Shown piece by piece: positions 1 through 64,000 of a stretch of 64,000 nt of DNA (within the stretch, counting starts at the first letter, position 1; the number at the start of each line of letters is the position of its first letter). The stretch is taken from positions 87,723 to 151,722 of the forward strand of contig JAGCUA010000069.1 in assembly GCA_017963125.1 (NCBI GenBank), given 5' to 3'. The stretch comes from a bacterium (GTDB taxonomy: Bacteria > UBP6 > UBA1177). The position numbers were made by a program, and so were the translations under genes. The notes under the pieces were generated by a model. That model saw nothing but the letters and a program-made list of their open reading frames with translations, did no database searches and had not been told where the DNA came from.

Positions 1-606
1 CTGGGCGACTTTTTCGAAAACTTCTTCTGCCGCGGCCTTTTCGGAAAAAATGTCGGATTTATTGAGTTTTTCAGTTATTTTTGCCCTTTCTTCATCAGTT
101 GCCTGAACTATTACGGCAAGCTGAGAGATCAAAAGGAAATATATCGTGCGGTAGCTTTTTTTAAGATTGGAAAATATCTCGCTCCTTTTCTGACCGACAA
201 AAGGCTGAAGATCATCGTGAAGAAAGAAAAGTTTCGCCGCTTCGGGTTTTATCGAAAGAAATTCCGTCGCATAAGGCTTCAGAACTTCCAGAACCCGCTC
301 CCTCGGCATACTCAGAATCACTGAAAAGAGGAATTCCTTTCCGTCGTACTCCTTCATTCCCTTTTTCATATCGTCGCTTACTGCGCTTTCGACTTTAAAG
401 AGTGCGGCCTTCGACAGATTTCCTAATAAATTCATCGATTTGTCAGTCCAGACAGAACCTTTTGAAAGAATTATGAAAAAAGGTTCTCCGCTATTCAAGA
501 CATTTATTTTTCCCGAAAATCCGCATGATGAAAGCAGTGAAAAGAGCTTTTCAAACCTGATGTGGAGCTTTTTTTCGCTGTCGATGTAGGGAGAAATAAA
601 ATCCAT
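1..606 (-). CDS. hypothetical protein, N-terminal 202 codons only (ORF runs off the left edge of the window)
   Basis: Absent from the ORF track because it has no stop inside the window. Minus-strand ATG at 606-604 lies 2 nt after the stop (611-609) of the upstream gene. I checked every codon down to position 1 and found no stop. Begins MDFISPYIDSEKKLHIRFEKLF. No family recognised. Confidence 0.5.
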   Translation of the reverse strand, partial: MDFISPYIDSEKKLHIRFEKLFSLLSSCGFSGKINVLNSGEPFFIILSKGSVWTDKSMNLLGNLSKAALFKVESAVSDDMKKGMKEYDGKEFLFSVILSMPRERVLEVLKPYATEFLSIKPEAAKLFFLHDDLQPFVGQKRSEIFSNLKKSYRTIYFLLISQLAVIVQATDEERAKITEKLNKSDIFSEKAAAEEVFEKVAQ

Positions 607-608
607 GG

Positions 609-2258
609 CTATTCGAGGAAATTGCCTTCAAGTGCAGAAATAAGCTTTCCTCTCTCTTCGTCAAGTTTATCCTGAACTTTCTGCTGTTCTGCTCTGAAAT
701 CCTTCTCGCGTTTCGTTTTAAGGAAGGGCTTTGCAACTGCCGGGAAAAGCTCGAGAAGAAGTTCTTCCTTTTCGTTTGCAGCAAGTTTAACACCGCCGAA
801 TTCGTCCAGAGTTTCGTTTACCTGTTTGACGTGTTTCGATGTGTCGTAAGGCTGTTCCTCGCGTTTTCCCGAGATTTTTTCACGGAAAGCGGGGTCCACT
901 GGCCACGGCGTATGACCGTAACCGCCTTTGACCAGATTTACGAACTGTACTGACGTGTTTTCGTACATTGCCTTTCCGGAATTGAGGTTGATGACGCAGC
1001 TTACAGCCTGTGTGCCGACGATCTGGCTTGTCGGAGTTACAAGCGGAGGAACACCTGCTGCAAGGCGGACGATAGGAACCATCTCCATAACTTTCGGAAG
1101 AAGGTGCTCAATTTTTCCAGCCTGAAGCTGAGCAAGCATATTGGTGTACATTCCGCCAGGAATCTGAGCCATTCTGACAACTTCGTTCGGTTTCGGGAAG
1201 TTGAAGTAACGCTCTATCTGCTGCGTAAGGTCGGTGACTGTATCGGTGTCGCCTTTCTTTGCCGCTGCAATAGCGTCGTCGAAAAGTTTTTCTACATCAG
1301 CCGGAAGTTTGTCTGTCGGGTCGAAATCCTTCGGGAAAAGTTTGTATTGGTCGAATTTCGCAAGTTCTTTCCTGATTTTGAAAAGCTCGGTTCTGATTTC
1401 TTTTACCGCAGCGAGATCAACATTCGTCTCAAGTCCGAGTTTAGATGCGAAAACCTGAATCAGCTCGAACGCCGGAGCCGCAGGACCGCCGGCAAACGGC
1501 ATGATAACGCTGTCAACGATATCAACATCGTTGACCATAGCCATGAGAACGCTGCCCAAACCGTAGCCCGGAGTGCAGTGAGTGTGCAGATCTATCGGGA
1601 TCTTGACCGCTTTTTTGAGTGCCGAAATAAGTTTTGCGCTCATTGCCGGATTGATAAGACCTGCCATATCCTTGATCGAAATCATATCGGCACCGGCTTT
1701 TTCAAGCTCGACCGCCTTGTTTACGAAATAGTCGATTGAGAAAAGGTTGTCAGGCAGTTTTTTGCCGCTGAACATCGCTTTGATTTTATCTTTCGTCGAG
1801 AATTTAGGATCGACAGTGTAGCAGATGCAGCAGTCTGTCATTCCGCCGTTCTCTTTGACATATTTGATTGTCGAACGCATGTTGTCGATATCGTTCAGAG
1901 CGTCGAAAATACGCATAATGTCAATACCCGATTTTATCGCGTTGCGGTTGAAGCCTTCGATTACGTCTTCGGGATAAGGATTGTAGCCGAAAAGGTTTCT
2001 GCCGCGTGAAAGAGCCGTAAGTTTGCTTGCATCGCCTACTCCGGCTTTAACTTTTTCAAGTCTGTCCCACGGATCTTCACCGATGTAACGCATAACTGAA
2101 TCGGGAACCGCTCCGCCCCAGACTTCCATTGCATAAAAATGAGCTTTGTTGAATGATTTCAAAAGTCTGTCGACCTGATTCTGATTCATTCTTGTCGCGA
2201 ACTGCGACTGCTGACCGTCTCTTAAAGTGAGGTCTCTGATAAGAAGTTTTTTTGCCAT
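609..2258 (-). CDS. carboxyltransferase subunit (oxaloacetate decarboxylase alpha / pyruvate carboxylase B / transcarboxylase 5S type) without a biotinyl domain
   Basis: 549 aa. N-terminal LIRDLTLRDGQQS and DLHTHCTPGYG match the HMGL-like TIM-barrel carboxyltransferase fold. No AMKM biotin-attachment motif is present. The C-terminus is a charged coiled tail. Confidence 0.8.
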   Translation of the reverse strand: MAKKLLIRDLTLRDGQQSQFATRMNQNQVDRLLKSFNKAHFYAMEVWGGAVPDSVMRYIGEDPWDRLEKVKAGVGDASKLTALSRGRNLFGYNPYPEDVIEGFNRNAIKSGIDIMRIFDALNDIDNMRSTIKYVKENGGMTDCCICYTVDPKFSTKDKIKAMFSGKKLPDNLFSIDYFVNKAVELEKAGADMISIKDMAGLINPAMSAKLISALKKAVKIPIDLHTHCTPGYGLGSVLMAMVNDVDIVDSVIMPFAGGPAAPAFELIQVFASKLGLETNVDLAAVKEIRTELFKIRKELAKFDQYKLFPKDFDPTDKLPADVEKLFDDAIAAAKKGDTDTVTDLTQQIERYFNFPKPNEVVRMAQIPGGMYTNMLAQLQAGKIEHLLPKVMEMVPIVRLAAGVPPLVTPTSQIVGTQAVSCVINLNSGKAMYENTSVQFVNLVKGGYGHTPWPVDPAFREKISGKREEQPYDTSKHVKQVNETLDEFGGVKLAANEKEELLLELFPAVAKPFLKTKREKDFRAEQQKVQDKLDEERGKLISALEGNFLE

Positions 2259-2269
2259 GATTCACCTAT

Positions 2270-3052
2270 TTAAAGTTTTTTGTAAATTTCAACAAACTTA
2301 TCGCTTCTCTTGACGACTGAAATTTTGTCGAGCGAGCATGAAACAAGCCCTTCAAGACCGCAGCCGCCCTCTTTTGTCTGGATTTGTTCAAGATATTCAT
2401 CATTGGAAACTGTAACCGCATCGCTGTAAACGATACCGCCTTTAAGGAAGTTGATGTCGCCGTAAAATTCGAGTTTTTCCGGAACGAAAACTTCGCGTCC
2501 CAGATTCAGAATTCCGAAATCATATGACCAGAATTTGCCCTGGAAACGGATGTCGTGAAGCGAAAAAACGGTTTTTGTGTTCTGCAGTGGCTCTTCCTTA
2601 CAGTAGATTTCGCGCAGATAGACGGGAACAAGCGCTGTGTGCCAGTCATTGCAGTGAATAATATCTGGACGGAAGATTTTAGCATATTCAAGAACCGCTC
2701 TTGAAAAGAACACAAAACGCTCCGAATTGTCGGGATAATCACCTGTATCATTGCCGTAAAGCCCGTCCCTTTCGAAGTAAGGATTTGCAACAAAAACGAC
2801 TTTCGCACCGCTTTCTTCATGTATTGCTTCAAAAATCTCGGCTTTCTCGAATTTCTCGCCTACCTGAACTTCAAATGAAACACCTGTCGGAGTTACATCG
2901 AACTTCTTTCTGTTTATCGCACTGAAAAGTGGAAGAACACATACGACTTCGCACTTTTTCGAAACCGATCTCAGCATTTTGGCAACAGAAGCAGCCATGT
3001 TTCCGGTCGAAACCATAGGTTTCAGTTCCGATGCAGCAAACAAAATTTTCAT
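2270..3052 (-). CDS. glycogen/starch synthase-like protein, N-terminal (GT5) half only
   Basis: 260 aa. Aligns by eye with the GlgA N-terminal Rossmann half: DIIHCNDWHTALVPVYL, TVFSLHDIRFQG, INFLKGGIVYSDAVTVS. It ends at the inter-domain boundary. The KTGGL motif is replaced by STGNM. Confidence 0.6.
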   Translation of the reverse strand: MKILFAASELKPMVSTGNMAASVAKMLRSVSKKCEVVCVLPLFSAINRKKFDVTPTGVSFEVQVGEKFEKAEIFEAIHEESGAKVVFVANPYFERDGLYGNDTGDYPDNSERFVFFSRAVLEYAKIFRPDIIHCNDWHTALVPVYLREIYCKEEPLQNTKTVFSLHDIRFQGKFWSYDFGILNLGREVFVPEKLEFYGDINFLKGGIVYSDAVTVSNDEYLEQIQTKEGGCGLEGLVSCSLDKISVVKRSDKFVEIYKKL

Positions 3053-3059
3053 AATTTAC

Positions 3060-4334
3060 CTATAGTCTTATAAATTCTTCGTTGTTCATGTATTTTTTAA
3101 GAACTTCCGGAACTTTGACCGAACCGTCTGCCTGCTGGTAGTTTTCGATGATAGCAACAAGCGTTCTGTCGATCGCAAGGCCAGAACCGTTGAGGAGATG
3201 GACAAGCTCAGGTTTCGACGAAGCGTCTCTTCTGAACTTGATGTTCGCCCTTCTCGCCTGGAAATCGCCTGTGCTCGAGCAACTTGAGATCTCGCGGTAA
3301 GTCCCCTGCCCCGGCAGCCATACTTCGATATCGAAAGTTTTGACTGCGTTGAAGCCCAAGTCTCCGCTGCAAAGGCAGACGACGCGGTAGTGGATCCCGA
3401 GACCGCGGAGGATCTCCTCGGCATTGAAAAGGAGCTGGTCGAGTTCTTTGAGCGACTCTTCGGGACGGCAGAATTTGACAAGTTCGACTTTGTTGAACTG
3501 GTGAAGACGGATAATTCCTTTCATATCCTTGCCGTAACTTCCCGCTTCGCGTCTGAAACACGGAGTGTATGCCGCATATTTGAGCGGAAGAAGAGCATCG
3601 TCCAGGATCTCGTCGCGGTGCATGTTGACAAGGCTGACCTCTGCCGTCGGGATCATGAACATGTCGTCAGTCGTCTTGTAGGCATCGTCTTCGAATTTCG
3701 GAAGCTGGCCTGAACCGGTCATCGTCTCGCGGCTTACCATAACAGGCGGAACGATTTCGGTGTAGCCGTTTTTCGCAGCGTTTTCAAGCATATAGTTCAT
3801 AACCGCACGCTCTAAACGGGCCATTTCCTTCTTGTAGATTATAAAACGCGAACCGCTGAGTTTTACGCCGCGCTCGAAATCGATCGTATTTGTTGCAATG
3901 TCAAAATGTTCTTTCGGCTGGAAGTCGAAAACGGGCTTTTCTCCCCACATCGAAACGACCGGATTCGCGCTGTCGTCCTTGCCGAGCGGCGTATCGTCAG
4001 CCATCATGTTGGGGATCGAAAGGAGGATCGTGTCGATTTTATCCTCGACTTCCTTTACCAGCGGACCGAAAGCCTTCACTTTGTCGCTGAGTTCCTTGAG
4101 CTCGTCTTTGATTGCCGCTTTTTCCTCGGCAGTACCGTTTTTCATAACGAGCGGCATCTCTTTGGAGCGGGTCATCTGCTTTGCACGGGTCTGCTCCGAT
4201 TCGGTGATGAGCGCCTTTCTTTTTTCGCTGAGTTCGATAACCTGATCTACGACTGTAATGTCTTTGAAATTCCTGTTCTGAAGGTTGAATTTAACCTTTT
4301 CGGGGTCTTTAAGTATCAACTTGATATCAAACAT
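3060..4334 (-). CDS. serS: seryl-tRNA synthetase
   Basis: 424 aa. N-terminal coiled-coil arm, class II motif 2 (CFRREAGSYGKDMKGIIRLHQF) and motif 3 (GSGLAIDRTLVAIIEN). Confidence 0.95.
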   Translation of the reverse strand: MFDIKLILKDPEKVKFNLQNRNFKDITVVDQVIELSEKRKALITESEQTRAKQMTRSKEMPLVMKNGTAEEKAAIKDELKELSDKVKAFGPLVKEVEDKIDTILLSIPNMMADDTPLGKDDSANPVVSMWGEKPVFDFQPKEHFDIATNTIDFERGVKLSGSRFIIYKKEMARLERAVMNYMLENAAKNGYTEIVPPVMVSRETMTGSGQLPKFEDDAYKTTDDMFMIPTAEVSLVNMHRDEILDDALLPLKYAAYTPCFRREAGSYGKDMKGIIRLHQFNKVELVKFCRPEESLKELDQLLFNAEEILRGLGIHYRVVCLCSGDLGFNAVKTFDIEVWLPGQGTYREISSCSSTGDFQARRANIKFRRDASSKPELVHLLNGSGLAIDRTLVAIIENYQQADGSVKVPEVLKKYMNNEEFIRL

Positions 4335-4439
4335 TTTCCACCTCTAAATAAAAAAACCGCGATATGATAGGCAGAAAGGGTTCATTTGCAAGTTTTTTGG
4401 AAATCCTGAAAGTGTCGGAAAATTTTTTCATTTTTCTCC

Positions 4440-4468
4440 TTGACTCTGCAATTTTGTGTATATAAATA
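4440..4468 (+). promoter_or_regulatory. sigma70-type promoter upstream of groES
   Basis: TTGACT at 4440-4445 followed by an AT-rich TATATAAATA block at 4459-4468. Exact -10 register is ambiguous. It lies about 70 nt upstream of the groES ATG. Confidence 0.45.
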
Positions 4469-4536
4469 ACGGCGCTTTCGGGAAGCATTTCCCAGATGTT
4501 GTTAATTTTATTTAACTTTTTTATAAGGAGGAAATC

Positions 4537-4824
4537 ATGAAACTTAAACCTTTGAACGACAGAGTCATCGTTAAGAGAGTAGAAAGCGAAACAAAAACAC
4601 TCGGCGGGATCATAATCCCCGACACCGCAAAGGAAAAACCGGTCGAAGCTGAAGTTATCGCAGTCGGAACCGGCAAAATGCTTGAAAACGGCACAAGACA
4701 GCCGATGCAGGTTAAAGTCGGCGACAAAGTCCTTTTCGGCAAATACAGCGGCACCGAAGTAAAGGTCGGCGGCGAGGAACACCTCATCCTCAGAGAAGAC
4801 GACATCCTTGCAGTAGTTGAATAA
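4537..4824 (+). CDS. groES: co-chaperonin GroES
   Basis: 95 aa. [16 protein letters not shown]...[20 protein letters not shown] Shine-Dalgarno 6 nt upstream. Confidence 0.97.
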
Positions 4825-4841
4825 GAGATTGATTTTATTAA

Positions 4842-6503
<1,662 letters not shown>

Positions 6504-6530
6504 GTCTAACCTCCTTAGTCTTAATATTTC

Positions 6531-6558
6531 AGGCGGTCTTCGGGCCGCCTTTTTTTTT
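6531..6558 (+). terminator. intrinsic terminator after groEL
   Basis: AGGCGGTC-TTCG-GGCCGCCT hairpin followed by T9, 28 nt after the groEL stop. Confidence 0.85.
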
Positions 6559-6635
6559 GCCTGAAAACCCTCAAGAAGTTTTGCAATCAGCTTTTAATGT
6601 GCTATATTCGCGCGGTTTTTTTATTGGAGGATTTC

Positions 6636-7430
6636 ATGGAAAAAGTGAGCGTTCTGATACTTACAGGCTACGGCATCAACTGCGATGTCGAAACGTCCTG
6701 GGCTTTTGAAGCAGCAGGTGCGGACAGGATCGAAAGAGTCCACGTCAACCGCGTCGTAAACGGCGAAGTCAACCCCGAAGATTTTCAGATCATGGTTTTT
6801 CCCGGCGGCTTTTCATTCGGTGACCACATCGCTTCAGGCCGAGTTTTAGGGCTCAAAGTCAAAAAAGAGATGGGCGAAAAGCTCAAAAAATTCATACTCG
6901 ACGGCAAACTCGTCATCGGAATATGCAACGGTTTCCAGACACTCGTCAAAATGGGCGTTCTCCCAGGCGACGAAAAGGAAGTTTTCAAAAAACAGGTCGC
7001 GACCCTCACCCACAATGACTCTGCTAAATACGAGGACAGATGGGTCCGCATCAAGGCAAACCCGAACAACCCGTCGCCGTTCCTTCAGGGGATCGATATT
7101 TTTGATGTCGCGATACGCCACGGTGAAGGCAAATTCATCGCGCAGCAGCATGACCTCAGAATGATAAAAGACAGCAACATGATCGCCTTCCAGTATGTTG
7201 ACAAAAACGGCGAGATCACGCAGCACTATCCCGAAAATCCGAACGGATCGGAACTTGCGATCGCAGGTATCACCAACAAAAAAGGCAACGTTCTCGGCAT
7301 GATGCCGCACCCCGAAGTTTTCATCAACGGTACACAGCATCCCGAATGGACGAGAATGGATAAAATGCCCGAAGCTCTCGGGCTCAAACTTTTCTCCAAT
7401 GCAGTCAGGTACGTCAGAGAAAAATTATGA
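6636..7430 (+). CDS. purQ: phosphoribosylformylglycinamidine synthase glutaminase subunit (PurQ-type class I amidotransferase)
   Basis: Start MEKVSVLILTGYGINCD after GGAGG at 6626-6630. Nucleophile elbow GICNGFQ and His-Glu motif MMPHPE. No purL or purS adjacent. Confidence 0.8.
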   Translation: MEKVSVLILTGYGINCDVETSWAFEAAGADRIERVHVNRVVNGEVNPEDFQIMVFPGGFSFGDHIASGRVLGLKVKKEMGEKLKKFILDGKLVIGICNGFQTLVKMGVLPGDEKEVFKKQVATLTHNDSAKYEDRWVRIKANPNNPSPFLQGIDIFDVAIRHGEGKFIAQQHDLRMIKDSNMIAFQYVDKNGEITQHYPENPNGSELAIAGITNKKGNVLGMMPHPEVFINGTQHPEWTRMDKMPEALGLKLFSNAVRYVREKL

Positions 7431-7558
7431 AAAAAAAGCTCCTGATTCTTCTGACCGTCTCAATTTTGATCTCGCTGATCCTGGGAATAAGCGGCGCGCT
7501 TCCGATAATCCACAAATTCAATCTTGAAATTATAAATAAGATTATAGCGCTGTTTTAA
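7427..7558 (+). CDS. possible 43-aa single-pass membrane peptide
   Basis: Below the track cutoff. Its ATG overlaps the purQ stop (ATGA at 7427-7430). MKKKLLILLTVSILISLILGISGALPIIHKFNLEIINKIIALF has a basic N-terminus and one hydrophobic helix. No homology recognised. Confidence 0.3.
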   Translation: MKKKLLILLTVSILISLILGISGALPIIHKFNLEIINKIIALF

Positions 7559-7569
7559 AGGATCTTATT

Positions 7570-10194
7570 TTAGATATTCTTCAATAATTCAGAGAACTTG
7601 TTGAAATCGACTGCCGGAGCTCCGCCCTGAGCCATATCGGGTTTTCCGCCGCCGCGGCCTCCGAATTCGGCAAGGATGTTTTTAAGGATATTTCCTGCGT
7701 GGAACTTGGTTTTTGCCTCGCCCGTCGCAGAAATTATTACAAGCGCTTTGCCTGAATCGTCGCCTACGACCGCAATAACGGCGTTGTCGAACTTAGCCTT
7801 GAGCGAATCGACGAGTTCAAGTGATTCAGCACGGTTTTTGCCGGAATTTATCGCAAAAATCTTGGTCCCCTCTTTTTCGCAGATCGGAGCGAGCGAAGCA
7901 GTCTGCATCGCGGCGAGTTTTTTGCCGGCTTCCTTGAGTTCGCGTGAAAGCTGTTTTGCCGTATCGATCTGTTTCTCGACTCCTTTGACAACAAGCGACT
8001 TCTCGCTGCCTGTCATTTCGGCGATCGAAGTTATCGTTTCGTCGTATTCCTGGAAAAGAGCGAGCGCGCCGAGCCCTGTTACAGCCTCAATCCTGCGAAC
8101 TCCCGCCGCGATCCCTTCTTCTTTCACGATTTTGAAAAGACCGATGTCGCCCGTTGCTCTGACGTGCGTTCCGCCGCAGAGCTCCTTGCTTTCGCCCATC
8201 GTTACGACGCGGACGTTTTCACCGTATTTTTCGCCGAAAAGTGCCATCGCACCCTCTTTTTTGGCCTCTTCGATTCCTTTTACGACCGTATTCTGCGGAG
8301 AGTTTGCCTCGATCATACGGTTTACTTCGGTTTCAACGCGTTTAAGTTCATCTTTAGTCACAGCCTGGAAGTGGTTGAAGTCGAAACGGAGTCTGTCGGG
8401 GCCGACCAGTGAACCGGCCTGGTTGACGTGCGTTCCCAGAACCATCTTCAGAGCGCGGTGCAGAAGGTGCGTCGCCGAGTGGTTGCGCCTTGTTGCGGAG
8501 CGCCTTTCATGGTCAAGCTCCTGCTGAACCGTGTCGCCGGTATTCAGAACATCGAGAACTTCGAGTTTAGCGACTTTTACATCGTGAACTTTTATCACAT
8601 CAACGACTTTCGCCGCGATCTTGCCGTTTTTCATAACTTTGCCGTTATCTGCAAGCTGGCCGCCGGACTCAGCGTAAAAAACTATCGGATCAAAGATTGC
8701 GTAGCAGTTTCCGTAGCTTACGCTCTCTTTTTTCGTAAATTCATCGTCAAAAAGCGCGACTATTTTTCCTTCGCACTCTTCCGTGTCGTAGCCTTTGAAA
8801 ACGGGCTCTTTCATGCCGCCGTCAAGCAGTTCCTTAACAGCCGAAAGCTTCTGTGAATCCATTTTCGCGCTCCACGAAGCCTTTCCGCGCTGCTTCTGCT
8901 CCTGCATCGCCTTTTCGTATTCAGCCTGATTGAAGGAGAAACCTTTCTCTTCAAGGATCGTTTCAGTGAGGTCTGACGGGAATCCGTAAGTATCGTAAAG
9001 TTTGAAAACAAGCTCGCCCGGGAACTCCTTTCTTCCGTTTGCGAGCATCTCTTTCAAGCCGTCGTCAAGCAGAGCCAGACCTTTGTCCAGAGTCTGTCTG
9101 AAACGCGCTTCCTCGTCGCGGACGATGTTGAGGATAAGTTCCTGTTTTTCGACAAGTTCCGGATAGTGGTTTCCCATGATCCTGATGACTTCGCCGCAGA
9201 CTTTCCAGAAGAAAAGCTCGTTGAAACCGAGTTTGTGGCCGTGTCTGATCGCTCGGCGCATGATCCTGCGGAGAACATAACCGCGACCTTCGTTTGAAGG
9301 CGTGATCGTGTCGGCAATGAGGAAAGAAGTGCTTCTTGCGTGGTCTGCAATAACATTGAGACTCGAACGAAGCTCAGCCGGAACAGTCTTTCCGAGCAGA
9401 TTTTCGGTGAAATGAATTAAATCCTGGAAAATGTCGATATCGTAATTCGAAAGTTTGCCGTTGAGTATCGAAGTTATTCTCTCAAGTCCCATTCCGGTAT
9501 CGATGTTCGGCTTCGGGAGCGGAGTCAGTTTGCCTGTCTCGTCGCGGTTGAACTGCATGAAAACGAGGTTCCATATCTCGACAAACCTGCCGCAGTCGAA
9601 GTCGGGCATTCCGTTGTCGAAGAAAGGTTTTTCGGCCTTGAAACCTTCACCCAGATCGTAGTGGATCTCGCTGCACGGACCGCACGGACCGGTATCGCCC
9701 ATCTGCCAGAAGTTGTCGTGCTCGTCAAGACGGAAAATGTGCTTCGGATCGACGTCTGTATTTTTCAGCCAGAGCTGCTCGGCCTCGTCATCCTCTCTGA
9801 AAACCGTGACGTAAAGGCGTGATTTATCGAGTTTGAAAACTTCCGTGATGAGTTCCCACGCATATTTTATCGCATCTTCCTTGAAGTAGTCGCCGAAAGA
9901 AAAGTTTCCGAGCATTTCGAAAAACGTGTGGTGACGCGTCGTGAAGCCGACGTTTTCAAGGTCGTTGTGCTTTCCGCCCGCTCTGACGCACTTCTGAGCG
10001 CTGCATGCACGGGTGTAACTTCTTTTTTCAAGCCCTAAAAACAGCTTCTTGAACTGGTTCATTCCGGCATTTGCGAAAAGAAGAGTGTTGTCTTCTGCCG
10101 GAAGAAGCGGCGAACTTGCAACTTCGGTGTGGCCTTTAGCTTTGAAAAAATCCAAAAAAGTCCTTCTGACTTTGTCTATCGTCCAGTTATCCAT
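7570..10194 (-). CDS. alaS: alanyl-tRNA synthetase
   Basis: Start MDNWTIDKV preceded by AAGGAGGG; the track ORF is extended by 7 codons. HHTFFEMLGNFSFGDYFK, editing-domain HSATHLLH and CGGTHV, DHHA1-like C-terminus. Confidence 0.97.
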   Translation of the reverse strand: MDNWTIDKVRRTFLDFFKAKGHTEVASSPLLPAEDNTLLFANAGMNQFKKLFLGLEKRSYTRACSAQKCVRAGGKHNDLENVGFTTRHHTFFEMLGNFSFGDYFKEDAIKYAWELITEVFKLDKSRLYVTVFREDDEAEQLWLKNTDVDPKHIFRLDEHDNFWQMGDTGPCGPCSEIHYDLGEGFKAEKPFFDNGMPDFDCGRFVEIWNLVFMQFNRDETGKLTPLPKPNIDTGMGLERITSILNGKLSNYDIDIFQDLIHFTENLLGKTVPAELRSSLNVIADHARSTSFLIADTITPSNEGRGYVLRRIMRRAIRHGHKLGFNELFFWKVCGEVIRIMGNHYPELVEKQELILNIVRDEEARFRQTLDKGLALLDDGLKEMLANGRKEFPGELVFKLYDTYGFPSDLTETILEEKGFSFNQAEYEKAMQEQKQRGKASWSAKMDSQKLSAVKELLDGGMKEPVFKGYDTEECEGKIVALFDDEFTKKESVSYGNCYAIFDPIVFYAESGGQLADNGKVMKNGKIAAKVVDVIKVHDVKVAKLEVLDVLNTGDTVQQELDHERRSATRRNHSATHLLHRALKMVLGTHVNQAGSLVGPDRLRFDFNHFQAVTKDELKRVETEVNRMIEANSPQNTVVKGIEEAKKEGAMALFGEKYGENVRVVTMGESKELCGGTHVRATGDIGLFKIVKEEGIAAGVRRIEAVTGLGALALFQEYDETITSIAEMTGSEKSLVVKGVEKQIDTAKQLSRELKEAGKKLAAMQTASLAPICEKEGTKIFAINSGKNRAESLELVDSLKAKFDNAVIAVVGDDSGKALVIISATGEAKTKFHAGNILKNILAEFGGRGGGKPDMAQGGAPAVDFNKFSELLKNI

Positions 10195-10224
10195 AATTCC
10201 CTCCTTAAAAAACAAAACCGCGCG

Positions 10225-10252
10225 ATTGTAGTTTTGTTTGTGCTTTTCTCAA
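10225..10252 (-). promoter_or_regulatory. sigma70-type promoter of alaS (inside repeat copy 1)
   Basis: Minus strand reads TTGAGA (10252-10247), a 16-nt spacer, then TACAAT (10230-10225). It lies about 30 nt upstream of the alaS ATG. Confidence 0.55.
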
Positions 10253-10257
10253 GAAAA
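10229..10257. repeat. 29-bp perfect direct repeat, copy 1 (TAGTTTTGTTTGTGCTTTTCTCAAGAAAA)
   Basis: Identical to 11755-11783. Extends to 34 bp (10224-10257 vs 11750-11783) with one mismatch. Confidence 0.95.
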
Positions 10258-10281
10258 TTCTGACAAACAGCGGCTCGAAAA

Positions 10282-11712
10282 TCAGTCGAAATCAGGCTCT
10301 TCGACCTTGCCTATGAAAAGAAGCGTGCCGGTTCTGTCGTCGCGGACAGCAAATACAAACGGACGGTCGAAACGGAAAAAGGTCGGATTAAAGCCGTATT
10401 CGCTTGCGCCGACTTCAACGTAGACTTCGGTTACAGCCGATGCCTCGACTCCCTTTTCATCCATACTGAAATAGGTGTTGTGGAGAATCTTGCTGATAAT
10501 GAGTTTGTCACTGACAATCCCGTCGAAGCCGTAATTCCAGTCAAATGGCTTTCTGAGCCCCATCGCGGAAAAGTCATCCTGAATCGACTCGTCGTATTCG
10601 AATCTGACGCGCGGAAGCTCGAACTCGCAGTATTTTATGGACGCACTGTTGACTCTGTCGAAATATTCCCCGATTCCGTTTTCAGCCATCTCGGAAATCA
10701 TAGCGTCAACAGAACCGTCTGAGTCCCGCGGCATGAAGAAGTATATCGAAGCCGCGTGTCTCCCGAAAGGAACAGCCAGCATCCGGATATCCTGCCCATT
10801 GTAGAACCGGCGCTCACGAAGCATTCCGCTGAAGAACTGAGCCGGTTTTGTTCTACCGTTGCTCATTGTAAAATATCCCTGTTCAATATCTCCTTCCGAG
10901 TCGACCTGCTGCATCCAGTTTGCCCGAAAATAGACCGCATTGAGCAGGAGCATCATCGTTTCTTTGTCTATTTCATCAATAATTTCAGGAATTTTCCCCT
11001 TCGTCTTACTATTGACCCAGGAATTGATCAGCCCGACAGTTTTCGGATCAGCGAAATCCTTAACAAAATAGCCGGCGTCATAATACTTTTGAAGATCGTT
11101 CACAAACGTCTTGTTGACCTTTCCCGAAAAGGCGTCGTCAAGCCACATCGAATTTGCCAGAGAAAGCTCGAAATCCTTATCGAAATAGGTCAGACTCTGC
11201 AAAAGAAAGTCGAACTGCCCGTTCAGCGTCATGTAATCGTCGAATCCCGCCGCCTTGTAGCCGAGAAAATCGATCAGCTCGTCGTAGGTTTCGCTGTTTC
11301 CCGCACCACCGAGAGTCATCGCCATGGCGATTGAAATCGAAAGCGGTGAAATCATGATGTTTTCGCCAGGCTCGCTGAGCTTCGCGAAGAGTTTCATTCC
11401 GAAGTTCGTGTTCGCCTCGACAAACGGAGCCAGAACCTGCTCCGCCTGAGCATCCGCCTTCGCGTAGGCATTCTGCCACTCCTCATAAGTCTGCGGAGCG
11501 GAATCTTCAGCATCTTCAGTAAAATCATCGTCAAAATCGTCGATTCCATCGTCATTGACGACCTCAAAATCGGCAGTTTCATCGTCATTGAAGGGAGCAG
11601 AATCGGCATCATCACCCTGCCCTTCCCCCTTCTCTCCGCTTGAAGAACTGCCGCAGCAGCCAGCAAACAATAAAATCATAAAAAAGCCAATCAAAACGAT
11701 GAGTTTTTTCAT
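10282..11712 (-). CDS. serpin-family protein, predicted lipoprotein with an acidic linker
   Basis: Start MKKLIVLIGFFMILLFAGC (lipobox) after GGAGG; the track ORF has a 22-codon upstream extension. Serpin body ends with hinge EKGVEASAVT and FRFDRPFVFAVRD. A D/E-rich stretch follows the lipobox. Confidence 0.85.
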   Translation of the reverse strand: MKKLIVLIGFFMILLFAGCCGSSSSGEKGEGQGDDADSAPFNDDETADFEVVNDDGIDDFDDDFTEDAEDSAPQTYEEWQNAYAKADAQAEQVLAPFVEANTNFGMKLFAKLSEPGENIMISPLSISIAMAMTLGGAGNSETYDELIDFLGYKAAGFDDYMTLNGQFDFLLQSLTYFDKDFELSLANSMWLDDAFSGKVNKTFVNDLQKYYDAGYFVKDFADPKTVGLINSWVNSKTKGKIPEIIDEIDKETMMLLLNAVYFRANWMQQVDSEGDIEQGYFTMSNGRTKPAQFFSGMLRERRFYNGQDIRMLAVPFGRHAASIYFFMPRDSDGSVDAMISEMAENGIGEYFDRVNSASIKYCEFELPRVRFEYDESIQDDFSAMGLRKPFDWNYGFDGIVSDKLIISKILHNTYFSMDEKGVEASAVTEVYVEVGASEYGFNPTFFRFDRPFVFAVRDDRTGTLLFIGKVEEPDFD

Positions 11713-11750
11713 ATCGACCTCCTGCATATTTTCATCAAATCCAACGCAGG

Positions 11751-11778
11751 ATTTTAGTTTTGTTTGTGCTTTTCTCAA
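11751..11778 (-). promoter_or_regulatory. sigma70-type promoter of the serpin gene (inside repeat copy 2)
   Basis: Minus strand reads TTGAGA (11778-11773), a 16-nt spacer, then TAAAAT (11756-11751). Same sequence as the alaS promoter except one base in the -10. Confidence 0.5.
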
Positions 11779-11783
11779 GAAAA
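11755..11783. repeat. 29-bp perfect direct repeat, copy 2
   Basis: Identical to 10229-10257. On the plus strand it also supplies a TTGTGC -35-like element 16 nt before the TATAAT (11786-11791) of pepF. Confidence 0.95.
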
Positions 11784-11832
11784 ATTATAATAACGGGTTT
11801 TTTGTTTATGAACATTTGATTTGGAGGAAAAA

Positions 11833-13629
11833 ATGCTGAAAAGAAACGAAGTCGACCCGAAAAACTGCTGGCAGACGAGCCACCTTTACAAAAACGAAGA
11901 AGAAGTCGCAAACGAATTCCAGTGCATCGAAAAAGACACTGCCGAAATCGTGAAATTCGCCGGAAAACTCGGTGAAAAGGAAACTCTTCTCAAAGCTCTC
12001 AGAATTTCAAGCGATGCCATGAGAAGAGGCGCAAAACTTCAGTGCTACGCTGACAGGAACCGCGATATCGACATGAGCGTCGGCAAATGGCAGGAACTTT
12101 CAGGCATGGCGGCTGCGGCTATGACAAAAATGGCGGCCGCAAGCTCTTTCATGGAACCGGAACTTCTCTCCTACAGCGAAGAAAAGCTGCTCGGCTTCAA
12201 AAACGACCCCGATTTCAGTGATTTTTCAAGATACTTCGATGCTATTCTTCTGAACAAGCCGCACACTCTCTCAGAACCTGAAGAGAAGATCATGGCTGAG
12301 TTCGGCGGACTCGCTCTCGGCGAATACGAAACCTATTCGACTTTTTCGTCGGCTGACATGAAATTCCCAGAAATCGAGCTTGAAGGCGAAAAAATGGAAG
12401 CAAATATCCAGACTTACGCAAGATTCCGCCAGAGCGACAACCGCGAGACGAGAAAGAAAATCTTCGACGTTTTCTGGAAAACTTACGACAGCTACAAAAA
12501 CTCGCTCGCGAAGATGCTCCACTACCAGACGAAATACTATGCGACAGTCGCAAAGATCAGAAAATACTCCGATGCTCTCGACAAGGAGATGAAGGAAAAC
12601 GAGCTTCCCTCGACATTCTTCTACACACTCCGCGACAACGTCCGCGCCATTCTGCCGGCACTTCACGAATATCTGGCACTCAAAAAGGAAGTCCTCAATA
12701 TTCCGGATCAGGGATATCACGATATTTACGCGACGATGGTCAAAGGCGGAAACAGCAGAGTCTACACCTACGAAGATTCGGTCAAACTCGTAAACGAAGC
12801 GATGTCCTGCATGACCGACGAATACAGAAAAGCTATCGCAGAAGCAATGGATCCTGCGAACGGCTGGGTCGATATCTATCCGAACGAAGGCAAAGTGAGC
12901 GGCGCATACATGGAAGGCATGGCTTACGACACGCACCCTTATGTTCTCTTGAACCACATTGACGACTACAATTCTGCTTCAACTTTAGCTCACGAGATGG
13001 GTCACGCGATCCATTCATACTACTCCAATAAGTTCCAGCCTTACGAAAAATCGCAGTACACGATCTTCGTTGCCGAGGTCGCAAGCACGTTCAACGAAAT
13101 CATGCTCATCAACCGCCTTATCGACACGACACAGGACAAGGAAGAGAAGAAATTCCTCCTTAACCACTTCATCGAAATGGCACGCGCTACCGTTTTCAGA
13201 CAGATGCAGTTCGCAGAATTTGAAGATGCGATCTACAAAAAAGTCGAAGCCGGCGAAGTTCTCACTCCTGAGTTCCTCAACGACCTTTACGGCAAGACCT
13301 TGAGCAGATACTATGGCGAAGAATACGGCCTCATGAAGATAGAAGAGCTCTACAAAAACGAGTGGGCTTTCGTTCCTCATTTCTACTACAACTACTATGT
13401 TTACAAGTATGTCGTCGGCTTTATCGGCGCTCTTTCGCTCGCTGAAGGTGTAAGAAGCGGCAAGATCCCGGCAGAACAGTATATCAATGGATTCCTCAAG
13501 GCTGGAACATCGAAACCGCCTATTGAGATCCTCAAGGACGCAGGCGTTGACATGACCGATATCGCGCCTTACAAAATGTTCGAGAAAGTTTTCGTCGAGA
13601 AGCTTCAACAGTTGAAAGAACTGCTGTAA
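11833..13629 (+). CDS. pepF: oligoendopeptidase F (M3B metallopeptidase)
   Basis: Start MLKRNEV after GGAGG at 11823-11827. Zinc motif HEMGHAIHS and about 600 aa, typical of PepF. Confidence 0.88.
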   Translation: MLKRNEVDPKNCWQTSHLYKNEEEVANEFQCIEKDTAEIVKFAGKLGEKETLLKALRISSDAMRRGAKLQCYADRNRDIDMSVGKWQELSGMAAAAMTKMAAASSFMEPELLSYSEEKLLGFKNDPDFSDFSRYFDAILLNKPHTLSEPEEKIMAEFGGLALGEYETYSTFSSADMKFPEIELEGEKMEANIQTYARFRQSDNRETRKKIFDVFWKTYDSYKNSLAKMLHYQTKYYATVAKIRKYSDALDKEMKENELPSTFFYTLRDNVRAILPALHEYLALKKEVLNIPDQGYHDIYATMVKGGNSRVYTYEDSVKLVNEAMSCMTDEYRKAIAEAMDPANGWVDIYPNEGKVSGAYMEGMAYDTHPYVLLNHIDDYNSASTLAHEMGHAIHSYYSNKFQPYEKSQYTIFVAEVASTFNEIMLINRLIDTTQDKEEKKFLLNHFIEMARATVFRQMQFAEFEDAIYKKVEAGEVLTPEFLNDLYGKTLSRYYGEEYGLMKIEELYKNEWAFVPHFYYNYYVYKYVVGFIGALSLAEGVRSGKIPAEQYINGFLKAGTSKPPIEILKDAGVDMTDIAPYKMFEKVFVEKLQQLKELL

Positions 13630-13673
13630 AGACCTCACCATTTTCTTACAATAAAACCTTAGCAAGTCAGCGG

Positions 13674-14168
13674 ATGATATTCAAATCAAAATACATTACG
13701 CCGGACGGTTTCGACGATATCGTTATTGAATCGGACGGAAAATTTCTCACCGGACTCAGGTTCGAACAATGCAAAAGCGAATTTGACGAAACAGAAAATC
13801 TGCCGGTTTTCGCAGAAACATGCCGCTGGCTCGACATCTATTTCAGCGGCCGCCAGCCTGACTGGATGCCAAAATATAAAATCGAATTTTCATCAGCCTT
13901 CAGGAAAGAAGTTTTGGAAGAAACATTCAGAATTCCTTTTGGAAAAACAATGACTTACGGCGAAATGGCGCAAAGGATCGCAAGCCGTCTCGGCATAACG
14001 AAAATGTCGGCTCAGGCAGTCGGAGGAGCTCTCGGCTGGAACCCGCTCTGCATCATGATCCCGTGTCACAGGGTCATCGGCGCAAACGGAAAACTAACAG
14101 GATATGGCGGCGGGATCAAAAACAAGACTGCGCTTCTTGAACTGGAAAAATCAAATTTTACTGATTGA
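13674..14168 (+). CDS. ogt: methylated-DNA--protein-cysteine methyltransferase
   Basis: 164 aa. Active site IPCHRVIGANGKLTGYGGG. Confidence 0.9.
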   Translation: MIFKSKYITPDGFDDIVIESDGKFLTGLRFEQCKSEFDETENLPVFAETCRWLDIYFSGRQPDWMPKYKIEFSSAFRKEVLEETFRIPFGKTMTYGEMAQRIASRLGITKMSAQAVGGALGWNPLCIMIPCHRVIGANGKLTGYGGGIKNKTALLELEKSNFTD

Positions 14169-14526
14169 AACTTTCCGGAGATGTAGGATCCGGTCCGTAC
14201 TGATTCGGTCCGACTTCACCGCTCTGAAGCATCCACACTGCAAAAATAATGCCACCTATTCCAGGGATAAGATTGATCAACCAGTATTTACCCGATTTTC
14301 CGATATCGTGAAGTCTGCGCCATGATACTGCCAATCCGGGGCACATCATTGCAAGCAGCCATAAATTAAGAAGAATTTTGCTGCCAAGCGCTGCGGATAC
14401 CTTCATAAGAATGATCATTACAACAAGGTTGAACAAACAAAAATACCAGTACTCGCTCCGCCCTGCACGGCCACTAAAATTTGCATAGTTTAAAAAACAC
14501 TTTTTTAAGGCTTCAAAAATATTCAT
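14158..14526 (-). CDS. DUF805-family inner-membrane protein
   Basis: GRAGRSEYWYF...RRLHDIGKSGKYWLI pattern with about 3 TM helices. Its 3' end overlaps the ogt 3' end by 11 nt (convergent). Confidence 0.75.
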   Translation of the reverse strand: MNIFEALKKCFLNYANFSGRAGRSEYWYFCLFNLVVMIILMKVSAALGSKILLNLWLLAMMCPGLAVSWRRLHDIGKSGKYWLINLIPGIGGIIFAVWMLQSGEVGPNQYGPDPTSPESFNQ

Positions 14527-14673
14527 GACTGAATCTCCGTTTCAACTGAATATCAAAAAACTTCGCTATTTTAGGCATTTCCGAGGGCGCTGACAAGTTT
14601 TTGTCCTGACCTTGTTTTGAACTCTTTTTCTGCTATACTCCGCCGTTTTTTGAGACTAAAAAACGAGGTCAAA

Positions 14674-16065
14674 ATGGTAAAGAAAAGAACTTCTTTCGTA
14701 TGCACTAACTGCTCATACACGACTCCGAAATGGATGGGAAGATGCCCCGAATGCGGAGAGTGGAACACTCTCGAAGAAAAGGATGAAACTGTCGCTCCTG
14801 AAGAGAACCACAGGCTTTTCGCGACTTCTCCCGACGCGGTCTATACCCACATTTCCGAGGTCAAAAGCGTTGACAACGAAAGAGTCAAAACCGGATACAA
14901 GGAGCTCGACAGGATCCTGGGCGGCGGCGTTGTAAAAGGAAGTTACAACCTCATCAGCGGCCATCCGGGAGTCGGAAAATCGACTCTCATGCTCCAGACG
15001 GCGCTTGAACTTTCGAAGCAGTGCAAAGTGCTCTATCTTTCGGCGGAAGAAAGTGTTTCGCAGGTCAAGATCCGCTTTGAAAGGCTCGCCGGCAAAAAAG
15101 GGTGCGGAAGCCTTTTTCTTTCCAACGAAAGCAACCTCGACAAACTCCGCGCAAAACTTGAGGAAGAGGATTTCGACATACTTTTCTGCGACTCGATCCA
15201 GTCGGTCTATTCGCCGTCAGTCCTGGGGATCCCAGGTTCCGTGAGCCAGATCAAAGAGTGCGCCGTAAGACTTCTCGAAACGGCGAAAAGAAAAGGGATC
15301 ACGGTTTTCGTAGTAGGACATGTCACCAAAAACGGCGAGATCGCCGGCCCCATGCTGCTTGAGCACATGGTCGATTCGGTGCTTATTTTTGAAGGCGACC
15401 CCTCACTCGGATACAGGGTCCTGCGCTGCTCGAAAAACCGTTTCGGTGCTACAGACGAAATCGGGATCTTCACGATGACATCGAACGGACTCACCGAAGT
15501 CGAAAACCCGAGCCAGTTTTTCCTTTCCGACAACATCGGCTCGATCTCAGGCTCGGCGAGAGCGCTTGTTCTCGAAGGGACCCGTCCGTTTCTGATCGAA
15601 GTCCAGTCGCTCGTCACGAACTCGAATCTGCCGCAGCCGCGCCGCGTCGTAACAGGGATCGACAGCGGAAGACTCGCCATGATCTGCGCTATTCTCGAAA
15701 AAAGATGCGACATATACTTCTCGAATTTCGATATTTTCGTAAACGTTGTCGGCGGCCTTAAAATCAAGACTCCGTGCGTTGATCTGCCTCTTGCGGCATC
15801 GCTTTTCTCTTCGGTTCTAAACCTTTCGCTCCCGGTCGACTGGGCCTTTGTCGGAGAGATCGGATTGGGCGGCGAAGTGCGCGAAGTTCCGGGGCTTGAA
15901 ATCATGCTGAAAGAAGGTGCAAGACTCGGTCTGAGCAAGATCTTCGCTCCGGTAGAGCGCAGCAACAAAGAGAAAAAATATCCAGGCAAAACCGAAATCG
16001 TCAGGATCTCCCACATTGACGAAATCAGGGAGCATATCGCTTCAACAAATATTTTTGACAGGTAG
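14674..16065 (+). CDS. radA: DNA repair protein RadA/Sms
   Basis: Start MVKKRTSFVCTNCSYTTPKWMGRCPECGEWNT (zinc finger). Walker A GHPGVGKST, KNRFG motif, Lon-like C-terminal domain. Confidence 0.95.
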   Translation: MVKKRTSFVCTNCSYTTPKWMGRCPECGEWNTLEEKDETVAPEENHRLFATSPDAVYTHISEVKSVDNERVKTGYKELDRILGGGVVKGSYNLISGHPGVGKSTLMLQTALELSKQCKVLYLSAEESVSQVKIRFERLAGKKGCGSLFLSNESNLDKLRAKLEEEDFDILFCDSIQSVYSPSVLGIPGSVSQIKECAVRLLETAKRKGITVFVVGHVTKNGEIAGPMLLEHMVDSVLIFEGDPSLGYRVLRCSKNRFGATDEIGIFTMTSNGLTEVENPSQFFLSDNIGSISGSARALVLEGTRPFLIEVQSLVTNSNLPQPRRVVTGIDSGRLAMICAILEKRCDIYFSNFDIFVNVVGGLKIKTPCVDLPLAASLFSSVLNLSLPVDWAFVGEIGLGGEVREVPGLEIMLKEGARLGLSKIFAPVERSNKEKKYPGKTEIVRISHIDEIREHIASTNIFDR

Positions 16066-16124
16066 AAAACTTGACACAAAGCGCTTTTACCAAGTTAATT
16101 CAACGGTTTTTTTAGAGGTGTGCA

Positions 16125-17318
16125 ATGGCTGAACTTCTCGCTCCCGCAGGAAATCCCGAAAAATTAGTCTGGGCCGATATTTACGGTGCTGATGCGATAT
16201 ATTTCGGTGTTGACAGGTTTTCTCTCCGCTCTTTTGCAGGGAATTTCACTCTCGACGATGCCGCAAAAGCACTTGAAAGGCTTCATAAAAACGGCAAAAA
16301 AGGCTACATCACTCTGAATATCTATCCATATTCCGGCGAATACAAAGACCTTGTCGAAACAGCAGGACAGCTTGCGGAATGCAAGGCCGATGCGTTCATC
16401 GTGAGCGATTTCGGCGTCATCACGGCACTCAAAAAAGCGGGGCTCAAAGTGCCTCTCCACATTTCGACTCAGGCGAACACCGTTTCCTGGGAAACCGTGA
16501 ACGCATATTACGATTACGGCGCGAAAAGGGTAAATCTTGCTCGCGAGCTTTCGTTTGAAAAAATCAAGGAAATCGCGCAGAACAAATACAAAGAAGCAGA
16601 AATCGAAGTTTTCGTCCACGGCGCGGTCTGTTTCAGCATGTCAGGCAGATGCGCGATAAGCGACTGGCTCACCGGAAGAAAGGCCAACCGCGGCGAATGC
16701 ACTCATCCCTGCCGCTGGAAATACGCCGTAGTCGAAGAAAAACGCGAAGGCGAATATATGCCGGTCGGTGAGGACGGACGCGGAACCTACATCTTCAACC
16801 CGAAGGAACTTGCCCTTTTCGACTACATCTCTCCGCTCAAGGAACTCGGCGTTGATTCCTTCAAGATCGAAGGAAGAATGAAGTCAATCCACTATGTCGC
16901 TTCGGTCGTTTCGCTTTACAGAAGGCTCCTTGACGGCGAAAACATCCCGCGTGAAGAAATCGAAACGCTTCTCAACCGCGTCAAAAACAGAGGCTACTCC
17001 ACCGGTTTCATGAAAGGCGGAGTCACTCCCGACGACTACCAGATTGGCGGCGACGGCTCGAATTCCGAAGCCGAATTCGTGGCAAATATCACCGAAGAAA
17101 AAGAAAACAACTGCTGCGTAGCCGAAGTCAGAAACCACATGGAAGGTGGTGAAACAGTCGAAATCTTAGAACCAAGCGGCCACACAAGAACTTACAAACT
17201 GCCGGAAATACTCACTTTCACCGACGGAACGCAGGCGAAAGCGGCAAACCACTCGAAATTCGTCCTGCTCGAAGGCGATTTCATCCCCTACTCTATTTTG
17301 AGGAGAGTTGAGGGATAA
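16125..17318 (+). CDS. peptidase U32 family protein
   Basis: 397 aa. MAELLAPAGN...DAIYFG N-terminus and ECTHPCRW Cys cluster typical of U32 (PrtC/YegQ-like) proteins. Confidence 0.8.
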   Translation: MAELLAPAGNPEKLVWADIYGADAIYFGVDRFSLRSFAGNFTLDDAAKALERLHKNGKKGYITLNIYPYSGEYKDLVETAGQLAECKADAFIVSDFGVITALKKAGLKVPLHISTQANTVSWETVNAYYDYGAKRVNLARELSFEKIKEIAQNKYKEAEIEVFVHGAVCFSMSGRCAISDWLTGRKANRGECTHPCRWKYAVVEEKREGEYMPVGEDGRGTYIFNPKELALFDYISPLKELGVDSFKIEGRMKSIHYVASVVSLYRRLLDGENIPREEIETLLNRVKNRGYSTGFMKGGVTPDDYQIGGDGSNSEAEFVANITEEKENNCCVAEVRNHMEGGETVEILEPSGHTRTYKLPEILTFTDGTQAKAANHSKFVLLEGDFIPYSILRRVEG

Positions 17319-17416
17319 TGCCGGACGGCAATCCCTGACTTTTTCCGATTTTCTTTGCATTTTCAGCAGATTTTCCTATAATATTGCGGTTTTGTTGATT
17401 CGTTTGAAGGTCAAAC

Positions 17417-17716
17417 ATGGTCGCTTCCGAAATAAATACTCTGACAAGCAACATTCTTCCGATTGCTGAAAAATACGGTGTGACGCGTATCAAGCTTTTC
17501 GGTTCAAGAGCACGCGGCGACAACAAACCTCAAAGCGACTACGATTTTCTGATAAGCAAAGGGGCTATTCAAACTTTGCTGCAGTATTCCGCTTTCGTAG
17601 CTGAACTCGAAGAGCTTCTTGGAGTTCATGTCGATGTCATTACCGACACTTCCGATGATGAATATTTGATAAACACTGCTGAAACCGAGGGAATCGAAAT
17701 CTATGGAAACAAATAA
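17417..17716 (+). CDS. minimal nucleotidyltransferase (MNT-type antitoxin-like)
   Basis: 99 aa. LFGSRARGDNKPQSDYDFLI matches the GSxxRG...SDxD Pol-beta-fold NTase motif. Confidence 0.85.
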   Translation: MVASEINTLTSNILPIAEKYGVTRIKLFGSRARGDNKPQSDYDFLISKGAIQTLLQYSAFVAELEELLGVHVDVITDTSDDEYLINTAETEGIEIYGNK

Positions 17717-17882
17717 CCGGGATCAGCAGATTATTCATAAAATCGACATCGCAAGAATGCGGGACTATTTCGCGCACCGTTACGGCGCTATGGATTACGA
17801 CATGACTTGGAACACATCTCTCTCAGATGTGCAGATGCTGAAAAGCTATCTTGAAAAAAGAGTTGAAAATGGCGTGGCATAG
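17703..17882 (+). pseudogene. truncated HEPN (DUF86-type) toxin remnant, 59 codons
   Basis: Below the track cutoff. ATG overlaps the MNT 3' end by 14 nt, the usual MNT-HEPN arrangement. METNNRDQQIIHKIDIARMRDYFAHRYGAMDYDMTWNT... keeps the R-x4-H HEPN motif. It is roughly half the length I remember for DUF86 proteins; the N-terminal helices appear to be missing. Confidence 0.6.
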
Positions 17883-18081
17883 AGTGATAAAAATAACTCC
17901 GAAAGACAATTTCTACTTTCATTTTACGATCGAAAGCTACGAAAATCTTGGGCTTATTTCGACGATCGAGAAAAAAGACGGGATCCTGACGCTCGACTGC
18001 TTCACGACGATGGAAAGTTCGAGGGATTTCGACCGCGTGATCGAATCGGTTTTAAGAGAGATAAAGAAAAGCCATGAGTAA
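17869..18081 (+). CDS. small protein, DUF4911-like
   Basis: MAWHRVIKITPKDNFYFHFTIESYENLGLISTIEKKDGILTLDC resembles my recollection of DUF4911. Start is uncertain (TTG 17851 or ATG 17869). Overlaps the HEPN remnant stop. Confidence 0.4.
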   Translation: MAWHRVIKITPKDNFYFHFTIESYENLGLISTIEKKDGILTLDCFTTMESSRDFDRVIESVLREIKKSHE

Positions 18082-18649
18082 AAAGATTTTCGTTTTGATA
18101 TTCATCGCCCTTTTTTCCGCGAACCTTCACGCAGTTCTCAACGACAGGATCTCAGATAACAAAGTGCCATCCCTTTCGCTCATGGTATCGCTTGAGGAAT
18201 CGAATTTTCTCTACAATGCGCCGCTGATAAAATATCTGAACCTCGATTTCGGCCTCATGGTGAACCGTTTTCAGAATCCGGGGCTCAAATTCGGAATAGC
18301 CTGGCAGTGGATCGACAGCGAACATGTCGCAGGACTTTTGAAATTAGACGGAATTTTCCTCACGAGCCGTAAGTTCAACAGAATATTTCTGGGCGGTGAA
18401 GCGGGTGCGACGATATCGGCCGGAGTAAAACTTTCCGGATTCAAAGGCGAGATCATGACTATCGTGACAGCCGATCCGACCGAAACTTCCGATCCCAGGA
18501 TCGCTTTGGAACTCAGGCTCGGCGCATACGTTTCCCCGCATGAATCTGTCAACATCTACCTTGCTCCGGCAGCCGGAAGATACTTTGTCGAAAGGAATCA
18601 TTTCTACTTCAACCTTATCCTTTCGACCGAAGTTTTCCTCTGGCAATAA
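18074..18649 (+). CDS. exported protein of unknown function (possible small beta-barrel outer-membrane protein)
   Basis: Signal peptide MSKKIFVLIFIALFSANLHA. Alternating hydrophobic beta-like segments and an aromatic C-terminus (VFLWQ). No family recognised. Confidence 0.5.
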   Translation: MSKKIFVLIFIALFSANLHAVLNDRISDNKVPSLSLMVSLEESNFLYNAPLIKYLNLDFGLMVNRFQNPGLKFGIAWQWIDSEHVAGLLKLDGIFLTSRKFNRIFLGGEAGATISAGVKLSGFKGEIMTIVTADPTETSDPRIALELRLGAYVSPHESVNIYLAPAAGRYFVERNHFYFNLILSTEVFLWQ

Positions 18650-18713
18650 TTTTTTTCGGAATATTTTTCATTTTTCTATTGTTTATTTCGCGTTGTTCAT
18701 TTCGGGACTGATT

Positions 18714-19265
18714 ATGGAAGAATTACTGAAAGCCAACCTCGACAAGATTTTCAACTATGCGCTTTTCATCACGGGAAACCGGGAAAAGGCGCTCGACCTC
18801 ATGCAGGACACGATCGTTACTGTCCTTTCGAAAAAGCATCTTTATAAAGAAGAAGAGCATTTCAGATCGTGGATATTCAGGATCCTGAAGAACAATTACA
18901 TCAACAAGATCAAACACGACGCGGTGATCGGCGAAATATCATATTCAGACCTTGTTAAAGATGATGACGATCCGGGAATAATCGACTTCCCGGACACCCG
19001 CATATCGCCTGAAGATCTGAGTGATCCGATACTTAAAGAGAGGATCCGCGAAGTTTTCGAGACTATGCCTGCCGAATACCGCGAAGTCATAGTCATGATC
19101 CACATTGACGGGCTTTCCTACGAGGAAACGGCGCAGACTCTTGCGATCCCGGTCGGAACCGTCATGAGCAGACTTCACCGAGGCAGGAACTTCCTCAAAA
19201 AAGTGCTTGGCAAAGAGGCGGAAGAATTGAATATCATTACGAAAAAGGAAAGGAAAGATGCTTAA
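18714..19265 (+). CDS. ECF-type RNA polymerase sigma factor
   Basis: Start MEELLKANL; the track ORF is extended upstream. Region 2 FRSWIFRILKNNYINKIK and region 4 LSYEETAQTLAIPVGTVMSRLHRGRNFL. Confidence 0.88.
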   Translation: MEELLKANLDKIFNYALFITGNREKALDLMQDTIVTVLSKKHLYKEEEHFRSWIFRILKNNYINKIKHDAVIGEISYSDLVKDDDDPGIIDFPDTRISPEDLSDPILKERIREVFETMPAEYREVIVMIHIDGLSYEETAQTLAIPVGTVMSRLHRGRNFLKKVLGKEAEELNIITKKERKDA

Positions 19266-20064
19266 GGAAAAGTGTGATTTCAACGAACTTTTTATTGAAC
19301 AGTTCGCCGACAGAGAACTCGATTACCTCGAAAGCGCAGAGGTCGCGGCACATTTGAAAGAATGTCACGAATGCCGCAGAAAATACGAGGCGATCATCGA
19401 AACGAAGAAGATCACTTCGGCATTTGCCGAAAACGAAAAACTTTCGATCATCGAAAAAGAGGGCCTTCTGAGGCTGATAGACAAGAAATCGCAACAAAAG
19501 CCGACACTTATCGAATCAATAAAAAATCTTTTTCAAAACCGCGCTGCAACTCTCGCCTTCTCTTTCTTCTCCTTCACATGCCTTGTTTTCGCATTCGTTT
19601 TCTCGATTTCCGGTGTGGAAAAAGATAACAGCATCATCATTGACGAGATAATGACAGCACATACTCAGGCACTGCCCGACGAATTCGGAAACAGTCAGGC
19701 GGCCCAGAACGAACTGAAAGAAAAATTCAAAACGGTGACATTCTCGGAATTTACAAAAAGACCGAAAATAAGCGGCAGATTCACTTCGATCGCCGCCACT
19801 CCGACAGCAAAAATAACGTTCGATTCAAACGAAGACAACATCCGCGGGACCCTCTTTCTCTCAAAACGCAACGAGCAGCTTGAGAAGCTTTTTTCGGGAA
19901 GCGACTGCCTCATTAAAAAAGACGACATCTGCAAAGCGCGTCACCGCAGCAACGGCGGGAAAGAGATGATCTACTGGCAGAATTCGGGGAACAACTACCT
20001 CATGGTCTCCGACGAAAGCAATGCCGCCGCAAAAATGGTTAAACTCATAAACACCAGCTTTTAA
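19258..20064 (+). CDS. anti-sigma factor (zf-HC2) with one TM helix
   Basis: Overlaps the sigma gene by 8 nt. HLKECHECRRKYE matches H-x3-C-x2-C. TM segment AATLAFSFFSFTCLVFAFVFSI. Confidence 0.8.
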   Translation: MLKEKCDFNELFIEQFADRELDYLESAEVAAHLKECHECRRKYEAIIETKKITSAFAENEKLSIIEKEGLLRLIDKKSQQKPTLIESIKNLFQNRAATLAFSFFSFTCLVFAFVFSISGVEKDNSIIIDEIMTAHTQALPDEFGNSQAAQNELKEKFKTVTFSEFTKRPKISGRFTSIAATPTAKITFDSNEDNIRGTLFLSKRNEQLEKLFSGSDCLIKKDDICKARHRSNGGKEMIYWQNSGNNYLMVSDESNAAAKMVKLINTSF

Positions 20065-20160
20065 AAAAACATCAAATTTATTCGGATAGAACGATCTTTT
20101 CTACCATTTTGAAAAAAACGTGCTAAAATCGCGGGCATTTTTGTAATTTTGGAGGAAAAA

Positions 20161-21357
20161 ATGAAAAAACTGCTTGCCGTTCTGGTCGTTTTTTTAGCTT
20201 TTGCGGCTTGTTCTAAAACACACGAAGGGATCGTTTCTGAAGAAGAAATGTCAAAAACAGCCGTAAAAACCGGAATAAAGCTGAATGACGGAAAAATCGA
20301 AATGCTCGGCTACTACACCGAACCGCGCAAACCGAGGCACGGAGAGCCTTTCAAACTCATTTCTTTCTGGCGCTTCAAAGAACAGATCCCGGAAGGCTAC
20401 CAGCTTTTCTTCCACTTTGAAAGCGAAGACGGCGAAGAGCGTTTCACGGCTGATCACGAGTTTTTAGACGGCAAAGTCAAAGAACTCGCTCTCGGCAAAA
20501 TCATCAAAGATGTCACGACCATAGACAAACTCCCGCTGACTTTCGATACCGACACTATGTTCATCCGCGGCGGATTCTTCAAGGATAAAGAACGCTTGGT
20601 GCCGGAAGAAAAATTCAACGACGGCAAAAACAGAATAAAGATCGGCAGCATAAAAATCACGAAACCGAACATCCTGAAAAAGCAGATGGAAGTTTACGTC
20701 ATCGCAGGAAATTCGCGCTCGCAGACAAAAATCGACGGCAAACTCGATGAAAGCTACTGGCTCAACTCGTCAAAAGATGACAAATTCTGGCTTTCCGACG
20801 GATCGGAGATCAGCCCTGTAAAAACTACGGTCATGTCTGTCATGGACCACAAATACCTTTACATCGGCTTCATCGCAAACGATGAGGACATATATGCCGA
20901 GCTCAAAAACAACGATGATCCGATTTACGACCACGATGATGTAGTTGAAATATTCATCGATCCGACGGGCACAGCTACTCCTTACTACGAAATTCAGGTT
21001 TCGGCGGCAGGAGTCAAATTCGACTCGAAATTCAGCGGCGGCAAACGCAAAAACAGAGATGATTCGTGGGATTCCGGCATAGTTTACGGCGTTTCTCTTA
21101 ACGGCACTCTCAACGAAGCTGCCGACAAAGACCTCAACTGGACTGCTGAAATCGCGATCCCGTGGAAATCGATCGTAAAAGAACCGCCCAAAGACGGTGA
21201 CAAATGGAAAGTTTTCTTCCACAGGATCAACCGCCATTCCAACAGCAAAAAAATACAGAAAGGCGATTTCTCATCGTGGACTCCGCCCTATTCCGGTGAC
21301 CTTCACAACATAAAATATATGGGTGACCTCGTTTTTGTCTATGAAGAAATTCTTTAG
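20161..21357 (+). CDS. lipoprotein with a C-terminal CBM9/DOMON-like carbohydrate-binding domain
   Basis: MKKLLAVLVVFLAFAAC lipobox. C-terminal DGKLDESYW...DDVVEIFIDPTG...YYEIQVSAAG...WTAEIAIPW resembles carbohydrate-binding family 9. Confidence 0.5.
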   Translation: MKKLLAVLVVFLAFAACSKTHEGIVSEEEMSKTAVKTGIKLNDGKIEMLGYYTEPRKPRHGEPFKLISFWRFKEQIPEGYQLFFHFESEDGEERFTADHEFLDGKVKELALGKIIKDVTTIDKLPLTFDTDTMFIRGGFFKDKERLVPEEKFNDGKNRIKIGSIKITKPNILKKQMEVYVIAGNSRSQTKIDGKLDESYWLNSSKDDKFWLSDGSEISPVKTTVMSVMDHKYLYIGFIANDEDIYAELKNNDDPIYDHDDVVEIFIDPTGTATPYYEIQVSAAGVKFDSKFSGGKRKNRDDSWDSGIVYGVSLNGTLNEAADKDLNWTAEIAIPWKSIVKEPPKDGDKWKVFFHRINRHSNSKKIQKGDFSSWTPPYSGDLHNIKYMGDLVFVYEEIL

Positions 21358-22138
21358 TATTTTCTTAATCTTACTTATTCTTCCTCAGGTTCTGCTCTTC
21401 GGGGACACTCTGAAAAACAAGATAATCCGTGAACGTATGGAAAAAGAGAAGGCAGAAGTGATTTTTGCCATGAAAGTCAACGATCAGGAGCTTGAAGTCG
21501 CGCAGAAATTAGCGTCAGACTCCCTCCTGAAATACAAAAAGCTCGTCTTTCTTGAAAAATCGTCGCGGATAATGAAGGAAAACTGCCTGAGCTTCGATTC
21601 CGAATGCATAAAATTCTATGATATTTCAATAGCTTACCTTTTAGACGAGCTGCACAAGACAAAGCTCGAACTCGACGGATACGAAAAGATCCTGAGCGAA
21701 AGCATAAAAAGAAAAAAGATCCTTGATGAAAAAATGGCGATGCTCGAAAAAGGAGTAGAGACCGAGATCGCTTCGATAAAAGTGAAAACGGTCATTCCCG
21801 AACTCAAAAAATTCTATAAATGCGCCAAAAAAAGCGGCTGGAACAGCGCCCGCGGAGTCTTCATCACGCCGGAACAGGCCGCAGCTCTTCCCTTCCCTGC
21901 TCTTGTAAAAGGCATCGATCCGATGAAAAAAGAAGGATATCTGCTCACTGCTGAACACAACGGCTATCAGCTCAATTTCGCATACGTCAAATCGCTGAAT
22001 GTGAAAAAAGATGAAACTGCCGAAGCTAACAGAAAACTTTTTTCAGCTGCCTCCGGTAACCCGGTGATCCAGGGCAAAGTCCTTCTTTTCATTACGAAAA
22101 ACAATCAGTTTATAAACCCGGCTTTTGTCTGCGAATAG
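21341..22138 (+). CDS. secreted coiled-coil protein with a degenerate LytM/M23-like C-terminus (EnvC-like)
   Basis: Signal peptide MKKFFSIFLILLILPQVLLFG, then a long heptad-rich region. The C-terminal GYLLTAEHNGYQLNFAYVKSLNVKKDE...GKVLLFITKNNQFINP resembles M23. I cannot find the HxxxD or HxH metal ligands. Confidence 0.4.
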   Translation: MKKFFSIFLILLILPQVLLFGDTLKNKIIRERMEKEKAEVIFAMKVNDQELEVAQKLASDSLLKYKKLVFLEKSSRIMKENCLSFDSECIKFYDISIAYLLDELHKTKLELDGYEKILSESIKRKKILDEKMAMLEKGVETEIASIKVKTVIPELKKFYKCAKKSGWNSARGVFITPEQAAALPFPALVKGIDPMKKEGYLLTAEHNGYQLNFAYVKSLNVKKDETAEANRKLFSAASGNPVIQGKVLLFITKNNQFINPAFVCE

Positions 22139-22146
22139 GAGTACGC

Positions 22147-23205
22147 TTGGAAGAATTCAGGACCGATCTCGTTAAATGGGGTTTTGACAGCTATTTCAGG
22201 GAGCTGGCGCTGAAAGAATCGGGAAACGGGCTGATCCCGGCACGTGTTATCGGTCACAACCGCCATTTTTATGACGTTGTCTGCGAAAAAGGCTTTTTTT
22301 CGGCAAAAACGAGCGGCTCTATAAGGTATAATTCAGTTCTGAAATCGGATCTTCCGGCTGTCGGCGACTGGGTAATGATCTCGCTGCGGCGCGACAAATC
22401 CTATATCTGCTCGATCCTTCCGAGAAAAAACTGCATATCGAGAAGGTGCAGCGGAAACGTCATTGACGAGCAGGTTTTGAGTTCAAATATCGACATCGTT
22501 TTCATCGTTATGTCAATGGATGAAAATTTCAACCTGAAACGCCTCCAGAGATATATTTCAGTAGCGGCCTCTTCAAAAATCAAGTCAGTGATTTTACTAA
22601 CGAAATCAGACGTCTGCAACGAAAGTTCAGAACTTCTTGAAGAGGTAAAAAAAGCGGTTCCCGACAAAGAGGTCTTTGCAATCTCATCATTCGATGAATC
22701 AACGGAAAAACTCTTGAAATCGTTTGTTCAGCCTGGTATTTCGGCAGTTTTCATCGGCTCGTCGGGAGTCGGCAAATCGACTTTGATAAACACTCTTTCA
22801 GGCTCTGCGATCCGCGTTACAGGCGAAATAAGCAGTGCCGTCCGCAAAGGACGCCACACTACATCGGCAAGAGAACTCATACTTCTCGCTTCGGGCGGCA
22901 TGGTCATCGACACTCCTGGAATGAGAGAAATTCAGAACTGGCAGGAGGAAGACGCTTCAGGTTTTGAAATCATCCGCGAACTTTCGCAGCAGTGCCGCTT
23001 TACCGACTGCCGCCACAAAACCGAACCGGGGTGTGCAGTGAAAGAGGCTGTCGAAAACGGAACTCTCTCAGCGGAAACGCTTGAAATGTGGTATAAGCAG
23101 CTTGAAGAATCGGAAGAACTGAAGCAGAAAAAGGCGGCTTCTCTCAAAATCCTCGAAACAAGAAGATCAAAAAGAAAGAAAAACAAAGATCAAAATATTG
23201 ACTAA
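22147..23205 (+). CDS. rsgA: ribosome small-subunit-dependent GTPase A
   Basis: TTG start after AGGAG. Circularly permuted GTPase (LTKSD, GSSGVGKSTLIN, DTPGMRE) and zinc knuckle CRFTDCRHKTEPGC. Confidence 0.9.
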   Translation: MEEFRTDLVKWGFDSYFRELALKESGNGLIPARVIGHNRHFYDVVCEKGFFSAKTSGSIRYNSVLKSDLPAVGDWVMISLRRDKSYICSILPRKNCISRRCSGNVIDEQVLSSNIDIVFIVMSMDENFNLKRLQRYISVAASSKIKSVILLTKSDVCNESSELLEEVKKAVPDKEVFAISSFDESTEKLLKSFVQPGISAVFIGSSGVGKSTLINTLSGSAIRVTGEISSAVRKGRHTTSARELILLASGGMVIDTPGMREIQNWQEEDASGFEIIRELSQQCRFTDCRHKTEPGCAVKEAVENGTLSAETLEMWYKQLEESEELKQKKAASLKILETRRSKRKKNKDQNID

Positions 23206-23257
23206 AGGGCTTTTTTTCCCTAAATTCCAAAGGTTTTTTAATTTTTTGGAGGAATAA

Positions 23258-25255
23258 ATGTCAGAAAATCAGGAACAGATCAAAGGAATTCCGGAGAATG
23301 CGTTCAGGGAACTCAAGGAAGGCGAGGTTTTCGAACCGCTGATGTCTCCGAAAAAAGTTTATCCCGAAATCACCCCGTGGTCGGTTGTCTGGGGTCTTGT
23401 AATGGCTGCCGTTTTCTCGGCTGCAGCGGCTTACCTGGGCCTTAAGATCGGACAGGTTTTCGAAGCTGCGATCCCGATCGCGATCATCGCAATAGCTCTT
23501 TCTACAGTTTTCAAGAGAAAGAACGCTCTCGGCGAAAATGTCATAATCCAGTCGATAGGCGCATGCTCGGGCGTTATCGTCGCAGGTGCGATATTCACAC
23601 TTCCGGCGCTTTACATCCTTCAGGCGAAATATCCCGATATCGAAGTCGATTTCATCCAGATTTTCTTCTCGTCGCTTCTCGGCGGATTTCTTGGAATCCT
23701 CTTCCTTATCCCCTTCCGCAAATACTTTGTAGCCGATATGCACGGAAAATACCCTTTCCCTGAAGCTACGGCGACGACTCAGGTCCTTGTCAGCGGCGAA
23801 AAAGGCGGCAACCAGGCAAAAGTTCTTCTCATCGCAGGTCTTGTCGGCGGTCTTTACGACTTCATAATCGCTAATTTCGGCGCATGGGCAGAGACAGTTT
23901 CGACCAGAATCGTAGGATTCGGCGAAACTCTTGCCAAAGACTACAAACTTATCTTCAAAACAAATACCGGTGCTGCTGTAATGGGTCTCGGTTATATCGT
24001 CGGCCTCAAATACGCGGCGATAATCTGTGCAGGTTCTTTCATCGGCTGGTTCGTAATAATCCCGATAATCGCCCACTTTGCTTCCGGCATGACGCAGCCT
24101 GTAGGCGCGAACATCACTCTCACGATCGCACAGATGTCGCCTGAGCAGATTTTTGCGAACTATGTCAGACCTGTCGGCATCGGCGGCATCGCTATGGCTG
24201 GAATGATCGGAATCTGGCGTTCAAAAGGAATAATTCTTCAGGCTTTCGGCCTCGCAGTCAGAGAACTCGGCGGCAAAGGCAAAGGCAAAAACACCGAAAT
24301 GCTCCGCACACAGAAGGATATCTCGATGAAGATCATCGTTTTCGGTATCCTTGCACTCACCGTTCTTGTTTTCGTATTCTTCCAGTTCGGCGTTGTTCAC
24401 AATCTTACCCATGCGATCGTCGGACTTGCGATAGTTATGATAATCGCATTCCTCTTCACGACTGTCGCAGCCAACGCGATCGCGATCGTCGGCTCCAACC
24501 CGGTTTCGGGCATGACGCTCATGACGCTCATCATCGCTTCATTCATCATGGTTGCGGTAGGTCTTAAAGGAACTGCCGGAATGGTAGCAGCGCTCGTTAT
24601 CGGCGGCGTTGTCTGCACGGCTCTTTCGACTGCCGGCGGCTTCATCACCGACCTCAAGATCGGCTATTGGCTCGGTACATCGCCTTACAAACAGGAAACA
24701 TGGAAGTTCCTCGGCGTTCTCGTTTCGGCGGCTACTGTCGGCGGCGTTATCATGGTTCTCAACAAAACCTACGGATTCACCGGCGACAACGCTCTCGTCG
24801 CTCCGCAGGCAAACGCAATGGCAGCAGTTATCGAGCCTCTCATGTCGGGTGATCCGGCTCCGTGGATGCTTTACGGCGCAGGTGCGGCTCTCGCGCTTAT
24901 CCTCACCTCGATCGGCGTTCCGGCGCTTGCTTTCGCGCTCGGCATGTTCATTCCGCTTGACCTCAACGTTCCGATACTTATCGGCGGACTCATCAACGAA
25001 TTCGTAATCACCCGCTCGAAAGACGAAAAACTCAACAACGCACGCCAGGAACAGGGAACACTCATCGCTTCCGGATTCATCGCAGGCGGTGCTCTGATGG
25101 GTGTCCTTGCAGCTATACTCAAATTCGTCGGACTTGACTTCTTCATGGCCGAATGGGCTGAGTCCAACGGCGCACAGTGGCTCGCGATCGTTATGTTCCT
25201 CGTTCTCTGCGCTTACATGATCTGGCACACTCTCAAAGCTAAAGTCGAAGAATAA
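23258..25255 (+). CDS. OPT-family oligopeptide transporter
   Basis: 665 aa with roughly 15 TM helices. N-terminal ITPWSVVWGLVMAAVFSAAAAYLGLKIGQ pattern typical of bacterial OPT proteins. Confidence 0.7.
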   Translation: MSENQEQIKGIPENAFRELKEGEVFEPLMSPKKVYPEITPWSVVWGLVMAAVFSAAAAYLGLKIGQVFEAAIPIAIIAIALSTVFKRKNALGENVIIQSIGACSGVIVAGAIFTLPALYILQAKYPDIEVDFIQIFFSSLLGGFLGILFLIPFRKYFVADMHGKYPFPEATATTQVLVSGEKGGNQAKVLLIAGLVGGLYDFIIANFGAWAETVSTRIVGFGETLAKDYKLIFKTNTGAAVMGLGYIVGLKYAAIICAGSFIGWFVIIPIIAHFASGMTQPVGANITLTIAQMSPEQIFANYVRPVGIGGIAMAGMIGIWRSKGIILQAFGLAVRELGGKGKGKNTEMLRTQKDISMKIIVFGILALTVLVFVFFQFGVVHNLTHAIVGLAIVMIIAFLFTTVAANAIAIVGSNPVSGMTLMTLIIASFIMVAVGLKGTAGMVAALVIGGVVCTALSTAGGFITDLKIGYWLGTSPYKQETWKFLGVLVSAATVGGVIMVLNKTYGFTGDNALVAPQANAMAAVIEPLMSGDPAPWMLYGAGAALALILTSIGVPALAFALGMFIPLDLNVPILIGGLINEFVITRSKDEKLNNARQEQGTLIASGFIAGGALMGVLAAILKFVGLDFFMAEWAESNGAQWLAIVMFLVLCAYMIWHTLKAKVEE

Positions 25256-25281
25256 GTTTCAACAAAAGGAGTTCAGGCTCT

Positions 25282-27072
25282 ATGTTCCAGAAAAATAAAA
25301 AAATTCTCATTCTCTTTTTCATCATTGTCGCAGTTGCAGTATCTGCGCTGCTTTGGAAAGGAGAAGAAAAGAAAAAGATCCCTGAAAAGGATGTTGTCGT
25401 AATTTACACGAACGATATCCACACCTACATCAAAAACCGCGACACAAGCGATGAAAAGAAGGCAAAAGCCCTCTCCTACTCTGCCATTTCGGCTTTAAAA
25501 GAAGACATCGCATCTCAGGGAAAGGAAGTGATCCTCGTTGATGCAGGCGACCACATTCAGGGCACGGCTTACGGCGACATGGACAAAGGTGCGACAATAA
25601 TCCAGATGATGAACGAAACAGGATACGACATTGCAACTATCGGCAACCATGAGTTCGATTACGGCATCGCGAGGATCCTTGAGCTGGTAAACAAAGCGGA
25701 ATTCACTTACCTTTCATGCAATTTTTACAAAACAGATGACGCAAAACTCGTTCTTCCAGCTTACAAAATTGTTGAAAAAGGCGGGGTAAAAATCGCTTTC
25801 GTCGGAATATCGACACCCGAAAGCATTACGAAATCGACCCCTACTTTCTTCATGGATAAGGACGGAAATCTGATTTACAATTTCTATTCGGCCGAAGACG
25901 GAAGTGATCTCTACGCTTCAGTCCAAAAGGCCATTGACGAAGCAAAACCTCAGGCTGATTACGTCATCGCGCTCGGACATCTTGGCGTTGACATATCGTC
26001 GGTTCCATACACGAGCAGAGAGGTCATTCAGCATACTCACGGGTTTGACGCATTCATCGACGGGCACTCCCACACACTCATCGAGCACGAGTATGTTCAG
26101 GATTTGAACGGTAAAGATGTCCTTCTGACACAGACAGGCGCTTATTTCAAGGGCGTCGGAGTAATGACTATCGCTCAAGACGGAACGATTTCGACCGAAG
26201 TGCTGCACGAATACGGCAGACAGAACGAGTTCGTCACCGAAACCGAACAGGGCTGGATCAAGACGATAGACGAAAAATTAGGCGAAAAAATCGCAGTTTT
26301 CGACACAAAAATGTTCGTCATGGACCCGAAAAATCCGGCACAGAGAATAGTCAGATGTCAGGAAACCAATTTGGGAGACTTAACGGCAGATTCCTTCTAC
26401 TACTTCTTCAACGAAAAGCTGAAACTTGACTGCGACATCGCATTTTCAAACGGCGGCGGGATCAGAAACGGCATAAATCAGGGTGATGTTTCATATTTTT
26501 CGGCAAAAACTGTATTCCCGTTCGGCAACCAGCTCTGTGTCGTCGAAGCGACCGGTCAGCAGATCTTAGACGCTCTTGAAAAAGGGGCAATGTTTGCCGG
26601 AATATACGATGAAACCAAACATGTTCCGGCTGAATCAGGCGGATTTCTTCATGTCGCAGGAATGAAATACGAAATCGATTCCACAATCGAATCCACTGTT
26701 CAGATGGATGGTAACGGGATCTGGCTCGGTGCACCGACCGGAAAATACAAAGTCGGAAACGTTCAGGTCTACAACCGCGAAACTGCCGAATACGAACCGC
26801 TGGATCTTGAAAAACATTACCGCCTGGCCGGAGCAAACTACATACTCAAGAATTTAGGCGACGGAATGGCGATGTTCAAAGGGATCGTTCCGATCCTGGA
26901 CTTCGTCGGCGAGGACTACATCATTCTGGCCGACTACTTCAAATCATTCAAAAAGGGCAAAGACAAATTTCCGCACATTTCGACAAAAAACAGCCCTCTC
27001 AAAGCCTACAAAAACTATCTTCTCGACTACGAAAATCCGTTCGGTTCGGGAAGAATCGAGATCAACAAATAA
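25282..27072 (+). CDS. membrane-anchored bifunctional metallophosphatase / 5'-nucleotidase
   Basis: N-terminal TM helix. Calcineurin-like motifs NDIHTY, DAGDHIQG, GNHEFDYG, then a 5'-nucleotidase C-terminal domain. Confidence 0.85.
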   Translation: MFQKNKKILILFFIIVAVAVSALLWKGEEKKKIPEKDVVVIYTNDIHTYIKNRDTSDEKKAKALSYSAISALKEDIASQGKEVILVDAGDHIQGTAYGDMDKGATIIQMMNETGYDIATIGNHEFDYGIARILELVNKAEFTYLSCNFYKTDDAKLVLPAYKIVEKGGVKIAFVGISTPESITKSTPTFFMDKDGNLIYNFYSAEDGSDLYASVQKAIDEAKPQADYVIALGHLGVDISSVPYTSREVIQHTHGFDAFIDGHSHTLIEHEYVQDLNGKDVLLTQTGAYFKGVGVMTIAQDGTISTEVLHEYGRQNEFVTETEQGWIKTIDEKLGEKIAVFDTKMFVMDPKNPAQRIVRCQETNLGDLTADSFYYFFNEKLKLDCDIAFSNGGGIRNGINQGDVSYFSAKTVFPFGNQLCVVEATGQQILDALEKGAMFAGIYDETKHVPAESGGFLHVAGMKYEIDSTIESTVQMDGNGIWLGAPTGKYKVGNVQVYNRETAEYEPLDLEKHYRLAGANYILKNLGDGMAMFKGIVPILDFVGEDYIILADYFKSFKKGKDKFPHISTKNSPLKAYKNYLLDYENPFGSGRIEINK

Positions 27073-27099
27073 CAATCTGCTGCTGCACGCGAGGTTTCG

Positions 27100-28056
27100 A
27101 TGAAAGTCTTCAGATCTTTGGAATCAGTTCCGAAAGAGGCAGGAATTTCTCTTGCAATAGGAAACTTCGACGGAGTTCATCTCGGTCACGCCGAAATAAT
27201 CAGGCAGTGTCAATCCGAAAATTCGTGCAGATCGGCTATTCTGACCTTCGATATTCACCCGAGAAAGTTCCTTTATCCTGACTTTGCACCGAAATCACTG
27301 ACTCTGCCGTTTGAAAAATATGCGTTTTTCGAAACCTTGGGAGTCGATTTCGTGATCGAGCTTCCGTTTGCTGAATACTATTCGATGGATGCGCTGAAAT
27401 TTTTAGACACTTTGAAGACGAATCTCAACTTGAAGCAGATCACTATCGGATTCAACTTTTTCTTCGGCAAAAATCAGAAAGGAAACGCTGAGATAGCATT
27501 CTGGTGGGGACGTTCCGCCGGTGTCAAGATAAATGTCGTCCAGCCGTTCCTGAAAAACGGGACGCGCGTCAGCTCGAGTGCGATACGCGAACTGATCTTA
27601 TCGGGTCACATGAAAAACGCAGCTTCGCTCTTAGTCTACCCGTTTCTCATCAGCGGAACGGTCAGACGCGGCAAACAGATAGGCAGAACGCTCAACTTCC
27701 CCACTCTCAACCTTGAAACTCCGGACAAAATCATGCCGCCCGACGGTGTCTACATAACGCAGACTGTGTTTGACGGCAAACAGTTCAATTCCCTCACAAA
27801 CATCGGAACAAACCCGACGATAGACGCCGAATCGAAGCAGAAAATCATCGAAACATGGGTCGATTCCGAAGAAATCGGAGAACTTTACGACAAAAAAATT
27901 TCTGTCTATTTCCTGAAAAAAGTAAGGGAAGAAATCAGATTTTCTTCAAAAGAAAAACTGGCAGAAACGATCTCTCACGACAAAGAAGTCTGTCGCAAGT
28001 TTATAGAATCGAATAAAATCAAAGAGTTACCGGATATTTTTCAGAATATCGACTGA
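27100..28056 (+). CDS. ribF: bifunctional riboflavin kinase / FAD synthetase
   Basis: GNFDGVHLGH adenylyltransferase motif and C-terminal RGKQIGRTLNFPTLNL kinase motif. Confidence 0.93.
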   Translation: MKVFRSLESVPKEAGISLAIGNFDGVHLGHAEIIRQCQSENSCRSAILTFDIHPRKFLYPDFAPKSLTLPFEKYAFFETLGVDFVIELPFAEYYSMDALKFLDTLKTNLNLKQITIGFNFFFGKNQKGNAEIAFWWGRSAGVKINVVQPFLKNGTRVSSSAIRELILSGHMKNAASLLVYPFLISGTVRRGKQIGRTLNFPTLNLETPDKIMPPDGVYITQTVFDGKQFNSLTNIGTNPTIDAESKQKIIETWVDSEEIGELYDKKISVYFLKKVREEIRFSSKEKLAETISHDKEVCRKFIESNKIKELPDIFQNID

Positions 28057-28830
28057 TTATTCGCAAGCGGGATAAGGAAGATATGCAGCACCCGCTGCAG
28101 GATCAAGCAGATCGCCGTTTGCGTTCATTGTAAGGTTGCTGCCGTCGTTTGCTATGACTTCGTAGTTTCCTACATTGGTCACAGTGCGGACACATTTGAT
28201 CTCAAACTGACCACCGGTGATATTGACTGTCATGTCACCGTAGAAAGCATACATATTTGCGGCTGCCAGAGTTCCTGAACCGGCTTCAATATTCTGCGGC
28301 ATGCTTATACCGAAAACCTGTTTGTTCGAAGTTCCCTGAAGATCTCCGAGACCGAAACTGTCAAGCCATACAATGACGATATTTCCGCTGTTGACCATAG
28401 TCATCGGGAAAAGATCTATACCGATGTTGATCTTACCGAAAGATATCGCCTGACCGTTGTAAACAAAATCTGCCGAACCTTCTCCGCCGCGGCTCTGCAT
28501 ATTTACTTCCGTATTGATCTGTCCTGTATAGCTGAGATTGAATGTGCCGATAACTTCGAATCCCGGATTTACAGGATCATTGTTCTCGTCAGGCTCCACA
28601 GGTTCCTCTGTTTCATCGGGTTCTTCAGTGACATCATCGGTCTGATTTTCGTCATTTTCCTCGACGATATCTTCATCATTTACGACTTCTGCATCTTCAT
28701 CCGCAGCATTTTCATCATCAATGTCTGAAACCTCTTCGTTGTCATCAATAGTAGCCGGCTTCGGATCTTCATCTCCGCAACCTATGAACAAAAAAGCGGC
28801 AGCAAAAACCAAAATAAAAACTTTTTTCAT
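28057..28830 (-). CDS. lipoprotein with an acidic low-complexity linker and a beta-rich C-terminal domain
   Basis: MKKVFILVFAAAFLFIGC lipobox. About 70 residues of D/E/N-rich sequence. The C-terminal domain belongs to no recognised family. Its stop abuts the ribF stop with zero spacing. Confidence 0.65.
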   Translation of the reverse strand: MKKVFILVFAAAFLFIGCGDEDPKPATIDDNEEVSDIDDENAADEDAEVVNDEDIVEENDENQTDDVTEEPDETEEPVEPDENNDPVNPGFEVIGTFNLSYTGQINTEVNMQSRGGEGSADFVYNGQAISFGKINIGIDLFPMTMVNSGNIVIVWLDSFGLGDLQGTSNKQVFGISMPQNIEAGSGTLAAANMYAFYGDMTVNITGGQFEIKCVRTVTNVGNYEVIANDGSNLTMNANGDLLDPAAGAAYLPYPACE

Positions 28831-28972
28831 AATTTACCTCCAAAAATCAAAAAAACCGGAGCATCATATTCCGTTTTAAAGAAAAATCCACATACTCCCG
28901 AATCGATGCCTCAGACTTTACTTTTTGCAACGAAGCCACTAATATGCGGCTGTTTTTTCGGAGGAGAAAGGT

Positions 28973-31438
28973 ATGTTCCTGAAAAACAGCAGTAACATCG
29001 CGGTAGTCACTGAAAATTCGGAAATCACATACTCTGATCTGCTCAAAACAGTTGCGTTTTTTTCGGATATCCTCGGAAAACTCGACGGAAAAAGAGTCAT
29101 CATCATAAGCGAGAACAGACCTGAATACATCTATGCGTTTTACGGCATCTGGAAATCTGACGGGATCGTCGTTCCGGTCGATTTCATGAGCACACCCGAA
29201 GAGATAGCATACATAATCAACGACTGCTCGCCGGATGTTATTTTCTTTTCGGAGAAAGTGCGCGAAAACGTTGCAAAGGCGATAGAAATTTCTGGAAAAA
29301 CCGGGATCAGAAAGCTCGTTTTCGAGGAAATAAACGGTGACATTTCCAAATACGAAGCTGCCGATTTCGACGTAGAAGACAAGGAAAAAACGTCACTTAT
29401 AATCTACACTTCCGGAACGACAGGCTCTCCGAAAGGAGTCATGCTTTCGTGCCGCAACATCATGGCGAATATGGATGCGCTTCAGGAATGCGGATACTAC
29501 ACTCAAAACGACATCGTTCTAATGATACTTCCGCTTCACCATGTCTTTCCGCTTTTAGGCACAGTCGTCGCACCGCTTCTCGGCGGCGGAAGAGCAGTGA
29601 TCTGCCCGTCGCTTCAGGCTTCAGACATAGCTAAAATGATGGAAAAAAGCCACCCGACAATGATCCTTGCAGTTCCCAGATTCTACGAAATGCTTATGAA
29701 AGGGATCATGCAGAAGATAAATTCGGGATTTCTCACAAAAGCAATATTCAAGATCGCAAAAATCGCGGACAACACCGCTTTTTCAAAAATGATCTTCAAA
29801 TCGGTCGCGAAAAAGTTCGGCGGAAACATGAAACACTTCATCTGCGGCGGCGCGAAACTCGATCCGGAGGTCTGGAACTGCTTCAAAGTGCTCGGTTTTT
29901 CAATAGGTGACGGCTACGGAATGACCGAAGCGAGCCCGATGATAACATTTCCCCGCCCCGGCAAAGGCAAAGCGGGATGCGTCGGGACCGAACTCTCGAA
30001 AGGAACGGTGAAGATCGTTGACGGTGAGATCGTGGCGACCGGAAAAAACATCATGAAAGGCTACTACAACCGCCCCGAAGAAACTGCCGAAGTTCTGCGC
30101 GACGGCTGGCTTTACACCGGCGATCTCGGCCATTTTGACAAAGAGGGCAACCTCTGCATCACAGGCAGGAAAAAAGAAATAATCATTCTGGGAAACGGCA
30201 AAAACGTAAATCCGACCGAAATAGAGCAGGATATCGAAAGAAGCGATGTTTTGATCAAAGAGATCGCAGTAATTGCTAAAAACGGCGTTCTCTGTGCGAT
30301 CATCAGACCCGATGAAAAAGTGCTTGCAGAGAGGCAGATCCCGAATCTCGAGGAATTCATCCGCTGGGAGATCATCGACAAATACAACTCGACGGCGTCG
30401 CATCACAAAAAGATCCTCGATTTCGTCCTTACCAACCAAGCGCTGCCGAGAACAAGGCTCGACAAAATACAACGCTTCAAACTTGAGGATTTTTTAAAGC
30501 ACAAAGATGAAAAACGGGCCGAAAGCGACATTCCTCAGACGAACGAATACGAAAAAATCGCCGGCTACATCAGAAAAACGACCGAAAAGGATGTTTTTCC
30601 CGATGACCACATCGAAATAGATCTCGGGCTCGACTCTCTCGACAAAATCGAGCTTGCTTCCTTCATAAATTCGGAGTTCGGCATCAAAATCAGCGAAACA
30701 GACATTCAGAATATGGCGACAGTCCGCAAAATAGCTGATTTTACGGCCGAGCGGAGCAGCAGAAAAGCGGAACATGCAAAGCAGGACTGGAAAACGGTCC
30801 TCAGAGAAAACCTCAACAGCATGGAACTCCCGAGAAGCGCGTTTTACCACAGACTGCTCAGATTTTCTCTTGTAAGCGCCGTCAGAACATTCTTCAAAGT
30901 CCGCTTTTACGGCGCGGAAAACATCCCTGGCGGCCCGGTGATCTTCGCGGCAAACCATCAGAGCGTGGTAGATGCCCTTTTCGTGCTTGCAAAAATTCCG
31001 GCAAAAGAGTTCAAACGCACTTACTGCTTCGCCAAAGGCAAGCACTTCAAGCAGTGGTGGCGCAGATATATGGCGAAACGCAACAACATCATAATCATGA
31101 GGGAAAACGAGGAGATCGTCGATTCGATAAAACGGATGGCATCTGTTCTCAAAAAAGGACGCAACATCCTGATTTTCCCGGAAGGGACACGCAGCCGAGA
31201 CGGAAGTCTGAGCGAATTCAAACAGACTTTCACACTTCTCGCATGCGAGATCGGTGTCCCTGTCGTTCCGGTCGCGATCGACGGCGCTTTTGAAGCCTTT
31301 CCTCGAAACAGAAAGTTCCCCCACCCCTTCAAAAAAATCAACGTCTCCTATCTTCCTCCGATAAGCCCTGAAGGAAAAACCCGCGAAGAACTCGCAGAAG
31401 CCGTAAAAAAAGCGATCGAAGAAAAAATCAGGAAATAA
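28973..31438 (+). CDS. tri-domain acyl-AMP ligase / carrier protein / 1-acyl-glycerol-3-phosphate-type acyltransferase
   Basis: 821 aa. AMP-binding motifs IYTSGTTGSPKG, GYGMTE, YTGDLG. PP-binding-like DLGLDSLDKIELAS, with the Ser codon at 30635-30637. PlsC motifs NHQSVVD (H-x4-D, His codon at 30956-30958) and FPEGTRS. Confidence 0.85.
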   Translation: MFLKNSSNIAVVTENSEITYSDLLKTVAFFSDILGKLDGKRVIIISENRPEYIYAFYGIWKSDGIVVPVDFMSTPEEIAYIINDCSPDVIFFSEKVRENVAKAIEISGKTGIRKLVFEEINGDISKYEAADFDVEDKEKTSLIIYTSGTTGSPKGVMLSCRNIMANMDALQECGYYTQNDIVLMILPLHHVFPLLGTVVAPLLGGGRAVICPSLQASDIAKMMEKSHPTMILAVPRFYEMLMKGIMQKINSGFLTKAIFKIAKIADNTAFSKMIFKSVAKKFGGNMKHFICGGAKLDPEVWNCFKVLGFSIGDGYGMTEASPMITFPRPGKGKAGCVGTELSKGTVKIVDGEIVATGKNIMKGYYNRPEETAEVLRDGWLYTGDLGHFDKEGNLCITGRKKEIIILGNGKNVNPTEIEQDIERSDVLIKEIAVIAKNGVLCAIIRPDEKVLAERQIPNLEEFIRWEIIDKYNSTASHHKKILDFVLTNQALPRTRLDKIQRFKLEDFLKHKDEKRAESDIPQTNEYEKIAGYIRKTTEKDVFPDDHIEIDLGLDSLDKIELASFINSEFGIKISETDIQNMATVRKIADFTAERSSRKAEHAKQDWKTVLRENLNSMELPRSAFYHRLLRFSLVSAVRTFFKVRFYGAENIPGGPVIFAANHQSVVDALFVLAKIPAKEFKRTYCFAKGKHFKQWWRRYMAKRNNIIIMRENEEIVDSIKRMASVLKKGRNILIFPEGTRSRDGSLSEFKQTFTLLACEIGVPVVPVAIDGAFEAFPRNRKFPHPFKKINVSYLPPISPEGKTREELAEAVKKAIEEKIRK

Positions 31439-31501
31439 TTAAATTTCTGCTTTTATCCTGAATATTATTGAAGGATTTCGGAAAGAGTTCCGGAGCGCCT
31501 T

Positions 31502-33439
31502 TTACTTTTTGAGGATCCTCATTGCGTTGAGGACTGCTATCACGGTGACGCCGACATCACCGAAAACCGCTTCCCACATTCCGGCGATTCCCAAAGCTCC
31601 GAGAACAAGAAAAACTCCTTTTATTCCGAGAGCTAAGGCGATATTCTGGATGACGATGCTTTTTGTCGCTTTTGCAACATCTATAGCTTCGAGAAGTTTT
31701 GAAGGTTCGTCCGTCATGAGGACTACATCGGCCGCTTCTATTGCAGCGTCGGAGCCGAGACCTCCCATGGCGATACCGACATCGGCTCTTGCCAAAACAG
31801 GTGCGTCGTTTATTCCGTCGCCGACGAATGCGAGTTTGCCTTTTCCCTCACTCTTTTTCTCTAAGATCTCGATTTTTTCGACTTTTTCTCCGGGAAGAAG
31901 CTGCGCATAGTATTCATCGATCTTCAGTTTCTCTGCTACGGTCTGCGCGATTTTTTCGTCATCGCCCGTGAGCATTGCGATTTTTTTCACACCGAGTTCT
32001 TTCAGACCAGATACCGCTTTTGGGCTGTCTTCCTTGATTTCGTCGCTTATCAGAATGCAGCCGGCATAGCGTCCATCCGTTGCGACATAGACTTTTGTTC
32101 CTGTTTCGTCACACGGCTGAAAGGAGATTTTTTCATCTTTCATAAGTTCTGCATTGCCGGCGAGGACTTTTTCGCCGCTGAATACCGCACTGATGCCGCG
32201 CCCGGGGATTTCCTGATGAGCGGAAACGAGCCCGTTTCCGATTTCTTTTCCGTAAGCCGCAGAGATTGATTTTGCAATAGGATGGTTGGAAAAATATTCG
32301 GCAGCGGAGGCGTATTCAAGCATTTTTTCTTTGGTAAAGCCCTCTGCCGGAATGATTTCCGTGACATTGAAAACTCCTTTGGTGAGAGTTCCCGTTTTAT
32401 CGAAAACAACGGTTTTGAGATTGTCGAGCGCTTCGAGGTAGTTGCCTCCTTTCACAAGCACGCCGTGTTTTGAAGCGGCTCCGATGCCTCCGAAAAATGT
32501 GAGCGGGATCGAAATCACAAGTGCGCAGGGACATGACACAACAAGGAAAACAAACCCTCTGTGGATCCAGTCGGTCCATTCCCCTCCCAGAAGAAGCGGA
32601 GGAAGCACAGCCAAGAGTGCTGCTAGAACAACGACCGCCGGAGTGTAGTAACCAGCGAATTTTGTTATGAAATTTTCCGTTTTTGCTTTTCTTTCCGATG
32701 CGTTTTCTACAAGCTCTATGATTTTGGAAACAGTCGATTCTCCGAAAATTTTAGTCGTTCTGATCGTCAGAGTGCCGCTCTGATTTACGCATCCCGAAAG
32801 GACTTCGTCGCCTTCGCGGACACTTTTGGGGACCGATTCTCCGGTCAGAGCCTTCGTGTCAAGCATCGAGTTTCCTTCAAGTACGATGCCGTCAAGAGGG
32901 ATCTTTTCGCCCGGTTTCACGATGATCGTCTCTCCCAAAGCGACATTTTCGGGAGAAACAGTCTCTGAAATGCCGTTTCTCAGCACTGTAGCGTGGTCGG
33001 GACGGATATCCATGAGTTCTGAAATCGATTCTTTCGAGTGTTTCACTGCGAGCGACTGGAAAAATTCTCCTATCTGGTAAAAAAGCATGACCGCGACAGC
33101 CTCGGGATATTCGCCGATAACAAAAGCTCCGACAGTGGAGATCGTCATCAGAAAATTTTCATCGAAGACTTGTCCGTGAGCGATATTTTCAACTGCTTCA
33201 ATGACGACATCGTAACCGAGAATGATGTATGCCGCTATCAGGAAACCCAGTTCGATGTGCAGCGGAACATCTGCCGCAAAAGCAAGAATAAGCCCTGCAA
33301 GATAGACAAGAGCTCCGATAGAGAGGCGTAAAATCAGTTTTTTGCCGCCTGAATGTTCATGCTCGTGATGATGGTCACAGGCGTGACAGCAGCGGCATCC
33401 GTGTTCACAAGATTCGTGTTCGTGATGTTCGTGTGCCAT
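31502..33439 (-). CDS. P1B-type heavy-metal ATPase (Zn/Cd/Pb class)
   Basis: SCPCALV (CPC), DKTGTLT, SNHP, GDGINDAP. TM7 Lys and TM8 GDVG (DxG) fit the P1B-2 class. The N-terminus MAHEHHEHESCEHGCRCCHACDHHHEHEH is His/Cys-rich rather than an HMA fold. Confidence 0.88.
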   Translation of the reverse strand: MAHEHHEHESCEHGCRCCHACDHHHEHEHSGGKKLILRLSIGALVYLAGLILAFAADVPLHIELGFLIAAYIILGYDVVIEAVENIAHGQVFDENFLMTISTVGAFVIGEYPEAVAVMLFYQIGEFFQSLAVKHSKESISELMDIRPDHATVLRNGISETVSPENVALGETIIVKPGEKIPLDGIVLEGNSMLDTKALTGESVPKSVREGDEVLSGCVNQSGTLTIRTTKIFGESTVSKIIELVENASERKAKTENFITKFAGYYTPAVVVLAALLAVLPPLLLGGEWTDWIHRGFVFLVVSCPCALVISIPLTFFGGIGAASKHGVLVKGGNYLEALDNLKTVVFDKTGTLTKGVFNVTEIIPAEGFTKEKMLEYASAAEYFSNHPIAKSISAAYGKEIGNGLVSAHQEIPGRGISAVFSGEKVLAGNAELMKDEKISFQPCDETGTKVYVATDGRYAGCILISDEIKEDSPKAVSGLKELGVKKIAMLTGDDEKIAQTVAEKLKIDEYYAQLLPGEKVEKIEILEKKSEGKGKLAFVGDGINDAPVLARADVGIAMGGLGSDAAIEAADVVLMTDEPSKLLEAIDVAKATKSIVIQNIALALGIKGVFLVLGALGIAGMWEAVFGDVGVTVIAVLNAMRILKK

Positions 33440-33452
33440 AACTGCCTCCTGA

Positions 33453-33836
33453 TCAATGCGTTTCCCGGTAGTCCGGCATCAGTTCTTCGAGATGCTCAAA
33501 GCCGGTATCGATAATTTTTTTAACATGGTCGTCAGCAAGCGAGTAGTAGACGATCTGCGCCTCGCGCCGGAATTTCACAAGTCCAGCAAGACGCAAAGCC
33601 TTGAGCTGGTGCGAAACCGCCGATTTTGTGAGCCCTAACAGCACGGCGATGTCGCAGACACACATTTCGCTCTGTTCGAGAGCATGCAGGATCTTGACTC
33701 TCGTATAGTCGCCGAAAAGCTGCATCAGATCCGCCAGGTTCAAGTATTCATCATCTGACACCATTTTTGATCTGACATCATTCACAATGTTTTCGTGTAT
33801 CACATTGCAAGTGCACAAAGACTCCGAATCTACCAT
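33453..33836 (-). CDS. ArsR/SmtB-family metalloregulator (CadC/CzrA-like)
   Basis: EMCVCDIAVLLGLTKSAVSHQLKALR (wHTH with a CVC). N-terminal LCTC gives an alpha3N-type thiolate site. C-terminal DDH-x10-H-x2-E fits the alpha5 site DxHx10Hx2E. Confidence 0.88.
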   Translation of the reverse strand: MVDSESLCTCNVIHENIVNDVRSKMVSDDEYLNLADLMQLFGDYTRVKILHALEQSEMCVCDIAVLLGLTKSAVSHQLKALRLAGLVKFRREAQIVYYSLADDHVKKIIDTGFEHLEELMPDYRETH

Positions 33837-33854
33837 TTGAGACCTCCTCGTTTA

Positions 33855-33907
33855 TTAGTTGAACAAATGAACAACTAATCATTACTCCTTAAAAAGAGTT
33901 TTGTCAA
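33855..33907 (-). promoter_or_regulatory. promoter plus ArsR-type operator of the metal-resistance operon
   Basis: Minus strand reads TTGACA (33907-33902), a 17-nt spacer, then TAATGA (33884-33879). The imperfect dyad TTAGTTGTTCATTTGTTCAACTAA (33878-33855) follows immediately. It contains TGAACA/TGTTCA half-sites like known SmtB/CzrA operators. Confidence 0.55.
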
Positions 33908-33973
33908 GATGGAAATGAAGTTTTTTTGCAAAATGCGATGCTTCTTTTCCTGATTGCGGATTTAGCAAGAAAG

Positions 33974-33999
33974 TTAGGAATATAGCACAAAATTCCTAA
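33974..33999 (-). terminator. hairpin downstream of the long minus-strand gene array
   Basis: Perfect 8-bp stem TTAGGAAT/ATTCCTAA with a 10-nt loop, 43 nt after the Wza-like stop. On the minus strand it is followed only by a weak CTTTCTT tract. Confidence 0.35.
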
Positions 34000-34041
34000 G
34001 TCGCGGCAAAATAATTATCCGGCGCAATTTTTTAAGAGTTC

Positions 34042-35064
34042 TTACTTTGTCCAGGCGTTAAAAAGAAGAGTTCCTGTGTAAAGAAGCGAGAATGTCGGTG
34101 CGATCTGCTGGATTATGCGGTTGTAGCTGACTAGAGCCATCGTGGCGACATAAACTCTGTCGCCCGGCATCAGGCGCACCAGACCTGCCTTTCCGGTCAT
34201 AATATCATCAAAGTGGAACTGAATCAAAAGATGTTTGCCGCCGTTCTGACGAATCATATAGATCCTTCCGTCAGCAGCATTAGGCTGAACAAGGCCGCCG
34301 GCATCGGCAACAAGGTCGATCATCGTGTAGTTACTGCCGGTCATTTCAAACGCACCGGGATGCTGGACTTCGCCTAAGATATAGACTCTGTTTGCCGAAG
34401 GAGCCGGAACATAAAACGTGTCACCGTCTTTCAGGTAATATTTTGAAAAGTCACGAGCACCTGTCGCGATCTCGCTCACGCTTATAGGAAGGACTGTTTC
34501 GCCGCGTTTTAAATAGACGAACTCAACCGAACTTTTTTCAGAAGTCGATACCGGGACCATTCCCGTAACAGCTTCAAGCAGGTTCGTATTGACCTTTATC
34601 GGATTTTTACCGGCATTTTTAACGTTGCCGACAACGTAGTAGAATTTGCTTTCGTATTTGACGATGTCGAACATTATGTGAGGATCTTTGATGAACTTCG
34701 AATAGCCTTCTTCAAGTTTTTCCACGATCTCCTTTCTGGTGAGCCCTGCGATTTTGACCTGCTTCAGAAGCGGGATATTGATTTCGCCGTTTTCATCGAC
34801 TGCATGACCGAAGATCTCGCCCAAAGCAGTTGACTGAGTGCTGTCCTGCGGGTTTCCGTAGATCGTGATTTTTATTTCGTCGCCGACTCCGACAGTGTAG
34901 CTCATATCACTCTCGGCAAACTCCTTGAACTCCTCTTCAAAATTCATCTCCTCGATTTTGAACTCCTCTTCGGGGACATCAGCAAATTTCCTGGCTCCGG
35001 AATATGCACACGAACTTATGAGGAAAAGGATCGCGAAAAAAATCAGTGAATGTTTAAAAGCCAT
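34042..35064 (-). CDS. polysaccharide export outer-membrane lipoprotein (Wza-like, Poly_export + SLBB)
   Basis: Lipobox FLISSC. YTVGVGDEIKITIYGNP Poly_export motif. Repeated SLBB-like GDTFYVP / GDRVYV segments. Confidence 0.75.
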   Translation of the reverse strand: MAFKHSLIFFAILFLISSCAYSGARKFADVPEEEFKIEEMNFEEEFKEFAESDMSYTVGVGDEIKITIYGNPQDSTQSTALGEIFGHAVDENGEINIPLLKQVKIAGLTRKEIVEKLEEGYSKFIKDPHIMFDIVKYESKFYYVVGNVKNAGKNPIKVNTNLLEAVTGMVPVSTSEKSSVEFVYLKRGETVLPISVSEIATGARDFSKYYLKDGDTFYVPAPSANRVYILGEVQHPGAFEMTGSNYTMIDLVADAGGLVQPNAADGRIYMIRQNGGKHLLIQFHFDDIMTGKAGLVRLMPGDRVYVATMALVSYNRIIQQIAPTFSLLYTGTLLFNAWTK

Positions 35065-35408
35065 ATCCCACCTATTATCATAAAAAGTCCGCCGAACTGA
35101 ACTGCACTCAGTTTCTCCTGAAACACAAAAAGCGACCAGAGTGTCACGATTATGAGACCGCAGGAAGTCATCATCGGATAAGCTATCGAAAGGTTGAATT
35201 TTTCAAGTGCCTTCGTGTAAAAAACGAGCGCTATTCCGAAAAAAGCTATGCCTGACATCAGCTTGAAATTGGTGATGTAGCTGAGCACGAAAGGAATGAT
35301 GCCGTCACTCAGCTTTACCGGTTCCGCCATGACTCCGGCTTTCATGAAAATGTTGGCTCCGGCGTTGAAAACTATCGCCAGAATAAGAAAAATCACGCTT
35401 GCACTCAT
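35043..35408 (-). CDS. small 4-TM transporter of the SMR/DMT (EamA half-size, ArnE/F-like) type
   Basis: 121 aa with four hydrophobic helices. Overlaps both neighbours: 4 nt upstream and 22 nt downstream. Confidence 0.55.
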   Translation of the reverse strand: MSASVIFLILAIVFNAGANIFMKAGVMAEPVKLSDGIIPFVLSYITNFKLMSGIAFFGIALVFYTKALEKFNLSIAYPMMTSCGLIIVTLWSLFVFQEKLSAVQFGGLFMIIGGIWLLNIH

Positions 35409-36379
35409 AATGCCTTTATTTTTTCAACTATTGCCGGCCAGCATTCATCGGGTATCTTTGCCCCGATTTTTTCGATTACGCATGCCGCGAGTATCGTTCC
35501 TGCCATTGCGCTTTTTTCAAGAGAGAGTCCGTTGACATAACCGTAAAGGAAGCCTGATGCGTAAAGATCTCCGGCTCCGGTAGTATCAACGCGTTTTGCA
35601 TCGACCGGAGGGATCGGCAACAGATCTTTGCCGCATGCGACTAAAGATCCTTTCGGACCTGTCTTGACGACTGCGATTTTGCACATTTCGGCGATTTTAA
35701 GAGCGCTTTCTTCAGCCGGAAGACCTGTGAAGGAACGCGCCTCCTCCTCGTTTGCGAAAACTATATCGACATATCTTGAAACTATCGACTGCAGGAATCC
35801 GAGATTTTCGACAACGACATTGAAACTTGCAAGATCGAGCGAAGTCGTGAGCCCGGCCTCTTTTGCAAGAACGAGCGATCTTTCGATCAGATCGTGATCC
35901 TGAACAAGGTATCCTTCGACGTGGAAAAGATCGTGTCCTTTGAAAAGATCGACACTGAGTTCATCTGCTGCAAGTTTTACCGCCGAACCGAGATAAGTCG
36001 CGAAAGTCCTCTCCGAATCAGGCGTGATGAGAGCTATCGCCCTGCCCGTCTGAGGCTCGTCGCGGAAAAGGATCGGACGGATCGAAGAAGCAAGCATATC
36101 TTTTTCAAAAATCGAACCAAATTCGTCGTCGCTTACCTTGCCGATGAAGGAAGTCTCTACTCCGAGTTTTGCAAGACCGTGGATCGTGTTTGAGGCACTG
36201 CCGCCGCTTACGAGCGAGAAATCGAGATTTTCAACAGTTTTCAGAACTCTTTCGCTGAATGCGAGATCAACAAGCTGCATACTTCCCTTCGCAAGTCCGA
36301 GTTCCGTTAAAACAGAATCGCCGGGCAAAGTTACAAGAATATCAAGCAGAGCATTTCCCATGCCGAGGATTTTTTTCAT
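35405..36379 (-). CDS. PfkB-family carbohydrate/nucleoside kinase (adenosine-kinase-like)
   Basis: 324 aa. N-terminal ILGMGNALLDI and C-terminal DTTGAGDLYASGFLYG signature. Confidence 0.8.
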   Translation of the reverse strand: MKKILGMGNALLDILVTLPGDSVLTELGLAKGSMQLVDLAFSERVLKTVENLDFSLVSGGSASNTIHGLAKLGVETSFIGKVSDDEFGSIFEKDMLASSIRPILFRDEPQTGRAIALITPDSERTFATYLGSAVKLAADELSVDLFKGHDLFHVEGYLVQDHDLIERSLVLAKEAGLTTSLDLASFNVVVENLGFLQSIVSRYVDIVFANEEEARSFTGLPAEESALKIAEMCKIAVVKTGPKGSLVACGKDLLPIPPVDAKRVDTTGAGDLYASGFLYGYVNGLSLEKSAMAGTILAACVIEKIGAKIPDECWPAIVEKIKAL

Positions 36380-36409
36380 ATTTGATACCTTTGAATTTTA
36401 TTGAAAGAA

Positions 36410-37966
36410 TTACTTGTTATAAATTTTTATGCGGCCGGTTTGCGTTTTTGCGAAAGTTCCCTTCGCCTTCATATAGTCGACAAGGATCGAAGAAAGAAGA
36501 TAAGCCGTGTCTTTCTTTGATTTGATCTCTTTGAGCATAGCGTAGCCGTCTCCGCCGTTTGCGATAAACGAGTTGAGGGCAACTTTGTATTTTTTGCCCT
36601 TTTCGAGCGGTTTGCCTGCTACTTTGACATCAAGAGCATCACCTTTCAAAATCTTCATTTCGATACCGGAAACCTGAAGGAAGCCGCCTGCACCAATTCC
36701 TTTCTGAGCAAAGAAATCAAGAACATCCTGAATCTGAGCACCGGTAAGTTCGGCAGTGTAAACCGTATCCTGGAACGGGAAAATGCTGTAAATGTCTTTT
36801 TCGGTTACGGCACCTTTCTTGAGTGACTGTCTGATACTTCCGCCGTTAAGAAGAGCGATGTCGGCTTTTGTCTTTTCACGCATGATATCGGTGATTATGT
36901 CGCCGAGCTCGACCTCTTTCTTTCTTGCGATATCGTCTGCACCTTCGAGATCTCTGTCGATCGTTCCGATCTGTTTGGTCGAAAATTCGCATTTAAAACC
37001 GTTGAGCATATCGACCATAGCCTTGTTTTCTTTGATTTCTTCACCGACAAATTTGTAGCCTTTATCACTCTTTTCCTTGAGGTTGATCGGATAAAGTTTG
37101 TATTCGGTCTTTACGATTTTTGTTCCCTGGAAATAGAAGTCGATCCTGCCGACCCATTTGCCGAGACCTTCAGTCTGGACGATGTATGTGTCGCCGATTT
37201 TTACCGGGCTTGCAAGCTGTCTCTGGGTGTGGCCGCCGACGATAAGATCGATGCCCTGAACTGCTTTTGCGAGGTAGTTGTCACCTTCGTAGCCGTCAAA
37301 ACTTTTGTCGCTGTCGTAGAAACCGAGGTGGCTGAGAACGATAATGACATCGTTTTTCTTCTTCAAAATCGGGACCCACATTTTTGCGGTTTCGATCGGA
37401 TCGCTCATTGTAAGATTTCCCTTGATGCCCTGGCTCGAAATGTTTTCAGTCTCTCTTGTCGTAAGACCGAGAACTGCGACCTTGAGTCCGTCATCCATCT
37501 TCTTTTCGATGTAGTTTTTGCCGATCGACTCTTCTCCGCCTTCTTTATACATATTTGCGCTGAGGAACGGGAATTTCGCCGTTTCCTGCATTTTTTTGAA
37601 AGCGTCGAAACCGAAGTCGAATTCGTGGTTTCCTATAGTCATTGCGTCGTAACCGACAAGGTTCATACCTTCTACCATCGGGATATTTTCGCAGATATTG
37701 CTTCTCGGATCGCCGAGCGTGATGTCACCGGCACTGAGAACGAGAACGCTTCCGCCTTTGCCCTGAACTTCGGCTCTGATGTTGTCGACCAGAGTCTTCT
37801 GAGCAGCAAGACCGCCGATTCCCGGATTGTGCGGCTCGTCGAATTTCCAAGCCATACCGTGTCCGTCATTGGTAAAAATGACCGTAAGCAGACGATCTTT
37901 GTTATCTGCGCCAAAAACCGTCAGAACTGAAAGAATGCAAAAAACAGCAACGAGAAATTTTCTCAT
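36410..37966 (-). CDS. secreted 5'-nucleotidase / metallophosphatase (second paralogue)
   Basis: Signal peptide MRKFLVAVFCILSVLTVFG. NDGHG, SAGDITLGD, GNHEFDFG motifs and a 5'-nucleotidase C-terminal domain. Confidence 0.85.
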   Translation of the reverse strand: MRKFLVAVFCILSVLTVFGADNKDRLLTVIFTNDGHGMAWKFDEPHNPGIGGLAAQKTLVDNIRAEVQGKGGSVLVLSAGDITLGDPRSNICENIPMVEGMNLVGYDAMTIGNHEFDFGFDAFKKMQETAKFPFLSANMYKEGGEESIGKNYIEKKMDDGLKVAVLGLTTRETENISSQGIKGNLTMSDPIETAKMWVPILKKKNDVIIVLSHLGFYDSDKSFDGYEGDNYLAKAVQGIDLIVGGHTQRQLASPVKIGDTYIVQTEGLGKWVGRIDFYFQGTKIVKTEYKLYPINLKEKSDKGYKFVGEEIKENKAMVDMLNGFKCEFSTKQIGTIDRDLEGADDIARKKEVELGDIITDIMREKTKADIALLNGGSIRQSLKKGAVTEKDIYSIFPFQDTVYTAELTGAQIQDVLDFFAQKGIGAGGFLQVSGIEMKILKGDALDVKVAGKPLEKGKKYKVALNSFIANGGDGYAMLKEIKSKKDTAYLLSSILVDYMKAKGTFAKTQTGRIKIYNK

Positions 37967-38553
37967 TTTAATCCCCCTGATTTATCAAATGTTAAACTTT
38001 CGATGATCCGTTTCATATCGGACGAAGAATATATTGAATCTTTTGAAGAAGTCAAATAGTTGCGCGCATATCTTGCATAATTCTGCGCCGATTTTTTCAA
38101 GCCCTCGATCTCTTCCGCCGTCACTTCGCGCTTTATTTTGGCCGGATTGCCCGCTACGAGAACGCCTTCCGGTATCTCCGTGCCGCCTAAAAGGACTGAA
38201 TTTGCTGCAATTATCGAGTTTTTTCCGATCTTGCAGCCGTCAAGGACGACAGCTCCCATGCCAATGAGAACATTTTCGGCTACTATCGAACCGTGTATAA
38301 CCGCGTTGTGACCGACAGTAACATCGTCGCCGATGACCGTAGGATAAAGCGCCGTCGTGACGTGGATCGTAGCGTTGTCCTGAATGTTGGTCCTTTTTCC
38401 GATCTTTATGCTGTTGACATCGCCGCGGACGACTGCGCCGAACCAGACACTGCTCTCTGCACCGAGTTCGACTTCACCGATAACGTCTGCGGTTTTGAAA
38501 ACGACCGCTTCGGGATCGATATTCGGAATCTTATCAAGATAGTTTGTTATCAT
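37963..38553 (-). CDS. gamma-carbonic-anhydrase-like left-handed beta-helix protein (YrdA/PaaY family)
   Basis: Start MITNYLDKIPNIDPEA after GGAG; the track ORF is extended by 20 codons. Hexapeptide repeats with conserved His positions (ATIHVT, VGHNAVIHGS). Confidence 0.75.
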   Translation of the reverse strand: MITNYLDKIPNIDPEAVVFKTADVIGEVELGAESSVWFGAVVRGDVNSIKIGKRTNIQDNATIHVTTALYPTVIGDDVTVGHNAVIHGSIVAENVLIGMGAVVLDGCKIGKNSIIAANSVLLGGTEIPEGVLVAGNPAKIKREVTAEEIEGLKKSAQNYARYARNYLTSSKDSIYSSSDMKRIIESLTFDKSGGLK

Positions 38554-38959
38554 TTTCTTCTCCTTTTTCTTCAGGGTTTTCTTTTTCAAATTCCTCCATA
38601 ACCTTGTCTGCACCGCTTTTTATGTTGGCGAACGACGAGCCTAAAAGCAGAAAGCCTATCATTCCGAGGACCGCAAAAATAGAGGGCGCGTGCTCGGCCT
38701 GGGAAAGCCTGTTCGAAGCCGCCATGCACTTGCGAGTGAACTCCTTGCTGTTTCGTCTAGTCTGCTCCTCCTGGTCAAGCTGCTTCCATGAGTTGTCATC
38801 CGTGAAGCAACCCTCTGCCTTGAGCGCTTCGAACTCGGCACGCGCATCGTCTCTCGCATAGAGCGTCCAGCAGAGCGCAACAACGCTTACCACCGAAAGA
38901 ATAAGGCCGTAGAAGCCTCTTTTTGTCCCCAAAACACGTTTTTTTAGTGAGTTTTCCAT
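38534..38959 (-). CDS. two-TM membrane protein of unknown function
   Basis: 141 aa. TM helices FYGLILSVVSVVALCWTLYA and IFAVLGMIGFLLLGSSFA, with an acidic tail. No family recognised. Confidence 0.5.
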   Translation of the reverse strand: MENSLKKRVLGTKRGFYGLILSVVSVVALCWTLYARDDARAEFEALKAEGCFTDDNSWKQLDQEEQTRRNSKEFTRKCMAASNRLSQAEHAPSIFAVLGMIGFLLLGSSFANIKSGADKVMEEFEKENPEEKGEENDNKLS

Positions 38960-38967
38960 GTCACCTC

Positions 38968-41874
38968 CTATTCAAATGCCAGGTCTGCGACCATTTTTAC
39001 AAAATCTTCGCTCGGCTCTTTCAAGCTCTGGGAAAGGAAAAAGTCGATCATTCCGCGCTTCTTCTGGTGCAGATTGAGAATTTTTTCTTCGATCGTTCCC
39101 TTCGAGTAAAGCTTCGTAACGACGACCTTCTTCGTCTGACCTATTCTGTGGGCGCGCGACCATGCCTGTTCTTCGACTGCCGGATTCCACCACGGATCCA
39201 CGATGATGACGTGGTCGGCTCCGGTGAGGTTGAGACCTACTCCGCCGACTTTCAGACTCAGCAGAAAGGCCTTTTTCTCGCCCTGATTGAACTTTTCTAC
39301 AAGATCCATGCGCTCTTTCGTGTCACCGTCCATGTAAAAATATTCCGTTCCGTCGGCGCGGAAAGCGGTTTCGATTATTTTGAGCATCTTCACATACTGG
39401 CTGAAAATCAGCACTCTGCCGCCGCCTGAGAAGATCTCTTCGCAAAGTTCACGCAGAGCCGCTATTTTCCCCGAAAGTTCAGGTTCAAGAATGCCGTCGG
39501 ATGCGAGCGAGGGATGGTCTGCAGCGAGACGGAGCTTGGAAAGCATCGCCAGGATCTCGATCTTGTTTATCAAATCTCCGCGGTCGATAAATTCTGCTTT
39601 TCCCCGCAGCATCGCCGAAAGGTAAACATCCTTCTGTTTCGGTGTCATCTCGACAGGGTATTCTTTGATTATCAGCTCGGGAAGCTCGTCAAGGATCTCG
39701 TTTTTGAGGCGGCGCAGAATGAAAGGAGCCGTTTTTTTGCGCAGAATGCCGAGTTCCTCGTTATTTCCGATCTTCTCCATTTTGTCGACATCCTTTCTGT
39801 TGCCGAGATATCCAGGCATGATGAACTGGAAAATGCTCCAAAGGTCGCTCACATGGTTTTCAAGCGGCGTACCTGTAAGGGCGAAGCGGTGTTTCGACTT
39901 GAGTGAATTGAGCACTCTGAACCGTTTTGTGTTGTTGTTTTTTATCTGCTGCGCCTCGTCTATGATTATCGTTTCGAAAAATTTGTCCTTTAAGAACGAA
40001 AAATCGTTGATTACAACTGAATACGACGTGATTATGAGTTCTTTGCCGGTACTTTTCCACTTCGCGACTCTCTCTTCGGGTTTGAGAGAATCGATCACCG
40101 TCCGCTTCATGTCAGGAAAGAACTTCTCGATCTCGCGGTCCCAGCTCCAGACGAGAGTTTTCGGACAAACGACGATGGACGGCATCTCTCCGGTTTCGGA
40201 CTTTATCATGCAGAGGGACTGCAAAGTTTTACCGAGACCCATTTCATCGGCAAGGACACCGCCGAGTCCCAGCGCCTTGAGAAGCGACATCCACCTGAAA
40301 CCTTCTACCTGATACTTTCTGAGCGGGATCCCTTCGATACATTTTTCGTCAGGCTTCGGAAGTTCTCCCTTCGAAAGCGAATCAAAAATAGAGATATATT
40401 TCCTTTTCGCCTCAGCCGAACCGGTGAAATTTTTGAGGATCTTTTTATTTTTCGATTTCAAAAGTCCGACGAGGTTCGCAACAGGCAGTTTTTCGCCGTC
40501 GGAATAGACAGATGCTCCTATCATGTCGGCGACTTTAGCAAGAAAATCAGAACTGTTTTCAAGAATGAGCGGTTTTCCTTCAGTATCGTTGACGACAGGT
40601 TCTTCTATGCCGCGCTCGAACTGCCGGACAGCCTCGACAAGCGACGATGACGGAATGAAATCGGACATCTGCGGCAGTTTGATGTTGAAAGAGAACCACT
40701 GCTCGTCAGAATTGACGTCAAGAACGATCTCGGAATCTTCGGCAGCAGCCTGCGGAATGTTGATTTTCTTGATCTCCTGCTCGTTTACGACCGTTCCGAC
40801 CTGCGAAAGTGCACTTCCCGGCGAGATTATCCTCGAATATTCCTGCATCGGAACGACATAGGAATTTTTGAAAAGCCTGAAACCGTCGCTCGAAAGAGCC
40901 GACTTTATGTCGCGGACAAGCTGCGGATCGATAGAATAGATGCGACCGTTTACCGGATAATTCTGCTCGAGAGTCCTTTTTCTCGGCTGGAATTCGATCG
41001 ACGTTCTGCCGTTTTTAAGAAAGATCTTCAGGAAGACTTTTCCTTCACGAAGCTCTGTCTTGAAAACGACACTCGTGTTTTCGTCAAGTTCTATTTTTTT
41101 GAGGTTGAAGACGCCGCTGAGCACGACTTCTGGACTCAGGCTGTCGCTGAGGTCGGAGACTGCTTTGATGAGAGCCTCCTTTTTCGAATAGCCTATCGTC
41201 TTGCCGGCGAGAGCCGAAACCGTATCTCTTATCCCGGCCGGGAAACGCCATACAGCACCTTCGTCGCAGTCGATCGCAACACCGTTTTTTTCAGAATAGA
41301 AAATGCTCTCCGGCATAGAGAAATCGATACCGTCCGCATCGACATTGTACGAAAGGATCAGCGGATGTTCTGCATGAAAAAGCTGGAGCTGTCCCAAAGC
41401 GAACTTTTCAGGACAGAGGGAAACAAGAAGCAGCGGATCATCGCCTGAAAAAAGCGAAGCAAGCCTTTTCAGCTGAAGATCTCCGCCGTTTTCGATCTTT
41501 GCGGAACAGCTTTTTCTGTCAAGAACAAGTTTGAAAGGCGCCTCGGCCTTGCGGTTATCCTTCTTCACGTTGAAACGCGAAAGCTGCTCCGAAATGTCGG
41601 TATTGTCCATCGAAAGATCGTTGAACGCTAGAGCCGTAGCGACAACGTGAGCGCAGACATCGCCGCTGTGACAGGAGCAGACTTTGTTGAAAAGATTGCC
41701 GAACTCGTCTATTTCGAGCCTTACGTCGCATCCGCCCGCAGATCCCTGCACGAACGTGATCCCGTTTTTGACAGATACCGAAAGTATCATTGTGGAATTC
41801 TGTCCGTGCAGAGCACATCCGTCGAAATACGAATCGGAAGTTACGAGATCTGCGAGACGGATAACGACTGACAT
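38968..41874 (-). CDS. SNF2-family helicase with an N-terminal SWIM zinc finger
   Basis: 968 aa. CSCHSGDVCAHVVATALAF (CxCxnCxH SWIM). DEMGLGKTLQ, IIDEAQQIKN and helicase-C motifs (GGVGLNLTGADHVII, QAWSRAHRIGQ). Confidence 0.9.
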   Translation of the reverse strand: MSVVIRLADLVTSDSYFDGCALHGQNSTMILSVSVKNGITFVQGSAGGCDVRLEIDEFGNLFNKVCSCHSGDVCAHVVATALAFNDLSMDNTDISEQLSRFNVKKDNRKAEAPFKLVLDRKSCSAKIENGGDLQLKRLASLFSGDDPLLLVSLCPEKFALGQLQLFHAEHPLILSYNVDADGIDFSMPESIFYSEKNGVAIDCDEGAVWRFPAGIRDTVSALAGKTIGYSKKEALIKAVSDLSDSLSPEVVLSGVFNLKKIELDENTSVVFKTELREGKVFLKIFLKNGRTSIEFQPRKRTLEQNYPVNGRIYSIDPQLVRDIKSALSSDGFRLFKNSYVVPMQEYSRIISPGSALSQVGTVVNEQEIKKINIPQAAAEDSEIVLDVNSDEQWFSFNIKLPQMSDFIPSSSLVEAVRQFERGIEEPVVNDTEGKPLILENSSDFLAKVADMIGASVYSDGEKLPVANLVGLLKSKNKKILKNFTGSAEAKRKYISIFDSLSKGELPKPDEKCIEGIPLRKYQVEGFRWMSLLKALGLGGVLADEMGLGKTLQSLCMIKSETGEMPSIVVCPKTLVWSWDREIEKFFPDMKRTVIDSLKPEERVAKWKSTGKELIITSYSVVINDFSFLKDKFFETIIIDEAQQIKNNNTKRFRVLNSLKSKHRFALTGTPLENHVSDLWSIFQFIMPGYLGNRKDVDKMEKIGNNEELGILRKKTAPFILRRLKNEILDELPELIIKEYPVEMTPKQKDVYLSAMLRGKAEFIDRGDLINKIEILAMLSKLRLAADHPSLASDGILEPELSGKIAALRELCEEIFSGGGRVLIFSQYVKMLKIIETAFRADGTEYFYMDGDTKERMDLVEKFNQGEKKAFLLSLKVGGVGLNLTGADHVIIVDPWWNPAVEEQAWSRAHRIGQTKKVVVTKLYSKGTIEEKILNLHQKKRGMIDFFLSQSLKEPSEDFVKMVADLAFE

Positions 41875-41886
41875 TTTAAAAGATAA

Positions 41887-44070
41887 TTACATCAGATGGA
41901 AAACAACGGTGAGACCGACCATAACGATCGAAACCATGCTCATAAGTTTGATAAGGATGTTGAGCGACGGACCCGATGTATCTTTGAAAGGATCGCCGAC
42001 CGTGTCGCCGACAACTGTAGCTTTGTGGTTGTCGGAACCTTTGCCGCCGAAGTTGCCTTCTTCGATGTATTTCTTAGCGTTGTCCCAAGCGCCGCCTGCG
42101 TTAGCCATGAAAACTGCAAGAACGAAGCCGCAGGAGAGACCGCCGATAAGAAGTCCCATAACGCCTGCAACACCGAGAACGACGCCGACTACTATCGGAA
42201 TAGCGATAGCGAGGATCGACGGAAGGAGCATTTCGTGCTGAGCGCCTTTTGTCGAAATTGCAACACATCTTGCATAGTCAGGTTCAGCTTTCCCTTCCAT
42301 GATACCTGCGATTTCGCGGAACTGACGGCGGACTTCCTCGACCATTTTCTGAGCAGCTCTGCCGACAGCGTTCATTGTAAGACCGCAGAAAAGGAAAGCC
42401 ATCATTGCGCCTACGAAAACACCTACGAGAACGACAGGATTCATAAGGTTTACGCTGTATGCATCCATGAAGTCGATGAGCGATGCTTTTGCCGGTTCAA
42501 GACCGTTCGGAAGTTTTTCGCCGATACGGATGAGGGCGATCTTGATTTCCTCAACGTAGGAAGCAAGAAGAGCGAGAGCGGTAAGAGCAGCAGAACCGAT
42601 CGCGAAACCTTTACCGGTTGCAGCGGTCGTGTTGCCGAGTGCGTCGAGAGCGTCAGTTCTCTTTCTGACTTCTTCACCGAGGCCGCTCATTTCAGCGTTT
42701 CCGCCTGCGTTGTCGGCGATAGGACCGTAAGCATCTGTTGCAAGGGTGATGCCGAGAGTCGAAAGCATACCGACTGCCGCGATACCGATTCCGTAAAGAC
42801 CTTCAGAGAGAGCCTTTGCCGAGAAAGCAAGCTGGAAACCGTTTGCGCAGAGGTAAGCCATAACGATCGCTACACCGACCGTGATTACAGGAATAGCAGT
42901 TGAAAGCATACCGAGACCAAGACCGGAGATGATGACTGTTGCCGGGCCGGTCGAAGAGCTTTCAGCAACTTTCTGTGTCGGCTTGTAGGACTGCGAAGTG
43001 TAGTATTCAGTAGCCTGGCCGATGATGATACCTGCAACAAGACCGCTGACTACCGAGAAGGATATTCCGAGCCAGTTTTCGAAGCCCATGACGTAAAGAA
43101 TTACGAATGTAGCTATCGTGATAAGGAATGCGCTGACGTTTACGCCTCTGCCGAGAGCGCGGAGAAGCTCTTTCATCGTTGCGCCTTCTTTGGTCTTAAC
43201 AAGGAAAATTCCGATAAGCGAAAGGACGACACCGATAGACGCGATAAGCATCGGAGCGATGACAGCCTTTTCCTGGAATTCTGCACTGCCTGCGAATGCC
43301 GAAGCGCCGAGAGCAGCCGTAGCAAGGATAGATCCTGCATAAGATTCGTAAAGGTCTGCACCCATACCTGCCACGTCGCCTACGTTGTCGCCTACGTTGT
43401 CAGCGATCGTAGCGGGGTTACGCGGGTCGTCTTCCGGGATCCCGGCTTCAACTTTACCGACAAGGTCAGCACCGACATCGGCTGCCTTCGTGTAGATACC
43501 GCCGCCGACTCTTGCGAAAAGAGCCTGAGTAGAAGCACCCATTCCGAAAGTAAGCATCGTCGTGGTGATGAAAATAAGTTTGTGGGCAGCATCAGCCTCT
43601 TTAACGAAAATGTTGAGGATGATGTACCAAGCCGAAATGTCGAGAAGTGCAAGTCCGACAACTGTAAGACCCATAACAGCACCTGAACGGAAAGCAACTT
43701 TGAGTCCTTTGTCGAGCGACTTCTGAGCTGCGTTAGCGGTTCTTGCCGAAGCGTAGGTCGCAGTTTTCATTCCGAAGAAACCAGCAAGTCCCGAGAAGAA
43801 ACCGCCGGTAAGGAATGCGAACGGAACCCAGCTGTTCTGCAGACCGAAAACAGCCATAACTGCAAAAATGACAGCGAGAACTACAAAAACGATTCCTACG
43901 ATTTTGTACTGCTGCTTAAGATAAGCCATCGCGCCTTTTCTTACGTGGAGCGCGATTTTCTTCATCGTGTCCGTTCCCTCGTCCTCTTTCATCATCTGTT
44001 TGAAGAAGAAGAAAGCGAATGCAAGTGCCAGAACGGAAGCACCTAAAACCAAGAAAACCAGATTTGACAT
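41887..44070 (-). CDS. hppA: membrane-bound ion-translocating pyrophosphatase, K+-dependent type
   Basis: 727 aa. [20 protein letters not shown] and DNVGDNVGD signatures. [10 protein letters not shown] has Ala at the A/K switch position. Confidence 0.95.
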
Positions 44071-44141
44071 AAAAGCCTCCTAAAATAACAAAAAAAGACC
44101 GTTCAAAAAAAATGCGCCGTATTTAACGACTTTTTTTTAAA

Positions 44142-44801
44142 TTAAGCAAATATATTTATTATAAAGTGACGTATTTCCCTGAAAAAAGCGATCAGAGCAA
44201 GAATGAAGAAAAACAAAATGTAAAAAATGCTGTATGTGACGTGGTCAGGCAGCGGCGAAGTGAAATGAGAAAACGAAGGATGGTCAGGATTGACCGCAAA
44301 CCACGAAAATCCGAGGAAGAAAAATGACGAATATGTTGAAAAAAGTGCCGTGGCAGCAGATCTCAGCACATTTCCAGAAAGCAATATCCCCAAAGCGGCG
44401 GACCCGATAAGCAGCAGCACGAGTTCCGGAAACATAGGCCAGTCGTATTCATGTACTGCAAGCAGAGTGAGCATATCGAACGCGACTTGCTTGAAAGAAG
44501 TCGGATTTATGAAGTTTAGATGCCAGTCATGATCCATCAAAACCGAATAAATTATCGGTATATAAGTCAGAAAACCGCCTGAAAACAAAACCGGCAGATT
44601 GCTGTTTTCAAGTTTGAGAATATACTTGAAACCTATCACAAAAAACATCAGAACGCAGTCGAACCAGAAAAGCTGCATGACGAAAATCGAAGGTTCAGTT
44701 CCTCCTGTTTCGATCAAGATCCTTACGGAAATCAGAAGCTGATAAAGCAGAAACGCCGCCCAAAGCGGGATCTTATTTATCTTTCCGATCAGATTTTTCA
44801 T
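44142..44801 (-). CDS. polytopic membrane protein of unknown function
   Basis: 219 aa with about 6 hydrophobic helices. Start overlaps the fmt stop (ATGA). No family recognised. Confidence 0.55.
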   Translation of the reverse strand: MKNLIGKINKIPLWAAFLLYQLLISVRILIETGGTEPSIFVMQLFWFDCVLMFFVIGFKYILKLENSNLPVLFSGGFLTYIPIIYSVLMDHDWHLNFINPTSFKQVAFDMLTLLAVHEYDWPMFPELVLLLIGSAALGILLSGNVLRSAATALFSTYSSFFFLGFSWFAVNPDHPSFSHFTSPLPDHVTYSIFYILFFFILALIAFFREIRHFIINIFA

Positions 44802-45736
44802 TGAACTTCTTCCTGTTTCGAACTGAAAACTTCGCCAGGCTGAGGCCTGTAACCGTTGATAAATTCAGCTGCCCGCATCGGATTTTTCCCGGCAGGCTTG
44901 AGTTCGGAGATCTTTATTCCGCCGTTCATGCAGGCGACGACTATCCCGCTTTTCGAGACTTCGGCTATCTCCCCCGGATCTCCGACGCATGACGGAACGA
45001 ATTCCGCTTTTTCTATTCCCACGATATTTCCGCGAAAAAGAGCGCGAACACCCGGTTCTTTGGTCAAAGCCCTGATTTTATTAAATAAAACTTTAGCATC
45101 GCTTTCAAAATCGAGCCACATATCCGATTTTTGGATCATTTTCGTGAAAACCGGCTCTCCCTGTTGAGGAATCCTCACGACATCCCCGCTTTCGATCTTT
45201 TCCCAGTTTTTATCCAAAAGTTCGAGCGAAAGTTTTGTCAGTTTTTCAAAAAGCGTTGTCGCGTTGTCACTCTCTTCGACAGCGCATTCACCAGAAAGGA
45301 TCACGTCTCCGCTGTCGAGCTCTTCATCCATAACCATGACCGAAGTTCCGCTGACCGCATCACCGTTGAGCAGAGCCGTATTCACAGGAGTCGAACCGCG
45401 GTATTTCGGAAGAAGTGAAAAATGAACATTGAGCGGATAAAGTTTCGGAATATCAAGGATACGCTTCGGCAGGATCTGACCGTAAGCCACGACAAAAAGG
45501 ATGTCAGGAGCAAAATTTTTAATGATCTCAAATGCTTTTTCCGATTTAGACCAGAGCGTGTGGACCTCAAGACCGAGTTCTATAGCCCTCTTTTTCACCG
45601 GTGTCGGCTCTAATTTTTTGCCGCGGCCTCGGATCTTGTCCTTCTGCGAAAAAACGATGATCTCCGCATTCTTAGAGACGCAAAAATCCAAAAAAGGAAC
45701 CGAAATTTCGGGACTTCCCATAAAAACTATCTTCAT
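44798..45736 (-). CDS. fmt: methionyl-tRNA formyltransferase
   Basis: MKIVFMGSPEISVP, HFSLLPKYRGSTPV, and a C-terminal Formyl_trans_C-like domain. Confidence 0.92.
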   Translation of the reverse strand: MKIVFMGSPEISVPFLDFCVSKNAEIIVFSQKDKIRGRGKKLEPTPVKKRAIELGLEVHTLWSKSEKAFEIIKNFAPDILFVVAYGQILPKRILDIPKLYPLNVHFSLLPKYRGSTPVNTALLNGDAVSGTSVMVMDEELDSGDVILSGECAVEESDNATTLFEKLTKLSLELLDKNWEKIESGDVVRIPQQGEPVFTKMIQKSDMWLDFESDAKVLFNKIRALTKEPGVRALFRGNIVGIEKAEFVPSCVGDPGEIAEVSKSGIVVACMNGGIKISELKPAGKNPMRAAEFINGYRPQPGEVFSSKQEEVQ

Positions 45737-45830
45737 TTTTCCCTCCTTGACCCAAAAAAGAAAGTGAAAAATAAAATAAATCTTTTGTCAAGAAATGCAG
45801 ACAAACACAAAACGGATCGGCAACGGCATT

Positions 45831-47078
45831 TCAGAAAAGTGAAAGCTGCTCGTAAGTGTGATCTGCCGCCCCTGCCCTTGTGCTCGTCGTCTTCATAGCC
45901 TCGAGAACAGTCCGCTCGGCGACGATCGTTTCCGGCATCATTTTTCCTTTGCAGGTAATGAAATAACGGGCCCTTTTGAGGACAACTCCGATTCTTTTTA
46001 GGTCGTCGAAATCGAGAGAACCGTTCCTTCTTGCCGAAACTATTCTGACTGCCGACTGCCGCCCTATTCCCGGAACGCGGAGGATCATTTCGAACGCAGC
46101 CGTATTAACTTCTATCGGAAAAAGGTGCATGTTCCGCATCGCCCATACCGCCTTCGGATCTATGTCTTCAGAGAGAAACGGATTCTCGTCAGTCACGATC
46201 TCGTCAGCCTGAAAACCGTAAAAACGCATGAGCCAGTCTGCCTGATAGAGCCTGTGTTCGCGGTCGAGCGGCGGCAGAGAAACGACCGGCAGACGATTGT
46301 CGGAATTTACCGGCACGAAAGCGGAATAATAGACCCTTTTCATGCTGAATTTTTTGTAGAAAGCCTCCGTCAGCTTAACTATTTTGCGGTCGGTTTCGGG
46401 CGTCGCGCCGACAATAAGCTGCGTTGTCTGTCCGGCCGGAGCAAAAACCGGAAGTTTTTTTGTTTTTTTCCTCTCCTCGCGGTTTTCGACAATGTCTCCG
46501 CAGATTTCACCCATAGGTTTTATGATCGACTCCCTGCTTTTTTCGGTAAGAAGTTTCAGACTTTTTTCCGAGGGAAGTTCGATATTTACAGAAACTCTGT
46601 CGGCATAGAGCCCCGCCTCTTTTATCAGAATATCGCTCGCTCCCGGAATAACTTTTAAATGAATATAGCCGTTGAAATTCTCCTCGGTCCGCAGTTTTTT
46701 CACCACCGCAATCAGCTTTTCCATCGTAAAATCGGCATTTTTTATAATTCCTGAACTCAGAAAAAGCCCTTCGATATAGTTTCTTTTGTAAAAATTCATC
46801 GTGAGCAGAACAAGTTCGTCAACAGTGAAAGTTGCCCGCTTCACGTCGTTGCTGCGCCTGTTTATGCAGTATGCACAGTCGTTTATGCAGTAGTTCGTGA
46901 AAAGCACTTTGAGCAGGCTTATGCACCTTCCGTCAGCAGACCAGCTGTGACAGATCCCGGATTTGTGCCCGCTGCCTATACCGCCAAAGGTTCCCTTGCG
47001 GTCGCTTCCGCTTGACGAGCAGCTTGCGTCAAACTTTGCCGCTGCGCCCAAAATCTCAAGTTTTTCAATAAGTTCCAT
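45831..47078 (-). CDS. putative DNA modification/repair radical-SAM protein (TIGR03916-like)
   Basis: CINDCAYC (CxxxCxxC). N-terminal AAKFDASCSSSGS. C-terminal helix-hairpin-helix LRVPGIGRQSAVRI. Confidence 0.75.
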   Translation of the reverse strand: MELIEKLEILGAAAKFDASCSSSGSDRKGTFGGIGSGHKSGICHSWSADGRCISLLKVLFTNYCINDCAYCINRRSNDVKRATFTVDELVLLTMNFYKRNYIEGLFLSSGIIKNADFTMEKLIAVVKKLRTEENFNGYIHLKVIPGASDILIKEAGLYADRVSVNIELPSEKSLKLLTEKSRESIIKPMGEICGDIVENREERKKTKKLPVFAPAGQTTQLIVGATPETDRKIVKLTEAFYKKFSMKRVYYSAFVPVNSDNRLPVVSLPPLDREHRLYQADWLMRFYGFQADEIVTDENPFLSEDIDPKAVWAMRNMHLFPIEVNTAAFEMILRVPGIGRQSAVRIVSARRNGSLDFDDLKRIGVVLKRARYFITCKGKMMPETIVAERTVLEAMKTTSTRAGAADHTYEQLSLF

Positions 47079-47163
47079 AAAACAGCACCAAACAAATCAA
47101 ACCTTAAAAAAACAAAGTCTTTGGCATTGTAATACCTGAAATAAAAAAGGCAAATTTTTCTTC

Positions 47164-47240
47164 CGTCGTCACATCGTTTCGTCGTCACGATGCCGCCGTC
47201 GAAATTTCGAATATCGAAATATCGACAAATATTCGGCGGC
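47164..47240. repeat. composite repeat upstream of lpdA (left arm)
   Basis: CGTCGTCAC at 47164-47172 and 47180-47188. Stem GCCGCCG (47192-47198) pairs with CGGCGGC (47234-47240). The stem encloses the perfect palindrome TCGAAATTTCGA (47199-47210) and the 12-mer TCGAAATATCGA (47214-47225). Confidence 0.8.
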
Positions 47241-47319
47241 AATAAAAGTTGCCTTTTCCCCGCTTTTTCCTAACATTGCGCGCAATTTGTTGATTCTTTT
47301 TTATTTTTAGGAGGGAAAT

Positions 47320-48690
47320 ATGGAAAAAGTAAAACTTCTCATCATCGGCGCAGGTCCCGGCGGATACGTCGCTGCAATCAGAGCTGCTCAGCTCGGTCTT
47401 GAACCTGTCGTCATCGAACGCGGATTTCTTGGCGGGACATGCCTCAACCGCGGCTGCATCCCGACAAAAGCACTCATTTCAGCGGCTGAGACTTTCAACT
47501 CGATTCTGAGTGCAGAAGCGTTTGGGATCACTGCAAACGCTGAATTTGACTGGACAAAAGTAAACGAGCATGCGAAAAATTCGGCAGCAAAAAATAGAAT
47601 GGGGATCGCATATCTCTTCAAGAAAAACAATGTCCGTCATGTCCAGGCTGAAGCAGTTTTCACTTCCCCCCACACCGTAAAAGCGGGAGAAACCGAATTC
47701 GAAGCGGAAAACATCATCATCGCAACGGGTTCTGTTGTCCGCGATTTCCCCAATTTCTCGATCGACAACAGAAAAATCATCAGCTCAGACCAGGCTCTTT
47801 TCCAGGCTAAACTGCCGAAAAGCCTCGCTATAATCGGCGGCGGCGTAATCGGAGTCGAGCTCGGATTCGTTTACCGCACTTTCGGAGTCGAAGTAACGAT
47901 AATCGAAGCGATGAACACGATCATCCCGATGGAAGACGCAGATGTTTCCAAAGAGCTCACAAAAGAGTTTAAGAAGAAAAAAATCAAAATAATTACAGGC
48001 ACTTCAGTTGAAAAAGCGGAAAAAACCGATGCCGGGGTAACCCTCACCCTCGCAAACGGAAACGTCGTTCAGGCCGAGCAGGTCCTTTCATGCGTCGGAC
48101 GTTCTCCGAATACGGCAAAACTCAACCTCGAAGCTGCCGGTATCACTCCCGACAGACGCGGATTCATCCCTGTTGACGAATTCTGCCGCACGAACGTTCC
48201 GGGAATCTATGCAGTCGGCGACGTAATTTTCACCCCGATGCTTGCCCACACGGCGGAACACGAAGGCATCCTTGCAGTCGAGCAGATCGCCGGAATGAAA
48301 GACCTCAAACCGATAAACTACCTTTACAATCCGGCTTGCATCTACTGCACTCCGTCGATCGCATCGATGGGTCTCAAAGAGGCTCAGGCAGCAGAAAAAG
48401 GACTTAAATTCAAAGTCGGCAAATTCCCCTTCAGCGCGAACGGAAAAGCGGTCGCTTCAAACCACACTACCGGTTTCGTAAAAGTCATAATCGACGAAGA
48501 AACCCATAAAATCCTTGGTGTCCACATCATCGGAAACGGCGCAACAGACCTCATTTCGGAATTCATTCCGGCAATGAACGCAGGTCTTACCGCCGAAGAG
48601 ATCGTCGAATCGATCCATCCGCACCCCACCCTTTCTGAAGCGTCGCTTGAAGCGCTGCTCGGCGCGCTCGGAAGAGCGATCCATATTTAA
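47320..48690 (+). CDS. lpdA: dihydrolipoyl dehydrogenase
   Basis: GAGPGGY FAD motif, redox-active GGTCLNRGCIPTK, C-terminal HPHPTLSE dimerisation motif. No E1 or E2 genes adjacent. Confidence 0.93.
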   Translation: MEKVKLLIIGAGPGGYVAAIRAAQLGLEPVVIERGFLGGTCLNRGCIPTKALISAAETFNSILSAEAFGITANAEFDWTKVNEHAKNSAAKNRMGIAYLFKKNNVRHVQAEAVFTSPHTVKAGETEFEAENIIIATGSVVRDFPNFSIDNRKIISSDQALFQAKLPKSLAIIGGGVIGVELGFVYRTFGVEVTIIEAMNTIIPMEDADVSKELTKEFKKKKIKIITGTSVEKAEKTDAGVTLTLANGNVVQAEQVLSCVGRSPNTAKLNLEAAGITPDRRGFIPVDEFCRTNVPGIYAVGDVIFTPMLAHTAEHEGILAVEQIAGMKDLKPINYLYNPACIYCTPSIASMGLKEAQAAEKGLKFKVGKFPFSANGKAVASNHTTGFVKVIIDEETHKILGVHIIGNGATDLISEFIPAMNAGLTAEEIVESIHPHPTLSEASLEALLGALGRAIHI

Positions 48691-48694
48691 TTCT

Positions 48695-48769
48695 GGCGCC
48701 GCAATTCTTGTCGAAATATCGAAGCGGCGCACAAATTTCGTAACGACGACACGGCGTGACGACGTGACG
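48695..48769. repeat. composite repeat downstream of lpdA (right arm, inverted)
   Basis: Stem GCGCCGC (48696-48702) pairs with GCGGCGC (48724-48730) and encloses TCGAAATATCGA (48711-48722). Next come AACGACGAC (48743-48751, partial) and GTGACGACG (48756-48764), the reverse complement of CGTCGTCAC. Confidence 0.8.
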
Positions 48770-49198
48770 TTAATATTTTGACTTATTCCACTCGAAATCG
48801 AGAAAGATCACCCTTCTATCGCTGATATCAAGTGTTTCGAGGATCGCATAAACAGGTTTTATATCGGCTGCGGTGTTCAGCATAATGAACGGTCTGTCTA
48901 TTACCGTGACAGATTCCTTCAGCATCAGGGCACGAAGCAGTTTTACTTTGAAAAGCGTCTCTGAATCGAGCTGGAATGTTTTTTTGTTTATCGAATCCGA
49001 AATTTTCAGGAGATCAAGAAGTTTCCCGATTTCAGCGCGTATGGACTCGTCTTTTTCAGTTGTCAGATAGCGCGGAACAAGCGAGATATTGTCGTACACG
49101 CTGAGATTCGAAAGAAGCGGAATGTCCGGAGAGACAAAACCGGCACGCTGTTCGTCACGGATCGCTGCTGCGCGCGCTTTGAGCCCGGTCTCGCTCAC
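48770..49198 (-). CDS. degenerate ABC ATPase-like protein lacking the P-loop (MlaF remnant)
   Basis: 142 aa. Alignable to ABC ATPases only from the Q-loop onward (QRAGFVSPDIPLLSNLSVYDNISL). Signature motif is LDSET rather than LSGGQ. Walker B reads VTVIDRPF and has lost its DE pair. No Walker A. Start overlaps the mlaE stop. Confidence 0.6.
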   Translation of the reverse strand: MSETGLKARAAAIRDEQRAGFVSPDIPLLSNLSVYDNISLVPRYLTTEKDESIRAEIGKLLDLLKISDSINKKTFQLDSETLFKVKLLRALMLKESVTVIDRPFIMLNTAADIKPVYAILETLDISDRRVIFLDFEWNKSKY

Positions 49199-49992
49199 AA
49201 AGAATTCAGTAAGAATCTCGCAACTAATGATACCACCTCCACAAAAACTATCGACATGAAAACACCCATCATCCCGTGAAGGACAGAAACGGGAATGTCG
49301 GTCGGGCGATACTGGGTCTTCCAGCCGTTGTAAAGCGGAATTACCGATATAAAAAACCCGAATGCGATCGTTTTCATGTATAAAATAATTATATCAAAAA
49401 CCGAGATCGATTTCGTGATCATTTCGGAAAATATTCCTGCGCTCATCTCAAAAATTATGCTGCTGAATACGAAACCGCTGAAAAGAACGATTATAGCAAA
49501 AAGCGAGGAAAGGATCGTGACACTTATCACAAAACTGATGATCCTCGGCAGAAAAAGATAGACTACCGGATCGATCCCGAAAGATTCAAGAGCATCGATT
49601 TCGCGGTTGACTTTCATTACTGCGATCTCAGAATTGACCGCTGACGAGCTCCGCAGGGCAAGGAGAACAACCGTGATAAGCGGAGAAAATTCCAGAACGA
49701 CGACACCCATGACGATGTTTCCCAGATACTGGACAAGACCGAAACTTTTTACTGTCTGGAAAATGATCCCGATGAAAATACTGCCGAAAATCGCACTCAG
49801 TACGACGAAAAAGTTGAGAAGCTGATACGCCGTAAAAAATATCTGCATGACGAGAATGTCGAATGCGGCGCGGTTGAAAAACGATCCCTGAAGGAATTCT
49901 CGCAGACATTTAAGGCAGAACACGCAGAAACCCGAAACGTTTTTAAAAGTGTTCACCGCCTTGGAACCGAACTGTTCAATGAAGTCTCGCAC
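49195..49992 (-). CDS. mlaE: MlaE-family ABC transporter permease
   Basis: 265 aa. EFSPLITVVLLALRSSSAVNSEIAVMKVNREIDALESFGIDPVVYLFLPR matches the conserved MlaE core. Confidence 0.85.
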   Translation of the reverse strand: MRDFIEQFGSKAVNTFKNVSGFCVFCLKCLREFLQGSFFNRAAFDILVMQIFFTAYQLLNFFVVLSAIFGSIFIGIIFQTVKSFGLVQYLGNIVMGVVVLEFSPLITVVLLALRSSSAVNSEIAVMKVNREIDALESFGIDPVVYLFLPRIISFVISVTILSSLFAIIVLFSGFVFSSIIFEMSAGIFSEMITKSISVFDIIILYMKTIAFGFFISVIPLYNGWKTQYRPTDIPVSVLHGMMGVFMSIVFVEVVSLVARFLLNSL

Positions 49993-50053
49993 GTAATCCC
50001 CCGAAAAACAACGCCCGATTATACACTTTTATTAGTGAAAATAAACTAAAATC

Positions 50054-50081
50054 TTGACTGTAAAAAGAATTTCACTATAAT
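50054..50081 (+). promoter_or_regulatory. sigma70-type promoter of ffh
   Basis: TTGACT (50054-50059), a 16-nt spacer, then TATAAT (50076-50081). Followed by TGCACGGC, T7 and GAGAGGG before the ATG. Confidence 0.6.
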
Positions 50082-50107
50082 TGCACGGCTTTTTTTGAGA
50101 GGGTGAA

Positions 50108-51460
50108 ATGTTCGATCAACTCACCGACAAACTCGAAGCGACCTTCAAAAAGTTGCGCGGTGTCGGCAAGCTTACTGAAGACAATATCAAAGACGGAATA
50201 AGAGAGCTCAAACTTTCTCTTTTAGAAGCCGACGTAAACTTCAAAGTCGTCAAGGAACTCGTTGAAAAAGTTAAGGAAAGAGCACTCGGCACGGAAGTCG
50301 CAAAAAGCATAAATCCGGGCCAGATGTTCATCAAAATTTTCCACGAAGAACTTATTTCGATGCTTGGAGAGGGCGATCATTCGCTCAATCTGAACGTCAG
50401 ACCGCCGGCGATAATCCTCATGGCAGGTCTTCAGGGAAGCGGTAAAACCACGACTGCCGGAAAGCTCGCTTACCTTCTCAAAAACAAGATGAAAAAGAGA
50501 GTTCTGCTCGTTCCGGCCGATGTTTACAGGCCTGCCGCAATCGATCAGCTCAAGACTCTGGCTGCAAAAATCGATGTTGACGTTTATCCGTCCGAAGTCG
50601 GCATGGATCCTGTCGATATTGCTAAAAAATCGGTCGAATACGGTAAAAACAACGTTGCAGACGTAATCATAATCGATACCGCTGGCCGTCTTCAGGTCGA
50701 TGAAGATATGATGGACGAGATCACGAACATCAAAAACGCGGTCGAACCGTCAGAGATCCTTTTCGTAGCTGATGCGATGACAGGTCAGGAAGCGGTAAAT
50801 GTCGCGGCTGAATTTCACAAAAGACTTTCGATCACCGGTGTCGTACTCACGAAAATGGACGGTGACGCAAGAGGCGGCGCGGCGCTTTCGATCAACGCAG
50901 CAACGGGCGCTCCGCTCAAATTTGTCGGTATGGGCGAGAAAATCGATCAGTTTGAAGTTTTCCATCCCGAAAGGATCGCAGGCAGAATCGTAGGTCTCGG
51001 CGATGTTCTTTCGCTTGTCGAAAAAGCAACTGAAAAAATCAATGCAGAAGAGGCTCTCCGTCTCCAGAAAAAAATGGGGAAAAACGAGTTTGACCTCGAG
51101 GATTTCCTTGCCCAGATGAAGATGATTAGAAACATGGGACCGATGGAAAACATGCTTGAAATGATCCCCGGAATGGGCAAAGCGATGAAGCAGATGGAAG
51201 GCAAAGTCGACTTCGAAAAAGAGCTTTCCAAAATCGAAGCCATCATCTTCTCGATGACCAAAGAAGAGCGCAAAAAACCCGAAATTCTCAACGCCTCGCG
51301 CCGCAGAAGGATCGCGAACGGCAGCGGAACGAAGGTTCAGGATATAAACCAGTTTATGAAACAATACCTTGAAATGAAAAAAATGATGAAAAGCATAAAT
51401 AAGCTCGGATTGGGCGGGCTTATGAAGAAATTCAAGGGTTTAGGCAACTTAGTCAAATAA
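50108..51460 (+). CDS. ffh: signal recognition particle protein Ffh
   Basis: GLQGSGKTTT, DTAGR, TKMDGDARGG, and a Met-rich M domain. Confidence 0.97.
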   Translation: MFDQLTDKLEATFKKLRGVGKLTEDNIKDGIRELKLSLLEADVNFKVVKELVEKVKERALGTEVAKSINPGQMFIKIFHEELISMLGEGDHSLNLNVRPPAIILMAGLQGSGKTTTAGKLAYLLKNKMKKRVLLVPADVYRPAAIDQLKTLAAKIDVDVYPSEVGMDPVDIAKKSVEYGKNNVADVIIIDTAGRLQVDEDMMDEITNIKNAVEPSEILFVADAMTGQEAVNVAAEFHKRLSITGVVLTKMDGDARGGAALSINAATGAPLKFVGMGEKIDQFEVFHPERIAGRIVGLGDVLSLVEKATEKINAEEALRLQKKMGKNEFDLEDFLAQMKMIRNMGPMENMLEMIPGMGKAMKQMEGKVDFEKELSKIEAIIFSMTKEERKKPEILNASRRRRIANGSGTKVQDINQFMKQYLEMKKMMKSINKLGLGGLMKKFKGLGNLVK

Positions 51461-51476
51461 TTTTTTGGAGGATTTA

Positions 51477-51716
51477 ATGAGCGTTAGTATCAGACTGACC
51501 AGAGGCGGTTCCAAGAAAAAACCTTCTTACAGAGTTGTTGTTCTTGACAGCAGAAAGAAAAGAGACAGCGATTATCTCGAAAGACTCGGACACTACAATC
51601 CGTGCGTTGATCCCGCTGAAATCGTTATCGATGTTGAAAAGTATGACGAATGGATCAAAAAAGGTGCACAGAGCTCCGATACAGTCGCTTCTCTCGTAAA
51701 AAAAGTAAGAAAGTAA
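51477..51716 (+). CDS. rpsP: 30S ribosomal protein S16
   Basis: MSVSIRLTRGGSKKKPSYRVVVLDSRKKRDSDYLERLGHYNP. GGAGG upstream. Confidence 0.95.
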   Translation: MSVSIRLTRGGSKKKPSYRVVVLDSRKKRDSDYLERLGHYNPCVDPAEIVIDVEKYDEWIKKGAQSSDTVASLVKKVRK

Positions 51717-51748
51717 GAAAATAACCTTTTCTATTTTCGGAGGATTTT

Positions 51749-51982
51749 ATGAAAGAACTCATTGAACAGATCGCTATGAAACTGGTTGATTATCCAGAAC
51801 ATGTTTCAGTAACAGAAGTAGAAAGTGAAAATTCGACAATTCTCGAACTCAGAGTAGCAAAATCAGATCTTGGCAAAGTTATCGGCAAAGAAGGCAGGAT
51901 TGCGAAGGCAATGAGGGTTCTTCTCGGCGCGGCAACTTCACATGCACAGAAAAAATACACTCTCGAAATAGTCGAAGATTGA
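51749..51982 (+). CDS. KH-domain RNA-binding protein (UPF0109/YlqC-like)
   Basis: 77 aa. GKVIGKEGRIAKAMRVLL GXXG KH motif. Canonical position between rpsP and rimM. Confidence 0.85.
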   Translation: MKELIEQIAMKLVDYPEHVSVTEVESENSTILELRVAKSDLGKVIGKEGRIAKAMRVLLGAATSHAQKKYTLEIVED

Positions 51983-52455
51983 AAGGTGTCTCTTCTTTAA
52001 AAATCGTCGGAACTTTTTCAAAAGTTCTCAAAAAAGACGGTTCTCTTCTTTTTAAGCCGGAATTCAAAGACAGTGATTTCTTATTGGATTTCGGCTTTCT
52101 TTATCATTTCGAGTTCAAGACAAAGTGGCATATAGCCTCGATAACAAAGGTCGGCAAAGGCTTTATGATCAGATTTACAGAAGTTAAAACATTCAAGGAA
52201 GCTGAGTTTCTGATCGGTGAAAAGTTCGCACTTCCGGAAAGCGAGATCTTCGGCAGATCGCAGGACCTTCTGATCGGGGAGACAGTTTCCGACAAGTTGG
52301 GAAAATCATTCGGCAGAATAGTCGCATTCACCCCTACTCCGACCTACTCTCTCGCAGAAATCGAAAAAGAGGACGGATCTTCCGAATTTATTCCCTTTAC
52401 CGAAAAATTTTTCAGACTTGAAAAAGGAAAAATCGTACTGATTGCAAAACCTTAG
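51979..52455 (+). CDS. rimM: 16S rRNA processing protein RimM
   Basis: 158 aa. Position after rpsP-KH, with a PRC-barrel-like C-terminus (LIGETVSDKLGKSFGRIVAF). The TTG start overlapping the KH stop is uncertain. Confidence 0.7.
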   Translation: MKGVSSLKIVGTFSKVLKKDGSLLFKPEFKDSDFLLDFGFLYHFEFKTKWHIASITKVGKGFMIRFTEVKTFKEAEFLIGEKFALPESEIFGRSQDLLIGETVSDKLGKSFGRIVAFTPTPTYSLAEIEKEDGSSEFIPFTEKFFRLEKGKIVLIAKP

Positions 52456-52886
52456 TTTGCTTTAAGAAAAGTGACTAAACTTTCAAGAGCAGTTGAATAA
52501 GTAGCAGTCCCGAGTCCGTAAACGACTTTTACGGCAACATCGCTCAAATACGATTTGCGGCGGAACTCTTCTCTTTCGAAAACATTTGAGATGTGCGCTT
52601 CGACAAAAGGAATTTTAGAGCAGAGCAAAGCGTCGCGCAGAAGAACACTTGTGTGAGTGTAAGCCCCGGGATTTATCACGATCCCGTCACATTTTGCATT
52701 TACGATGATTTTTGCGAGATTTCCTTCGCAGTAATCAGACACCGATCCGGTATCAACTCCGAGAGCCTTTGCTTTTTCGTTAAAAGCCGAGATCAGTTTT
52801 TCGCGCGTTCCCTTTCCGCCGTAAATCTCTGGCTCCCTTTCGCCGATCTTGTCAAGCAGAGGTCCTTCGATAAGCAGTATCTTCAT
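52452..52886 (-). CDS. aroQ: type II 3-dehydroquinate dehydratase
   Basis: MKILLIEGPLLDKIGEREPEIYGG and EAHISNVFEREEFR signatures. Confidence 0.92.
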   Translation of the reverse strand: MKILLIEGPLLDKIGEREPEIYGGKGTREKLISAFNEKAKALGVDTGSVSDYCEGNLAKIIVNAKCDGIVINPGAYTHTSVLLRDALLCSKIPFVEAHISNVFEREEFRRKSYLSDVAVKVVYGLGTATYSTALESLVTFLKAN

Positions 52887-53098
52887 ATATCGTCCTCGTT
52901 CATTTCACGCCATTTTATTTCGGAAAAAACTGAAAGCAGCCACGCCGCTTCGACCGATTTTTCAGCCGTTTCAACCGCCGGAGCTATTCTTGCGATCTCG
53001 CTTTCTGGCTTTTTTTCGGCATATTCTTTCGCCATTTCAGCCGCAGCTTCCCAGTTTTTCTGTCTGAGAGCGATTATAATCATCGTTTCAGTAACCAT
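52883..53098 (-). CDS. 71-aa hypothetical protein
   Basis: Helical, Ala/Glu-rich. ATGA overlap with aroQ and 12 nt after hydF. No family recognised. Confidence 0.4.
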   Translation of the reverse strand: MVTETMIIIALRQKNWEAAAEMAKEYAEKKPESEIARIAPAVETAEKSVEAAWLLSVFSEIKWREMNEDDI

Positions 53099-53110
53099 TT
53101 TTCACCTCGA

Positions 53111-54304
53111 TCATTCTATCCCGAAAGGTTTGAGAGCACGCGGGAAAACTCCGTGCAGATAGCTGATGAGAACTCCGAAATTGGTCACGGGGACTCCTTT
53201 TTCAGCAGGAATCGCCTGACGAAGAAGCATTTCGCGCCTGTTCAGAGTGCACGCGCCGCAGTGGACTATCAGTTTGTATTCGCTCAGGTTTTCGGGATAA
53301 TCGCGGCCAGCCGAAGTTTCGATTATGAGCCCTCTGCCTACTTTTTCGTTAAGCCATTTCGGGATTTTGACTCGTGCGATATCGTCATCCTGCGAGTGGT
53401 GCGAGCAGCTTTCTGCAATAAGCACTTTGTCGCCAGATTTCAGAGTTTCGACCGTTTTTACAGCTTTCACCATTTCGGCAAGGTTCCCTTTCTGTCTGAT
53501 CGAAAGGATCGAAAACGAGGTGAAAGGAACATCTTCCGGAACAATCGGAGCAACTTTTGAAAAAACCTGCGAATCGGTGATGACGAGGGCCGGTTTTTCT
53601 TTCAGAGAATCGAAAGTTTTCTGCAAATTCTGCGGTTCGCACGAAAGAGCGATCCCGCCGCCGTCAAGAATATCTCTCCATGCTCTCACCTGCGGCATGA
53701 TCATTCTTCCTTTCGGTGCGCTTGAATCGATCGGAGTTATCATCAGAACGACATCTCCCGGCTTTATGAGATCGCGCAGGAACGGCGGTTCCCACTCATC
53801 TGGAGAAAGTTCCGTTATCTTTTTCGTGATCTTCCCGATACCTTCGTTGTTTCTGGCACTTGCAGAGATATATTCCTTCCCTTCAAGCCAATTTTTCACA
53901 CTTTCGGAAAGAGGAAGTTCCGACTTGTTGAGAACTAAAATCAGCGGGATCTTCTCATTTTCGCACTCTGAAATTATGTTATCTTCAAGCTCTCCGGCAG
54001 CTCCGGCCGCATCGACAACAAGGATCACCATATCGGATTTTTTGAGATAACTTACTGATTTTTTTACTCTTTCAAGTCCCAAAGCATCTCCAGTGTCGTC
54101 AAGTCCGGCTGTGTCAATAAGCATCGCTGGGCCTGTCGGAAAAAGCTCGATCGCCTTCATGACCGGATCTGTCGTTGTTCCCGGAACATCCGAAACGATA
54201 GCCACGTTCTGCCCCGTGAAAGCGTTTATCAGAGAAGACTTTCCGGCATTTCTCCTGCCGAAAATCGAAATGCGGAGCCTGTCGCCCGTCATTACTCTTG
54301 CCAT
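53111..54304 (-). CDS. hydF: [FeFe]-hydrogenase H-cluster maturation GTPase HydF
   Basis: G1 GRRNAGKSS, G2 PGTTTD, G3 DTAGLDD, G4 LNKSE. C-terminal FeS ligand pattern SCSHH ... VHCGAC (CxH...HCxxC). Confidence 0.8.
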   Translation of the reverse strand: MARVMTGDRLRISIFGRRNAGKSSLINAFTGQNVAIVSDVPGTTTDPVMKAIELFPTGPAMLIDTAGLDDTGDALGLERVKKSVSYLKKSDMVILVVDAAGAAGELEDNIISECENEKIPLILVLNKSELPLSESVKNWLEGKEYISASARNNEGIGKITKKITELSPDEWEPPFLRDLIKPGDVVLMITPIDSSAPKGRMIMPQVRAWRDILDGGGIALSCEPQNLQKTFDSLKEKPALVITDSQVFSKVAPIVPEDVPFTSFSILSIRQKGNLAEMVKAVKTVETLKSGDKVLIAESCSHHSQDDDIARVKIPKWLNEKVGRGLIIETSAGRDYPENLSEYKLIVHCGACTLNRREMLLRQAIPAEKGVPVTNFGVLISYLHGVFPRALKPFGIE

Positions 54305-54311
54305 AACAACC

Positions 54312-54941
54312 TCACAAAATATCGGTATAATCTTTAAAATATGTAAATTTCACGTTTTCGGAAGCTAATTTTTCGGCGAGTTCGTCTGTCGCATAGATTC
54401 TGTCGGCGTATCTCGAACCGCAGAAATCGGTCTCGCCGTCACCGAAATAGATAGTCTCGAAACCTTCTTTTTTATACTTTTCAACGACTGCGCGCTTGCA
54501 GTTGGAGCAGTTTTTGGAGCAAAGCGGAGGAAGAGCGTTTCTGCACGGAACCAGCTCCCAGTTTTTATCACCTAAGTATCTGATATCGTTGATATAAGCC
54601 TCGACTTCGGTATCTCCCATGAAAAGTTCGGCAAAACACCTGAAACCGCCGCTCAAGATCACGATCTCGTCACCGTTTTCGCGGACTTTTTTCACAAAAT
54701 CGAAGAAACCTTCACGCACAGGAACATTTTTCTTAATAAAATCAAAAAGTTCCCCCTTTTCAGCCTTCATAGATTCAACTTCATCGACTAAGGTCTGATG
54801 GCGCTCCTTTCTTCCGGCACGCATCTCGTTTTCAAGCTCTCTCCAGTCAACTATGCAGTATTTGTCGAACGCGACGACGAGAGTGTCTAAAGCCGTCACA
54901 GTACCGTCAAAATCAAGGATGTAGCACTTTTTTCCGTTCAT
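54312..54941 (-). CDS. HAD-superfamily subfamily IB phosphatase (MtnX-like)
   Basis: YILDFDGTVT (DxDxT), GDGETD, and an internal Cys cluster CSKNCSNCK. Confidence 0.7.
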   Translation of the reverse strand: MNGKKCYILDFDGTVTALDTLVVAFDKYCIVDWRELENEMRAGRKERHQTLVDEVESMKAEKGELFDFIKKNVPVREGFFDFVKKVRENGDEIVILSGGFRCFAELFMGDTEVEAYINDIRYLGDKNWELVPCRNALPPLCSKNCSNCKRAVVEKYKKEGFETIYFGDGETDFCGSRYADRIYATDELAEKLASENVKFTYFKDYTDIL

Positions 54942-55072
54942 CTATCTCCTAAAATCAAAAAATCGCCGATTATTACAACGCAATGCTGTTTCCGTCAAGA
55001 AAGATATAAAATCTGTCTTTTTCAGGTTTTTTAGCTATAATACTGCGTTTTTCGGTTTTTTCGGAGGTTTCG

Positions 55073-56401
55073 ATGTTAAAAGTCATTATTTGCGACGATC
55101 CGCTTTTCTACATCAAGGAGAGAAAGGACAAAATTTCGTGGAATGCAGCTTCAAAAGAGGAGTTTTTCGCACAGATCCTTGATTTGACGAGGCAGAACAA
55201 AAATTTCAGCATCGCTTACGGCGAATACCTTTTCGACAGCGATTCCCGTGCCGTCACTCTGCTTGAAACGCTTGAAGGAAGCACTTCCGAGATCACGCTT
55301 TTCTGCCGCGAAGCCGCGCTTTCCCCTGCGATCATGCGCTACGCCGCGATAGAGACATTGAAACCCGACCTTTCGATATTTTCTGAAAAAATCAGCAGAC
55401 TTCCCTTTTCGGAAAGCACGAAAAACACGATCCGCGAAAACCTGAAAGGCTTTCCTTTCTCAAGGATCGACGAACTTCTGAAAAACGCTTCGAAACTTGA
55501 AGAAACCAAGGCTGTCGAATATGTTCTTGAATCGAAACGCAGTCTCCTCATGCAGAACGAAATTCTCGAAGTCATCAATGTCGATGACGGAATTTCAGGC
55601 ATCGGCGGCTACGAAGAGCTGAAACAGTGGATCATCGAAAGACGCGGCAACTTTTCCGACGAAGCCCGCAAATTCGGGATCCCGCTCCCGAAAGGAATGC
55701 TCATGCTCGGTGTTCAAGGCTGCGGAAAATCGCTCACAAGCAAAGTCATTTCGAATATCTGGAACTTCCCGCTCGTCAGGCTCGACTTCATCAACCTTTT
55801 CAGAAAAGGCCAGAGCGTCGAAGAGCTTCTGAAATCGGCGATCGCAACGATCGAAGGTTTCGCCCCTGTAGTTCTCTGGATAGACGAGATCGAAAAAGCT
55901 CTTTCGCAGGAAGGCGAAGGGGCCGAAATACGCAGAGTTTTAGGCTGGCTTATGACCTGGATGCAGGAGAAAAAGGAGCCGGTTTTCCTTGTCGCAACGG
56001 CAAACAGAGTCTCGCTTCTGCCGCCCGAACTTCTCAGAAAAGGGCGTTTCGACGAGATATTCTTCGTTGACCTTCCCTCAAAACCGGAGCGCGAGGAAAT
56101 CTACAAGATCCACCTCAAAAAAAGAGGCCGCAATCCCGAAGATTTCGACACAGACAAGCTCGCATACAACTCCGAAGGCTTCAGCGGAGCCGAAATTGAG
56201 CAGGTCGTAATCGACTCTCTCATCACGGCATATTCAAGAAACTGCGAACTGACGCAGAAAATCCTCGAAGAAATCCTGCGCAGAACAGTTCCCCTTTCAA
56301 AAACCTACGAAGAAAACATCAAAGAACTCAGAATCTGGTCGAGAAACCGCGCAAGAAACGCTTCCGGCAACAGAAAAATCGAATCATTTTTCGGGAATTA
56401 G
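55073..56401 (+). CDS. Ycf46-like single-domain AAA+ ATPase
   Basis: GMLMLGVQGCGKSLTSK, VLWIDEIEKAL, TWMQEKKEPVFLVATANRVSLLPPELLRKGRFDEIFFVDLP and GFSGAEIEQ closely resemble cyanobacterial/plastid Ycf46 as I remember it. It has a distinct N-terminal domain of about 190 aa. Confidence 0.75.
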   Translation: MLKVIICDDPLFYIKERKDKISWNAASKEEFFAQILDLTRQNKNFSIAYGEYLFDSDSRAVTLLETLEGSTSEITLFCREAALSPAIMRYAAIETLKPDLSIFSEKISRLPFSESTKNTIRENLKGFPFSRIDELLKNASKLEETKAVEYVLESKRSLLMQNEILEVINVDDGISGIGGYEELKQWIIERRGNFSDEARKFGIPLPKGMLMLGVQGCGKSLTSKVISNIWNFPLVRLDFINLFRKGQSVEELLKSAIATIEGFAPVVLWIDEIEKALSQEGEGAEIRRVLGWLMTWMQEKKEPVFLVATANRVSLLPPELLRKGRFDEIFFVDLPSKPEREEIYKIHLKKRGRNPEDFDTDKLAYNSEGFSGAEIEQVVIDSLITAYSRNCELTQKILEEILRRTVPLSKTYEENIKELRIWSRNRARNASGNRKIESFFGN

Positions 56402-56437
56402 CAGAACAGATCGGCTTCATATAGAGTTGTAGTGAAT

Positions 56438-57775
56438 CTACCGCCGCTCACTCCAAAAAACTTTGTCATCTTTTAGATAATAAGTGTTTTCCTGAGTTTC
56501 GATAACAGAAAGGCATCCTTGTTCCAAACTTTCGTAGTTGATCAGATTTGGATAAGATTGAGACGATATTATCGTTTCCCCGGTTTTTGAGCTGTAGATT
56601 TCGCGCCTTCTGTTCCTGTATTTATATCCGGTGTCTTTACAAGTTTTATAATAAACTGTTCTTTCCTCAAGATTATTGAATTTTTCGCCCATTTTTTCTT
56701 TCCAGCAAATAAAATCACAATCACTTATTCCTGGGAGTCCGAAAGGTTCTTCTTCTATTTTTTCAATTTCTTCAATATGTCTTTTTTTTCCGGTCAAATC
56801 ATAAAATTCAGGTTCTCTTTCGTTATAAAAACTTACTTTGATGCTATTTTTATCCAAGTATTCAATTTTTCTTATGATATACTCACTTTCAAATCCGGCG
56901 ATTTTAATTCCGTCCAGATTGTAAATAAACAGGGTTTCTTCACTTATATGAAAAAAATCTCTGCCAGCCTGAATAAAATATTCGAGAAAAGAACTGTTTT
57001 TATTTTTTTTAAGCCATACGATATCGGCTAATTTGTCTTGGCATACAGGCAGATTGTAAACACCAATATTTTTCAATGTTTTTAATACCTGACCATTTTT
57101 TACAAAAGTTATGTTTCCGTCATTTTCCAGCAATTCCGTATTTTTGCAGCTTTCGACAAGTTCATCCTTTAAAACGCTTTTAACACTGAGTTTTTGTCCG
57201 GAATAGTCGGTGTAATACCGAACAGGCTCTCCTCGTTTTCGTGTTATGAGACCACCGAAAGCAAGGGCATTTCCGCCTGTTGAGTATTCTCGGAACATCA
57301 AATAGTCGTAATGTTTCCTGAAAGTTACAACTTTTTCTGTTGGGTTTTCCGTATATCTTGTCATGTATCTTTTATTGTTTTTGTCAATATAAAATTTCTC
57401 TTCTTTGTCTCCGTGTATTTCAGCGAGAGCCAGACCTTCATGAAAAAACCACGCAAAATCGAGATAAAAATCAATCACAACCTTTCCGGACTTGTCTATA
57501 AATCCGAATTTACCATTCTTCTCAACGCGGGCAAGTCCCTCGCTAAATTCAAGCGCAGAATCGTAAACAGGTTCAATGACAACTCTGCCGCATCCATCGA
57601 TAAATCCCATGTAGCCGTTTTGTTTTATCAGAAACCGCTGTTCCGTTTTTTCCTTGTTTGCGTAACAGGCATTGAGTTCGTCTTCCGTCATCCGCAAAAC
57701 GACATCTTTCTGATCTTCAGCTTGAAGATGCAAAACGAAAAACAATAAAATTGCTAAAAATATCAGTTTTTTCAT
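56438..57775 (-). CDS. secreted WG-repeat (KWG-type) protein
   Basis: Start MKKLIFLAILLFFVLHLQA; the track ORF is extended by 36 codons. Repeated G(Y/K)xGFID..GkvVI motifs. Clearly AT-richer than its neighbours. Confidence 0.75.
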   Translation of the reverse strand: MKKLIFLAILLFFVLHLQAEDQKDVVLRMTEDELNACYANKEKTEQRFLIKQNGYMGFIDGCGRVVIEPVYDSALEFSEGLARVEKNGKFGFIDKSGKVVIDFYLDFAWFFHEGLALAEIHGDKEEKFYIDKNNKRYMTRYTENPTEKVVTFRKHYDYLMFREYSTGGNALAFGGLITRKRGEPVRYYTDYSGQKLSVKSVLKDELVESCKNTELLENDGNITFVKNGQVLKTLKNIGVYNLPVCQDKLADIVWLKKNKNSSFLEYFIQAGRDFFHISEETLFIYNLDGIKIAGFESEYIIRKIEYLDKNSIKVSFYNEREPEFYDLTGKKRHIEEIEKIEEEPFGLPGISDCDFICWKEKMGEKFNNLEERTVYYKTCKDTGYKYRNRRREIYSSKTGETIISSQSYPNLINYESLEQGCLSVIETQENTYYLKDDKVFWSERR

Positions 57776-58045
57776 TCCAACAATCTTAAAAAGCACAAAA
57801 AACGTAATATTGTAAGGAGTTTGGCTGGAATGGCAAGGAAACGGATCTTTTGATCCGCACCGAGCAAATTTTGCGGACCGCAAACTTGTTTGTAAACTTC
57901 TTTACATTCAAGTTTTCAACTGTTAAGGAATCTGACATTCTTTTTTAGGTATGAATTATTTAGGATGAATCTGTGAAAAGAGACTAAAACTTATCAGTTT
58001 CAGTAATTATCTTAAAAACACTGTCGGGGAAATCATCGGGAAAGG

Positions 58046-58121
58046 TGGTGCCCAGGGACAGAATCGAACTGCCCACACGGGGATTTTCAGTCCCCTGCTC
58101 TACCGACTGAGCTACCTGGGC
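58046..58121 (-). tRNA. tRNA-Phe (anticodon GAA), CCA encoded
   Basis: Minus strand reads GCCCAGG-TA-GCTC-AGTCGGTA-GAGC-A-GGGGA-CTGAAAA-TCCCC-GTGTG-GGCAG-TTCGATT-CTGTC-CCTGGGC-A-CCA. Full cloverleaf, near-identical in the D and anticodon arms to E. coli tRNA-Phe. Confidence 0.95.
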
Positions 58122-58134
58122 ACCAACGGGCGGC

Positions 58135-58162
58135 ATAGTATCCAAATCGGTTTTGATGTCAA
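58135..58162 (-). promoter_or_regulatory. sigma70-type promoter of tRNA-Phe
   Basis: Minus strand reads TTGACA (58162-58157), a 16-nt spacer, then TACTAT (58140-58135). The -10 ends 13 nt upstream of the mature 5' end. Confidence 0.55.
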
Positions 58163-58234
58163 GAAAAATTTTCCGAAAAATTAATTTTACGAATTTTTCT
58201 GCTATTATCAGCCGTTTTTTTGGCGGAGGAAACG

Positions 58235-58708
58235 ATGACTTTGGATATAATTTTAGCGGTTTTTATTCTTCTTGCGATGGTTGCAGGATACCTCGGCGGC
58301 GGTTTTAAGGAGATCTTCAAACTCATAATCTTCGCCGTGATTTTTGCCGCATTTAAGATCCCTTCTCTTGAAAGCGCGGTGCAGGAACTCGCAGGGCCTA
58401 AATTCTACACGACTTTCTACATTGTCGCCTTCATTGCATCGTATTTTATCATCTACAAAGTCCTCTTTTTCGCTCTCCGCGACCTCATCAAAGAAAAGGA
58501 AGGAGCTCTCGGCGCAACAAACAAGACTCTCGGGATCATTTTCGGATTTTTCAAAGGTTTAGCCGTTATTTTCGTGATGATCTACATCTTTGATTCGCTT
58601 GTAAAACATAATATTTTCACCGAGTTGAAGCCTTACACCGAAGATTCAATACTTTATGCGGTCGTCAAGATAACTCTGGATAAAACCGGACTTTTATTCT
58701 TTCAGTAG
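58235..58708 (+). CDS. cvpA: CvpA-family membrane protein
   Basis: Start MTLDIILAVFILLAMVAGYLGGGFKE after GGAGG. Four TM helices typical of colicin V production protein family. Confidence 0.75.
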   Translation: MTLDIILAVFILLAMVAGYLGGGFKEIFKLIIFAVIFAAFKIPSLESAVQELAGPKFYTTFYIVAFIASYFIIYKVLFFALRDLIKEKEGALGATNKTLGIIFGFFKGLAVIFVMIYIFDSLVKHNIFTELKPYTEDSILYAVVKITLDKTGLLFFQ

Positions 58709-58716
58709 AGGTAGTT

Positions 58717-59886
58717 ATGCAGGAAATCGTCGTTCCGGTATCGGCTTTTGTCCGCGACCTTAAAAACGCGGTCGAAGGGGCTTTCGGGTTTGTCGCGCTG
58801 AGAGGCGAAATAAGCAATCTGACACGCGCCTATTCAGGGCACATCTACTTCACCTTGAAGGATAATGACGCCCAGATAAAGTGCGCCCTTTTCAAAAACC
58901 AGCAGAAAATGAACCGCGTCGAAATCAAAAACGACGCCGAATACGTTGTTTACGGCAGGATCTCGGTTTACGAGCCGAGGACAGAGATCACCCTTGTCGC
59001 CTCGCTCGTCGTTCCTTTCGGCGAAGGCTTAGCGGCGATGCAGCTCAAAATGCTAAAGGAAAAGCTCCAGAAAGAGGGAGTTTTCGATGCAATTCACAAA
59101 AAACCGCTTCCCGAATATCCCGCTACGATCGGCGTAGTCACGGCTGAAAGCGGAGCCGCGATACACGACATAATCAGAGTTTCAAGAAAGCGTTTTCCCG
59201 CAGCGGAAATCGTTCTATCGCCCGCATTGGTCCAGGGCAAAGAGGCTCCCTCAAGCATAATAGCGGCATTTGAAAGACTTTCAAAACTTGATGAAATCGA
59301 AGTCATAATCGTAGGTCGCGGCGGCGGTTCGAAAGAGGATCTCGAGCCATTCAACTCCGAAGAACTGGCACGTGCCGTAATAAAGTGCGAAAAACCGGTC
59401 GTAAGCGCGGTAGGACACGAAACAGATTCGACAATACTTGATCTTGCGGCAAGTTTCTCCGTCGCCACACCGAGCGCGGCGGCGGAACTCATATTCCCCG
59501 ACAGCTCCGAAATAACGCAGAACATCGACCATTCGCTCAATCTCATGAAAAAACAGACCGAAAACATCCTTTTCTCGAAATTCATGCGCCTCGACAACCT
59601 CACACTGTCGCTCAAAAATCCGAAAGAGATCATAAACGATATCCTTCACCGCACCGAAAAGCTGATGTTCCGCGCCGAAACCACGCTGAAAGAACTTCTG
59701 AATAGAAAAAACGCAGAGCTTTCGGAACTCGAAAAGCAGCTTGAAATGGTGAACCCGCTCTCCCCGCTGCAAAGAGGCTTCGCCATCGTTTCGCAAAACG
59801 GAAAAACCGTCAAAAAGAGTGTTGAATTAAGCACAAAATCGCCTTTTGAAATAAGATTCGGCGACGGAAAAGTAAAAATCGACTAA
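58717..59886 (+). CDS. xseA: exodeoxyribonuclease VII large subunit
   Basis: LRGEISNLTRAYSGHIYFTLKD OB-fold N-terminus and GRGGGSKEDLEPFNSE motif. No xseB follows. Confidence 0.92.
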   Translation: MQEIVVPVSAFVRDLKNAVEGAFGFVALRGEISNLTRAYSGHIYFTLKDNDAQIKCALFKNQQKMNRVEIKNDAEYVVYGRISVYEPRTEITLVASLVVPFGEGLAAMQLKMLKEKLQKEGVFDAIHKKPLPEYPATIGVVTAESGAAIHDIIRVSRKRFPAAEIVLSPALVQGKEAPSSIIAAFERLSKLDEIEVIIVGRGGGSKEDLEPFNSEELARAVIKCEKPVVSAVGHETDSTILDLAASFSVATPSAAAELIFPDSSEITQNIDHSLNLMKKQTENILFSKFMRLDNLTLSLKNPKEIINDILHRTEKLMFRAETTLKELLNRKNAELSELEKQLEMVNPLSPLQRGFAIVSQNGKTVKKSVELSTKSPFEIRFGDGKVKID

Positions 59887-59996
59887 AAACTCTCTTCCGG
59901 CACAGCTCTTTAAATTTAATTGAAGGAAAAAATTCATTTAAAAAATTTTCTCAATATAATCGCCTGTCACTGCTTTTTCATTTTGAGGTTGGAAAG

Positions 59997-62030
59997 TTGT
60001 ATAACAGCAGGATCCGCGGCATCGGACTTCTTCTTGTTTTTGTTTTTCTGTTAGTTGCTGCAGTAGTAGGAATTATAGTTTATTCGGGTCAGGAAACGAC
60101 CAATTTCCAGGGTTTCGCCGAGTCTAACGAAACGATGATCAACACCGAAATCCCTGTAAGCATCAAACGAGTGCTCGTAATGGAAGGCGACACTGTTTCA
60201 AAAGGGCAGAAACTCGCAGAACTTGAAAGTCAGGAACTTGCGCTCAGGATCGCAGACATACGCACGCAGATCCTTCAGCTCGAAGCGAAAAAGGGGCTGA
60301 GCAAGGCTGAAATAAAATCGAAGATCCTGCAGAACAAAGCGCAGGAACGCGCCGTTATAAGCGAACTTGATTCGCAGATAAACACTCTCGAAAACCAGCT
60401 CAGGATCAACAGGGAACTTTCGGGCGGGCTCAAAAGCGTAAAGATAAAACGCAGCGATTCGGCTAAGAACCCGATCGAGATCCAGATCGAAACACTGAAA
60501 TCCGCAAAAGAAGAACGCAGAAAAGAGTTTGCCGAAACCAACAGAATGTACACCAGGATGCTTGCTGAAGGTGATGCTCCGGAAACTATAGAGACTCAGA
60601 AACTCACCGAAGAGCTTGAATCCCTTGAACAGAAAAATGCCGATATGGCGCTTTACGCTCCGTTTGAAGGGATCGTCGGCAGCGTATTCACAAAAAACGG
60701 CAACGGCGAAAGAGTCTTTCTTAAAGGCGGCGAAAAAGTTGAGGCTTACTCGCCGGTAATGTCGATAATCAACAAGGAACCCTCTTTCGTCAAAGGCTAC
60801 ATTCCGGAATCGCACTTCTCGGCGATAAAGATCGGCGAAACCGTCACGATAACTTCGGCAAACAACCGTAATCCGGTAACCGGCGTCGTAACGGGACTCG
60901 GCGGCAGAATAATCCCGCTTCCGATAAGACTTCTGAAAAACCACAACATACCGCTCTGGGGAAGAGAGATCGTTGTAAAAATACCGGAAAACAACGGCTT
61001 CATTCTCGGTGAAAAGGTGGATATCGCCTACGGCGGAAATGCATTGAACAATATTGCCGAAATGATGTTTTCCATCACCCATTCAAAACTCTCTGCAAAA
61101 GAAACAGATAAAAAAAAACTGAATAAATCACGGCAGAACGCGGTAGAGACGTTTCATGAAACGTCTCTACGGAATGACGGCGTGGAAAATGACCGGAATG
61201 TCACGTCAATACAGTGGGACGGCAAAGTAAAAATCGAGGCGTCTGGCGCTGTTTTTGTTCCTGAAACGGGAAAATTTCTCGTTGTTTCAGACGAAACTGA
61301 AAAGAAAACCCCGCTTCTTTTCGAAGTCGGCAAAAACGGCGAAACGAAGACGATCAGCATAAACGATTTCAATAAAATCAATGACTTGGAATCAATAGCA
61401 AAAGAAAAAGAAAACACTTACCTCATAATGTCGTCACTCAGTTACTCCAAAAAAGGAAAACTCAAACCCGAAAGAAGGATCCTTGCGAGAACAACCTTCT
61501 CAGATGGAGCTGCACATCTTGAAAAATCGGTCGATTTTTATGAAATTCTTAGAGAGTTCGCCGAAAAATCTACTTCGGAAGCAGCAATATTTCTCAAAAA
61601 AGGCATCGCTGAAAAATCAATAGATGTCGAAGGGATGTTCGTTCTCGGAGACTCGCTTTTCATTGCTTTCAAAAATCCGCTTTTCAATGAAAACGGCGTT
61701 ATCTTTGAAATAAGCAGCTACGAAACCATTTTTACTGAGAAAAAAATCTCTGAAAGCCAGCTCAAAACGATATTTGTCGATGTTCCAGAGGAAAGAAGAA
61801 TTTCTGATATTTACATGCTTTCCACGGATAAATTCTACTACACTGCTTCCTGCAACAGCGAAAAATGCGGCGGATTCTACCGCTTCGAAAACGGAAAAAG
61901 CGAACTTGTAAAAGACTTTCCGGAACTGAAACCAGAAGGGATCGCGGTCGATGACGGCGGAAACTTCTTCATTTTCTTCGACCTCGGGCAGCAGGAAAAC
62001 TCAAAATTCATGAATTTAGGCAGAATATGA
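59997..62030 (+). CDS. HlyD-type periplasmic adaptor (membrane fusion protein) fused to a C-terminal beta-propeller-like domain
   Basis: TTG start after GAGGT. N-terminal TM helix, split lipoyl-like halves (VMEGDTVSKGQKLAELE / YAPFEGIVGSVF), long coiled coil, then a beta-barrel ending about residue 365. After a linker come about 290 aa with repeated motifs EASGAVFVPETGKFLVVSDE, DVEGMFVLGDSLFIAFKNP, PEGIAVDDGGNFFIFFD. These resemble DUF3616 / SdiA-regulated / phytase-like propellers (low-confidence family call). Confidence 0.7.
   Translation: MYNSRIRGIGLLLVFVFLLVAAVVGIIVYSGQETTNFQGFAESNETMINTEIPVSIKRVLVMEGDTVSKGQKLAELESQELALRIADIRTQILQLEAKKGLSKAEIKSKILQNKAQERAVISELDSQINTLENQLRINRELSGGLKSVKIKRSDSAKNPIEIQIETLKSAKEERRKEFAETNRMYTRMLAEGDAPETIETQKLTEELESLEQKNADMALYAPFEGIVGSVFTKNGNGERVFLKGGEKVEAYSPVMSIINKEPSFVKGYIPESHFSAIKIGETVTITSANNRNPVTGVVTGLGGRIIPLPIRLLKNHNIPLWGREIVVKIPENNGFILGEKVDIAYGGNALNNIAEMMFSITHSKLSAKETDKKKLNKSRQNAVETFHETSLRNDGVENDRNVTSIQWDGKVKIEASGAVFVPETGKFLVVSDETEKKTPLLFEVGKNGETKTISINDFNKINDLESIAKEKENTYLIMSSLSYSKKGKLKPERRILARTTFSDGAAHLEKSVDFYEILREFAEKSTSEAAIFLKKGIAEKSIDVEGMFVLGDSLFIAFKNPLFNENGVIFEISSYETIFTEKKISESQLKTIFVDVPEERRISDIYMLSTDKFYYTASCNSEKCGGFYRFENGKSELVKDFPELKPEGIAVDDGGNFFIFFDLGQQENSKFMNLGRI
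61110..61170 (+). other. A9 homopolymer plus a 28-bp perfect palindrome at the adaptor/propeller domain junction
   Basis: A9 at 61110-61118 (codons AAA AAA AAA). One frame reaches TGA at 61120-61122 and the other TAA at 61124-61126. Palindrome GTAGAGACGTTTCA|TGAAACGTCTCTAC at 61143-61170. Confidence 0.9.
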
Positions 62031-63262
62031 AAAGATTACTGCCGATTTTCCTCATCATCTTCCTTCCGCTTCTCTCTTTTTGTGAAGATCTCACAATCAG
62101 CGATTTTTTAGAATCGGCTGTGAACGATCCGAGGCTCAAAAACAGTAAGGAGATCCACGATGCTTTCGACAAAGGCGGCGATACTCCGGTAGTGAAAGAA
62201 CTTGAATTCAGGACTGAAACGGGAAATTTCGAGATCGAGGAACAGACTTACGAACTGCGGCTTCATTTCAGGGGTTTCGGCGAGACGAAACACTCGAGAG
62301 AGTTTGTGAAAAATTCAAAAAACATTCTGAAAACACAGTCAAGACTCCTTCTTTCCGAAGTTTTTCATGAAAAATTCTCTTCGGTGCTGACTTACATCAG
62401 AAACAAAAAGGAACTCGCTCTTCTTGATTCTCTCAGAGAGATACTTGAAGACAAGATAAAAGTCCTCGGAAAGATGGGAGCTTACTCCGACAAGATCACA
62501 GATGTCGATATTCTTGAAATAGAAGACAAGATCACAGACATCGAAATGAAAAAAACAGAGCTTGAATCGGAACTCGAAGCCGTGCTGGCAGAGATAAAAG
62601 CAGTCACAGGAAAAGATGCCCAACCGGCATTCGACCGTGAAAAGATAATCTCTGTCGGTGAAATCAAAAGTTTCGCAGATTCCCTCGATCCCGAAAGCGC
62701 GAATTCGAAGGCTCTCGACGACCTTCACAGACAGAAAATGCTCATCACGCAGAGCGAGATCGCGCTCGAAGAAGCTAAAGACCGCAACTGGTTCAACTAT
62801 GTTTCGCTGCAGTTCGACACGGATGACCGCAATCAGAAGCCTTCACGCGGCTTTTCGTTAGGTTTTTCGATATCGATACCGGGATTCAAGAGCAATCAGA
62901 ACTCGATCCTCAAAAAACGGCTGAAATCAATAAACGACGATTCCGACTTCTATGCCGAAAAACGCCTTAACGAAACACTCGTCACAAGCAGTATCCTCAT
63001 GCTCAGAAGAAAGATCAGACAGCATGAACTCATGGTCGAAAAGAGAGAAAAAGAGAAAGAAAGCGGGATCCTCGCGAAGTATTCGTCACTTGACGGTGTC
63101 AATCCGATGATAATACTCAAACTCAAGGAAAGAATGGTGAAACAGGAGATCAAAACGGCTGAACTCGAAGCCGAAATATATGCGCTTTACATCGATCTCT
63201 GCCGGCTCACCGGAGTTTTCGAGGAAGAATCGGGCAAAAATTCGCTTTACGGAACAAAATAA
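62027..63262 (+). CDS. TolC/OEP-like outer-membrane factor (weak call)
   Basis: ATGA overlap with the upstream gene. Signal peptide MKRLLPIFLIIFLPLLSFC. N-terminal LTISDFLESAVNDPRLKNSKE resembles the start of OEP repeats. Long helical heptad regions, 411 aa. Confidence 0.5.
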   Translation: MKRLLPIFLIIFLPLLSFCEDLTISDFLESAVNDPRLKNSKEIHDAFDKGGDTPVVKELEFRTETGNFEIEEQTYELRLHFRGFGETKHSREFVKNSKNILKTQSRLLLSEVFHEKFSSVLTYIRNKKELALLDSLREILEDKIKVLGKMGAYSDKITDVDILEIEDKITDIEMKKTELESELEAVLAEIKAVTGKDAQPAFDREKIISVGEIKSFADSLDPESANSKALDDLHRQKMLITQSEIALEEAKDRNWFNYVSLQFDTDDRNQKPSRGFSLGFSISIPGFKSNQNSILKKRLKSINDDSDFYAEKRLNETLVTSSILMLRRKIRQHELMVEKREKEKESGILAKYSSLDGVNPMIILKLKERMVKQEIKTAELEAEIYALYIDLCRLTGVFEEESGKNSLYGTK

Positions 63263-64000
63263 TGGCAGCTGTAACTCAAGTCGAAATCCCAACGGTACTG
63301 CAACGCTTCGAGTACAAATATCTCATTCCTAAAGAAATGATAAAGCCTATCTCGGAGTTCGTTAAGATCTACTGCTATCTCGACAAATACTCAGAAATAT
63401 CGCCGACAAAATTCTACAGGATAAACAACGTTTACTTCGACACCCCTTTTTACACTTTTCTGAACAACAGGCTCGAGAAGAAGGAAAACCGCTTCAACAT
63501 GAGAATACGTTCTTACGGCGAAAATCCGGTCCCGCCCTACTTCTGGGAAGTAAAGTGCAAATTCGGTGAAAACAAGCAGAAATACAGAGTGAAAGTGAAA
63601 TCAGAAGAAATCGAAAAAATTTTTTATATGACAAAAGCTTCAGTAGAGCTCGGTCTCAAGGGAAACGATGCAAAAAACATGGATCTCTTTCAGTCTTTAG
63701 CCCTTTCCTACAATGCGCAGCCGCAGATTTTGACTCAATACGACCGAATGGCGTGGATAAGCGAAACCGACGAATACGCCAGAGCTACTTTCGATGCGAA
63801 TCTTCAGTGCTGCGAAGAACATTATTTCAATGTAAGACCGGCTCCTGAAAGAATGGAGAGCTATGACACCACCTCTATCTTCGGTCCGCAGGCGCAGTGC
63901 GTTCTCGAGCTTAAGGGACAGGTTTCCAATCTTCCGCTCTGGATGGTGGACCTCGTTCAGAAATTTGATTTGAAAAAAGCCGCTTTCTCAAAATTCAGAT
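63262..64000 (+). CDS. VTC-domain (CYTH-like polyphosphate polymerase domain) protein, C-terminus cut by the window end
   Basis: Absent from the track because it has no stop in the window. ATG shares one base with the upstream TAA (TAATG). QRFEYKYLIP..., YRINNVYFDTP, NMRIRSYG, WEVKCK, ILTQYDRMAW, ARATFDANL, VLELKG, AAFSKF follow the bacterial VTC-domain pattern. Frame is open to 64000. Confidence 0.75.
   Translation, partial: MAAVTQVEIPTVLQRFEYKYLIPKEMIKPISEFVKIYCYLDKYSEISPTKFYRINNVYFDTPFYTFLNNRLEKKENRFNMRIRSYGENPVPPYFWEVKCKFGENKQKYRVKVKSEEIEKIFYMTKASVELGLKGNDAKNMDLFQSLALSYNAQPQILTQYDRMAWISETDEYARATFDANLQCCEEHYFNVRPAPERMESYDTTSIFGPQAQCVLELKGQVSNLPLWMVDLVQKFDLKKAAFSKFR

What the first reader, a model, noticed from the sequence alone, without database searches (positions are those of the whole stretch)
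10224..11783. Serpin gene bracketed by 29-bp perfect direct repeats that carry a promoter
TAGTTTTGTTTGTGCTTTTCTCAAGAAAA occurs at 10229-10257 and again at 11755-11783. The match extends to 34 bp with one mismatch. The two copies flank exactly one gene, the serpin. On the minus strand each copy reads as a full promoter: TTGAGA, 16 nt, then TACAAT or TAAAAT. Copy 1 drives alaS and copy 2 drives the serpin. On the plus strand copy 2 also supplies the -35 region for pepF. The simplest reading is an ancestral alaS/pepF divergent promoter region. A roughly 1.5-kb serpin cassette was then inserted or duplicated into it, copying the alaS promoter. That would wire a protease inhibitor to a housekeeping promoter.
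Basis: seen in the sequence. Interest (0 to 1): 0.65.

Follow-up and report, generated by a model that had tools for sequence, protein, structure and literature searches.

The report
Duplicated promoter brackets an accessory serpin
In an uncultured rumen bacterium, a protease-inhibitor (serpin) gene lies between two copies of one small two-way promoter; related species show that this layout is old and that the serpin has been lost or swapped repeatedly, a clear but ordinary case of promoter reuse at a gene-exchange hot spot.

Summary
The exact 29-mer occurs at 10229-10257 and 11755-11783, with none expected by chance. The match extends to 39 nt (36/39). It brackets one gene, a lipoprotein serpin, between alaS and pepF.

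The 29-mer is the core of a roughly 40-bp overlapping divergent sigma70-type promoter. Leftward it reads TTGAGA-16-TACAAT or TAAAAT. Rightward it reads TTGTGC-16-TATAAT.

The window comes from rumen MAG lineages of candidate phylum UBP6. Eight related loci have an empty site with a single copy: six are alaS<-P->pepF and two are cyclophilin<-P->pepF. Eight others plus the window have the serpin bracketed by two copies.

The arrangement is not a recent insertion. It is shared by lineages whose flanking genes differ by 6-15% in nucleotides, while the 29-mer stays almost invariant. alaS fourfold sites are only about 70% identical.

The same module also precedes a cyclophilin operon, a DUF6273 lipoprotein and other cassettes. 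The window's own metagenomes hold a third copy. No integrase, transposase, phage hit or RNA motif is involved.

Best reading: an old duplicated promoter under purifying selection, at a recombination hot spot. The direct repeats allow precise loss or swapping of the serpin. Promoter activity and the direction of events are inferred, not shown.

The parts
10219..10257 (.). Repeat copy 1 (P1). Exact 29-mer core at 10229-10257, with a homologous left extension CGCGCGATTG.
   Evidence: D10: 39 nt, 92%
11745..11783 (.). Repeat copy 2 (P2). Exact 29-mer core at 11755-11783, with left extension CGCAGGATTT.
10225..10252 (-). Predicted alaS promoter: -35 TTGAGA (10252-10247), 16-nt spacer, -10 TACAAT (10230-10225). 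It is followed by the GC-rich discriminator CGCGCGG, a T-rich leader, SD GGAGGG (10204-10199) and the ATG at 10194.
   Evidence: 10/12 matches. The same architecture lies upstream of the purQ-like gene at 6603 and near serS (I1/I13, 76). Activity was not tested.
11751..11778 (-). Predicted serpin promoter: -35 TTGAGA (11778-11773), 16-nt spacer, -10 TAAAAT (11756-11751). SD GGAGGT is at 11722-11717 and the ATG at 11712.
   Evidence: 10/12 matches. Serpin fragments at 98% identity or more appear in rumen metatranscriptome contigs. The TSS was not mapped.
11764..11791 (+). Predicted pepF promoter, overlapping the serpin promoter back to back: -35 TTGTGC (11764-11769), 16-nt spacer, -10 TATAAT (11786-11791).
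   Evidence: Read directly from the sequence. It is invariant in 15 pepF-adjacent contexts. Metatranscriptome contigs of relatives end at 11801 and 11806.
7570..10194 (-). alaS (alanyl-tRNA synthetase)
   Evidence: tRNA-synt_2c at 2.6e-201, tRNA_SAD, DHHA1
10282..11712 (-). Accessory serpin of 476 aa. It has a lipoprotein-type signal peptide (MKKLIVLIGFFMILLFAGC), an acidic repeat linker, a full serpin domain and an inhibitory-type hinge EKGVEASAVT.
   Evidence: (conserpin 3e-47, miropin-type serpin 5ncs 1e-43, tengpin 2e-40)
10258..10281 (.). 24-nt spacer between P1 and the serpin stop codon. It holds no terminator-like hairpin, so read-through from the serpin into alaS is likely.
   Evidence: fold z-score 0.37
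11833..13629 (+). pepF (M3 oligoendopeptidase F)
   Evidence: Peptidase_M3 at 1e-59, Peptidase_M3_N

Best explanation
The 29-mer is the nearly invariant core of a roughly 40-bp compact two-way promoter module, P. Its leftward and rightward sigma70-type promoters overlap back to back.

In this genus-level group of uncultured rumen bacteria (candidate phylum UBP6), P sits at the borders of a variable segment. That segment lies between core genes: alaS or a cyclophilin-queD operon on one side, and usually pepF on the other.

In the window, two direct copies bracket an accessory lipoprotein serpin. Copy 1 is the alaS promoter. Copy 2 drives the serpin leftward and pepF rightward. No terminator follows the serpin, so its transcript probably continues into alaS.

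The duplication is old and is kept identical mainly by purifying selection. Repeated recombination between copies may add to this. The two copies give 29-39 bp of perfect direct homology, and the flanking core genes are highly conserved. The serpin can therefore be deleted precisely, leaving alaS<-P->pepF, or exchanged for other cassettes or alleles by homologous recombination. This would produce the patchy presence and absence seen among species.

Shown: the repeat, the empty and occupied sites, the conservation, the range of contexts, and the absence of mobile-element genes. Inferred: promoter activity, the recombination mechanism, and the direction of individual events.
For: Repeat and gene layout.

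Empty sites with one copy: L001/L020, L002/L027, L003/L019, L005/L015, L013 and L011 (alaS<-P->pepF), plus L007/L017 and L009 (cyclophilin<-P->pepF).

Occupied sites with two direct copies: the window, L006/L024, L008/L016, L010, L012, L037/38, L039/40, L041/42 and L043.

Age and constraint. alaS and pepF nucleotide identity between these genomes is 85-97%. alaS fourfold sites average 70% identity and only 40% of fourfold columns are invariant. Yet the 29-mer has only 5 variable positions across 28 distinct contexts. The chance of 29 neutral columns showing at most one variable column is about 1e-10. Copy-specific variants persist across lineages: TAT only in pepF-side copies of four lineages, and TTTGCGC only in P1 of L041. 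This argues for orthologous, long-separated copies.

Turnover and replacement. L014 keeps the serpin-type P2 flank (gtccgccgcagaatttTAT) but carries AAA14, 379-aa and 1190-aa genes instead of the serpin. L012, L039 and L043 add a DUF6273 lipoprotein that has the serpin's signal peptide. The nearest neighbours for alaS and for pepF disagree, and the serpin alleles (three groups at 81-84% aa identity) are mosaic and do not follow alaS.

Promoter reading. Both leftward copies score 10/12. The same TTGnnn-16-TAnAnT-CGCGCGG-T-run-SD-ATG architecture lies upstream of the purQ-like gene at 6603 and near serS. The Pbeta allele changes the spacer but keeps the leftward hexamers and spacing. Transcript contigs resembling pepF end 10-15 nt after the TATAAT.

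Locus specificity. Scans of all species genomes with the 29-mer and the 20-mer hit only this locus family, plus one hit taken as chance. There are no viral hits. No recombinase or transposase lies within 1-22 kb of the window.

Third copy. A third copy occurs at matching depth beside the cyclophilin gene in all four metagenomes that hold the window sequence.
Against: No transcription start site was mapped. The only RNA data are assembled metatranscriptome contigs, which may include DNA carry-over.

No deletion joint or circular form was seen in the contigs of the four DNA runs that hold this strain. Contigs drop rare variants, so this is weak evidence.

Promoter function alone does not explain why spacer bases of copy 1 are invariant in occupied sites, where no rightward promoter is needed. 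Some extra constraint or gene conversion must be assumed.

The polarity of the empty sites (never occupied versus deleted) cannot be read from the junctions, because both histories give the same sequence. The phylogeny is star-like and recombinant, so counting gains against losses by parsimony is not decisive.

The event that first created the duplication is unknown.
Confidence: 0.62

Rival explanations
1. A serpin cassette of about 1.5 kb was recently inserted into an ancestral alaS/pepF divergent promoter in this lineage, copying the alaS promoter in the process as a long target duplication.
For: Empty sites with a single 29-mer exist in close relatives (AlaS 98-99% aa identical: L005/L015, L001/L020). 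The two copies in the window are identical over 29 nt.
Against: The same two-copy architecture occurs in lineages whose flanking genes differ by up to 13% in nucleotides, and those copies carry copy-specific variants. The 29-mer is equally invariant between species, so identity says nothing about age. Serpin alleles differ by 16-19% in amino acids, so they are old. RGIG10212 and UBA1209 keep alaS-P-serpin without an adjacent pepF. No transposase or terminal inverted repeats are present, and a 39-bp target duplication is unlike known insertion sequences.
Confidence: 0.08
2. P is a recombination (att-like) site for a site-specific recombinase encoded elsewhere. Under this model the locus would be an integron-like cassette array, with each cassette border marked by P.
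For: Every rearrangement junction seen falls at the edge of P, right after ...CTCAAGAAAA. This holds for the serpin, DUF6273, AAA14 cassette, cyclophilin and BcrAD partners. The core contains a 6-2-6 inverted repeat, TTTTCT-CA-AGAAAA. Its conservation exceeds what a promoter needs.
Against: No integrase or recombinase gene lies in the 22 kb examined or in any of the related loci. The repeats are direct copies of a promoter, not attC-like imperfect palindromes. There is no structural signal and no phage or viral occurrence. Junctions at P are equally expected from homologous recombination between P copies and from selection to keep promoters intact.
Confidence: 0.08
3. The invariance of the 29-mer reflects an operator for a DNA-binding regulator, so that alaS, serpin, cyclophilin and pepF form a small regulon. 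Candidates include a growth-rate or stringent-type regulator, or AlaRS itself as in E. coli alaS autoregulation. This is compatible with the best explanation and would add a regulatory layer to it.
For: Spacer positions that a sigma70 promoter does not need are invariant in 28 contexts. The palindromic TTTTCT-CA-AGAAAA overlaps the leftward -35. The GC-rich discriminator CGCGCGG after the -10 is shared with other housekeeping genes. From general knowledge, E. coli AlaRS represses its own promoter.
Against: No regulator was identified. The Pbeta allele changes much of the spacer and one arm of the palindrome (CTTTTCTCAAGAAAA becomes ATTTTATCAAGAAAA) yet still sits in front of alaS. AT-rich palindromes of this size are common by chance. 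The overlapping rightward -35 explains part of the spacer constraint.
Confidence: 0.2
4. Assembly artefact: the repeat results from a chimeric join of two contigs at a shared k-mer.
For: MAG-derived sequence; short repeats can seed misjoins.
Against: Contigs from independent runs span both copies and the serpin without differences (X9 10159-12300, X10 10097-12300). The architecture recurs in eight independent assemblies.
Confidence: 0.01

Closest known systems
Putative mobile promoters / promoter reuse (Matus-Garcia, Nijveen and van Passel 2012; Nijveen et al. 2012, PMC3575422)
   Same: A highly similar upstream sequence is shared by non-homologous genes in one genome (alaS, serpin, cyclophilin). 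It is not associated with a known mobile element or Rfam motif. The same open question applies: does identity mean constraint or recent duplication?
   Different: The shared block is about 39-47 nt, below their operational threshold of at least 50 nt. The copies are local, bracketing one variable locus, rather than dispersed. Here comparative data show that the identity is due to long-term constraint.
Deletion and Campbell-type integration between short direct repeats; horizontal-transfer hot spots flanked by conserved core genes
   Same: An accessory segment lies between conserved core genes, with presence/absence polymorphism and allele mosaicism. The direct repeats would leave a scar-free single copy after deletion.
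   Different: The repeats are functional promoters rather than incidental homology. Neither excision nor integration was observed directly.
Integron gene cassettes
   Same: An array-like variable segment of one to three co-oriented genes, with a repeated element at each cassette border and a promoter at the array end.
   Different: There is no integrase and no attC-type imperfect palindromes. Here the repeat is itself the promoter, and each cassette can carry its own copy.
Miropin of Tannerella forsythia and other bacterial serpins (tengpin, thermopin)
   Same: A full serpin fold with an inhibitory-type hinge. A lipoprotein-type signal peptide suggests surface anchoring in a host-associated, protease-rich habitat. 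A miropin-type PDB chain scores 1e-43.
   Different: Identity to anything outside its own UBP6 orthologue group is at most about 42%. It has a long acidic repeat linker, and its reactive-centre loop is longer and hypervariable between alleles. No biochemistry is available.

Membership tests
Sigma70-type promoter | -35 and -10 hexamers close to TTGACA/TATAAT with 16-18 nt spacing | tested here: met
   Leftward TTGAGA-16-TACAAT/TAAAAT scores 10/12 in both copies. Rightward TTGTGC-16-TATAAT has a weak -35.
Sigma70-type promoter | Transcription starts 5-9 nt downstream of the -10 | tested here: inconclusive
   Only assembled metatranscriptome contigs are available. Contigs resembling pepF end at 11801/11806, which is 10-15 nt after the TATAAT. 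No 5' ends were recovered for serpin or alaS.
Putative mobile promoter (PMP, Matus-Garcia et al. 2012) | At least 80% identity over at least 50 nt upstream of genes | tested here: not met
   The shared block is 39 nt at 92%. It fails the length criterion quoted in PMC3575422, although the concept fits.
Putative mobile promoter (PMP, Matus-Garcia et al. 2012) | Downstream coding sequences are not paralogous | tested here: met
   alaS, serpin, cyclophilin, DUF6273 and a 1190-aa gene belong to unrelated Pfam families or have no assigned family.
Insertion sequence / transposon with target-site duplication | Transposase gene, terminal inverted repeats and a short (2-14 bp) target duplication | tested here: not met
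   The only ORF between the repeats is the serpin. No inverted repeats lie at the ends. The repeat is 39 bp. No transposase lies nearby.
Integron cassette array | IntI integrase, attI/attC recombination sites and promoterless cassettes | tested here: not met
   No integrase in the window at 1-22 kb or in related loci. The repeats are direct promoter copies with no folding signal.
Inhibitory serpin | Full serpin domain | tested here: met
   PF00079 aligns over positions 1-370 of 370 at E 3.7e-81. PDB serpins score down to 3e-47.
Inhibitory serpin | Hinge with small residues at P12-P9 that allows loop insertion, and demonstrated protease inhibition | tested here: inconclusive
   The hinge E-K-G-V-E-A-S-A-V-T fits the inhibitory pattern, judged from general knowledge of serpins. 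P14 is Val rather than Thr/Ser. Inhibition cannot be tested here.
Bacterial lipoprotein | Signal peptide ending in a lipobox [LVI][ASTVI][GAS]C | tested here: inconclusive
   The window has L-F-A-G-C and its orthologues have L-S-L-A-G-C. This was judged by eye against the consensus; no predictor was run.
Known structured RNA (T-box, riboswitch, sRNA) | Match to an Rfam covariance model or a significant fold | tested here: not met
   No Rfam match at E up to 1 in 9500-12500. Fold z-scores are 0.37, -0.12 and 1.12.

The most novel reading that the evidence does not exclude
P may be more than a conserved promoter. It could be a portable docking-and-drive module: a two-way promoter about 40 bp long whose invariant sequence also serves as the homology or recognition site through which cassettes enter, leave and move between loci. 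The cassettes seen here are the serpin, the DUF6273 lipoprotein and ATPase/restriction-like genes; the loci are alaS, cyclophilin and pepF. That would give an integron-like, expression-ready cassette system without an integron integrase. Its extreme conservation would then reflect selection for recombination competence, or binding by an unknown protein, as well as for transcription.
Probability: 0.12. Interest if true: 0.65.

Novelty: new member of a known kind. Interest (0 to 1): 0.38.

Why it matters
The locus is a well-resolved natural example of promoter reuse. One essential-gene promoter (alaS) is duplicated to express an accessory, probably surface-anchored protease inhibitor. The second copy also serves a peptidase gene in the other direction.

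The comparative series includes empty, occupied, replaced and rearranged sites across about 20 rumen lineages. It shows that perfect identity of a short intergenic repeat can reflect long-term constraint rather than recent mobility. This is a useful caution when repeats are read as insertion scars.

The series also marks a recombination hot spot in an uncultured phylum (UBP6). The serpin family there has hypervariable reactive loops and may matter for survival among rumen proteases.

It does not reveal a new mechanism.

Tried and rejected
- **Known RNA element.** Rfam at gathering score on L010/L012/L022, and at E up to 1 on window 9500-12500, gave no match.
- **Terminator or structured leader.** Folds of the three intergenic transcripts have z-scores near 0, so this reading was rejected.
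- **Phage or mobile-element origin.** The 26-mer has no hit in viral contigs. No transposase or integrase lies in window 1-22 kb.
- **Generic dispersed promoter.** Scans of all GTDB species genomes with the 29-mer and the 20-mer hit only this locus family, plus one hit in an unrelated Stappiaceae MAG taken as chance. The window has no further copy at up to 7 mismatches.
- **Direct evidence of excision.** DNA contigs of four runs holding this strain show no joint that skips the serpin. This is uninformative for rare variants.
- **TSS mapping.** Only assembled metatranscriptome contigs were available.
- **Context of the third copy (P3).** Eight look-ups of cyclophilin orthologue contexts found Lon-95aa-cyclophilin-queD operons or MatE/ribE neighbours without P. 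None had the P3 right flank TGGATATAGAG....
- **Gain versus loss by parsimony.** The tree is star-like and alaS, pepF and serpin give conflicting neighbours, so I did not force a polarity.
- **CodY or IHF box.** These readings of the 29-mer were considered by eye and do not fit the consensus spacing.
Full report
**1. The observation**

The 29-mer TAGTTTTGTTTGTGCTTTTCTCAAGAAAA occurs exactly twice in the window, at 10229-10257 and 11755-11783. No shuffle of the window produced a match. No third copy appears even at 7 mismatches. Without gaps, the similarity runs for 39 nt, 10219-10257 against 11745-11783, at 36/39.

Between the copies lies one gene on the minus strand, 10282-11712. It is a full-length serpin (PF00079, 3.7e-81). 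On its left is alaS (7570-10194, minus strand). On its right is an M3 oligoendopeptidase, pepF (11833-13629, plus strand).

On the minus strand each copy reads TTGAGA, 16 nt, then TACAAT (copy 1) or TAAAAT (copy 2). Each scores 10 of 12 against the consensus. On the plus strand copy 2 gives TTGTGC (11764-11769), 16 nt, then TATAAT (11786-11791). The -35 is weak, so the scanner did not call this promoter.

The two promoters of copy 2 overlap back to back.

**2. Where the sequence comes from**

Exact-match scans of one genome per species found the 29-mer in eight MAGs from ruminant gut. Their titles read 'bacterium UBP6_UBA1177', RGIG and RUG isolates, and reindeer and red-deer MAGs. A pepF-anchored scan added more of the same group.

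Flanking genes of most of these genomes are 90-97% identical in nucleotides to each other and to the window, with a few deeper lineages at 85-88%. alaS fourfold-degenerate sites average 70% identity. This is a genus-like radiation of uncultured rumen bacteria.

**3. Empty, occupied and other sites**

Six loci have alaS<-single P->pepF: L001/L020, L002/L027, L003/L019, L005/L015, L013 and L011. Some of them have AlaS 98-99% identical to the window's.

The two-copy, serpin-bracketing layout is not peculiar to the window, however. It recurs in:
- L006/L024
- L008/L016
- L010
- L012
- L037/38
- L039/40
- L041/42
- L043

The partners of P also vary:
- In L007/L017 and L009 the left gene is a cyclophilin-queD operon instead of alaS, with no serpin.
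- In L008/L016 and L043 the layout is cyclophilin<-P, serpin<-P->pepF.
- In L037/38 the right partner is a BcrAD/ferredoxin cluster instead of pepF.
- In L012, L039 and L043 an 842-849-aa DUF6273 lipoprotein carrying the serpin's own signal peptide has joined the segment. It sits either behind its own P copy or in an operon with the serpin.
- In L010 an AAA14/DUF4143 ATPase and an Lcl_C lipoprotein lie between P2 and pepF.
- In L014 the serpin is absent. AAA14, 379-aa and 1190-aa genes take its place. The pepF-side copy still carries the left flank and the TAT variant typical of serpin-side copies, which indicates replacement of a former serpin.

Two deeper relatives are also informative. RGIG10212 has alaS<-P, then serpin<-a diverged copy (Pbeta, 19/29), then a comF-like gene; its pepF lies on another contig. 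UBA1209 has a fragmentary alaS remnant, P with 3 mismatches, and the serpin behind an unrelated promoter; its pepF again lies elsewhere.

So the association alaS-P-serpin is at least as old as the association alaS-P-pepF.

**4. Age and constraint**

Across 28 distinct sequence contexts the 29-mer varies at only five positions, while its flanks diverge freely. Only 40% of alaS fourfold columns are invariant in eleven genomes. The chance of 29 neutral columns showing at most one variable column is about 1e-10.

Identity between copy 1 and copy 2 in the window is therefore no evidence of a recent event.

Copy-specific variants persist across lineages. TAT in place of TAG occurs only in the pepF-side copies of four lineages. 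TTTGCGC occurs only in P1 of L041. The two copies therefore behave largely as separate orthologous loci rather than being homogenised continually.

One thing remains unexplained. In occupied sites copy 1 needs no rightward promoter, yet it keeps the rightward -35 and all spacer bases. Either an additional constraint acts (a bound protein or DNA shape), or occasional recombination between the copies resets them.

A second allele, Pbeta (TAGTTTTGAAAGCGATTTTATCAAGAAAA, 20-24/29), lies in front of alaS in L012, L014 and L022. It keeps the leftward hexamers and the 16-nt spacing but loses the rightward -35. That is what a purely leftward promoter would be expected to tolerate.

**5. Is it a promoter?**

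The leftward reading is supported by three points:
- the consensus match;
- retention of the hexamers and spacing in Pbeta;
- the same architecture elsewhere in the window.

That architecture is TTGCAA-16-TATATT-CGCGCGG-T run-GGAGGA-ATG upstream of the purQ-like gene at 6603. A similar -10/CGCGG/T-run lies upstream of serS (I1 and I13). The GC-rich block after the -10 resembles the discriminator of growth-rate-controlled promoters in E. coli. This comparison rests on general knowledge and was not tested.

For the rightward promoter, metatranscriptome contigs of relatives that cover pepF at high depth end at 11801 and 11806, 10-15 nt after the TATAAT.

Serpin fragments at 98-99% identity occur in several rumen metatranscriptomes. 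The gene is therefore probably expressed, but no 5' end was recovered.

The 24 nt between the serpin stop codon and copy 1 hold no terminator-like structure. Read-through into alaS is likely.

No Rfam family matches the region.

**6. Copy number and mobility**

The module is not a generic dispersed promoter. The 29-mer and a 20-mer core occur only at this locus family in 185,579 species genomes. The single exception is a hit in an unrelated Stappiaceae MAG, which I take as chance. The module is absent from viral contigs.

It is not strictly a two-copy element either. All four DNA metagenomes that hold the window's sequence contain another contig at matching depth (15.5 against 14.6; 22 against 19.2). 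That contig matches only 11751-11788, with one mismatch, and carries the cyclophilin gene on its left. The window's organism thus very probably has a third copy, cyclophilin<-P3->unknown.

I could not recover the right flank of P3. Most relatives have the cyclophilin gene inside a Lon-95aa-cyclophilin-queD operon, or next to MatE or ribE, without P.

Recombination between P copies at two loci would account for the alternation between alaS and cyclophilin as left partner.

No integrase, transposase or other recombinase lies in the first 22 kb of the window or in the related loci inspected.

**7. The serpin**

The protein starts with a lipoprotein-type signal peptide (MKKLIVLIGFFMILLFAGC). An acidic linker built from a 33-nt tandem repeat follows (11531-11596, D16). 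Then comes a complete serpin domain.

Its hinge, EKGVEASAVT, fits the inhibitory pattern, judged from general knowledge of serpins.

The closest solved structures are conserpin (3e-47), a miropin-type bacterial serpin (5ncs, 1e-43) and tengpin (2e-40).

In the large protein collection it belongs to a tight orthologue group of 24 clusters at 79-100% identity. Identity then drops to 42% or less.

The alleles fall into three groups at 81-84% identity. They are mosaic and do not follow the alaS tree. They differ most in the reactive-centre loop.

**8. Best explanation and rivals**

Best explanation (confidence about 0.62). This is an old duplication of a compact two-way promoter. It is maintained by selection and sits at a recombination hot spot between conserved core genes.
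- Copy 1 serves alaS.
- Copy 2 serves the serpin and pepF.
- The direct repeats and the conserved flanks allow scar-free loss, re-acquisition and replacement of the accessory segment.

Rival explanations:
- **Recent insertion that copied the promoter (0.08).** Disfavoured by the shared architecture and by the conservation.
- **A site for a dedicated recombinase (0.08).** Not excluded, but no such gene is nearby.
- **An operator layer (0.2).** Compatible with the main model, and it would explain the excess conservation.
- **Assembly artefact.** Excluded.

**9. Comparison with what is known**

The closest concept is promoter reuse, or 'putative mobile promoters' (PMC3575422). The shared block here is shorter than their 50-nt criterion, so it fails their operational definition while fitting the idea.

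It resembles integron arrays only superficially. It fails the tests for transposon target duplications.

The gene itself is a new member of the bacterial serpins. It is most comparable in lifestyle to miropin, although only distantly related in sequence.

**10. Verdict**

It is a tidy example of a known kind of event rather than a new mechanism.

Two things would raise its interest. One is an explanation for the excess conservation of the 29-mer. The other is a demonstration that cassettes move through it.

Noticed in passing
L010:2330-2470 (minus strand), L012:8060-8200, L022:7855-8000, L027:9847-9874: A repeat element of about 150 nt (AACCGTCATTCTGAGCGTAGCGAAGAATCT...TTCCTTGCCTTTTACGGCATAGACC) replaces the P core upstream of pepF in some relatives ('form B' promoter region). 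It also occurs just after pepF in L027. It is absent from the window, has no Rfam match, and looks like a small dispersed MITE-type repeat.
   Followed up: partly
window 11792-11805: The window's pepF upstream region is a hybrid. It has the P core and TATAAT as in most relatives, but is followed by AACGGGTTTTTT as in the form-B regions of L010/L022, not the usual GCCGCGCAATTT. This suggests a past recombination between the two upstream forms.
   Followed up: partly
L012:8248-10776 (-), L039:1431-3980, L043:1431-3980: A DUF6273 lipoprotein of 842-849 aa (three repeats) begins with the same signal peptide as the serpin (MKKLIVLIGFFIILSFAGC). It sits either upstream of the serpin or between the serpin and alaS. 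The promoter, leader and signal-peptide block therefore appears to be reused as a unit for a second secreted protein.
   Followed up: partly
runs X9, X10, X11, X13 (contigs matching window 11751-11788 only): A third copy of the promoter module occurs at the same depth as the window's strain. The cyclophilin gene is on its left, and an unidentified sequence on its right (TGGATATAGAGATTATTTGTGTATATTTGG). The right-hand gene was not recovered.
   Followed up: partly
L029:2200-2510: UBA1209 carries a fragmentary alaS remnant (codons 1-9, then about 101-154) next to P and the serpin, at a locus otherwise unrelated to alaS. This suggests that a serpin-P-alaS' segment was transferred or duplicated by illegitimate recombination.
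   Followed up: partly
window 11531-11596 and serpin residues about 40-75; reactive loop about 10330-10400: The serpin's acidic N-terminal linker is built from a 33-nt tandem repeat whose copy number varies between alleles. The reactive-centre loop is the most variable part of the protein between alleles. This would fit diversifying selection on target specificity.
   Followed up: partly
window 6563-6640 (+) and 4347-4370 (-): The purQ-like gene and serS have the same promoter-leader layout as alaS: -10 box, CGCG(C)GG block, T-run, SD, and an ATG about 20-30 nt from the -10. This suggests very short leaders and a GC-rich discriminator as the norm for housekeeping genes in this organism. The listed ORF start of the purQ-like gene (6597) is probably too far upstream; ATG 6636 fits the SD.
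   Followed up: partly
L014:4284-7856 (-), L022:286-7715 (-): Other cargo occupies the same hot spot: a 1190-aa protein with 379-aa and AAA14/DUF4143 partners in L014, and two lipoproteins of about 1100 aa plus a 222-aa protein I guessed to be Fic-like (no family search run) in L022. The L014 set is possibly defence-related. They were not analysed further.
   Followed up: no

Follow-up and report, generated by a model that had tools for sequence, protein, structure and literature searches.

The closest described counterpart of the site reported here is the dnaX gene of Thermus thermophilus (tau/gamma), which provides the precedent both for a slippage site of this kind and for nine A as the threshold run length (PMC1088944). 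There, as at our locus, a sense-strand run of nine A lies inside the coding region, at a domain boundary, stops stand close by in both shifted frames, such that any slip by other than a multiple of three nucleotides would end in one truncated product without the C-terminal domain, and the lineage selects against A9 runs elsewhere (PMC1088944). Truncating slippage sites are hard to recognise (PMC1088944). dnaX encodes a clamp-loader subunit, whereas the gene described here encodes a periplasmic efflux adaptor joined to a beta-propeller, and belongs to an uncultured rumen lineage. Another relative is the −1 cassette of Escherichia coli dnaX, in which the heptamer A AAA AAG is followed by a 3' hairpin. 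Known ribosomal stimulators sit 5–9 nt from the slippery site, and where a hairpin stimulates transcriptional slippage it is located 5' of the run.

Several classes of small palindromic repeats are also relevant. Small dispersed repeats (SDRs) are hairpin-forming sequences of 20–30 nt, often nested in other repeats or in heptamer tandem repeats, and Rickettsia palindromic elements (RPEs) measure about 100–150 bp, much longer than the 28-mer described below. The SDRs of Nostoc-type cyanobacteria are named in PMC3116915, and RPEs are cited in PMC3733652 as lying in frame in protein-coding genes. GTAG-tagged REP sequences and REPINs, mobilised by RAYTs (PMC3733652, PMC3116915), are short palindromes of 20–40 bp that start with GTAG, are mostly extragenic, are highly repeated in the genomes of some hosts, show compensatory stem changes and occasionally insert in frame within genes, and such intragenic in-frame REPs are documented (PMC3733652).

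The window analysed here is a 64,000-nt stretch of bacterial DNA in which an A9 run and a perfect palindrome lie close together inside one gene. The A9 and the palindrome are two unrelated features sharing one linker, and as an explanation of the whole we lean slightly towards a slippage site at the A9 with a separate, REP-like palindrome beside it.

Results

Architecture of the fusion gene

The gene (59997–62030, + strand, from the ORF list) encodes 677 aa, arranged as an N-terminal TM helix, a periplasmic adaptor of the HlyD/EmrA/MacA type, a disordered linker and a C-terminal beta-propeller, and about 85 full-length fused homologues were found. Pfam HlyD_D23 and HlyD_3 match the protein, with HlyD domains spanning residues 42–305, and the adaptor extends to approximately residue 345 in the AlphaFold model. 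The linker (aa 348–400; 61038–61196, + strand), which holds both the A9 and the palindrome, is disordered in the same model (pLDDT below 50, about 27) and hypervariable in length and sequence among orthologues. The propeller (aa 401–677; 61197–62027, + strand) is modelled as all-beta with pLDDT above 90. Searches of PDB, Pfam and NCBIfam with the sequence of this domain gave no significant match and a fold search was needed, in which Foldseek returned YncE, BACUNI_02894 and the propeller of the phage Phi11 RBP; for the fusion protein it matched EmrA, MacA and AcrA as well as YncE-type propellers. These boundaries agree with the first-pass annotation, which had placed the run and the palindrome at a domain junction. 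Immediately downstream lies a gene for a TolC-like outer-membrane factor (62027–63262, + strand, from the ORF list), whose start overlaps the stop of the fusion gene (ATGA); its match to Pfam OEP is weak here, and its orthologue L004 scores above the Pfam threshold.

A run of nine A with stops in both shifted frames

The A9 run occupies 61110–61118 (+ strand) as the AAA AAA AAA codons of K372–K374, and the frame of the 677-aa ORF reads GAT AAA AAA AAA CTG AAT AAA across it. Loss of one A (A8) changes the reading to AAA AAA AAC TGA, and the TGA at 61120–61122 (+ strand) closes a 374-aa adaptor-only product; gain of one A (A10) changes it to AAA AAA AAA ACT GAA TAA, and the TAA at 61124–61126 (+ strand) closes one of 376 aa. 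Direct reading of the DNA therefore reproduces the run, its in-frame reading and the adaptor-only ORF of about 375 aa bounded by stops in both alternative frames, as they had first been described. In the AlphaFold model both truncation points fall just past the complete adaptor domain, and a slipped product would be without the beta-propeller.

In the zero frame the run contains A AAA AAA, a slippery heptamer of the form X XXY YYZ, and a stable hairpin lies downstream, as in the E. coli cassette. The classical −1 cassette has a spacer of 5–9 nt, whereas here run and hairpin are 24 nt apart, a distance that varies among orthologues; no 3' structure at 5–9 nt after the heptamer is conserved among the orthologues, and a conserved Shine-Dalgarno-like element before the run is absent, codon 370 being highly variable. 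A search upstream of the run for a 5' stimulatory RNA hairpin found a weak stem of 4–6 bp in most orthologues and none in the window. A scan of 60700–61500 for promoters and terminators returned no site at the A-run or the palindrome, and an Rfam scan of 60900–61400, with E up to 10, returned chance-level matches only.

The window has fewer runs of A9 or T9 than expected, with 2 present where dinucleotide-preserving shuffles give 11.4 ± 5. One of the two, a T9 at 6550–6558, is intergenic and the A9 at 61110–61118 is the only genic one; a lone A9 in the window is no more than expected by chance.

Conservation of the block around the run

The run is part of a 24-nt block, GATAAAAAAAAACTGAATAAATCA (61107–61130, + strand), which encodes D-K-K-K-L-N-K-S (aa 371–378). 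Across 14 orthologues no other 8-codon stretch of the gene is as conserved in its nucleotides (rank 1 of 620), differences averaging 0.089 per codon in the block and 0.548 over the whole gene; the conservation has sharp borders, and the block is present in both major clades and found at the fusion-gene locus only. All 18 distinct orthologous genes (70–97% amino acid identity, both major clades) have A9, a count that overstates the number of independent events since the sequences are related, and a genome-wide scan for A7–A11 gave A9 in six of six orthologue matches.

Within the block, CTGAATAAA carries the shifted-frame stops. Every orthologue writes Leu as CTG or CTA, and the stop survives with either, while the Asn codon AAT is invariant. 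Leu and Asn are thus always written with the stop-creating codons, which account for only 32% and 44% of usage, respectively. Conservation of the A-run and of the out-of-frame stops accordingly held in every ingroup orthologue examined.

Elsewhere the host lineage writes this peptide differently. The A9 is the sole all-AAA site among 26 distinct KKK sites of host-lineage DNA, with none at the 23 other distinct sites where about 10 would be expected (P ~1e-6), and in 254 kb of coding DNA every sense-strand A-run of nine or more is the A9 site of the fusion gene. The signal emerged only when KKK coding throughout the lineage and all eight codons of the block were taken into account: a synonymous-site test on the three Lys codons in 11 sequences was not significant (P ~0.17), and given a conserved K-K-K the bias towards AAA by itself leaves an invariant A9 just mildly unlikely (~0.17 with 11 sequences, ~0.04 with 14). 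A single assembly, L131 (ENA ERZ27298493), carries A10; its gene is split and a 376-aa ORF (P0090) ends at the predicted TAA. This A10 could be an assembly error or mark a pseudogene.

A separate observation is that the block is kept although it lies inside the disordered linker.

The palindrome and its copies elsewhere

The perfect 28-bp palindrome GTAGAGACGTTTCATGAAACGTCTCTAC (61143–61170, not assigned to a strand) encodes VETFHETSL (aa 383–391) and starts 24 nt after the A9. The RNA folds into a stem of 12 bp capped by a CAUG loop (−15.7 kcal/mol, z = −5.8), and the sequence, structure and encoded peptide are those reported in the first-pass annotation. Its arm of 14 bases is far beyond chance, given that the next best in the window is 7 and shuffles reach at most 10. 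Only one of the three frames through the palindrome is stop-free, and it is the frame used in the fusion gene. In the remaining variable linker (61171–61213, + strand), comparison of orthologues by eye suggests degraded traces of two further hairpin modules, GGCGTGGAAAATGACCGGAAT and GTCACGTC, both of which appear to be intact in orthologue L127. Three diverged orthologues, those of the window, L002 and L129, have kept the palindrome copy perfectly, which hints at some maintaining force.

The exact 28-mer was found at more than 118 loci with unrelated flanks in Cyanobacteria, rumen Bacteroidales, Ignavibacteriae, Neomarinimicrobiota and Patescibacteria. Some genomes hold many: Phormidium R1S1 has at least 11 loci, Cylindrospermum NIES-4074 at least 9 and the rumen MAG RGIG6723 at least 10. 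The window has one copy only, and in the host lineage only related hairpins are dispersed, type 1c at 3–5 per genome and a 1b-like core at 6 sites outside the gene. The repeat has a consensus unit of 30 bp, T-GTAG...CTAC-A, without target-site duplication, and the hairpin family of the palindrome can be written as the GTAGAGACG...CGTCTCTAC type. The copies are mostly singletons whose flanks extend the complementarity by 0–2 nt; half-copies and tandems occur in L014, L035 and L073, and several flanks are embedded in heptamer tandem repeats or nested in other repeats. Open frames of at least 150 aa contain 16% of the copies compared with 80% of random positions, and the open frame spanning a copy has a median of 58 aa compared with 361 aa at random positions. 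All 16 copies in open frames of at least 300 aa read VETFHETSL, several of them in recognisable proteins.

When the ORFs of 118 eight-kb blocks around the copies were clustered all-against-all, only generic families were obtained and no recurring transposase, whether RAYT or IS200-like, in a comparison of low power as RAYTs are single-copy. The 28-mer had no matches in viral contigs, literature searches with the sequence string found PCR primers only, and the portion of the REP-paper supplementary tables that was available lists no GTAGAG-type consensus.

This distribution makes it very probable that the palindrome is an in-frame copy of a small dispersed REP-like element, tolerated in the linker and not coupled to the A9. 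Its tolerance would come from the disorder of the linker and from its reading in the element's sole stop-free frame, and at least four types of hairpin repeat, this one included, have probably entered the linker, moved within it and decayed. Like GTAG REPs, the 28-mer is a short palindrome that starts with GTAG, has many copies in some genomes, is mostly extragenic, lies in frame within a few genes and has stem variants with compensatory changes. However, the GTAG tag of REPs is unpaired and at one end (PMC3733652), whereas in the 28-mer the 5' GTAG pairs with the 3' CTAC, tagging both ends of a perfect palindrome; REPINs are inverted doublets, whereas the copies here are mainly singletons; and REPs are usually lineage-specific, whereas the identical 28-mer is common to several phyla. 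RPEs resemble it as selfish palindromic repeats that persist in ORFs with the frame kept, in tolerant parts of proteins, but they are unrelated to it in sequence and confined to Rickettsia. The likeness to SDRs lies in size, hairpin form and nesting in other repeats, and the 28-mer differs from them in occurring also in Bacteroidales and other non-cyanobacterial phyla.

Origin of the linker

Homologues at 46–49% and at 28–36% identity are single fused ORFs with a short linker that lacks the A-run, the KKKLNKS peptide and the hairpins. From these comparisons the fusion of HlyD adaptor and beta-propeller is ancient, and the linker appears to have arisen later, within the rumen 'UBP6-type' clade of the gene. 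A fusion of two genes by an indel was considered as a candidate origin and is ruled out by these outgroup homologues.

Discussion

Conservation at the nucleotide level, the lack of a second such site in the lineage, the retention of both stops and the natural A10 variant form the basis on which the A9 and its stops can be read as a selectively maintained slippery site of the dnaX type giving an adaptor-only isoform, a reading for which we consider the chances evenly balanced. We infer both the occurrence of slippage and the usefulness of the short isoform from the sequence. RNA polymerase would add or drop an A at the A9 in a fraction of transcripts, ribosomes might possibly slip too on A AAA AAA, and the cell would make the 677-aa adaptor-propeller protein together with the 374/376-aa isoform, which could, for instance, control how many subunits of an oligomeric adaptor ring carry a propeller relative to those that are bare. 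The slippage originally suggested for this run is therefore retained in part: conservation of the A9 and its stops, avoidance of A9 in the host, the A10 of L131 and the dnaX-like architecture speak for it, whereas the role given to the palindrome does not stand.

The A9 might instead be incidental, a conserved Lys-Lys-Lys peptide written in preferred AAA codons, with slippage as tolerated noise that yields a complete and harmless truncated adaptor. AAA makes up 76–83% of Lys codons, 55% of invariant Lys columns are invariant in nucleotides as well (11 sequences), and selection against the run could be relaxed since the truncated product is the whole adaptor; yet under relaxed selection some lineages should have drifted to AAG, and this is seen in none of the 18 genes, while the second KKK site of the fusion gene is itself interrupted by AAG and the strongest conservation in the gene covers the entire block, including its Asp, Leu, Asn and Ser codons. 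We regard this explanation as unlikely. It is rather improbable that the block serves otherwise, by binding of DNA or RNA, as an internal regulatory signal, or through ribosomes pausing or sliding on AAA codons and so timing the folding or export of the adaptor. Nucleotide conservation that reaches past the A-run, to CTGAATAAATCA, would suit such a function, and a change of frame as the selected outcome is our own interpretation of the sequence, but the block has no promoter-like or terminator-like site and no Rfam match, is confined to one locus, and has as its conserved bases exactly those that make stops in both shifted frames. A contingency tract, in which replication slippage toggles the propeller within the population, would account for the A10 assembly with its gene split as predicted. 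Phase-variable loci usually have many off-length alleles, and here A9 in 18 distinct genes stands against one A10, with truncation at the run in 1 of ~90 protein clusters; high-frequency phase variation of the DNA is not supported, and we consider such a tract highly improbable.

The palindrome had been taken as a possible stimulator or processing site, and its coupling to the A-run, whether it stimulated ribosomal frameshifting or pausing or served as a hairpin for RNA processing or 3'-end stabilisation of the short product, would fit the stable hairpin that follows the run in 15–16 of 18 ingroup orthologues. It would also fit REP hairpins, which typically lie just 3' of stops and can stabilise mRNA (PMC3733652), this one lying ~20 nt after the shifted-frame stops. 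Nevertheless, the hairpin modules of the orthologous linkers differ from one another, shift in position and have in some cases decayed; they belong to unrelated families and are patchy on the gene tree, with the strongest hairpin 10–66 nt after the run, and therefore the palindrome is not a frameshift stimulator. Neither that range nor the 24 nt found here fits the spacing of ribosomal stimulators, the hairpins of transcriptional slippage lie on the other side of the run, the hairpins have decayed in L175, those of L157 and L158 do not exceed control windows in strength, and the identical 28-mer is scattered across unrelated genomes and contexts. Coupling is very unlikely on these grounds. A fossil intergenic terminator, left when separate adaptor and propeller genes were joined by an indel in the A-run, had been the other suggestion, and stops in both other frames just after the run with a hairpin soon downstream are the arrangement it would leave. 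As the distant homologues are already fused without the A-run or hairpins, the palindrome is no fossil terminator; moreover, no T-tract follows the hairpin, the propeller part lacks a separate start codon and signal peptide, and the central ATG of the palindrome opens a frame of just 24 codons by direct reading. We give this origin almost no credence.

If the A9 is used, it would be a rare case of cellular (non-IS, non-viral) programmed slippage and the first that we could find in an efflux or secretion adaptor, and the tau/gamma logic of dnaX, two isoforms of one gene divided at a domain boundary, would have arisen independently. To our knowledge, no recoding signal was known before in a tripartite-efflux adaptor, and HlyD, adaptor and efflux genes go unmentioned in the accessible part of a 2016 recoding review. 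Lineage-wide avoidance of a run combined with site-specific nucleotide invariance could serve as a comparative flag for truncating slippage sites. A fuller scheme, which we put forward with some doubt, is that dnaX-like programmed slippage at the A9 fixes a subunit ratio for ring assembly and that the linker it created became a landing pad for a 30-bp mobile palindrome that crosses phyla.

In that scheme, an identical 28-mer shared among Cyanobacteria, rumen Bacteroidales and further phyla would imply a mobilising activity of very broad host range. The palindrome also carries a caution, as a perfect hairpin within a gene, however striking, may turn out to be a selfish REP-like repeat in a tolerant linker.

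Architecture of the fusion protein and age of its linker

The fusion-protein ORF (59997-62030, forward strand, 677 aa) reads GAT AAA AAA AAA CTG AAT AAA around its run of nine adenines (A9, 61110-61118). Residues 42-305 match adaptor domains of the HlyD type in Pfam, which gave no domain match for the C-terminal 300 residues. An AlphaFold model built with 33 homologues as input (mean pLDDT 80) comprises a transmembrane helix (residues 4-30), an adaptor extending to about residue 345, a disordered linker (residues 348-400, pLDDT ~27) and a confidently predicted all-beta domain (residues 401-677, pLDDT >90). Foldseek matched the N-terminal half to EmrA, MacA and AcrA, and aligned the C-terminal domain with beta-propellers, YncE and BACUNI_02894 among them. 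The disordered linker holds both K372-K374, encoded by A9, and V383-L391, encoded by a 28-bp palindrome.

A TolC-like OEP gene follows (62027-63262), its start overlapping the fusion gene stop as ATGA; in the orthologous locus L004 (6043-9706) the TolC-like gene precedes genes for a VTC-domain protein and a DUF4956 protein, and then an unknown ORF of 321 aa. In neither of these regions does the fusion gene adjoin an inner-membrane pump gene of the ABC, RND or MFS type. A tRNA-Phe (GAA) gene (58046-58121, reverse strand) lies upstream of the cvpA-xseA-fusion gene cluster.

About 85 full-length homologues (70-97% identity) come from rumen MAGs named UBP6, 'Spirochaetales' or just 'bacterium'. 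More distant homologues (46-49% and 28-36% identity) are single fused proteins too, of 589-672 aa, with a short linker which lacks K-K-K-L-N-K-S, the A-run and any hairpin, as judged from the alignment and from the DNA of one outgroup (L177). The fusion is old and the linker young. The first-pass annotation had considered the palindrome a possible fossil terminator, left when two genes were joined by an indel in the A-run. Since the distant homologues are already fused, with neither A-run nor hairpin, such a joining is refuted and the fossil terminator falls with it.

Conservation of the A-run and of the stops in both shifted frames

The A-run, the shifted-frame stops and the palindrome were all confirmed in the sequence as first described. 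With one A fewer the gene reads AAA AAA AAC TGA, ending after 374 aa, and with one A more AAA AAA AAA ACT GAA TAA, ending after 376 aa. A single A9 in the window is no excess over chance; nine-A or nine-T runs number two, versus 11.4 ± 5 expected from dinucleotide-preserving shuffles, and the genome thus avoids them. The only other 9-nt homopolymer is an intergenic T9 (6550-6558, between ORFs 4848-6503 and 6597-7430), and A9 is the only nine-A/T run within a gene.

In a first test on Lys codons, the three invariant AAA codons alone were not significant (P ~0.17), because AAA is preferred for Lys and 55% of invariant Lys columns lack any nucleotide variation. We surveyed 339 kb of DNA from the host lineage, the rumen UBP6-type genomes carrying orthologues, of which 254 kb is coding, and found 26 distinct Lys-Lys-Lys sites, three of them clade variants of the linker A9 site. 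The linker site was the sole one coded AAA-AAA-AAA, in 17 of 17 copies, while none of the 23 others, one of which lies in the fusion gene itself, was all-AAA against about 10 expected (P ~1e-6). Every sense-strand A-run of at least nine in the coding DNA of this survey was the linker A9 site.

In a codon alignment of 14 orthologues, D-K-K-K-L-N-K-S (61107-61130) ranked first among 620 eight-codon windows in nucleotide conservation, with 0.089 differences per codon versus a gene mean of 0.548 and 0.162 for the next best non-overlapping window; few codons of the gene vary more than those on either side of it (370, and 379 onward). The Leu codon after the A-run is CTG or CTA in all (32% of usage) and the Asn codon is AAT in all (44% of usage), choices which create the stops of the two shifted frames. 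The other major clade retains the block as TAT AAA AAA AAA CTG AAT AAA TCR, so that A-run and stops are kept there as well. A pattern scan across genomes, permitting A7 to A11, gave A9 alone in those orthologues that it matched. On one metagenome contig (L131) the run is A10 and the ORF (P0090, 376 aa) stops at the predicted TAA, with the remainder of the gene out of frame; a rare allele, a pseudogene and an assembly error are all possible sources of this variant. Scans for promoters, terminators and Rfam families gave nothing that would account for the conserved block.

A candidate slippery site

In Thermus thermophilus dnaX, a sense-strand A9 with nearby stops in both other frames causes about half of the product to be truncated via transcriptional slippage, and nine is the length at which many genomes start selecting against such runs (PMC1088944). 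Because A9 and its stops have the same arrangement, a maintained slippery site is favoured here. Such a site would yield an adaptor-only isoform beside the full adaptor-propeller protein, to which a ribosomal -1 shift or slide on A AAA AAA could add, and we speculate that the short isoform might matter for the sterics or the stoichiometry of an oligomeric adaptor ring. The slippage proposed in the first-pass annotation has gained real comparative support from the conservation and uniqueness of A9 and from its conserved stops, but it is unproven, and we regard the chances that A9 acts as a dnaX-type site producing an adaptor-only isoform as evenly balanced. No convincing stimulatory hairpin was found 5' of the A-run, and the portions consulted of a major 2016 recoding review describe no case of slippage in HlyD-type adaptors. 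A small stem, CUUUCC...GGAAAG, ending 4 nt before the A-run, is possible ~25 nt upstream in most orthologues (L001-L005, L126-L129; window equivalent 61083-61106), a position from which a hairpin in the nascent RNA could favour slippage; the stem is weak, and the window sequence lacks it.

The palindrome as a probable copy of a dispersed repeat

The perfect palindrome GTAGAGACGTTTCATGAAACGTCTCTAC (61143-61170) lies 24 nt 3' of the A-run and encodes VETFHETSL. Its RNA folds into a 12-bp stem with a CAUG loop (-15.7 kcal/mol, z = -5.8; z = -4.5 for the surrounding 111 nt). The palindrome's arm of 14 bases is far beyond chance: no other perfect palindrome in the window has an arm longer than seven, and 50 shuffles gave arms of 10 at most.

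The exact 28-mer was found in more than 118 stretches of a species-representative genome collection, including many Cyanobacteria (at least 11 loci in Phormidium R1S1 and at least nine in Cylindrospermum NIES-4074), rumen and gut Bacteroidales (at least 10 loci in MAG RGIG6723), Arcicella, Prolixibacteraceae, Ignavibacteriae, Neomarinimicrobiota and Patescibacteria, and in no phage contig. The copies (L006-L123; for example L014 6579-6606, L028 2587-2614 and L031 5999-6026) have unrelated flanks, without target-site duplication, and some are nested in bigger repeats, sit in heptamer tandem repeats or adjoin their own half-copies. The consensus unit is a 30-bp palindrome, T-GTAG...CTAC-A (T at -1 in 78%, A at +1 in 80%), and its relatives have the GAGACG/CGTCTC stem base in common, with different, compensated inner stems. 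Coding DNA holds far fewer copies than chance would give: the open frame spanning them has a median of 58 aa, versus 361 aa at random positions, and 16% versus 80% lie in frames of at least 150 aa. All 16 copies in open frames of at least 300 aa read VETFHETSL, the element's only stop-free frame (TAG and TGA close the other two, and likewise on the opposite strand), and several of them lie in proteins recognisable by eye, namely T9SS sorting domains, a MenD-like enzyme and histidine kinases.

The palindrome is thus very probably an in-frame copy of a REP-like dispersed repeat, and its earlier readings as a frameshift or pausing stimulator or an RNA-processing site are not supported. It fits the GTAG-tagged REP class, for which in-frame intragenic copies are documented (PMC3733652), but differs in that GTAG is paired at both ends and copies are mostly singletons; a low-power test found no linked RAYT. 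The 30-bp unit (TGTAGAGACGTTTCATGAAACGTCTCTACA) is identical across Cyanobacteria, rumen Bacteroidales, Cytophagales, Ignavibacteriae, Neomarinimicrobiota and Patescibacteria, which is unusual for REP-type repeats. The unit contains two inverted CGTCTC (BsmBI/Esp3I-type) sites. Two further perfect 14-bp palindromes (62004-62017, AAATTCATGAATTT; 62361-62374, TTTTTCATGAAAAA) have a TTCATGAA core in common and are no more than 1.3 kb away from the 28-mer, the three being among the window's six longest; this may be chance.

Turnover of hairpin modules in the linker and the host lineage

At least four hairpin module types occur 3' of the conserved block in orthologue DNA: type 1a, the perfect 28-mer (the window, L128, L002 and L129; decayed in L175), type 1b (GTAGAGACGTTTCCYGAAACGTCTCC), type 1c (GAGACGTATCAGGTYACGTCTC), type 2 (CCCCTCTCCA...TGGCGAGGGG) and a longer module encoding SGSSPDSVEP. 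Between the A-run and the start of the strongest linker hairpin 3' of it lie 10 to 66 nt; in L157 and L158 this hairpin is no stronger than those in control windows of the same gene, and in L175 it is marginal. Hairpins thus arrive, shift and decay, and the A-run need not be accompanied by one.

Exact genomic matches to type 1c number 23, and every one is in the host lineage, with 3-5 loci in each genome; some lie in frame in a ~1000-aa methyltransferase-like ORF and others 5' intergenic, and the 1a/1b core occurs six times outside the fusion gene in host-lineage DNA. On the tree of the flanking domains the module types have a patchy distribution, and the linker segment SQTTAQKETYQVTSL is common to two clades distant on that tree (proteins P0009 and P0013-P0015 versus P0055 and P0056), a sign that lineages may have exchanged linker segments horizontally or by recombination. 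Together, these patterns point to repeated insertion or recombination.

In L133 (2106-2183; also L144 and L149), the hairpin repeats GTAGAGCCGTTTCCTGAAACGGCTC and GAGACGTATCAGGTTACGTCTC lie in frame in the ~1000-aa ORF, which carries an LDPACGSGN methyltransferase-like motif, and encode VEPFPETAH...ETYQVTSL; besides the fusion gene, then, the repeat family of the linker has colonised a second gene. In several loci and genomes (L132, L136, L145, L150 and L154), a type 1c hairpin matching GAGACGTATCAGGTTACGTCTC has a TATAAT-like box on one side and, on the other, the GGAGG-ATG start of a small gene on the opposite strand; there it might be a 5'-UTR or operator element.
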